Shown: positions 1-64,000 of the stretch, one piece after another | Layout: every line of letters starts with the position of its first letter | Position numbering within the stretch: the stretch's first letter is position 1 | NCBI GenBank assembly: GCA_964016885.1 | Contig: OZ024764.1 | Location: 1,426,001 to 1,490,000, forward strand | Source: Eledone cirrhosa | Taxonomy: Eukaryota | Length of the DNA stretch: 64,000 bases | Direction: 5' to 3' | Translations under genes and position numbers: made by a program | Notes under the pieces: model-generated | The model's input: the letters and a program-made list of their open reading frames with translations, nothing else | Database searches by the model: none | What the model was told of the DNA's origin: nothing

Positions 1-710
1 GGTGTTTTTGATTAATATTCCCTCAACCAATAATATGCCTTATGAAGTTAAGAAAACATAACGATAACCCGAATGTTATAACAAAAGAGGATGCTGGGGA
101 TAGAAACTGCACTGGTTATTTATTAACAAAGATCGAAAATGTAAACACTGCAACGCAGAGAAAAACATTAGCGTAACCAAATTATCAGTTATGTCTGTCT
201 GCACGCCTATATCACCTCTCTGCACGCCTATATCACCTCTCTGCACGACTGTCTGTCTGCACGACTATCTGTCTGCACGCCTCACGACGAAATATTTGCT
301 TGTTTTACGTAGTCTTTAAATAGACTTGTTTTCAAGTAAAAATATTGTTTTAAAATGCTTTTAAATGGAAATGAAGCAAAACGGAAGCTTAGTGTTCGAA
401 CTGATGAATTTTGCAGGTCAATATTTTGCTGGCTCGACAACTGTTAAAGCCAGCGTAATTTTTTACGTAAGACGCTCAATGTAAACAGAACAAAGGGAAA
501 TAACTGATAACTTACGCTCAAAAATCGATACATTATATTCGATTTCGTCAGATAGGGCAGGTCAATTTGAAATATTTTTTTTCCGATGTCTTCGCTAGGG
601 CTCAATGTACAAGTATAGCAATTTCGGTGCAATTCCGTGAGAGATTCTAAGAGGAGATGTGTGCCAAAAATCGATAGACAGACAGACAACCTCAGTTTTA
701 TATATATAGA
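1..710 (-). mobile_element. Probable non-autonomous Helitron, 5' end (3' end lies outside the window)
   Basis: Minus strand begins A|TCTATATATATAAAACTGAGGTTGTCTGTCTGTC at 710, a typical Helitron 5' TC terminus. Short internal tandem (ctgcacgcctatatcacctct) at ~199-250. Confidence 0.45.
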
Positions 711-925
711 TTATGTATATATATATTATGTATATATATATATAGTATATTATGTATATATATATTATGTATATATATATATATATAGTATATTATGTAT
801 ATATATATTATGTATATATATATATATATAGCATATTATGTATATATATATTATGTATATATATATATAGTATATTATGTATATATATATTATGTATATA
901 TATATAGTATATATATAGTAATAAT
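711..925. repeat. AT-rich micro/minisatellite
   Basis: (TA)n with recurring tattatg/tag interruptions. Confidence 0.9.
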
Positions 926-1359
926 AATAAATGTGAAGACTAAAATCCAAAGAGGGCTCGATAAGGATAAATATATATATCAAAATATTAAAATAACAGA
1001 TTAAAGTTTAAGCAAAGAATCGTTGCTTTCACCCTTAACGCGATCTTCTGTAGATCTTTAATCAGGGAAAAGCGGACGTAAAATGATGATGATGATGATG
1101 ATGATATATATTTATATGATGGCTGCAAACTCTAAGAGTATTGCAATCGCTGGTCAGATTATAGAGTTTGGTTGCACTTTTAGGCTATGGCCAGCCACAC
1201 AAACCTGTAACAGATCCTGAACAAGCAATGCCTGTGCTTTGAAGGTTTTTCAAGTGGGGAAATTTCTTGCACTCGACCCATCCCACTCTCTGAGCATCAA
1301 GAACTGGTCAACATCATCGGATGCTTCTGAAGCAGCAGGCTTTTTTTGTTTTTACTCCA

Positions 1360-2145
1360 CCGTACCACACCACCACCACCACCACCACTGCACTAGCACC
1401 ACCAACAACACATCTACCACCACCACCATCACTACACCACCACCACCACCACTGCACCAGCACCACCAACACCTCTACCACCACCACTACATTACCACCG
1501 CCACCACCAATAACACTAACCCCACCATCACCACTACCACCACCACCACCACCACCACTAACACCACCACACCACCACTACCACTGCACCAGCACCAGCA
1601 CCAACACCACTACCACCACTACACCAGCACCACCACCACTACCGCCACCACCACTGCACCAGCACCAGCACCACTACCACCACCACCACTACCACCACCA
1701 CCACCACCGACACCACTACCACCACTAACACTAACGCCACCAGCACCACTACCACTACCACCAGCACCACCCCCACCACTAACACCACCACACCACCACT
1801 ACCACTGCACCAGCACCACCACCACCACCAACACCACTACCACCACTACCACCACTAACACTAACGCCACCACCAGCACTACCACCACTACCGCCACCAC
1901 CACTGTACCAGCACCACCACCACTACCACCAGCACCACCACCGACACCACTAACACTAACGCCACCACCGACACCACTACCACCACTAACACTAACGCCA
2001 CCACCACCACTACCACCAGCACCACCACCACCAACAACGCCACTACCACCACCAGCACCACTACCACCACCGCCACCAACACCACCACCACCACTACCAA
2101 TACCACCACCACCAACAACAACAACAGCAACAACAGCAGCAGCTG
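1360..2145. repeat. Degenerate (CAC)n/(CAA)n microsatellite
   Basis: Direct inspection. Confidence 0.9.
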
Positions 2146-2199
2146 AAGTAATAGTAAATAGTAGCAGCAGCTGCAATAGTCTGTTGTATGGTAGAGATA

Positions 2200-2901
2200 G
2201 GGTGGTGGTGAGGGGGGAGAGATGGGGAGAGAGAGAGAGAGATGGGAGAAAGAGAGAGAGGGAGAGACGGATGGGAGAGAGAGAGAAAGAGAGGGAGAGG
2301 GTGACAGAGAAAGAATGAATGAGAGGGATGTTTTGACAGAGAGTTAGAGAGAAAGATAGCTAGAAAGACTATATATAGGGAGAGAGAGTGAGAGACAGAA
2401 AGGTAGAGAGAGAGAGAGAGAGACAGAAAGGTAGAGAGAGACAAATAGAAAGGAAGAGAAAATGAAACCGAGAGAGAGAGTGAGTGAGAGACAGAAATAA
2501 AGAGAGAGAGAGAGAGAGTGAGAGACCGAAAGAAAAGGAGAGAGAGTGAGTGAGAAAGAAAGAAAGGGAGATAGGAAGGAAGGGTAACAGAGATTGAGTG
2601 GGGGAGAGGAAGCAAGAGTAATAGAAAGACAAAGAAAGAGAGAGTGAGAGAGTGATTGAGAGAGAGAAAGGCGGAAAGAAAGGGAGAGAGAGGAATCGAG
2701 ATAGATAGATAGATAGAGAGAGAGAGAAATAACGGGAGAGTAAGAGAATGATTGATAGAGAGAGGCAGAAAGAATGAGAGAGAGAGAAAGAACGGGAGGG
2801 GGAGAGAGTGATTTAGAGAGAGAGAGAGAGAGACAAAGATCGGGGGAGGGGGTGAGAGAGTGATTTAGAGAGAGAGAGAGAGATGAGAAGGAAGGAAGAA
2901 C

Positions 2902-2937
<36 letters not shown>

Positions 2938-3020
2938 GGAAGTGAGAGAGAGAGAGAGATGAGGAGGAAAGAAGAGCAAGAAAGAGACGGAAAGAAAGAA
3001 AAAAAGAGAGAGAGAGAGAT
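2200..3020. repeat. GA-rich polypurine tract
   Basis: Degenerate (GA)n. Confidence 0.9.
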
Positions 3021-3184
3021 GCTGCCAGCGGTTGCCGCCCTTTACAAAAGATGCGAAGCAAAGCAAAGCGGCAACGGGCGGATTGTGCGAGCATTCTATA
3101 ACGTCTGCCAGTGAAAGCCGTATAGATAGACACAAACATACAAGACACTCACTCACACACACACATATATCTCTCTCTATATAT

Positions 3185-4440
3185 ACAACTGACTGAAAGA
3201 AACCACAGTCTATCTTGGACTACATTATCTACCGTGTCTTCCCCCTCCAAGATTTTCTTTAGCTTTTTGAAAAAATAACACAAAAAACCCTCCCCCAGAA
3301 ACCCCGACCCCCAACGAGATAATTGTGAAATGATTTTAACGTCTGCCAGAGATAGAAAGATAGATTCAAAGCCGTATTAAGATATATAGACATATACAAG
3401 ACAATACATACTTTCACTGAAAGAGACCGCAGTCTATCTGGGACTACATTATCTAATGTGTCTTCGTCTTCCAAATATATGTTGGGTTTTTTGAAAAAAA
3501 TGAGCAAAAATTCCCCTCCCTTCAAAAAACTGATATCTTCTTCTTAACTGAACGATAAGTGTTAAGAGTATTTTGTCGTCTGCCAAAGAAAGAGATAGAC
3601 ATAAACTGCGAAGACAGACATATACAACAGAAACACACGTTGACAGAGACAGAAAAGGAGCTAAGTTTATCTAGGACTACATTGTCTAATGTGTCAGCCT
3701 TCCAAATTTGTTTTCGTTTAAAGAATTCTTCTTTTTTTCCACCCCTAAAATAACTGCTAAAGAATTAGATATAAGCCGATACATACACACTTTGACTGAG
3801 AGACACTGTCTATCTAGGACTACACTATCTTATGTTCTCGGTCCCCTAAAAGCTGATATAGATATTGACACACACGCACTGTGACAGATAAGTCTATCTT
3901 GGATTACATTATCTAGTGTGTTTTCGCCCCCTAAAAAAACGATATATCTACACACAGACACACAAGACAAGTCTATCTTGGACTACGTTATCTAATGTGT
4001 TGACAAAACACACACACACACACACAACTAGCAGAGTTAGATAGATAGATAGAGGCCGTATACAAACATACACACGCACTATGATACCACAGTCTACCTT
4101 GGACTACAAAATCTAATGTGTTGGCCCTCCAAAAACACACACTGACTATGACACCACAGTCTACCCGGGACTACATCATCTAATGTGTTTTGCCTCCCCA
4201 AAACACACTATGACACAGTCTATCTTGGACTACATCATCTAATGTGTGTTGGCCCTCCAAAACACACACACTATGACACAGTCTACCTTGGAGTACAAAA
4301 TCTAATGTGTGTTGGCTCTCCATAACACACTATGACACTACAGTCTACCTTGGAGTACATCATTTAATGTGTTGGCGCCCCATAACACACTATGACACCA
4401 CAGTCTACCTTGGAGTACATCATTTAATGTGTTGACCCCC
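3185..4440 (+). repeat. Degenerate minisatellite with core acagtcta(t/c)cttggactacat(t/c)atctaatgtgt
   Basis: Core recurs more than 10 times; spacing tightens to ~60 bp toward 4430. Confidence 0.8.
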
Positions 4441-4508
4441 CCCCCTCCAAATTATTTCATAGTTATTTAAAACATTCCCCAAACCTCTCACATTCCTTCT
4501 TAAATGAA

Positions 4509-6252
4509 ATGCTGACGATAAAGGCGATGTTCTGTCATCGTCGTCGTTTTTATTATCTACTTCACAACGACACCAACACTAACAACAGCAACACAAATGG
4601 TGTTTCTTCGTGGTGGTGTTTGTTGTTGTTGATGATGTTGTTGATGTTGACGGACAAGACGAATGCCGGTGAAGGTGGCGACGACGGAGGCGGAGTTGAT
4701 GGTGGCGGCGGCGGCGGAGGTGGACTTTACCGTAAGGTGATGACGGCGACGGAATCATCATCATCATCATCGTCGTCGTCGTCATCGTGGTCGTCGACTG
4801 ATGGCGGTGGTGGCGGTGGTGGTGATAGTGGACTTTACCATAAGGTGATGGCGGCGAAGGCGGCGACGGAATCGCCATCATCACCGTTGTGGTCGACTGA
4901 TGGTGGCGACGGAGGTGATGGACTTTACCGTAAGGTGATGGAGGCGAAGGTGGCGATCGAATCATCATCATCATCGGGGTCATCTGATGGCGGCGGTGGT
5001 GGTGATAGTGGACTTTATCATAAGGTGATGGCGGCGGCGGCGAAAGATGCTACAGAATCGTCGCCATCGGCATTATCGTCGTGGTCGTCTGATGGCGGCG
5101 GCGGCGATGGTATTGATGGTGATGGCGGTGGAGGAAACAATAACGGACTTTACCATAAGGTGGAGGCGGCGAAAATATCATCATCATCGTCGTCTGAGGG
5201 TGGTGGCGGCGGTGACGTTAGTGGTGGTGGTGGTGGTGGTGGTGGTGGTGGTGATAGCGGACTTTACCATAAGGTGGCGGAGGCGGCGGCGAGGAAATCA
5301 TCATCATCATCATCATCATCATCGTCGTCGTCGTCAGATAGGACGGAGGAGGCGGCGTCGGTTGTGGTGGATATGTGTGATGGCGACGGTGGCGGTGACG
5401 GGGGATACCCCCGTCTAATTCATCTACAGCTTGACCTGGGTGGACGTCGCCACCGCCACCACCACCACCACCATCGCTATCATCATCATCATCATCAACA
5501 GCACTGCCCTCTCTATCGTCTTCTTCAACAGCATCATCACCATCACCAACAACAAGAACAACATCATCATCAACAACATCAACAAAGACAACACCAACAA
5601 CAACATCACCACCAAGAACAACAACAACAACACCACCAACAACAACAATTACAACACCACCATCAACACCACCACCAGCACCAACGACACCAACACCATC
5701 AACAAGATCAACACCAAGTACACCACCACCACCACCAACAACAACACCACCACCAACAACAACAACACCATCAACACCACCACCACCACCAACAACACCA
5801 CCACCTACACCAACAACACCACCACCAACAACAACAACACCACCACCAACAACAACAACACCATCAACACCACCACCACCACCAACAACACCAACAACAA
5901 CAATTACACCAACAACACCACCACCAACAACAACAACACCACCACCTACACCAACAACACCACCACCAACAACAACAACACCAACAGCAGCAACAACAAC
6001 ACCAACAACAACACCAACAACACCACCACCAACAACAACAACACCATCAACACCACCACCACCACCAACAACAACACCACCACCTACAACAACACCAACA
6101 ACACCACCACCAACAACAACAACAACACCACCACCGCCGCCAACAACAACAACACCAACAACATCATCATCTACATGATGTGGATTACCATTACTACTAT
6201 GATTACTACGATGATGGTGATGGAGGTCTGCAAAGCCAGAAGATAAACACCA
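4509..6252 (+). CDS. Candidate first coding exon of a secreted/membrane low-complexity protein (Gly/Ser-rich GLY[H/R]KV modules plus His/Gln tract)
   Basis: ATG at 4509; hydrophobic WWCLLLLMMLLML-TDKTNA|G segment; six in-frame GLY[HR]KV motifs; CCA|GTAAGT donor at 6252/6253 (phase 1) just before the stop. Confidence 0.5.
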
Positions 6253-6284
6253 GTAAGTAACATTATATTATATATTATTGTGCA

Positions 6285-7340
6285 GTAGAGGGTCGGACGC
6301 CATGCTTTGCGGCACAGTGTTACGGCCCTTTACGTTCTGAGTTCAAATCCCGCCGAGGTTAACTTTGCCTTTCCTCCTTACGGGGTCGATGAAATAAAGT
6401 ACCAGTAATACACTGGGGTTGATAAAATAAAGTACCGGTAATCTACTGGGGGCTGATAAAATAAAGTACCAGTAATAGACTGGGATTGATAAAATAAAGT
6501 ACCAGTAATAGACTGGGGTTGATAAAATAAAGTACCAGTAATCTACTGGGGCTGATAAAATAAAGTACCAGTAATGCATTGGGGTTGATAAAAAAAAGTA
6601 CCAGTAATAGACTGGGGTTGATAAAATAAAGTACCAGTAATAGACTGGGTTGATAAAATAAAGTACCGGTAATCTACTGGGGGCTGATAAAATAAAGTAC
6701 CAGTAATAGACTGGGTTGATAAAATAAAGTACCAGTAATAGACTGGGGTTGATAAAATAAAGTACCAGTAATGCATTGGGGTTGATAAAATAAAGTACCA
6801 GTAATCTACTGGGGTTGATAAAATAAAGTACCAGTAATGCATTGGGGTTGATAAAATAAAGTACCAGTAATCTACTGGGGTTGATAAAATAAAGTACCAG
6901 TAATGCACTGGGGTTGATAAAATAAAGTACCAGTAATGCATTGGGGATTTATAAAATAAAGTACCAGTAATCTACTGGGGTTGATAAAATAAAGTACCAG
7001 TAATGCATTGGGGTTGATAAAATAAAGTACCAGTAATGCATTGGGGATTTATAAAATAAAGTACCAGTAATACACTTGGGTTGATAAAATAAAATAAAGT
7101 ACCAGTAACGCATTGGGGTTGATAAAATAAAGTACCAGTAATGCATTGGGGTTGATAAAATAAAGTACCAGTAATGCATTGGGGTTGATAAAATAAAGTA
7201 CCAGTAAGGCACTGGGGTTGATAAAATAAAGTACCAGTAATGTACTGGGGTTGATAAAATAAAGTACCAGTAATACACTGGGGTCGATTTAATCGACTGT
7301 CCCTTCCATCAAAATTGCTGGCCTTGTGCCTAAATCGATT
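6285..7340 (+). mobile_element. tRNA-derived SINE (family A) with an internal 33-bp expansion
   Basis: B-box gagttcaaatcc; gaggttaactttgcctttc..ggggtcgat core shared with 7595-7712, 11450-11630 and 11655-11845. Confidence 0.75.
6388..7285 (+). repeat. 33-bp minisatellite (gataaaataaagtaccagtaatgcattggggtt), ~27 copies
   Basis: 11-aa periodicity in the ORF track; unit equals an internal SINE segment. Confidence 0.95.
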
Positions 7341-7342
7341 TT

Positions 7343-7490
7343 TGTGTAACCCCTCCCTGTCCCCATTTATTGTATTGTCCCCTACATGTCGACCCTTGTG
7401 GCCAATATAAACCAGTATTATTATTATAACCCCCACTGTCCCCTTCTATTGTCCCCTATATGTCAGCCCTTGTGGCCAATAAATGAAACC
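7343..7490 (+). mobile_element. Two tandem L1/Tx1 3'-UTR tips, each followed by (TTA)n
   Basis: ttgtcccct..cccttgtggccaata(t/a)a..aaacc resembles the 3' end of the element at ~20490-20543. Confidence 0.6.
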
Positions 7491-7499
7491 ATTATTATT

Positions 7500-7712
7500 A
7501 TTATAAAGTACCTGTAACATACTGGGGTTGATTTAATCAACTTTCCCCTTCCCTAAAATTGTTGTCCTTGTGTCTGAACCAGAAACCATTATTAAATCCC
7601 GCCGAGGTTAACTTTGCCTTTCATCATTACGGGGTCGATAAAATAAAGTACCAGTAATACACTGGGTTAATTGGTGGCCTTGTGCCAAAAGTAGAAACAG
7701 TTATTATTATTA
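7500..7712 (+). mobile_element. SINE family A fragments
   Basis: aaatcccgccgaggttaactttgcctttcatc..gtaccagtaa..ggccttgtgcc..gaaac + (tta)n tail. Confidence 0.7.
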
Positions 7713-8222
7713 CCAGCTGAGGTACCCGGCTTTACCTGGGAGAACAGTTGAGAGAAGACAGATAAAAGAGAAAATGACTGTATTGGATGTGTTGTCTGGT
7801 ATGAGGTGAGATCATAACGACATAGATGCCAACTTATATATATACATACACTAGTTGAGGTACCCGGCTTTACCCAGGAGAATAGTTAAGAGCAGACGGT
7901 TAACAGAGAAAATGACTGTATTGGATGTGTTGTCTGGTATGAGGTGAGACCGTAACGACATAGATGCCAACTTATATATACATACACTAGTTGAGGTACC
8001 CGGCTTTACCCGGGAGAATAGTTAAGAGCAGACGGTTAACAGAGAAAATGACTGTGTTGGATGTGTTGTCTGGTATGAGGTGAGATCGTAACGACATAGA
8101 TGCCAACTTATATATACATACACTAGCTGAGGTACCCGGCTTTACCTGGGAGAATAGTTAAGAGAAGACGGTTAACAGAGAAAATGACTGTATTGGATGT
8201 GTTGTCTGGTATGAGGTGAGAC
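7713..8222 (-). repeat. ~136-bp tandem array of Helitron 3' termini (~3.7 copies)
   Basis: Hairpin plus CTAG/CTGG at 7713, 7851, 7987 and 8123. Confidence 0.8.
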
Positions 8223-8610
8223 TGTAATGTGTTGGTGTGTGTGAGAGAGAGACATAAACAAAACAATCATAAAACTTCCTTATTAGGCTGGGGGGAGTAA
8301 ACTGCTGATTAAATGGTAACATTGGCCCTGGATTTTAAATGTGAAATAACCATAGTCAGTATGATCTTATTCCGCTCCAAATGACCTCATCTGAAACACA
8401 GCAATATACCACATAACATTGCTTCTGAAGTGTTTAGCTTTGTTAGTACGGACTGTAAGTAGTATAGGGATAAAAGCTGGAGGGTTGATTAATTTCAAAT
8501 AGTATCAGTTTTTCTTTGTTCTGTAACATCAAAGACTGTAAAACTACTTTATAAAAGCTGACACAATATTGTTAAACCTTCCTATAGATCAAAGGATCTT
8601 TAGTTTAAGG

Positions 8611-9386
8611 GGCAATCTTTCGTTTTAGGTACGTAAAATAAAACTTTGCGAATATGTTTAAATTTCACTAAGTTTCGGTTTCTGTCGAATGGTTAGCTCG
8701 GCTAGGGCTACTGAAGAACGGGATGGAATGCTGCAATTCAGATATGGGGTTCGTTCAGCGCACAAAGCTTTCTGATGGTCGTGCGTGGTATTGCAAACTA
8801 TGCAAAAAGTATAAAAGAATTCAAACGGATTCTTTCTTCGAAGATGCTTGTCTGTCATTAGCTCAGATTTTGGAATTAATATATTGGTGGGCCAATATTG
8901 ATGTGAAACATCAACATGTTGTTTTGGATTCGACATTATTATCCTTTGAGAGATATTCCTGTGAGATTTCGCTTCTTTTGAAATAAATTTTTGTTTTTCT
9001 GGATTTTTTTTGTTTACGTACCTAAAACGTAATTGCAAGGCCAGTGGTTAGAGCAGTGGACTTGCAATCGAAAGATTGTGAGTTCAATTCTCAGACCGGG
9101 TGGTGTGTTGTTTCCTTGAGCAAGACATTTTATTTCACTCTGCTCCAGTTTACTCAGCTGTAGAAATGAGATGATAGGGACTGGGGTCCCTATCATTCCA
9201 CTGTAAAGTGGTCGTGGAGGTGCCACGGCAAAAAAGCACCCAGCACTCACTGTAAATGAGGTTGGTGTTAGGAAGGGCATCCAGCTGTAGAAATCAAGCC
9301 AGAATCAGTTCCCGTCCCACCCTTGCAAGCAGGGAAAAGCGGACGTAAAATGATGATGATGATGATGATGAAAACGAAACATTACC
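8611..9386 (+). mobile_element. Merlin/IS1595-type DNA transposon deletion derivative
   Basis: TIRs ggcaatctttcgttttaggtacgtaaa / tttacgtacctaaaacg..aaacattacc; 8-bp TSD gtttaagg/gtttaagc; remnant ORF WLARLGLL..C..DG..WYCKLC..SFFE..LSL..ILELIYWW resembles the N-terminal zinc ribbon of Merlin transposases. Confidence 0.75.
9040..9370 (+). mobile_element. tRNA-headed SINE (family B) with RTE-derived 3' tail and (GAT)n
   Basis: A box tggttagagcagtgg, B box gagttcaattc; tail matches the RTE 3' UTR at 50833-51130; inserted in the Merlin right TIR with an aaaacg duplication. Confidence 0.8.
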
Positions 9387-9682
9387 GTTTAAGCTGTTTC
9401 TAGACTTTCGTGGGACGTTACTCTCTCTCTGAATATCTAACACTTTAGTATCTCTCTCTGTATAACTGCCTATCTCTCTCTTTCTGCCTCTCTCTGTCTC
9501 TGTCTCTCTCTCTTTAGATGTGTATGTGTGTCTGCAGTTTTCCTGTGATTCAATCAACCAACCAATATCTTTCTTTTATATTATATATAGATTATAAAGT
9601 ACCTGTAATGTACTGGTGTCGATTTAATTGCCCCCCCCCCTCGTTTTTTTGGCCTTGTGCTTAAACAGAAACCGTTATTAGC

Positions 9683-9895
9683 TCTGCCGTCCTTCTTTAG
9701 AAGGGAAGGACAGGCAGTTTATATCTGCCTGGTGGCCGTGGCGAAAGACGTCGTGTGGTGGACACATTTGAAAGGGTTGAAGACGAACACTTTCCTCTTC
9801 AACGAAGCCCTGAATAACTTTTTCAGATTTCACTTGAAAAGGAAAATCAGGGAGGAGAGGGAAGTGCTGCCTTCCCAGCCAGTTTGTTGAAAGGT
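9683..9895 (+). pseudogene. Divergent L1/Tx1 ORF2 C-terminal fragment
   Basis: EGQAVYICLVAVAKDVVWWTHLKGL..FFRFHLKRKIREEREVL aligns with the end of ORF2 (EGEAVFLCVVAMAKEVVWWTRLKGL). Confidence 0.85.
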
Positions 9896-9914
9896 GAGTG
9901 TCTAAAAGTCTAAA

Positions 9915-10982
9915 GTCTGTCTTAAGCCAGAAGACTCATTTGGCCGGTCCTTATCCCAGTTTCATGGTGTGAAGTGACTGAGAGTACAAGACTTCCCCCT
10001 GGACAGGACACCAGTCCATCACAGGGTTAAACCCCCAGCTATTACTAGTACTTATCATGGTTACATGGTGTGAAGTGACTGCGAGTACAAGACTCCCCTC
10101 TGGACAGGACACCAGTCCATCACAGGGTTAAACCCCCAGCTATTACTAGTACTTATCATGGTTACATGGTGTGAAGTGACTGAGAGTACAAGACTTCCCC
10201 CTGGACAGGACACCAGTCCATCACAGGGTTAAACCCCCAGCTATTACTAGTACTTATCATGGTTACATGGTGTGAAGTGACTGCGAGTACAAGACTCCCC
10301 TCTGGACAGGACACCAGTCCATCACAGGGTTAAACCCCCAGCTATTACTAGTACTTATCATGGTTACATGGTGTGAAGTGACTGCGAGTACAAGACTCCC
10401 CTCTGGACAGGACACCAGTCCATCACAGGGTTAAACCCCCAGCTATTACTAGTACTTATCATGGTTACATGGTGTGAAGTGACTGAGAGTACAAGACTTC
10501 CCCCTGGACAGGACACCAGTCCATCACAGGGTTAAACCCCCAGCTATTACTAGTACTTATCATGGTTACATGGTGTGAAGTGACTGCGAGTACAAGACTC
10601 CCCTCTGGACAGGACACCAGTCCATCACAAGGTTAAACCCCCAGCTATTACTGGTACTTATCCCGGTTTCATGGTGTGAAGTGACTGAGAGTACAAGACT
10701 TCTCCTGGACAGGACACCAGTCCATCACAGGGTTAAACCCCCAGCTATTACTGGTACTTATCCCGGTTTCATGGTGTGAAGTGACTGAGAGTACAAGAAT
10801 TCCCCCTGGACAGGACACCAGTCCATCACAGGGTTAAACCCCCAGCTATTACTGATACTCATTTTCAGCTGAGTATACTGGACCAACGTGAAATGAAGTG
10901 TTTTGCTCAAGAACACAACACACAACCCAGGAATCAAACCCACCACATTATGATCGTCCAACACCCTTACCACTAGGCCCAC
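9915..10982 (-). mobile_element. tRNA-headed SINE (family C) with a 101-bp tandem expansion (~9 copies) of its 3' part
   Basis: Head at 10860-10982; unit starts at 9963, 10064, 10165 etc.; unexpanded relative at 48398-48830. Confidence 0.8.
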
Positions 10983-11023
10983 ATTTCCATATCATCGGTT
11001 AATGTCCATTTTCCATGCTAGCA

Positions 11024-11037
11024 TATATATGTGTGTG

Positions 11038-11072
<35 letters not shown>

Positions 11073-11295
11073 ATATATATGTATATGTGTGTGTGTATAT
11101 ATATATATATGTGTGTGTGTGTATATATATGTGTATATATATGTGTGTGTGTATATATATATATATATGTGTGTGTATATATATATGTATATGTGTGTGT
11201 GTATATATATATATGTGTGTGTGTATATATATGTATATGTGTGTGTGTATATATATGTGTATATATATATGTGTGTGTGTGTATATATATATATA

Positions 11296-11326
<31 letters not shown>

Positions 11327-11408
11327 GTGTGTATATATATGTATATGTGTGTGTATATATATGTGTATATATATGTGTGTGTGTGTATATATATATGTGT
11401 ATATATAA
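11024..11408. repeat. (TA)n/(TG)n compound microsatellite
   Basis: Direct inspection. Confidence 0.95.
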
Positions 11409-11449
11409 ACTCCAATCACAATTGGTACCACTCTTTCATATTCCATATT

Positions 11450-11630
11450 GTTTGGCAGAATCGGTAGAGCATCAAACAATATGCTTTGTGGCATAGAGTT
11501 ATAGCCCCTTACATTCTGAGTTCAAATCCTGCTTAGGTTAGGTTTGCCTTTCATCCTTAAGGAGTCGACAATAAAATAAAGTACCAGCACCGCACTGGGG
11601 TTAATATAATTGACTTACCTCTTCCCCTTT
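11450..11630 (+). mobile_element. SINE family A copy
   Basis: ggcagaatcggtagagc..ctgagttcaaatcc..gcctttcatcc..aagtaccag. Confidence 0.7.
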
Positions 11631-11654
11631 GTATGATGTTAACTGTATTATATA

Positions 11655-11845
11655 TAACTGTTTCTACTTTTTGGCACAAGGCCAGCAATCACCCAGTATA
11701 TTACTGGTACTTTATTTTATCGACCTCGTAAGGATGAAAGGCAAAGTTAACCTCGGCGGGATTTGAACTCAGATCGTAAAGGGACGTAACTATGCTAGAA
11801 AGCATGTCTGACCCTCTACCGATACTGCCAATTCACCGCCCTGTA
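11655..11845 (-). mobile_element. SINE family A copy
   Basis: Reverse complement of 7595-7712 plus a head (gggcggtgaattggcagtatcggtagag). Confidence 0.75.
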
Positions 11846-11864
11846 TTATATATAACACTGCCTT

Positions 11865-13329
11865 CTCTGAATTGAGAGATCACAGCTCTGATACTACAGA
11901 CATGTGGTTAGAATGTCTCAGGAAAGAATCTCTGAATTTAGAGATCACAGCTCTGATACTACAGACATGTGGTTAGAATGTCTCGGGAAAGAATCTCTGA
12001 ATTGAGAGATCACAGCTCTGATACTACAGACATGTGGTTAGATTGTCTCAGGAAAGAATCTCTGAATTGAGAGATCACAGCTCTGATACTACAGACATGT
12101 GGTTAGAATGTCTGAGGAAAGAATCTCTGAATTGAGAGATCACAGCTCTGATACTACAGACATGTGGTTAGAATGTCTGAGGATAGAATCTCTGAATTGA
12201 GAGATCGCAGCTCTGATACTACAGACATGTGGTTAGAATGTCTGAGGAAAGAACCTCTGAATTGAGAGACCACAGCTCTGATACTACAGACATGAGGTTA
12301 GAATGTATCGGGAAAGAATCTCTGAATTAAGAGATCACAGCTCTGATACTACAGACATGTGGGTAGAATGTCTCAGGAAAGAATCTCTGAATTGAGAGAC
12401 CACAGCTCTGATACTACAGACATGTGGTTAGAATGTCTCAGGAAAGAATCTTTGAATTGAGAGATCACAGCTCTGATACTACAGACATGTGGTTAGAATG
12501 TCTCAAGAAAGAATCTCTGAATTGAGAGATCACAGCTCTGATACTACAGACATGTGGTTAGAATGTCTCAGGAAAGAATCTCTGAATTGAGAGATCACAA
12601 CTCTGATACTACAGACATGTGGTTAGAATATCTCAGGAAAGAATCTCTGAATTGAGAGATCACAACTCTGATACTACAGACATGTGGTTAGAATATCTCA
12701 GGAAAGAATCTCTGAATTGAGAGATCACAGCTCTGATACTATGGACATGTGGTTAGAATGTCTCAGGAAAGAATCTCTGAATTGAGAGATCACTGCTCTG
12801 ATACTACAGACATGTGGTTAGAATGTCTGAGGAAAGAATCTCTGAATTGAGAGATCACTGCTCTGATACTACAGACATGTGATTAGAATGTCTGAGGAAA
12901 GAATCTCTGGATTGAGAGATCACAGCTCTGATACTACAGACATGTGATTAGAATGTCTGAGGAAAGAATCTCTGGATTAAGAGATCACAGCTCTGATACT
13001 ACAGACATGTGGTTAGAATGTCTCAGGAAAGAATCTCTGAATTGAGAGATCACAGCTCTGATACTACAGACATGTGGTTAGAATGTCTCAGGAAAGAATC
13101 TTTGAATTGAGAGATCACAGCTCTGATACTATGGACATGTGGTTAGAATGTCTCAGGTAAGAATCTTTGAATTGAGAGATCACAGCTCTGATACTACAGA
13201 CATGTGGTTAGAATGTCTGAGGAAAGAATCTCTGAATTGAGAGACCACAGCTCTGATACTACAGACATGTGGTTAGAATGTCTCAGGAAAGAATCTCTGA
13301 ATTGAGAGATCACAGCTCTGATACTACAT
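11865..13329 (+). repeat. 65-bp satellite (~22 copies)
   Basis: ctctgaattgagagatcacagctctgatactacagacatgtggttagaatgtctcaggaaagaat at 11865, 11930, 11995, 12060... Confidence 0.97.
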
Positions 13330-14902
13330 AACATATACATTACTCTACATATACTATTGTATTTTCACAGTAAAGGCTTTACCTCACATATCTCACATAA
13401 CATTTACATTACTCTATATATACTATTGTATTGTCACAGTAAAGGCTTTACCTCACATAACATTTACACTACTCTATATATACTATTGTATTTTCACAGT
13501 AAAGGCTTTACCTCACATAATATCTCACATAACATTTACATTACTCTATATATACTATTTTATTTTCACAGTAAAGGCTTTACCTCACATATCTCACATA
13601 ACATTTACATTACTCTATATATACTATTGTATTTTCACAGTAAAGGCTTTACCTCACATAATACCTCACATAACATTTACAGTACTCTATATATACTATT
13701 GTATTTTCACAGTATAGGCTTTACCTCACATAATATCTCACATAACATTTACATTACTCTATATATACTATTGTATTTTCACAGTAAAAGCTTTACCTCA
13801 CATAATATCTCACATAACATTTATATTACTCTATATATACTATTGTATTTTCACAGTAAAGGCTTTACCTCACATAATATCTCACATAACATTTACATTA
13901 CTCTATATATACTATTGTATTTTCACAGTAAAAGCTTTACCTCACATAATATCTCACATAACATTTACATTACTCTATATATACTATTGTATTTTCACAG
14001 TAAAAGCTTTACCTCACATAATATCTCACGTAACATTTACATTACTCTATATATACTATTGTATTTTCACAGTAAAAGCTTTACCTCACATAATATCTCA
14101 CATAACATTTACATTACTCTATATATACTATTGTATTTTCACAGTAAAAGCTTTACCTCACATAATATCTCACGTAACATTTACATTACTCTATATATAC
14201 TATTGTATTTTCACAGTAAAAGCTTTACCTCACATAATATCTCACATAACATTTATATTACTCTATATATACTATTGTATTTTCACAGTAAAGGCTTTAC
14301 CTCACATAATACCTCACATAACATTTACGTTACTCTATATATACTATTGTATTTTCACAGTAAAAGCTTTACCTCACATAATATCTCACATAACATTTAC
14401 ATTACTCTATATATACTATTGTATTATCACAGTAAAGGCTTTACCTCACATAATATCTCACATAACATTTACATTACTCTATATATACTATTGTATTTTC
14501 ACAGTAAAAGCTTTACCTCACATAATATCTCACATAACATTTACATTACTCTATATATACTATTGTATTTTCACAGTAAAAGCTTTACCTCACATAATAT
14601 CTCACATAACATTTACACTACTCTATATATACTATTGTATTGTCACAGTAAAGGCTTTACCTCACATAATATCTCATATAACATTTACATTACTCTATAT
14701 ATATACTATTGTATTGTCACAGTAAAGGGTTTACCTCACATAATATCTCACATAACATTTACATTACTCTATATATACTATTGTATTTTCACAGTAAAGG
14801 CTTTACCACACATAATATCTCGCATAACATTTACATTACTCTATATATACTATTGTATTTTCACAGTAAAGGCTTTACCTCACATAATATCTCACATAAC
14901 AT
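13327..14902 (+). repeat. 72-bp satellite, left of the Tx1 insertion
   Basis: cacataatatctcacataacatttacattactctatatatactattgtattttcacagtaaaggctttacct; 24-aa periodicity in the ORF track. Confidence 0.97.
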
Positions 14903-15113
14903 CTCGTATACGAGAGACGTGTGTTGACGTGTGTGAACAAGCTCGGCTACCGAGTCGGATTTACTTACTCAAAAAGTGAGTTTTGATTAATTTTTTTATA
15001 CTGTAATATACGTTAACCCCTTGCCTTGGTCGTCAAACTTTGAGTTTATTTATTTTCGCCCCTTTTTGGGGCGAATTTTCCAGTTAAAAATTTATTACGG
15101 CAAACTAATAGAA

Positions 15114-16847
15114 ATGGACGGAATTTTCACATCTCATCCTAACGTGAAAGCCACGCCCCCTAAGAAAGGTGATACAGAGAAGCTAGAAGCACAAGGCTCT
15201 AAGTCTTCCCTCCTCACTTCTGCAAAAGAAACATGGAACACGGAATTAAAAGAAAAATTTGTAAAAATGGGTGAAATCCCAGAAAGTCACATAAACGCAG
15301 ACAAAAACAACAACGACAATAACAGCAATAGTCACAACACCAACCAAGGAAAAAATAACGATAACACCAAACAAAGCGAACCCACTACTGGTGCCTCCTT
15401 TGCACAGGCGGTCCGGAAAACACAAACCTGCAAGCAACTGGACATTACAACTCTGAGAGAAAAGATGAAGGAAGCGAAACAGTATGTAACTTTCAAAGAA
15501 GGAGGAGACTTCACAATCACCTCCCCACAAGAAATCAAAAGAGACACGACGCTAAGAACGATATCTTTCAGAACAATTTCCAACATAACAAGGAAACCAA
15601 CTCAATTATCCCAAAAAGAGATTGAGCTGGTCCTAAAAAAATGTGTGGAGTGATATATCGTTCATACAAAAAGGGCCACTCTATGGGAATATAACGGTCC
15701 TAATGAAGGATCAATTGACGGCCAGGAAATACTCTGTGGTGCCAATTGTTTCCAAGCTACATACATTTTTCCCCACATATTTAGGGAAAAGAACGCAGAA
15801 GATAAGGGTCTCCGGAATCCGGCCAAATGCATGCATTTCCTGGGTACTAACAGGATTTTTAGAAGACGAGGACGGAATCCTCTCAGTAGGAGAAGTCACC
15901 ACAGACGTTTTCGGCGGTTTGAGCGTGGAGGTTCTGGTCCAAATGAGACCAGAACGAATCGCTAGAATACCACAGAGGGTGTCCCTCGATGGAGAAACAT
16001 TTATATATATTTCAGCCGAGGGTAGGAGGCCCATATGTTACTACTGTTCAAGCAGGGGTCATCTAAGGGCTGCTTGTCCTCAATTGACAAAAAAAAGGCT
16101 CTTTTGCCTACACCCCACACACCACCACCGCCACCACCACCACCACCACCACCTCCACCACCACAACAACAAAAACAACAGGGAAAAATAACACAAGACA
16201 CGGCCCCACCCAAAACAACTCCCAAAACACACACAAATACAACAAAACCCCAAAATACACCACTACCCGACAGCACGGACGAGGACCCAGCGGAAACGGC
16301 ACCTAGTGACGAAGAGGGGGAACCCTTCCAACCTGTAAAAAGGAAAAAAAGAAAGCACCACTCGAACATAAACGAAACAAACACACAACCACCAACAAAA
16401 ACAAAACAAACAGAACAAACAAAATCCGCCCCACCCCAAAACATAACACATACAACAAAACGTAAGCACACACAAGAACAACAAACAAACACAACACAAA
16501 TAAAACAGTATACATACATTAACACAAATAACAAAGAACTAGTAAAAACAATACACAAAGACCCTTTGGTGGAAACTGAAGGGCAATTCTTTGCAAGCGC
16601 GGCTAACAAACCGCATTTAAAAATGATAAGACTCCCAATGGACACCTATGCAAAACTAAGAGAGAACTTTCCTGAGGACGTGGGGAAAACATGTACTCGA
16701 CCCTATAACCGCGTCCTCTTGAAACGTTTCCCCACCCACACCTCACCAAACACCCCCACTCCACCACAGAACAACACCCCACCAAACAACCCCTCCAATA
16801 CGCCCATGGATATTGTGCAACCTGCTCCTCAGGAGCCGAACAGGTAG
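15114..16847 (+). pseudogene. Tx1 ORF1 (gag-like zinc-knuckle protein) split by two frameshifts at A-runs
   Basis: SFAQAV motif, CYYCSSRGHLRAAC knuckle, Pro/Thr-rich tail with FQPVKRKKRK; shifts at A7 (15635-15641) and A8 (16089-16096). Confidence 0.8.
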
Positions 16848-16868
16848 GTCCTTCCTCTTTTAACCAAC

Positions 16869-19800
16869 ATGGCTGATATAAGAGTTGGGTGTCTGAATGT
16901 ACGCGGCCTGGGACTGTCTTGGAAACAAGGCAAACTTTTAAACGATCTCAGGTCGCATAGAATGGATGTAATGGCTATTTGCGAGTCCAGGATCAGCAGC
17001 GAGCACCAACTGGCGCCCCTCTTCGACGACTTTGAGATCTTCGCATCTCTCTGTCAACCGGGGGGTGGGGGTGGAGTTGTCGTTCTGCTGCGAAAACACC
17101 TGGGCCTCGCCATACAGAAGGTGCACCTGGACTCGGAGGGTCGACTGGTGGTTTTAGACGTCGGCAGTAGTGAAAGTGGAGCCCTTAGACTAATAGCTGT
17201 GTACGCCCCTTTTTGGGCAGCGCGGCCGGAATACTTCCAACGTCTGGAAACTTTTCTGGGAACGTCCCGCTCCTTGCTTTTAGTGGGGGACTGGAATGGT
17301 ATCCTGGATGCACGTTGGGACTATGTAGGGGCATGTGCCAATAGAGGGGGGTGTAAAAGCCTCAAAAGGTTAATCGGCCGATTTGACCTGGCCGATAGAT
17401 ATCGACTAGATTTTCCGACTGTACCACTATGGACGTGGACCAATCGCAGTGGAACATCTAGGTCGTACCTAGATAGGGTCCTAGTTAGAGAGAACGATAG
17501 GGACACATTTAGCTGTCCAAAAATGTTCATGGTTGACTATTCGGATCACAAGTTAGTGACCTGCATAGCCAACCTTGATAGAACCCATAGACAGGGACCC
17601 GGTTACTGGAAGCTGAACTTGTCCTTACCGAGAAGCAAAGCTTACAGTAAACGGATTAGCACGTTAGTTAAGCAGAATTTGACAGGGGCAATTGTCAACA
17701 ACAGGTGGTGGAGCTCTCTTAAGAGAGCAATTAGAATAGAATCGATAGGTTTTAGTCAGGAATTAGCAAGGGATAGGAACAAGACGGAAAGGGAATTAGT
17801 AGATAGAGTAGAAGAGGCGATTAGGAGTGGCAATGTAGCCGGCGTGCTGGCATCAAGAATGGCCTTAGACCAGTTCTTTGAGGTGAAGCATGAAGGCTGC
17901 GTTGTCAGGAGTAAAATACGTGCTCTGGGTAATGAGGGAGCCAAAGCTGTAAGCTGGGCCCGAGTGATAGAGGCAAAAAGTGGGAACAAGTCCACGATTC
18001 GGTCTTTGAAGGACCAGGATGGGCGTGTGATCCTTGAACCTGGGCAGATGTGTGCGGCCTTTCAGCGGCACTTTGCACGACTGTTCGAGAGGGGCGGCGC
18101 GCCGGGTGAGACTATGGATTTCAATCCATACCTCGACGGTCTGCCGCGCCTCTCGGACGCGGAGGCGAAGTCCTGCGAAAGGACGATTTCAGCTGCTGAG
18201 ATAGGGGCGGCGCTGAGCCAATGCGGCAAACGCAAATCCCCGGGTCTCGATGGTCTACCATACGAGCTATATGTAGCGATGCCGGACTTGTTCTCCGATA
18301 TCCTCGAAGCGGTCTACTGCAACTGGCAGCAGAACGGGAGAATTCCCAGTTCTGTGACCAAGGGCGTAGTTACGCTGGTGAGGAAGGATGAGAACAAGGG
18401 GGATGACATAAGTAACTTCAGGCCCATAACTCTGCTAAATACAGAGTTAAAGATTTTGGCCAAGGTGTTAGCGAAGAGGTTGGCGCTTGTCGTTGGAAAC
18501 CTGGTGGGAGAAGCGCAGACATGCGCAATCCCGTCCAGGTCCATTCACGACAATCTCCACCTTATGCGATACATCATAGAGAGGGTAGGGAATGAACCCG
18601 GCTTTGGTGGGGCCCTGATCAACTTGGATCAATCTAAAGCTTTCGATAGGGTTGACCATCGTTACCTGGATGCGGTGCTCGCGGCGGCAGGCTTCGGACC
18701 CGTTTTCAGGGGTTGGATTGCTGCGATGCACAGCAGCAACGTCTGCTCAAGGGTCAAGGTGAACGGCCACCTCTCGGAGCCGTTCCAAATCATGCGATCC
18801 ATCCGACAGGGATGCCCTCTCTCCTCCCTACTGTATGTGCTGGCTCTTGAGCCACTACTGCGGAAGTTGGAGCGGTTGCAGGGCATCCCTTTGGAACCGG
18901 GATTGCAGAAAGCGGCGTCGGCCTACGCCGATGACGTGACAGTAATGGTGTCGAAAACCTCGCAAATCGGTGAGATCGGCACCTTACTGGAGGAATATGA
19001 AAGGTTTACAGGAGCCAAGCTGAACCGGGACAAGTCCGTCGGTTTGCAACTCGGAACATGGAGAGGCAAACCGATGCCCTCCAACGACGTCGTCGGACGC
19101 TGGACGGAGGGCCCGGTGAAGCTGCTTGGGGTCTGGTTCGGACCAGACCTCCAGGTGGAGAAAAACTGGAACGAGGTAACGGCCAGGGTGTTTGCACTCA
19201 CCCAGAAGTGGGCCCAGTGCAAACTATCCCTGAAAGGTCGAGCGGAGGTGGCGAATACTTATATAGCATCCGTCATCTACTACCGCTTGACCGTCGTGCC
19301 TTGCCCAGTGAAAAGACTCGCCAAAATGGAGTGCGCGCTGTTCCAATTTCTTTGGAACAAGCGGACCCCTTTGGTGAGGAGATCCATCTGCTGTCAACAC
19401 CCTTCGAAAGGAGGGCTGGGGATGCCGTGGCTACAGATGCGTAAACACGCATTAAGGCTACGGCACCTCCAGGTATTCCTCACCGGTCAACCGGTGTGGG
19501 CCCCGTTTGTGAGGCGAGCCTTTCCCAGACTCGTCTCGCTCACCGAGCTGCAATCCTGGGTCAAGCAAAGACCGAGAAAAGTGGGCGACTGGCACATTGA
19601 ATGTGCCCAGGCGCTCACGGCCCTCTGGAAAGCGGACCCGGCAATCAGTGGAGACTCCACCTCGACATTCTATAGAGGGTTGGTACGCAGCAGGTGCGAC
19701 GATGCTCTCGGAGAAGCTCTAGGCATGGAGGAAGATGAACTGGCCAGTCTGTTCGGTAGGACGTTTGGCCCTGGACCGATGGACAACTTCCAAAAGTCCC

Positions 19801-20306
19801 TGGCTTGGCAGTGCTACCGAGGGGCTCTACCCGTTCGAGACAAGCTCCACAGGCATGGGAGCCTGGGTAGAGATCCTTTGAATAAGATCTGTCCGAGATG
19901 CGTGCATGATGACGAAACCGTTGCGCACGCATTCGTACACTGCCCAGGCATTGCTGACCTGTGGGGCTATGTGGAACGACTACTGTCGAGGGTGGGACCA
20001 ATCCGGTTGACCACCGAGTCCATTGTCACGATCAAACCGCCTCCCCCTTTCAAAAACGAAGGAGAGGCGGTTTTTCTCTGTGTGGTAGCCATGGCTAAAG
20101 AAGTTGTATGGTGGACGAGGCTGAAAGGGCTGAGGTCAGACACCTTTCTCTCCGGCCAACAACTGGTCCCCTTTTTCAAATACCATTTTAAAAGAAGGAT
20201 CAGAATGGAGAGAGAGGTGCTCTACCCCAGCAAGTTTTATGAAAGGTGGGTGAAAGTAGGGAGAATGGCCAGAGTGAATGGGTCTTCTCTCTATATCAGC
20301 CTGTAG
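16869..20306 (+). CDS. Tx1/L1 ORF2: AP endonuclease, reverse transcriptase and C-terminal zinc finger (1145 aa, uninterrupted)
   Basis: LNVRGL, VYAP, GDWN, SYLDR, SDH; KSPGLDGL, FRPITLLN, LDQSKAFDRV, RQGCPLS, YADD; CPRC..ETVAHAFVHC. Confidence 0.96.
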   Translation: MADIRVGCLNVRGLGLSWKQGKLLNDLRSHRMDVMAICESRISSEHQLAPLFDDFEIFASLCQPGGGGGVVVLLRKHLGLAIQKVHLDSEGRLVVLDVGSSESGALRLIAVYAPFWAARPEYFQRLETFLGTSRSLLLVGDWNGILDARWDYVGACANRGGCKSLKRLIGRFDLADRYRLDFPTVPLWTWTNRSGTSRSYLDRVLVRENDRDTFSCPKMFMVDYSDHKLVTCIANLDRTHRQGPGYWKLNLSLPRSKAYSKRISTLVKQNLTGAIVNNRWWSSLKRAIRIESIGFSQELARDRNKTERELVDRVEEAIRSGNVAGVLASRMALDQFFEVKHEGCVVRSKIRALGNEGAKAVSWARVIEAKSGNKSTIRSLKDQDGRVILEPGQMCAAFQRHFARLFERGGAPGETMDFNPYLDGLPRLSDAEAKSCERTISAAEIGAALSQCGKRKSPGLDGLPYELYVAMPDLFSDILEAVYCNWQQNGRIPSSVTKGVVTLVRKDENKGDDISNFRPITLLNTELKILAKVLAKRLALVVGNLVGEAQTCAIPSRSIHDNLHLMRYIIERVGNEPGFGGALINLDQSKAFDRVDHRYLDAVLAAAGFGPVFRGWIAAMHSSNVCSRVKVNGHLSEPFQIMRSIRQGCPLSSLLYVLALEPLLRKLERLQGIPLEPGLQKAASAYADDVTVMVSKTSQIGEIGTLLEEYERFTGAKLNRDKSVGLQLGTWRGKPMPSNDVVGRWTEGPVKLLGVWFGPDLQVEKNWNEVTARVFALTQKWAQCKLSLKGRAEVANTYIASVIYYRLTVVPCPVKRLAKMECALFQFLWNKRTPLVRRSICCQHPSKGGLGMPWLQMRKHALRLRHLQVFLTGQPVWAPFVRRAFPRLVSLTELQSWVKQRPRKVGDWHIECAQALTALWKADPAISGDSTSTFYRGLVRSRCDDALGEALGMEEDELASLFGRTFGPGPMDNFQKSLAWQCYRGALPVRDKLHRHGSLGRDPLNKICPRCVHDDETVAHAFVHCPGIADLWGYVERLLSRVGPIRLTTESIVTIKPPPPFKNEGEAVFLCVVAMAKEVVWWTRLKGLRSDTFLSGQQLVPFFKYHFKRRIRMEREVLYPSKFYERWVKVGRMARVNGSSLYISL

Positions 20307-20543
20307 GTGAAAGAAGAGGAAAAAGCGGAGACGAGGGAAGCACCTACTCTTTGTGCTCCTGAGGAGAAGGGTTACACATTTTTTCCGGGGTGTGTGCGAC
20401 CCATGTTAATGCCCCCTCCCTATTGAGGACTTCGTTTGTTGTTGTTATTTCATTGTTATATTTTTGTACTCGTTAATTATATGTAAACTTCCCCCCTTGT
20501 ATCTGTCCCTACCTTTTGTGCCCTAGTGGCAAATAAAGAAACC

Positions 20544-23387
20544 ACTCTATATATACTATTGTATTGTCACAGTAAAGGCTTTACCTCACATAATATCTCA
20601 CATAACATTTACATTACTCTATATATACTATTGTATTTTCACAGTAAAGTCTTTACCTCACATAATATCTCACATAGCATTTACATTACTCTATATATAC
20701 TATTGTATTGTCACAGTAAAGGCTTTACCTCACATAATATCTCGCATAACATTTACATTACTCTATATATACTATTGTATTGTCACAGTAAAGGCTTTAC
20801 CTCACATAATATCTCACATAACATTTACATTACTCTATATATATACTATTGTATTGTCACAGTATAGGCTTTACCTCACATAATATCTCATAACATTTAC
20901 ATTACTCTATATATACTATTGTATTGTCACAGTAAAGGGTTTACCTCACATAATATCTCGCATAACATTTACATTACTCTATATATACTATTGTATTGTC
21001 ACAGTAAAGGCTTTACCTCACATAATATCTCACATAACATTTACATTACTCTATATATATACTATTGTATTGTCACAGTATAGGCTTTACCTCACATAAT
21101 ATCTCACATAACATTTACATTACTCTATATACTATTGTATTGTCACAGTAAAGGCTTTACCTCACATAATATCTCGCATAACATTTACATTACTCTATAT
21201 ATTCTATTGTATTGTCACAGTAAAGGCTTTACCTCACATAATATCTCACATAACATTTACATTACTCTATATATACTATTGTATTTTCACAGTAAAGTCT
21301 TTACCTCACATAATACCTCACATAACATTTACATTACTCTATATATACTATTGTATTGTCACAGTATAGGCTTTACCTCACATAATATCTCACATAACAT
21401 TTACATTACTCTATATATACTATTGTATTGTCACAGTAAAGGCTTTACCTCACATAATATCTCGCATAACATTTACATTACTCTATATATATACTATTGT
21501 ATTGTCACAGTAAAGGCTTTACCTCACATAATATCTCACATAACATTTACATTACTCTATATATACTATTGTATTTTCACAGTAAAGTCTTTACCTCACA
21601 TAATATCTCACATAACATTTACATTACTCTATATACTATTGTATTGTCACAGTAAAGGCTTTACCTCACATAATACCTCACATAACATTTACATTACTCT
21701 ATACATACTATTGTATTGTCACAGTATAGGCTTTACCTCACATAATATCTCACATAACATTTACATTACTCTATATACTATTGTATTGTCACAGTAAAGG
21801 CTTTACCTCACATAATATCTCGCATAACATTTACATTACTCTATATATACTATTGTATTGTCACAGTAAAGGCTTTACCTCACATAATATCTCACATAAC
21901 ATTTACATTACTCTATATATACTATTGTATTTTCACAGTAAAGTCTTTACCTCACATAATACCTCACATAACATTTACATTACTCTATATATACTATTGT
22001 ATTGTCACAGTATAGGCTTTACCTCACATAATATCTCACATAACATTTACATTACTCTATATATACTATTGTATTGTCACAGTAAAGGCTTTACCTCACA
22101 TAATATCTCGCATAACATTTACATTACTCTATATATACTATTGTATTGTCACAGTAAAGGCTTTACCTCACATAATATCTCACATAACATTTACATTACT
22201 CTATATATATACTATTGTATTGTCACAGTATAGGCTTTACCTCACATAATATCTCATAACATTTACATTACTCTATATATACTATTGTATTTTCACAGTA
22301 GAGTCTTTACGTCACATAATACCTCACATAACATTTACATTACTCTATATATACTATTGTATTGTCACAGTAAAGGCTTTACCTCACATAATATCTCACA
22401 TAACATTTACATTACTCTATATATACTATTGTATTTTCACAGTAAAGTCTTTACCTCACATAATACCTCACATAACATTTACATAACTCTATATATACTA
22501 TTGTATTGTCACAGTATAGGCTTTACCTCACATAATATCTCACATAACATTTACATTACTCTATATATACTATTGTATTGTCACAGTATAGGCTTTACCT
22601 CACATAATATCTCATAACATTTACATTACTCTATATATACTATTGTATTTTCACAGTAAAGTCTTTACCTCACATAACACCTCACATAACATTTACATTA
22701 CTCTATATATACTATTGTATTGTCACAGTATAGGCTTTACCTCACATAATATCTCACATAACATTTACATTACTCTATATATACTATTGTATTGTCACAG
22801 TATAGGCTTTACCTCACATAATATCTCATAACATTTACATTACTCTATTTATACTATTGTATTGTCACAGTAAAGGCTTTACCTCACATAATATCTCACA
22901 TAACATTTACATTACTCTATATATACTATTGTATTGTCACAGTATAGGCTTTACCTCACATAATATCTCATAACATTTACATTACTCTATATATACTATT
23001 GTATTTTCACAGTAAAGGCTTTACCTCACATAATATCTCACATAACATTTACATTACTCTATATATACTATTGTATTGTCACAGTAAAGGCTTTACCTCA
23101 CATAATATCTCACATAACATTTACATTACTCTATATATACTATTGTATTGTCACAGTATAGGCTTTACCTCACATAATATCTCATAACATTTACATTACT
23201 CTATATATACTATTGTATTTTCACAGTAAGGGCTTTACCTCACATAATATTGAGTCTATGAGATTTTGATATTATTTATTTTGAGAACAATACCTTAACA
23301 TCAGTATGAGCGGTCAGTTACAGCCGGTTTGAACAGAAAAAGGTCATAGAATTCAGGCTGGATATTGGCAGTTTAAATGCTAAAGGG
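20544..23387 (+). repeat. 72-bp satellite (to ~23250) ending in a piggyBac-like MITE terminus
   Basis: Array followed by a ~140-bp unique segment ending taaatgctaaaggg|TTAA (23388-23391). Confidence 0.9.
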
Positions 23388-23544
23388 TTAATGATGTTTG
23401 AGCTGTGACCATTCTATCCACCACCACTATGACCATCACCAACAACACCTCTCCCCCACCAAATAACAGAATGATTTGGCCAGTGTCCAAAATAAAACTT
23501 AATGGCTCTGACTCTGTTGGTTGATGTCATTGTACTTTGGTTGT

Positions 23545-25008
23545 GATGGTGGTGTTGGTGGTGTGGTGGTGTTGGTGGTGTGGTGGTGGTGTAGTGGTGG
23601 TGGTGGTGTTGGTGGTGTTGGTGTAGTGGTTTGGTGGTGTGGTAGTGTGGTGGTGGTGTAGTGGTGGTGGTGATGGTGGTGGTGGTGTGGTGGTGTTGGT
23701 GTAGTGGTGTTGATGGTGGTGGTGGTGTTTGTGGTGGTGTTGGTGGTGGTGGTGTAGTGGTGTTGATGGTGGTGGTGGTGGTGTGGTGGTGTTGGTGGTG
23801 GTGGTGTTGGTGGTGTGGTGTTGGTGTAGTGGTGTGGTGGTGTTGCTGGTGTTGGTGGTGGTGGTGTAGTGGAGGTAGTGTGGTAGTGTTGGTGGAGGTG
23901 GTGGTGTAGTGGAGGTGGTGTGGTAGTGTTGGTGGAGGTGGTGTGGTGTAGTGGTGGTGGTGGAGGTGGTATGGTGTAGTGGTGGTGGTGGTGGTGGTAT
24001 ATTGGAGGTGGTGTGGTGGTGGTGTAGTGGAGGTGGTGTGTAGTGGAGGTGGTGGTGGTGTGGTGTGGAGGTGGTGGTGGTGGTGTGGTGTGGTGGAGTT
24101 ATAACAACCGGATATAGTGACTACTTTGAAAATATGTGACCCACATTTATTACTAATTTCTTTCTCACTTTTTTTGGTGAAAGTTCTAATGACTTTGACA
24201 TCATTTACTTCATCATAATTACTGCTAGACGCAGCATCACCATCACCACCACAACCATCACCATCACCATCACCACCACAACCATCACAACCATCATCAC
24301 CATCACCATCATCACCATCAGCATCACCCCCAACATCACAACTATCACCATCACCACCACCACCATCACCATCACAACCATCACCACCATCACTACCACC
24401 AACATCACAACCATCACCATCACCACCACAACCATCACCATCACAACCATCATCATCACCATCACCATCATCACCACCATCATCACCATCACCAACATCA
24501 CAACCATCACCATCACCACCACAACCATCATCACAACCATCACCACCATCACCATCACCAACATCACCATCACAACCATCACCATCATCATCATCACAAC
24601 CATCATCACCATCACCAACATCACAACCAACACCATCACCATCACAACCATCATCACCATCACCATCATCACCACCATCACCACCATCACCATCACCAAC
24701 ATCACAACCATCACCATCATCACCATCACAACCACCATCACCATCACCAACATCACAACCATCACTACCACAACCATCACCACCATCACCACCATCACTA
24801 CCACCAACATCACAACCATCACCAACATCACAACCATCACCACCACAACCATCGCCACCATCACTACCACCAACATCACAACCATCACCATTACCACCAT
24901 CATCACCATCACCATCATCATCACAACCATCAGCATCACAACCACCAACATCACAACCATCACCACCACCACCGCCATCACCACCACCATCATCACAGCC
25001 ATCACCAT
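23545..25008. repeat. (GGT)n tract then (CAC/CAT)n tract, separated by ~135 bp of unique sequence
   Basis: Direct inspection. Confidence 0.9.
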
Positions 25009-39629: not shown

Positions 39630-41539
39630 TATGTATATTGTATTTTCACAGTAAAGGCTTTACCTCACATAATTATCTCACATAACATTCACATTACTCT
39701 ATATATACTATTGTATTTTCACAGTAAAGGCTTTACCTCACATAATATCTCACATAACATTTACATTACTCTATATATACTATTGTATTTTCACAGTAAA
39801 GGCTTTACCTCACATAATATCTCACATAACATTTACATTACTCTATATATACTATTGTATTCTCACAGTAAAGGCTTTACCTCACATAATATCTCACATA
39901 ACATTTACATTACTCTATATATACTATTGTATTCTCACGGTAAAGGCTTTACCTCACATAATATCTCACATAACATTTACATTACTCTATATATACTATT
40001 GTATTTTCACAGTAAAGGCTTTACCTCACATAATATCTCACAACATTTACATTACTCTATATATACTATTGTATTTTCACAGTAAAGGCTTTACCTCACA
40101 TAATATCTCACATAACATTTACATTACTCTATATATGCTATTGTATTTTCACAGTAAAGGCTTTACCTCACATACTATCTCACATAACATTTACATTACT
40201 CTATATATACTATTGTATTTTCACAGTAAAGGCTTTACCTCACATAACATTTATATTACTCTATATATACTATTGTATTTTCACAGTAAAGGCTTTGCCT
40301 CACATACTATCTCACATAACATTTACATTACTCTATATATACTATTGTATTTTCACAGTAAAGGCTTTACCTCACATAATATCTCACATAACATTTACAT
40401 TACTCTATATATACTATTGTATTGTCACAGTAAAGACTTTACCTCACATAATATCTCACATAACATTTACATTACTCTATATATACTATTGTATTTTCAC
40501 AGTAAAGGCTTTACCTCACATAATATCTCACATAACATTTACATTACTCTATATATATACTATTGTATTGTCACAGTAAAGGCTTTACCTCACATAATAT
40601 CTCACATAACATTTACATTACTCTATATATACTATTGCATTTTCACAGTAAAGGCTTTACCTCACATAATATCTCACATAACATTTACATTACTCTATAT
40701 ATACTATTGTATTGTCACAGTAAAGACTTTACCTCACATAATATCTCACATAACATTTACATTACTCTATATATACTATTGTATTTTCACAGTCAAGGCT
40801 TTACCTCACATAATATCTCACATAACATTTACATTACTCTATATATACTATTGTATTGTCACAGTAAAGGCTTTACCTCACATAATATCTCACATAACAT
40901 TTACATTACTCTATATATACTATTGTATTGTCACAGTAAAGGCTTTACCTCACATAATATCTCACATAACATTTACATTACTCTATATATACTATTGTAT
41001 TGTCACAGTAAAGACTTTACCTCACATAATATCTCACATAACATTTACATTACTCTATATATACTATTGTATTTTCACAGTAAAGGCTTTACCGCACATA
41101 ATATCTCACATAACATTTACATTACTCTATATATACTATTGTATTTTCACAGTAAAGGCTTTACCTCACATAATATCTCACCTAACATTTACATTACTCT
41201 ATATATACTATTGTATTTTTACAGTAAAGGATTTACCTCACATAATATCTCACATAACATTTACATTACTCTATATATACTATTGTATTGTCACAGTAAA
41301 GGCTTTACCTCACATAATACCTCACATAACATTTACATTACTCTATATATACTATTGTATTTTCGTAGTAAAGTCTTTACCTCACATAATATCTCACAAT
41401 ATCTAATCTATGAGATTTTGATATTATTTATTTTAAGGACAACACCTTAACATTAGTATGAGTGGCCAGTTACAGCTGGTTTGAACTGAAAGAGGTCAGA
41501 GAATTCTTGAAGGATATGGCTGGTTTAGATACTAAAGGG
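39630..41539 (+). repeat. 72-bp satellite (to ~41400) plus a piggyBac-like MITE terminus
   Basis: Ends tagatactaaaggg|TTAA (41540-41543). Confidence 0.9.
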
Positions 41540-41714
41540 TTAAATCGACCCCAGTTCATTATTGGTAAAGTCGTGGGTGTTTTACGGACACCCCTTCTTT
41601 GCACTTTTTAATATTTTACTATTTATTGAAACCTCTGAGGAAGGACCAATGTCCAAAACATTCAGACTCTTTCTGTACTATATCATGAGCTAAACTAATA
41701 TATATGCGTGAGCG

Positions 41715-43100
<1,386 letters not shown>

Positions 43101-43270
43101 AGATAAATCTACCAAAATATATGGTAGTGTCCAATTCGTATGAAGAACTCAACGTAATCCAAATATCATGAAAAGAGAAGATGTATTCAAAATTTTTTCG
43201 ATGAAAAACACAGGAAAGCAGAGTCAAGATAAATTAATAAAAATAATTTATTTTTATTAATTTATGTATA

Positions 43271-44555
43271 TCATCATCATCATCATCTTCGTTTAACGTC
43301 CATATTCCACGCTCGCATGGATTTGGACGGGAGTTTTCCCACTTGAGGCAAGAGTGGTTGTCTTGCTCGCATAGGACTGTCTGGTGGGTTTTCTACGGTT
43401 GGATGCCCTTCCTAACACCAACCACATTTACAGTGTGGAACTGGGAGGTTTTTACCGTGTTACCTACACGGCCACATTACAGCGTGGACTGTGTGTTTTT
43501 TTGTCGTGACACCTACACGACCTCATTTGTTTCGGGCTGGATGTTGTGGTACCAACATAACTTTACATTGAAAAGGGTGGTGTGGATGGGGTGGGGTAGT
43601 GGGACGGGGGATGTATTTTGTTAGAGGTGCCTACTGACTGTAGTAGGTTTCACTTTGCACTTAGGTAAGGCGGGTTTTCTGTGTTACTGTGTAGCGCCAA
43701 AGATCTCGGTCCAGTGACATTGTCTTGGAGAGGTGTAAGTGTGTGAGGTCGCAATTTATCAGCTCGTCCCAGGTTTTTCTGGGTCTGCCTACTCCGTGGC
43801 TACCGTCTATTTTTATCGCCCTGCACTTTTTTTATACAGCTGTCGTCTTTCATGTGCATCACGTGACCATACCAACGTAGTCTTCTCTCGAGTAAACAAC
43901 ATCTGATTCCTCTTATTCCTAATTTCTCCCTTAGTTCATTTATGCTTTGCTTTTCACGTATATTACAATTACATATCTAGCACAGCATGCAAGCTTCGTT
44001 CCTCTCCAGTCTGCGTATATCCTCTGCACACAATGCCCAGGTCTCACTGCCATGCAACATTGCTGTTCGTATGCAGGCATCATACAGCCTGCCTTTCATT
44101 TTTAGAGAGAACCCTTTTGTGGCCAACAGCGGTATAAGCTCTCTGAACTTTTTCCATCCCGTTCTGACTCTAGCTACTGTACTTTCAGAGCACCCTCCCC
44201 CACTGCTGATTTTATCGCCCAGGTAACGGAAGCTGTCCACTATTTCTATAGAACCCTCTGCGCAATTGAAAGAGCTAGTATTTTGTGGGCACTTGCTGCT
44301 ACTTATTGCACCAGAACACCGGCCACATATAATATCTATGTTCTTAGTTAGCTTACCTGTGATCCCACCACATCTTTTATGCACCCTTACTTTGCATTTG
44401 GGACATAAAACGGAGTTTCTGCCTACTCCTTTCCTACACAATGAGCATGGCCATTTCCCTGAGGGTACCTGCGCCCTATTTTCCTTTCTACAAACTAGAA
44501 CTTTAGTCTGAGACAAGTTAACTTTAAGGCCTTTTGATTCTAGGCCATGCTTGGC
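43271..44555 (-). mobile_element. 5'-truncated RTE-clade LINE
   Basis: [25 protein letters not shown] insert, [14 protein letters not shown]; (GAT)n tail. Confidence 0.9.
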
Positions 44556-44634
44556 ATATGTATATGTATATGTATATGTATATATATATGTATGTGTGTG
44601 TATATATACATTTGCATATATATGTGTATATATG

Positions 44635-44666
<32 letters not shown>

Positions 44667-44670
44667 CATA

Positions 44671-44746
<76 letters not shown>

Positions 44747-44942
44747 GGAACGAGTAAGACCCCGACGGCTGAGCTCAAGCCGTTTCGACGGCTAATTCTG
44801 TACTCAGTACAGAATTAGCCGTCGAAACGGCTTGAGCTCAGCCGTCGGGGTCTTACTTGTTCCTATTACCCACTCTACTACCCTAAGTATTGAGTACTTT
44901 GGTGCGTTATGGTCCACCTGGTTCCTTACCACTTTTCCTTTG

Positions 44943-44944
<2 letters not shown>
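44747..44944 (+). mobile_element. (TA)n-flanked ~200-bp element with a 117-bp palindromic head
   Basis: 58-bp arms with 1 mismatch, centre at 44805; second copy at 56623-56814. Confidence 0.85.
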
Positions 44945-45002
<58 letters not shown>

Positions 45003-45350
45003 GAATAATCGAGTATCGAAAAATCGGCGCACGAGTTCACGATAAACAAAATTCGATATGAGCGGCAGAGTGCTCCATAATTTAGATAAATCAGAGCTAT
45101 AACTATCGTTAAAATACCGTCACACACAGAACAAGTCTATAATCAACCATACGATCGAAAATTTGCGATCCGGAAGATTCGGGACACTCAGATAACAAAT
45201 CAATAAATCAATAAATTAAATGAATGTAAAAATATATATAAAAGTAGCGAAGCAAGAGGTTATTAAACAATTTTCCAGATAAATTAAAAAATGATTAAAT
45301 AATCACCTTTTCAGACACTGTTACCAACGGTTTCATGGCGTGGAAATAGG

Positions 45351-45431
45351 GCTGTCTGAAGATTCATTTCTTTCCATTGGAAATTCGTTGGATTTTCAAT
45401 CTTTCGGAATGATGAAACCGTTGGTAACAGC
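45351..45431 (+). ncRNA. Type-I hammerhead ribozyme motif inside a ~100-bp inverted repeat (45237-45511)
   Basis: gctgt-CTGAAGA-stem II-GAAA-cc gtt gg-TA-acagc. Confidence 0.75.
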
Positions 45432-45612
45432 ATCTGAACAGGTGATTATTTAATCATTTTTTAATTTATTTGGAAAATTGTTTAATAGCCGCTTGCTTTG
45501 CTACTTTTATATTGTTCTGGTATCTCGAATTAGTGCCATTGAGCCACATGTATTATAAACAACTTGAATATTTCTACAGGCACATTGTACCTGTTGAAGT
45601 ATCCATCCACTT

Positions 45613-46500
<888 letters not shown>

Positions 46501-46594
46501 ACCACTATTTCTCAATCCATCCATCTCCCTATATATGAATGTCTTTCAATCTGTCTGTCTGTCTCCATTGTAGTAAAAGATACTGTTTACAATG

Positions 46595-46905
46595 AGAGCT
46601 GACATGAGAGAGAGAGAGAGGGTGAGGGGGGGGGCTGACATGAGAGAGAGAGAGAGGGTGAGGGGGGGCTGACATGAGAGAGAGAGGGGGTGAGGGGGGA
46701 TTACATGAGAGAGGGGGGAGAGCTGACATGAGAGAGGGGGCGAGAGAGGGGGGGCTGACATGAGAGAGAGAGAAGGGGGAGGAGGGCTGACATGAGAGAG
46801 GGGGGGAGAGAGAGCTGGCATGAGAGAGAGGGAGAGCTGACATGAGAGAGAGAGAGGGGGAGATGACATGAGAGAGAGGGAGAGAGAGAGCTGACATGAG
46901 AGAGG
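46595..46905 (+). repeat. Purine-rich minisatellite (gctgacatgagagag..ggg)n
   Basis: ~10 copies of the tgacatgag core. Confidence 0.85.
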
Positions 46906-46975
46906 GGGTGGGGGAGAGGGGGAGAGTTGTTCTTCAGATACCATGAAACGACAGCAGCAACTGCAGCAGCAGTAT

Positions 46976-47012
<37 letters not shown>

Positions 47013-47093
47013 TGTAGTAGCAGTGGTTTTTTTTATTGTGGTGATAGTGATGATGATTATGATTACATTGTCTGTTTCCTACTCCAAAATATG

Positions 47094-47859
47094 ACACACC
47101 ACCACCACCACCTCCACACAACAACCACCACCACCACCACCTCCACCTCCACTACACCACCACCACCACCACCTCCACACAACAACCACCACCACCACCA
47201 CCACCACCTCCACCACCATCACCACCAGCACATGACAACAACCATCACCACCAGCACATGACAACCACCACCACCACGACAACCACCACCACCTCCACTA
47301 CACCACCACCACCACCACCACCAGCACACGACAACCACCACCACCACCACCACCAGCACACGACAACCACCACCACCACGACAACCACCACCACCTCCAC
47401 TACACCACCACCACCACCACCACCACCACCACCAGCACACGACAACCACCACCACCACGACAACCACCACCACCTCCACTACACCACCACCACCACCACC
47501 ACCACCAGCACACGACAACCACCACCACCACGACAACCACCACCACCTCCACTACACCACCACCACCACCACCACCAGCACACGACAACCACCACCACCA
47601 CCACCACCACCACCACCAGCACACGACAACCACCACCACCACGACAACCACCACCACCTCCACTACACCACCACCACCACCACCACCAGCACACGACAAC
47701 AACCACCACCACGACAACCACCACCACCTCCACTACACCACCACCACCATCACCACCAGCACACAACAACCACCACCACCACCATCACCACCAGCACACG
47801 ACAACAACCACCACCACCATCACCACCAGCACACGACAACAACCACCACCACCAGCACC

Positions 47860-47890
<31 letters not shown>

Positions 47891-48375
47891 CCACCACCAC
47901 CACCACCACCACCACCACCACCAGCACATGACAACCACCACCACCACCATCACACCAGCACACAACCACCACCACCACCAGCACCACCACCACCAGCACA
48001 TGACAACAACCACCACCACGACAACCACCACCACCTCCACTACACCACCACCACCACCACCACCAGCACATGACAACAACCACCACCACGACAACCACCA
48101 CCACCTCCACTACACCACCACCAGCACACGACAACCACCACCACCACCATCACCACCAGCACACGACAACCACCACCATCACCACCAGCACACGACAACC
48201 ACCACCACCACCACCACAACCACATGACAACCACCACCACCACCATCACACCAGCACACAACCACCACCACCATCACCACCAGCACACGACAACCACCAC
48301 CACCACCACCACCACCACCACCACCACCACCACCACCACCACCAGCACACGACAACCACCACCACCACCACCATT
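47094..48375. repeat. (CAC)n tract with recurring cagcacacgacaac motif
   Basis: Direct inspection. Confidence 0.9.
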
Positions 48376-48397
48376 AACCGATGATAATATGGAAATA

Positions 48398-48830
48398 TGG
48401 GGCTAGTGGTAAGGGTGTTGGACTTACTATCATAATGTCGTGGGTTCAATTCCTGGGTTGTGTGTTGTGTTCTTGAGCAAAACACTTCACTTCACGTTGC
48501 TCCAGTATACTCAGCTGAAAATGAGTACCAGTAATAGCTGGGGGTTTAACCTTGTGATGGACTGGTGTCCTGTCCAGGGGGAGTCTTGTACTCTCCGTCA
48601 CTTCATGCCATGAAACCAGGACAGGCTCTGGCCTGAAGAGCTTCCGGTCTCGAGACTTTAACCTGGGATAGACTGGTGTCCTGGGTGGAGGAGACTTGTT
48701 CTCTCAATCAGTTAATACCATAGATAAGCCCCAGACTGGTGAGCCTCTGGGCTTGAGACAGACTGTGACAGACTGGTGTCCTGGGGGGAGTCTTGTATTC
48801 CCAGTCACCTCACTCCCCGGAAACTGGGTT
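48398..48830 (+). mobile_element. SINE family C
   Basis: A box tagtggtaagggtgttgg, B box gggttcaattcc; body matches the reverse complement of 10760-10980. Confidence 0.8.
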
Positions 48831-50330
48831 AAAGTATTTATAGTTATCTAAAGACCTTCCATCATAATTTTATGTAAGAACCTTTGTTAAGTTATGTTCC
48901 AAACACCAACAGTGTCTGTCATTAGAAATATGGTAATGAAAGGATTAAAGTGTTTATATTTATCTAAAGCCCTTCCATCATAATTTTATGTAAGAACCTT
49001 TGTTAAGTTATGTTCCAAACACCAACAGTGTCTGTCATTAGAAATATGGTAATGAAAGGATTAAAGTGTTTATATTTATCTAAAGACCTTCCATCATAAT
49101 TTTATGTAAGAACCTTTGTTAAGTTATGTTCCAAACACCAACAGTGTCTTTCATTAGAAATATGGAAATGAAAGGGTTAAAGTGTTTATATTTATCTAAA
49201 AACCTTTCACCATAATTTTATGTAAGAACCTTTGTTAAGTTATGTTCCAAACACCAACAGTGTCTTTCATTAGAAATATGGTAATGAAAGGGTTAAAGTG
49301 TTTATATTTATCTAAAAACCTTTCACCATAATTTTATGTAAGAACCTTTGTTAAGTTATGTTCCAAACACCAACAGTGTCTTTCATTAGAAATATGGTAA
49401 TGAAAGGGTTAAAGTGTTTATATTTATCTAAAGACCTTCCATCATAATTTTATGTAAGAACCTTTGTTAAGTTATGTTCCAAACACCAACTGTGTCTTTC
49501 ATTAGAAATATGGTAATGAAAGGGTTAAAGTGTTTATATTTATCTAAAAACCTTCCATCATAATTTTATGTAAGAACCTTTGTTAAGTTATGTTCCAAAC
49601 ACCAACAGTGTCTTTCATTAGAAATATGGAAATGAAAGGGTTAAAGTGTTTATATTTATCTAAAGACCTTCCATCATACTTTTATGTAAGAACCTTTGTT
49701 AAGTTATGTTCCAAACACCAACAGTGTCATTAGAAATATGGTAATGAAAGGGTTAAAGTGTTTATATTTATCTAAAGACCTTCCATCATAATTGTATGTA
49801 AGAACCTTTGTTAAGTTATGTTCCAAACACCAACATTGTCTTTCATTAGAAATATGGTAATGAAAGGGTTAAAGTGTTTATATTTATCTAAAGACCTTCC
49901 ATCATAATTTTATGTAAGAACCTTTCTTAAGTTATGTTCCAAACACCAACAGTGTCTTTCATTAGAAATATGGTAATGAAAGGGTTAAAGTGTTTATATT
50001 TATCTAAAGACCTTCCATCATAATTTTATGTAAGAACCTTTGTTAAGTTATGTTCCAAACACCAACAGTGTCTTTCATTAGAAATATGGAAATGAAAGGG
50101 TTAAAGTGTTTATATTTATCTAAAAACTTTCCATCATAATTTTATGTAAGAACCTTTGTTAAGTTATGTTCCAAACACCAACAGTGTCTTTCATTAGAAA
50201 TATGGTAATGAAAGGGTTAAAGTGTTTATATTTATCTAAAAACTTTCCATCATAATTTTATGTAAGAACTGTTGTTAAGTTATGTTCCAAACACCAACAA
50301 TGTCTTTCATTAGAAATATGGTAATGAATG
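48827..50330 (+). repeat. 116-bp satellite (~13 copies); most units end in gtaatgaaaggg|TTAA
   Basis: aaacaccaac at 48901, 49017, 49133... Confidence 0.95.
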
Positions 50331-50354
50331 TGTCTGTCTATGTGTGTATATATA

Positions 50355-50708
50355 TATAATAATAATGAAATTATTGTGTAAAGTGCTCAGGTGCACTACA
50401 ACTCGTCAATATAGTACATAGAATAATACACAAATGTCAGGGAAGTACATGTGTGTATGTGTTAGCTGTAGTGTTGGCGGATCTCGGGAAGCATGGAGTC
50501 CTTAAAGGATGCAGTGTCTCGACAGCTAACAACTGATGCAGGTAGTTTGTTCCATGCTTCAGCAACTCTGAGCGTGAAAAAATGTTTCCGAAAGTCATGG
50601 GAACTGTGCTGTTTTCTTACTTTGTGGGCATGTCCACGTGTGTTAGACACATGGAAATCAAAAAGGTACTCAGGGTTGTTGTTGGCAACATGGTTAACAA
50701 TTTTGTGG
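50355..50708 (-). mobile_element. CR1/L2-type LINE 3' end
   Basis: TRGH..K..RKHFFTLRVAEAWNKLP..VV..FK C-terminal motif; (TTA)n tail. Confidence 0.8.
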
Positions 50709-50723
50709 GTGAAATATATAATT

Positions 50724-50832
50724 CCAATACTGGAATTGAACCATCAAGACAGTCGAGGTATGTCATACATCAATTCATGTATTTTATCTGATGAGGACGT
50801 ACTGAAAAAACAGGACAGTACCTTCGAAATAT
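50724..50832 (+). mobile_element. pLTR-like hammerhead unit, left half (right half at 52544-52602)
   Basis: Near-identical to 53244-53412 but split by the RTE insertion. Confidence 0.8.
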
Positions 50833-52543
50833 CATCATCATCATCATCATCACCGTTTTACGTCCGTTCTTCCATGCTAGCATAGGTTAGACGGGTTATC
50901 CTGTTGTGGGCAGTGTCTGGTCGGCTGACCATGCCTTGCTCATACAGGAACTGATTTGGCTTGATTTCTACAGCTGGATGCCCTTCCTAACACCGACCTC
51001 ATTTACAGTGAGTGCTGGGTGCTTTTTCCGTGGCGCCTACACGTTCACTTTACAGTGTGGGCTGGGTGCTTTTTTGCAGTGGTAGGGTGTGGGGGCATAT
51101 TGTCTATATGCTTCAGCTTGTACCCATGGGAGGTCGGGTACTCTGTATTACTGCATGACGCCAGAGGTCACGGTCATGTGTCATCGCCTTTGAGAGGGAC
51201 AACTGGGTTAGGTCAGCCCCTATCACCTCATCCCAGGTCTTCTTGGGTCTCCCCACTCTACGGCTTCCATTGACTTCTAGTGCTTGGCACCTTTTTATGC
51301 AGCTGTCATCCTTCATACGCATCACATGTCCAATGCAACATCCTCACCTGCACACAGCATTTGATTCCTCTTATGCTCAGTCTCTCTCTCAATTCATTTA
51401 TGCTTTGTCGTTCGCGTATATTATTATTACACATCCATCGGAGCATGCAGGTTTCGTTTCTTTCTAATCTACGTAAGTCTTCCACCTTCAGCGCCCAGGT
51501 CTCACTACCATGTAACATTGCTGTTCGGATACACGCATCATACAGTCTGCCTTTCATTTTGAGGGAGAAGCCTTTTGAAGCTAGCAGTGGCAGTAGTTCC
51601 CTGAACTTCTTCCATCCCGTTCTTACTCTAGTTATTGTACTTTCTGAACACCCACCTCCGCTGCTAATTCGGTCACCTAGGTAGCAGAAGCTGTCTACTG
51701 TTTCTACAGAGCCCTCCCAGAGATTGGTGGTACTTGTTTCCTGTGGCTGTTTGCTGCTTGCTGTCCCAGCACAGCTGCTGCATGTGAAGCCTACATTCTT
51801 AATTAAGCTTCCTGAGATCCCGCTACATCTCTTGTGTACCCATTGTTTGCATTTGGGGCAGAGAATGGAGTTCCTACCTACACCTTTCCTACATACTGAG
51901 CAAGGCCATTTCCCTGAGGGGATCTGGGTTCTGTTTTCTCGTCTACTTACAAGGACCTTAGTCTTTGTCATGTTGACTTTGAGACCCTTTTTTTCTGGTC
52001 CCTGCTTCCAAGTTTGGAATTTCTTCTCTAGATCTACCATAGATTCAAGTGCAAGGTCATCAGCATACAGGAGTTCCCATGGGCATCCGGTCTTAAACTC
52101 CTCCGTTATTGCCTGCAGGACTATGATGAACAGGAGAGGGCTAAGAACAGAGCCCTGGTGGACACCAATCTGTACTCTAAATTCCTCGCTATACTCATTG
52201 CTAATCCTAACTTTGCTGACTGCTCCCCTATACATGGCTTGTACCGCTTCCACAAGCCATTCATCTACTCCTAGTTTTCTAAGAGCCCACCAGATTATAG
52301 CACGTGGAACTCTGTCAAAGGCTTTCTCGAGATCGACGAATGCCAAGTAGAGTGGCTTACTTTTAGCTAGGTACTTTTCCTGTAACTGCCTCACAAGGAA
52401 GAGGGCATCAGTGGTGCCTCTTCCTGGTACAAACCCAAATTGCATCTCATCTAGTTTCACCTGGTCCCTAATCAACTGTGCTATAACTCTTTCTGTTACT
52501 TTCATGACCTGGTCCATCAGCTTTATACCTCTATAGTTTCCTC
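50833..52543 (-). mobile_element. 5'-truncated RTE-clade LINE (RT domain to 3' tail)
   Basis: NYRGIKL, QFGFVPGRGTTD, FVDLEKAFDRV, GVHQGSVLSP, YADD, GSETW; (GAT)n tail. Confidence 0.93.
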
Positions 52544-52681
52544 ATATAATAAAACATATATTTTGATTATGTGAATGTCTTCATTTATTATTATTCTGAA
52601 TAATATATATATATATATATACACACAAACATATATATACATAAATATATATACATATAGAGATACATACATACACACACA

Positions 52682-52749
<68 letters not shown>

Positions 52750-52765
52750 CAGATACATACACACT

Positions 52766-52855
<90 letters not shown>

Positions 52856-52858
<3 letters not shown>

Positions 52859-53085
52859 TAATAAGAGGAATTCCAACTTTGATTTACTTGTTTTATTTAC
52901 AATCCTTTAAAATTTATAATGGTATTATAATGAAATAGTATGATAGAATATTAAATTCTAAGTGTTAATTAATACTTAGAATTTAATATTCTACCATACT
53001 ATTTCATTATAATACCATTATAAATTTTAAAGGATTGTAAATAAAACAAGTAAATCAGACAAAGTTGGAATTCCTCTTATTAATA
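52856..53085. repeat. ~230-bp near-perfect AT-rich palindrome adjoining (TA)n
   Basis: Arms of ~113 bp, centre ~52968. Confidence 0.9.
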
Positions 53086-53131
53086 TAATCTTCTATACAC
53101 AATCATACACACCCGTGTATATTTATCTATC

Positions 53132-53198
<67 letters not shown>

Positions 53199-53301
53199 AT
53201 CTGTATATATGTATCTGTTGAGATATGTTGTAATAAATCACTGCCAATACTGGAATTGAACCATCAAGACAGTTGAAGTATGTCATACATCAATTCATGT
53301 A

Positions 53302-53363
53302 TTTTATCTGATGAGGACGTACTGAAAAAACAGCACAGTACCTTCGAAATATATATAATAAAA
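53302..53363 (+). ncRNA. Minimal type-I hammerhead ribozyme motif
   Basis: ttttat-CTGATGA-ggacgtactg..cagtaccttc-GAAA-t atat a-TA-ataaaa. Confidence 0.8.
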
Positions 53364-53407
53364 CATATATTTTGATTATGTGAATGTCTTCATTTATGAA
53401 TATTCTG

Positions 53408-53478
<71 letters not shown>

Positions 53479-53479
53479 A

Positions 53480-53695
53480 ACGATCGACTTTCGTCAAATC
53501 GGACCGAGGGAACAATGTTTCCGTTGGTCTTTCCAATTGCTAATACTATCTATCGGTCGCAACTCCAGGTAGAAGGAGCAACGTGAAATAAAGTGTCTTG
53601 CTCAAGGACATAACGCACCGCCTGGTCCAGGAATCGAACTCACAACCTTACGATTGCGAATCCAATTCTCTAACCACTCAGCCACACGCCTTCAC
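53480..53695 (-). mobile_element. tRNA-headed SINE
   Basis: tggctgagtggttagag..gagttcgattcc; ccttgagcaagacactttatttcacg core. Confidence 0.75.
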
Positions 53696-53721
53696 TATAT
53701 ATATATATAAATATATAAATA

Positions 53722-53791
53722 CTCCATAACCAAAGGTTTCTGGATCACAGACGATAATAATATATACGCCTGGATTGTTCATCAGACAGAG
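53722..53791 (-). ncRNA. Hammerhead ribozyme motif with degenerate stem II
   Basis: ctctgt-CTGATGA-...-GAAA-cc ttt gg-TT-atggag. Confidence 0.6.
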
Positions 53792-53896
53792 ATATTTTAT
53801 ATATATATGTATATATATGTGTGTGTCTGATGGTAGCTAAGATGCTTCCATAGGCGGTATGCCAGTTGAGCACTCTATGTTCTTACAGAGCAGAGT

Positions 53897-54202
53897 ATGA
53901 TATAATATAAAACGAAAAATCAGTGATGCATCTGAACTCAATTTATTGTGTGTTACAATAGTTGGTCAGATTTACGATGACATAGAAAAGCAGCAGCCAA
54001 TAATGGGACGCGCCAAGAGGATGTTTTTGACGCTAACACCCCAGTGAAAGAATTTGCTCCGAAAGCATTGGAAGTATCCGACGAGCCCGCAGGTCTACAG
54101 TCAGACAGATCCACACAATGATCGCGTCTCGAGCTGTCTGCCGGCGAAACAACTGTAACACAATAAATTGAGTTCAGATGCATCACTGATTTTTCGCTTT
54201 AT

Positions 54203-54208
<6 letters not shown>
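53897..54208 (+). mobile_element. Fold-back pLTR-like unit with a degenerate hammerhead (54074-54161)
   Basis: ~55-bp inverted arms; gtat-CCGACGA-gcccgcag..ctgccggc-GAAA-c aact g-TA-acac. Confidence 0.6.
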
Positions 54209-54260
<52 letters not shown>

Positions 54261-54548
54261 GGAGGTGTACAATAAAGCAATGCAGATATCGGATAAGAAG
54301 CACTCTACAGTTTGTGGGACTGGAGTATACATAATATATAAGAACATCTCTCCTCCTATCTCATCCTTCCTCACTACACTCCTCCCTCTCCACCTTCACT
54401 CTCATCTCCTCCTCTTTTTTTCATCCCCCCCCCCCCTAAATAAATATTTTTCCCAATATCACACATCAATCTAAAACTACTTCTCATATGTTGATTTAAA
54501 ACTGAACTATCAACAAGTGTTTTTTAGCCTTCATATCATGTCCTCCTG

Positions 54549-54615
54549 TTTTATCTGATGAAAACACAAATATTATTGCATGATGATATTTGTTTTTGAA
54601 ATGCGCATAATAAAA
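54549..54615 (+). ncRNA. Minimal type-I hammerhead ribozyme motif
   Basis: ttttat-CTGATGA-aaacacaaatat..atatttgttttt-GAAA-t gcgc a-TA-ataaaa. Confidence 0.82.
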
Positions 54616-54711
54616 TACATGGAACTCCTTTAACCATCTTTTGTTCTTATATATATATATATATATATATGATATTAATAAATGGAAACTATATTTATAA
54701 AACCATATTTA

Positions 54712-54772
54712 TTTCATTATACATATTTCAAGGATACCAAGTTAAATTATGGTATGCCTTCATCAGACAAAA
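54712..54772 (-). ncRNA. Hammerhead motif in the left arm of inverted repeat 54671-54983
   Basis: ttttgt-CTGATGA-aggcatacc..ggtatcctt-GAAA-t atgt a-TA-atgaaa. Confidence 0.75.
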
Positions 54773-54881
54773 TACAATATATATCAGCTTTACAAATAAG
54801 CATTGACGTACCCTTTCAAAATGCGACCATTACTTTTGGAGGACATCAGGAGAGTTATTTGTAAAACTGATATATATTGTA

Positions 54882-54942
54882 TTTTGTCTGATGAAGGCAC
54901 ACCATAATTTAACTTGGTATCCTTGAAATATGTATAATGAAA
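54882..54942 (+). ncRNA. Hammerhead motif in the right arm of inverted repeat 54671-54983
   Basis: ttttgt-CTGATGA-aggcacacc..ggtatcctt-GAAA-t atgt a-TA-atgaaa. Confidence 0.75.
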
Positions 54943-55257
54943 TAAATATGGTTTTATAAATATAGTTTCCATTTATTAATATCGTATATCTACTCCAAAT
55001 ACTTGTTGAGTGCTTTATATTAGTTATAAAATATTTACTTGTTGTATTCCAACAATTTAAATAGAACTTTTGCATATATATATATGTATATATGTTTGCG
55101 TGTGTGTATATATATATATGTGTATATGTGTGTCTGTATGTGTATATATTTGTCAGATATATATATGTGTGTCTGTGTGTCTATATCTGTATATGTGTGT
55201 GTGTGTATATATATATATTTACATATCTCTGTGTATATATGTATTTGTGTTTGTGTG

Positions 55258-55334
<77 letters not shown>

Positions 55335-55343
55335 AATGAATAA

Positions 55344-55787
55344 TATCAGGTAGACAAAGCATGTAACTGCCATCTACCTGAAAGATGTCCATTGCAGAAT
55401 GAATGCCTAAAGTCCAACATTGTTTACCAATGCACGGTTGAATCGGACGACCAGAAATGGTATTATATCGGATCTACCACCACATCGTTTAAATCTCGCT
55501 GGTACCGTCATCGATTCTCAATCAAACATCAGAATCACCGTTTTGTGACCACGCTCGCCAACAAGACCTGGCAACTCCGTGAACACAACCAACAGTTCAC
55601 CTTAAAATGGGATATACTTTCCAGCGCAAATGCATATCGGAGTGGTTTGAAGTACTGCAGGTTATGTAACCTTGAGCTATTTTACATACTAAAATCCAAA
55701 AATAAACTACTTAACGATAGAATTGAACGATCATTATACTGCAACCACAAACTAAAAGCTAAATTCTCTCACTATAAAATAACTTAA
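55344..55787 (+). pseudogene. PLE C-terminal GIY-YIG endonuclease fragment
   Basis: [15 protein letters not shown] (CxC-x5-C-x5-C), NIVY..YYIGST..FKSRW..H..W..CRLC..E..LLN..CNH. Confidence 0.85.
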
Positions 55788-56278
55788 CATTCGAACCCGT
55801 AACTACAACACCACTTTCTAGCTAACAACCCTCTCTTCCCCCCACACTACAAGACAATACACTGCTTATCACTATACATGGTAACTCAGTACAACTCCTA
55901 GAATACTACTACAAAACCAAAAGTTCACTCACCACACATATTTATCTGTCCCCTCTCTACCTATATATCTCTCTCTACATCCATTACACTCTCTCTCTCT
56001 CACCTTTGACCTACCTCCCTCTCAACGTTTATGAACCTGCCCTCTGGGGCAATAAATAATTCCGACCTCAACTATCTACGCATCTCTCCAAAAGTAACTA
56101 ATAAAACCCCTACCATAACATTTTGATTAAGATATCTACAAGCCACTCTCTCCCACTTCTCCAACCCCTGCATATCTTTCCTTCTCTCTCCTTCTTCCCT
56201 ACTTTTCTCTCTTCCTGTTCCACTCTATCTTCCCCAACAACCCCACTTAAGGGTTTTTACATTGTATATTTACCATTC

Positions 56279-56390
56279 TGCTCTGAGGAAACAGTGGTCA
56301 CAGCATTGGATATTCGAGTTCTGCAAATACTTGTGAATTTGCACGTAGCGGAACTAGGCTGCAGCACCACCATGGAAACACCTGTAAGCA
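56279..56390 (+). ncRNA. Hammerhead motif with long stem II in the PLE 3' region
   Basis: tgct-CTGAGGA-~85 nt structured-GAAA-c acct g-TA-agca. Confidence 0.65.
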
Positions 56391-56585
56391 CACGGAATAA
56401 ACTACCTTTTTATGATGTCTACCTGTTATTATTCATTCTTTATATACACTCCGGAATACTGAAGGATCAGGAACTAAGTTTCTTGAACAATTCTTCCATA
56501 ACTCGTAGAGTAACCTCTTACCGTACGTCAACCATATCCAGTGTAGTAATTAACCACCACTACATCTTGGATAATCCTATACCTA

Positions 56586-56622
<37 letters not shown>

Positions 56623-56812
56623 GGAATGAGTAGGACCCCGACGGCTGAGCTCAAGCCGTTTCGACGGATAATTCAGTCCAGAATTAGCCATCAAAACGGC
56701 TTCAGCTCAGCCGTCAGGGTCCTACTTGTTCCTATTACCCACTCTACTACCTTAAGTATTGAGTACTTTGATGCGTTATGGTCCACCTGGTTCCTTACCA
56801 CATTTCCTTTGT

Positions 56813-56814
<2 letters not shown>
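56623..56814 (+). mobile_element. Second copy of the palindrome-headed element
   Basis: Same ends as 44747-44944, more diverged. Confidence 0.85.
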
Positions 56815-56848
<34 letters not shown>

Positions 56849-57039
56849 ATAGTAAATATAAGCTATCGGCGTATTTTGACTAAAGAAATTAAAGAAATTA
56901 TTTAGCCTGATAGTGGGGTTAAGAACCCTCGGAGAAATGGAAAAAGATGAGTAATGACGTACATGGGAGTTATCCAGACCACTGTGCTACCATTTACACC
57001 AACACATCACCCATCTTTCTCCATTCAAATTAGAAGCTA

Positions 57040-57725
<686 letters not shown>

Positions 57726-58005
57726 TGTGTCTTCTAGAACCAACAAAGCCATCCAGTCCCGTTCCACCATTAACCGCTATCTCTCTGCTCTTCTTTATAA
57801 AGAACTTTCCGGTACTTTTATTCACCACAAGACACTTATTGCAACAACTACAACAGTCTCCTATGGAAAAAGGTCACACTACCAACCAATACCTGTCTGT
57901 CTGTTTGTCCCTGCCAGCCTCTATGTCTGTGTTGCTGTTTGATGGCCTGCTTAGCTATCTATCTATCTATCTATCTATATATATATATATTACCTATTTA
58001 TCTAT

Positions 58006-58244
58006 CCTTCTCTGTATACCATCCTGTAGGTAAAGAAGTAAAGGAGAGGGGAGCACCTTCTCCATGTGCTCCCCGGGCAAAGGATTGCACACTTTTTCGG
58101 GGGTGTGTGCAACCCCCATCACGTCCCCTCCCTTTTGAGGTTATTTTCGATTATTTTCATGTTACACCCTTTTTACTCGATTATATGTAAACTCCCCCTT
58201 TGTATTTGTCCCTTCTTTTTATGCCTTTATGGTAAATAAAGAAA
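58006..58244 (+). mobile_element. Tx1 3'-end copy A
   Basis: Matches 20284-20541; followed by (TCTA)n. Confidence 0.85.
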
Positions 58245-58268
58245 TCTATCTATCTATCTATCTATCTA

Positions 58269-58428
58269 CGGGGTATTAAACAACCCATTTATGGCGCCTC
58301 CCCCCTATTGGGGATTTCGATTGTTGAAATTGTTTGTTTTTATATTTTTTACACGACTGTATGTAAAATCCCCGGCATGTCTTTGTATTGTCCCCTTTCT
58401 TGTTGCGCCCTTGTGGCTAATAAAGAAA
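58269..58428 (+). mobile_element. Tx1 3'-UTR copy B
   Basis: Matches 20387-20541; followed by (TCTA)n. Confidence 0.8.
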
Positions 58429-58473
58429 TCTATCTATCTATCTATCTATATATATTACCTATCTATCTATCTA

Positions 58474-58519
<46 letters not shown>

Positions 58520-58550
58520 CATCTATCTATCTATCTATCTATCTATCTAT

Positions 58551-59710
58551 ATCTGCTGCCAACACCCTTCTAACGGAGGGCTGGGGATGCCGTGGTTGAC
58601 GATGCGTAAACACGCGCTCAGGCTGCGGCATCTCTATGTATTCCTCACCGGACAACCGGTGTGGGCCCCATTCGTGAGGCGAGCCTTCCCACGACTTGTC
58701 TCGCTGACCGAGCTGCAGTCCTGGGTCAAGCAAAGACCGAGGAAAATGGGCGACTGGCACATCGAATGTGCTCAGGCGCTCACAGCCCTCTGGCAGGCGG
58801 ACCCGGCAATCAGTGGAGACTCCACTTCGTCATTCTATAGAGGGTTGATCCGCAGCAAGTGCGACGACGTGCTCGGTGAAACTCTAGGCGTAGAGGAAGA
58901 CGAACTGGCCAGTCTGTTCGGTAGGACCTTCCGCCCGGCGAACGATGGACAACTTCCAAAAGTCCCTGGCCTGGCAGTGCTACCGAGGAGCTCTACCAGT
59001 TCGAGACATGCTCTACAGACATGGGCGCCCGGGCAGAGACCCTGCAAAAAAGATCTGTCCGAGGTGCGTGCGAGACGAAGAAACCGTTGCGCACGCATTC
59101 ATACACTGCCCGAGCATCACGAGACCTGTGGGGCTATGTAGAACGACTATTGTCGCGGGTGGGACCAATCCGGTTGACCACCGAGTCCATTGTCATGATC
59201 AAACCGCCACCCTCCTTCAAAAAAAAAGGAGAGGCAGTTTTCCTCTGTGTGATAGCTATGGCGAAAGAGGTTGTATGGTGGACAAGGTTGAAAGGGCTGA
59301 GGTCAGACACCTTTCTCTCAGGCCAACAACTGATTCTTTTTTTCAAATACCACTTTGGAAGAAGAATCAGGATGGAGAGAGAGGTGCTGTACCCCAGCAA
59401 GTTTTATGAAAGGTGGGTGAATGTGGCGAGAATGGCCCGAGTGAATGGGCCTTCTCTCTATATCAGCCTGTAGGTTGAGGAAAAGGAGGAGGAGAGGAAA
59501 GGAGTACAAACACTTCGTACTCCTGGAGATGAGGGTTGCACATTTTTTCGGGGGTATGTGTTACCCATATGAACTGTCTCCCCCTATTGGGGAAAATTGA
59601 CTAATTTTTAAATTGCATTTGTGATAACAGTTTACATGTTTTTATTGTATGTAAACTCCCCCCTTTGTATTTGTCCCCTTCTTTTGTGCCCCTGTGGCTA
59701 ATAAAGAAAC
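58551..59710 (+). mobile_element. Tx1 5'-truncated copy C (frameshifted ORF2 C-terminus plus 3' UTR)
   Basis: GGLGMPWL..CPRC..SLYISL*, highly similar to 19386-20543. Confidence 0.93.
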
Positions 59711-59801
59711 ATATCTATCCATCTATATATCTATCTGTCTATCTATCTATCTATCTTTGTTTGTTTTTATTCATTGTTTTTATTAATTTATATATATATA
59801 T

Positions 59802-59882
<81 letters not shown>

Positions 59883-59888
59883 CATGTG

Positions 59889-59955
<67 letters not shown>

Positions 59956-60055
59956 TAATAAAAACAATGAATAAAAACAAACAAAGATAGATAGATAGAT
60001 AGTTAATATATTTATATAGATGGATAGATATGTTTCTTTATTAGCCACAGGGGCA

Positions 60056-60351
60056 CAATCGAAAGGTTGTGAGTTCAATCCTCAGATCGGGTGATGTGTT
60101 GTTTCCTTGAGCAAGAGACTTTATTTCACATTGCTCCAGTTTACTCAGCTGTAGAAATGAGATGATAGGGACTGGGGTCCCTATCATTCCACTGCAAAGT
60201 GGTCGTGGAGGTGCCACGGCAAAAAAGCACCCAGTACTCACTGTAAATGAGGTTGGTGTTAGGAAGGGCATCCAGCTGTAGTAGAAATCAAGCCAGAATC
60301 AGTTCCCGTCCCACCCTTGCAAGCAGGGAAAAGTGGACGTAAAATGAAATG

Positions 60352-60352
<1 letters not shown>
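60056..60352 (+). mobile_element. SINE family B
   Basis: Matches 9066-9352. Confidence 0.85.
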
Positions 60353-60388
<36 letters not shown>

Positions 60389-60646
60389 AACATACAAAGG
60401 TAGATAGAGAGATATAACTATATATAACTTTGTAGCACTGAGATATGAATTTCGATGTTAAAGTCGTACTCATACCCATTCAGGGTTCTTTATTAAATCC
60501 TTTATTTTCTTGTAAGACTCTGAAGAGCTCAACTTGGGCGTAACATTTGTAAGAGCTTCTTATAAATATATGTTAACGGCTTGCTTCTCTTTCATCTATT
60601 TTTTTGATTATATATATAACTATATATATATATGTATATAACTATC

Positions 60647-60986
60647 ATCATCATCATCATTTCATTTTACGTCCGCTTTTCCCTGCTTGCAAGGGTGGGA
60701 CGGGAACTGATTCTGGCTTGATTTCTACAGCTGGATACCCTTCCTAACACCAACCTCATTTACAGTGAGTGCTGGGTGCTTTTTTGCCGTGGAACCTACA
60801 CGACCACTTTGCAGTGGAATGATAAGGACCTCAGTCCCTATCATCTCATTTCTACAGCTGAGTAAACTGAAGCAATATGAAATAAAGTGTCTTGCTCACG
60901 GAAACAACACACCACCCGGTCTGAGAATTGAACTCACAACCTTTCGATTGCAAGGTCAATGCTCTAACCACTAAGCCATGTGCCTC
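60647..60986 (-). mobile_element. SINE family B, near full length
   Basis: Head ggaggcacatggcttagtggttagagc; RTE-type tail with (GAT)n. Confidence 0.85.
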
Positions 60987-61170
60987 CATCTATATATATA
61001 TACACAGTTCAAGAGTAACCAATCTTAAAGAGAGAGATGGAGATATGAGAGGAGAGATTGGTGAGTTAGTTAGAAGCCAAAGCGTAAAGGCATGTGCTCA
61101 ATGTGCGATATGCAGTAGAAAGCAGCTAGGTGGCTGGGTTCATGCAGAAGTTAGGTGCGCAGAGCTGGAA

Positions 61171-61502
61171 ATATTCATTAGTTAAGCAAAACAAGACCAC
61201 AAACTTCACAAGGAAGACATTATTAAAAGATTGTCAACATATTTTAGTTTGATGTAAGGAATGTAGAGAATAATAATAATAATATGTTAATTATTTTCAA
61301 CTGAACCAGATCAATTATGATATATAGTCATCTGATCCATAAATATTATATGGAGTAGCGAAACAATTGTAAACGGACATTATTATTATTAATATTATTA
61401 TTATTATTCTCTACATTCCTTACATCAAACTAAAATATGTTGACAATCTTTTAATAATGTCTTCCTTGTGAAGTTTGTGGTCTTGTTTTGCTTAACTAAT
61501 GA

Positions 61503-61506
<4 letters not shown>
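61171..61506. repeat. ~120-bp inverted repeat ending at (TA)n; hammerhead 3' half in the spacer
   Basis: Near-perfect arms; GAAA-c aatt g-TA at ~61360. Confidence 0.85.
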
Positions 61507-61535
<29 letters not shown>

Positions 61536-61565
61536 AAAGCAATTTCTAAAATAGAATCCATGCAT

Positions 61566-61606
61566 TATTCCTGAAGAGATCGAAAGAATGAAACTTAAGT
61601 TGGATA
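61566..61606 (+). ncRNA. Compact hammerhead motif
   Basis: tattc-CTGAAGA-gatc gaaa gaat-GAAA-c ttaa g-TT-ggata. Confidence 0.65.
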
Positions 61607-62321
61607 GCAATAACATATATACCTACATATATATATATGTATGTATATATCGTCATATATATATATATATATAAACATATATATATATAAATATATATAT
61701 ATAAACATATATATATATATAAATATATATATATATACATGCACATATATATATATATATATGATGGCTGCCCCCTCGTTATCGAGTATGGCCATTGCAC
61801 GATATACCATTATCAATAATTATCAATTAATTCTATTGTGCAATACCTGTGCGTGAAGATATGTTTTAAAGTGAGGAAAGACTGTGCACTGAGCCAATCC
61901 CACTGAGAGACAGTAGCTATAACCTGAGAAGAAGAAAAGATCAACATCATCTGTAACTACTGAGCTGCAGGTTTTATATGGGAGTTATCCCAGTTTCCTG
62001 AGTTGCCTTCTCCTAGAAAAAGGCCCTGACAAAGGCTAGGGGTCCTTCACTCCCAGTGGTTTAACCGCGCGATCAGGTGTCCAGCCCGATTATTTCTATG
62101 TCCCCGCGCATGTACATACACATGCACCCATGTATATACACATATATATATATACATACATATGTGTATATACATATTTACATACTTTTGGATGGCCGTT
62201 GACTCTTATGAGATCTTCCGCCCTTTGTCAGGTTTTGTTTTTTGTCCTGCAGGGTGTCCAAATCACCCTCCTCCCCAAGTAAACTTGGTGGGGTTGCCGG
62301 TTTAGTATATATATACATACA

Positions 62322-62355
<34 letters not shown>

Positions 62356-62369
62356 CATAAATATGAATA

Positions 62370-62401
<32 letters not shown>

Positions 62402-62468
62402 AATATATAAATATGAATAAATATATATATATAAATATATATATAAATATATAAATATATATATATAT

Positions 62469-63069
62469 AAATATTGTTATACTTGGGGAGGGTCATATTT
62501 GTGTAATATTGCCAGAATTAATAACAGAACACACTCACTAAGGGAAGTATAAATAAATAGATAAATAAATAAATAAATACATACACAAGCACAATAACAA
62601 CAAACACATATAAACACACACTAGTAAAGATAGAATACATTAATCAATACACAGTCACCCAATCACGAACACACATCAAACAAAACACTATACACACACC
62701 CAAACGCATGCGTAAAGAAGACAAAATAAAATAAAATAAACTAATAAATAAATATATAAACAGACTAAATAAAGATGGCGTAGAAAATACAATGCAACGG
62801 GAGGAATCTATAGCACCACTGACGATGTTGCAGATGTGCAACGAAAGAACTTTGATAAACTATATATATATGTGTTTGTGTCTATATTGTATCTGTATTA
62901 TTTTTGACCGTTGGTCAGTCAATGGCAACATTGAGGACCGAATAAATTAGATTACCGATATAAAAGACACAGAAGCGAAAAGCGAAAACCAACCAAGCAG
63001 TGAGTGTGTTCTGTTATTAATTCTGGCAATATTACACAAATATGACCCTCCCCAAGTATAACAATATTT
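62469..63069. repeat. 71-bp inverted repeats around ~460 bp; possible degenerate hammerhead at 62819-62855
   Basis: Arms at 62469-62539 and 62999-63069; CTGACGA-t-gttgca gatg tgcaac-GAAA. Confidence 0.75.
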
Positions 63070-63141
63070 GTTTCGACACACGATTTCATATAAAAAACCT
63101 CGCAAATCTAATTCATCGCCGTTATATATATATATTTATAT

Positions 63142-63476
63142 ACCCGACCTCCCATGGGTACAAGCTGAAGCATATAGACAATATGCCCCCACACCCTCCC
63201 ACAGCAAAGTGGCCGTGGAGGTGCCACGGCAAAAAAGCACCCAGCCCACACTGTAAAGTGGACGTGTAGGCCCCACGGAAAAAAGCACCCAGCACTCACT
63301 GTAAATGAGGTTGGTGTTAGGAAGGGCATCCAGCTGTAGAAATCAAGCCAAAATCAGTTCCTGTATGAGCAAGACATGGTCAGCCGACCAGACACTGCCT
63401 ACAACAGGACAACCCGTCTAACCCATGCTAGCATGGAAGAACGGACGTAAAACGGTGATGATGATGGTGATGATGA
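63142..63476 (+). mobile_element. RTE 3'-UTR fragment
   Basis: Reverse complement of 50833-51140; (GAT)n tail. Confidence 0.88.
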
Positions 63477-64000
63477 TATAAATATATAAATATATATATA
63501 AATGTATAAATAAATATATATATATAAATATATAAATATATAAATATATATATAAATATATAAATATATATATAAATATATAAATAATATAAATATATAT
63601 ATATAAATATATAAATATATATATAAATATATAAATATATATATAAATATATAAATATATATATATATAAATATATATATATTATAAGACAGATTAAAGT
63701 ATTATTATTATAAATATATATATATATATCTCTCATTATCATACATATATATATATATATGTATATGATGGTGATATATATATATATATATGATGATAAT
63801 GATATATATATATATATATATACATACATGTACACATATGTTTCTATGATAATCAATATATTTGTTAATTGATTTTCTTCATGAAATATTAACTGTATAA
63901 TTACATGCACATTGTATTTTTGTATACATTTATATATATATATATATATATTTGTATATATATATATTTGTATATGTGTCTATATACATATATATATATA

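Follow-up and report, generated by a model that had tools for sequence, protein, structure and literature searches.

APE-type LINEs that target microsatellites are known, and their mechanism is not well understood (PMC3812793, in the part available to us). The closest described systems are Kibi and Koshi, which occupy (TC)n and (TTC)n in teleosts, and the crocodilian Tx1 elements found in (TTCC)n and (TTTC)n (PMC4494074, PMC3812793). The targets listed for Tx1 and APE elements in the available portions of these two papers comprise the repeats TC, TTC, TTCC, TTTC, ACAY, AC and TAA together with snRNA genes, satellites and transposons, and (TCTA)n/(GATA)n is absent from these lists. The Xenopus element Tx1L sits in Tx1D, a non-autonomous piggyBac (PMC4494074, PMC6719617), and Tx1-Mar and the satellite-targeting Tx1 elements are related families with differing repeated targets, transposons and satellites included (PMC4494074). 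Thirteen recently active L1-Tx1 families have been described in O. vulgaris, and L1-Tx1 elements expanded in coleoids (PMC13282606, PMC8967140); no target analysis was found in the accessible parts of these two papers, the words 'target' and 'satellite' are absent from the main text of PMC13282606, and the accessible parts of PMC6136364, PMC8869645 and PMC5786205 hold nothing on TCTA. No LINE targeting TCTA or GATA repeats was found in the literature searched, and Repbase and older primary papers may record one.

Here we describe a large, recently active retrotransposon group whose copies lie in (TCTA)n/(GATA)n, always oriented the same way and flanked on either side by the duplicated target. 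Like Kibi, Koshi and the crocodilian Tx1, the families that we call A, B and C are APE-type non-LTR elements in a microsatellite; unlike Kibi and Koshi, they target (TCTA)n/(GATA)n, with the junction bases TATCTAT, and not (TC)n or (TTC)n. Diversity of this kind, a new microsatellite target, is expected for the clade.

The window, by which we mean the whole stretch of 64,000 nt that was analysed, corresponds to C25:1426001-1490000 of a 3.0 Gb genome. The motif AATAAAGAAA occurs in it at 58235, 58419 and 59700, marking three element 3' ends on one strand, each without poly(A) and each adjoined by TCTA-like DNA (Table 1). The sequence-only reading had described these as three 5'-truncated, diverged and co-oriented copies of a single family, and truncation, divergence and common orientation were all borne out on the plus strand; the copies do not, however, belong to one family but to three, with mutual identities of 68-82%. 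Two of the proposed starts (58006 and 58551) stood, but that of copy B, placed at 58269, moved to about 58261, where its first bases overlap the TCTA run. The lack of poly(A) and the TCTA-like sequence next to the ends also stood, except that this sequence does not follow copy C directly, a CA preceding the imperfect run. The repeat (tcta)n-tatatat-tacctat is indeed present at 57956-58005 and again at 58429-58475, but at about 45 nt it exceeds the 15-21 nt measured for target-site duplications, which is how it had been read; it could be the duplication of copy B, grown by slippage and split by copy A, or else an older repeat within the tract.

Table 1. Positions in the window of the three stacked fragments and of sister family S with its host element
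Feature	Position	Strand	Remarks
72-bp tandem repeat (host element) upstream of S	13452..14902	+	
29 nt of repeat unit before S	14874..14902	+	invariant in sampled copies
Sister S, full-length	14903..20547	+	
S ORF1	14991-16847	+	in three frames in this copy
S ORF2	16869-20306	+	open, 1145 aa; APE, RT, zf-RVT
72-bp repeat downstream of S, then host unique part and right inverted repeat	20544..23250	+	
Unoccupied host element	26080..27428	-	TTAA-flanked; 22-nt inverted repeats around 72-bp array
Imperfect (TCTA)n tract, 5' of copy A	57956..58005	+	
Copy A, final 239 nt of young family A plus putative terminal TC	58006..58246	+	58006-58244 99.6% identical to L151, an intact full-length element
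(TCTA)n spacer between A and B	58247..58260	+	
Copy B, 3' UTR piece of older family B	58261..58430	+	58261-58428 93.5% identical to L318, a full-length B
(TCTA)n/(TCTG)n tract between B and C	58431..58550	+	
Copy C, 1.16 kb, 5'-truncated, family C	58551..59711	+	ORF2 end (frameshifted, stop at 59473) and 3' UTR; 58551-59710 95.3% identical to L156, a C copy
Imperfect (TCTA)n tract, 3' of copy C	59712..59756	+	

Full-length elements of family A are 5.8 kb long, with an ORF1 of about 630 aa and an ORF2 of 1145 aa. In A and in a sister family, S, Pfam profiles identified in ORF2 an APE (PF03372), an RT (PF00078) and a zf-RVT domain (PF13966), the last slightly below cut-off in A; the APE catalytic domain and the RT are present in both families. 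A CX2CX4HX4C motif is visible in ORF1 of both, with PF00098 matches below the curated cut-off. Among solved retroelement proteins, the RT matched LINE-1 ORF2p best (E 1e-50), with R2 at 1e-20. The features that define membership of the L1 group (L1 and Tx1 clades), namely the domain order of ORF2 and an RT nearest to that of L1, were thus both found, and by their predicted proteins the elements classify as L1/Tx1-type LINE families. A named Tx1 sequence was not found among the homologues, cluster members or atlas clusters; the closest named homologue, from Argonauta hians, is 68% identical in the RT, which makes an octopod the likely host, and relatives at 40% identity occur in other organisms. 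Words of family C were also seen in runs X1-X20, labelled with 17 organisms, three rows standing at half or more; no RNA run was among those listed. Contigs and reads from four of the runs, compared with 57715-59790 of the window, gave no coverage of the unique flank, repeats being skipped.

Family A has been recently active and comprises intact, near-identical copies. The best 40 matches to copy A, all on C1, were identical to it over 155 nt, and ORF2 was open in 12 of 19 full-length A copies, which were 97.3-99.8% alike. Families B and C are older than A, the relatives of B being 86-98% identical, and D and E represent two further TCTA-flanked families. Positions 9706-9900 of the window hold a further piece of the ORF2 end, more distant in sequence and 72% identical to copy C.

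To examine the flanks, 90 loci were picked by their 3' end (30 each of A, B and C), from which 35 junctions that lay beyond the locus or the reference and three further loci (the window's two and one duplicate) were removed to leave 52 truncated copies. A 5' flank was scored by a TCTA 8-mer within 30 nt upstream of the junction, with TAGA representing the reverse orientation. The sequence-only reading had named (TCTA)n on the 5' side of truncated copies as the test of its proposal, and this was found at 32 of the 52 junctions, with TAGA at none. For full-length A elements the corresponding counts were 29/30 and 0/30; this set includes tandem and duplicated loci and shares members with a second one, of 28 long A loci for which both ends were read. 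In the latter, TCTA preceded 23/28 copies and all 20 of the full-length ones among them. All five long B copies and all six resolved E copies, the reference included, had 5' TCTA as well (12 E junctions were read, and six that were mis-chained or unresolved were left out). The background rates of these 8-mers were 0.17% for TCTA and 0.36% for TAGA in 199,171 30-mers from 20 hand-picked 10-kb stretches. The samples were the best-scoring matches, A came mostly from C1, and the sets overlap and contain tandem or duplicated loci, so that p-values overstate independence. One upstream flank was common to four A insertions (L116, L175, L245 and L251), which points to a dispersed repeat with a TCTA tract serving as a hot spot.

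Duplications gave the second line of evidence. Of 82 paired loci, 18 had a 3' flank in which 12 nt or more of the 5' flank recurred together with the imperfections peculiar to that locus; shuffled pairs gave a mean of 3.1 and a maximum of 9 such duplications, and none of 2000 shuffles reached 18. The duplications were 15-21 nt long in 16 of the 18 loci, and all 18 started at TAT, two bases after AAGAAA. The remaining 64 pairs lacked an informative duplication, many of them being pure repeat and incapable of showing one. At L096 the two bases after AAGAAA belong to the element (the target has TA, the insertion TC), and at L122, a B copy inserted off target, the duplication is 12 nt long and a TCTA run is absent. 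Since the site read from the junctions is TATMTAT, TA-interrupted tracts are also used. With 5' truncation and target-site duplication both present, these insertions carry the features by which target-primed insertion is recognised, and because locus-specific imperfections were copied on both sides, the repeat was in place before the insertions, so that (TCTA)n is a target and not merely a tail. The proposal that the family targets (TCTA)n/(GATA)n thus gained support from the 5' flanks and the duplications alike.

The same data bear on two other explanations of the flanks. If (TCTA)n were a tail encoded by the element, the 5' tracts would be the tails of older copies or the product of later slippage growth, and nested junctions, which follow the 3' end of another copy, did account for 15 of the 52 truncated and 14 of the 30 full-length cases; in addition, TCTA was present at the 3' end only in 14/52 truncated copies, and an element end was present in two of six background arrays. 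TCTA nevertheless persisted at non-nested junctions, both truncated (20/37) and full-length (15/16), the 3' flanks copied imperfections peculiar to the 5' flank of the same locus, and L122 as well as 30 of 30 ends of family S had no TCTA tail, so that an encoded tail is largely refuted and we regard it as very improbable. Slimmer still are the chances that the copies inserted at random and then survived where repeat-rich DNA tolerated them; simple repeats do abound in the genome and the window, but not one of the 52 and 30 junctions was in reverse orientation, and the bias was strongest in the youngest, near-identical copies. As for one-sided truncated copies, TCTA at the 5' end only was seen in 7/52, the presence of TCTA at one end was not associated with its presence at the other among the 52 (Fisher p 0.53), and it is possible that deletions after insertion, or a short tail from read-through, gave rise to such copies. 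Few of the 16 non-TCTA junctions were explained by inversion or displaced duplication, and 5' inversion as their cause was rejected, none having been found in the 16 cases checked.

The window also contains a full-length copy of family S, whose ORF2 is 78% identical to that of A, 81% to C and 75% to B; relative to A, the endonuclease is 75% and the RT 87% identical. At each end of S the best 40 matches were identical, and ORF2 was open in 17 of 29 full-length copies. All 30 sampled 3' ends and all 30 sampled 5' ends of S lay at one position of a 72-bp repeat, and no TCTA was found at any of them. The 5' junctions were uniform in 31 of 32 loci, and at the 3' junction the first 8 nt were invariant in 29/29, one variant among them, at position 6, being seen in a further set (L289). 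Most borders of the 72-bp arrays show the same host-element ends, which have TTAA flanks and inverted repeats beginning CCC; in the unoccupied copy the arms (26080-26101 and 27407-27428) are 22 nt long and 95% complementary. piggyBac elements have TTAA on either side and terminal inverted repeats that start with CCC, and we take the host of S to be a non-autonomous piggyBac-like MITE. When the end of S is read as AAGAAA-CCACTC, its cut would be ACTC^TATATATAC, the same TC^TATMTAT as in A, B and C.

The repeat unit adjoining S on the 5' side was unusual in its last 29 nt, which held no variants in 30 loci. The same positions of units -2 to -4 carried 130, and the first 43 positions of the adjoining unit itself varied normally (29 variants; Fisher p 5e-9). 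At L284 and L063, local variants were missing only within the 29 nt before S. It is likely that S carries this stretch as a leader, which we prefer over recognition that requires it. The target-derived leader could then pair with a neighbouring unit or with the same one, and the joining would yield a short deletion or a long duplication. At L274, where the host has a single unit, the duplication is at least 34 nt, and most S loci show none. That S generally duplicates 65 nt was rejected on the first 36 positions of adjacent units at 31 loci, where these units shared 16 variants and differed at 62; such a duplication fits some loci only (L274, L287).

R2 elements join their 5' ends by upstream target homology and have a restriction-like endonuclease and one ORF. 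S resembles R2 in that its cDNA end likely pairs with the upstream target and in its uniform 5' junctions, but the elements described here have an APE and two ORFs, and their RT matches R2 far more weakly than L1. Like Tx1L, S occupies a single fixed site in a non-autonomous element, one with TTAA flanks and inverted repeats that begin with CCC; unlike Tx1L, it has microsatellite-targeting sisters at 75-86% protein identity and a putative leader of 29 nt derived from the target, and it lacks a fixed short duplication. As with Tx1-Mar and the satellite-targeting Tx1 in the accessible part of PMC4494074, we found related families with different targets and tandem insertions around a duplication; unlike those, one predicted cut motif would serve both targets here, and both families have intact copies in one genome.

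Several S loci had further features. Head-to-tail runs of full-length S were seen at L157-L161 (C1 4.22-4.26 Mb and C10 40.72 Mb), the copies being separated by at least one 72-bp unit. At L052/L277 and L056/L281 the 72-bp unit after S breaks off into another repeat, the start of which looks Helitron-like to us from its motif. L286 is an S-ended copy in which the endonuclease part turns C-type, a possible template switch between families. At L249 (C1:105.12 Mb), a truncated A copy lies in a TCTATC variant of the left inverted repeat of the MITE, a few bases from the site used by S.

Across the genome, the (TCTA)n 3' junction pattern gave 8,793 matches against 27 for the reversed control, which adds a (GATA)n target at scale, with at least five families. 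A-type ends continued into TMTATMTAT in 1,347 of 1,540 cases, and S-type ends ran into the MITE site in 277 of 347; 20 exceptions to the latter were fetched, of which 19 were family E, one was B-like and none was S. The working rule for target specificity given in the accessible part of PMC4494074 is that one sequence type makes up more than 20% of flanks, and the corresponding values here were 62% of truncated 5' flanks, 87% of A 3' ends and 80% of S-type ends.

Taking the directly observed two-ORF anatomy, flanks, orientation, duplications and stacking together, we consider it probable, at roughly three chances in four, that the fixed orientation of the copies in (TCTA)n and their 15-21-nt duplications result from an APE endonuclease that introduces a nick at TC^TATMTAT in the (GATA)n strand, with priming at that point. 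Target-primed reverse transcription would start at the nick, on an RNA that would end just past AATAAAGAAA and two more bases (TC, TA or CA, depending on the family) and perhaps continues for a few bases that resemble the target and pair with the strand that was nicked, and the second-strand cut would fall about 19-21 nt downstream. Every insertion would leave TCTA on both flanks, so that later copies could land beside older ones and stacks would build; the order in the window would have been B, C and then A.

A variant of this account keeps the targeting real but has it set by RNA-DNA pairing alone, with loosely specific nicking and extension of paired primers only. The short TCTATC found at ends with non-TCTA neighbours (L102, L249) and the nearly identical hairpin loops of S and C, despite their different targets, speak for it, as does the observation, in the part of PMC1950540 available, that L1 integration is stricter than nicking, with pairing named as a possible cause. 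The same portion also reports, on the other side, that the Tx1L endonuclease in vitro nicks its target almost exclusively; moreover, pairing alone sits poorly with the identical phase of all 18 informative duplications and with the terminal two-base variation (TC, TA, CA), which leaves the site unmoved. We therefore judge pairing alone to be unlikely and retain specific nicking by the endonuclease as the preferred reading.

How S came to use a different site is a question on which we offer a tentative suggestion, less probable than not in our view: S may have switched from the microsatellite to the MITE site without retooling of its endonuclease, through capture of the target at both ends of its RNA, with pairing selecting the site. 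Under such a switch, A and S would both cut TC^TATMTAT, and S would have captured ACTC at the 3' end and the 29 nt at the 5' end of its RNA. In L1 and Tx1L, the choice of target has been linked to a hairpin loop (PMC1950540, in the portion seen). This loop reads RNHSGQ in A, ANRSGQ in E, ANLSGT or ANRSGS in B, TNISGT in C and TNRSGT in S, and because the loop of S is nearest to that of C, a TCTA user, the loop by itself probably does not account for the switch; other surfaces differ as well. Near-equal loops in S and C do not point to the endonuclease in the site choice of S. Maximum-likelihood trees, built from query-anchored rows taken partly from broken copies, nested S among the TCTA families with weak support (53/67/86 and 54/57/78), and an AU test did not reject S as sister to all TCTA families (p 0.25), so that TCTA need not have been the ancestral target.

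These two recently active sisters, about 78% identical and with many open ORF2 copies, have different targets, and the pair would likely make it possible to test how such elements change targets, and how much of target choice is due to the endonuclease and how much to RNA pairing. A practical implication is that GATA/TCTA marker loci in these animals will often have common flanks.

Other repeats lie near the stack and elsewhere in the window. Apparent fold-back inverted duplications on (TA)n/(ATT)n runs were seen at 59676-60066, 60060-60980 and 61195-61500, and in one of them the last 35 nt of copy C and its flank appear to be copied to 60032-60066 on the minus strand. A related 3' end at 7340-7500 is followed by (ATT)n and not TCTA, possibly a third target or a tail. 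This (ATT)n-type end is dispersed in the genome and occurs also at 3.31, 4.03 and 4.10 Mb of C25 (L216-L234), and matches to it came mostly from an amplified 79-bp tandem array.
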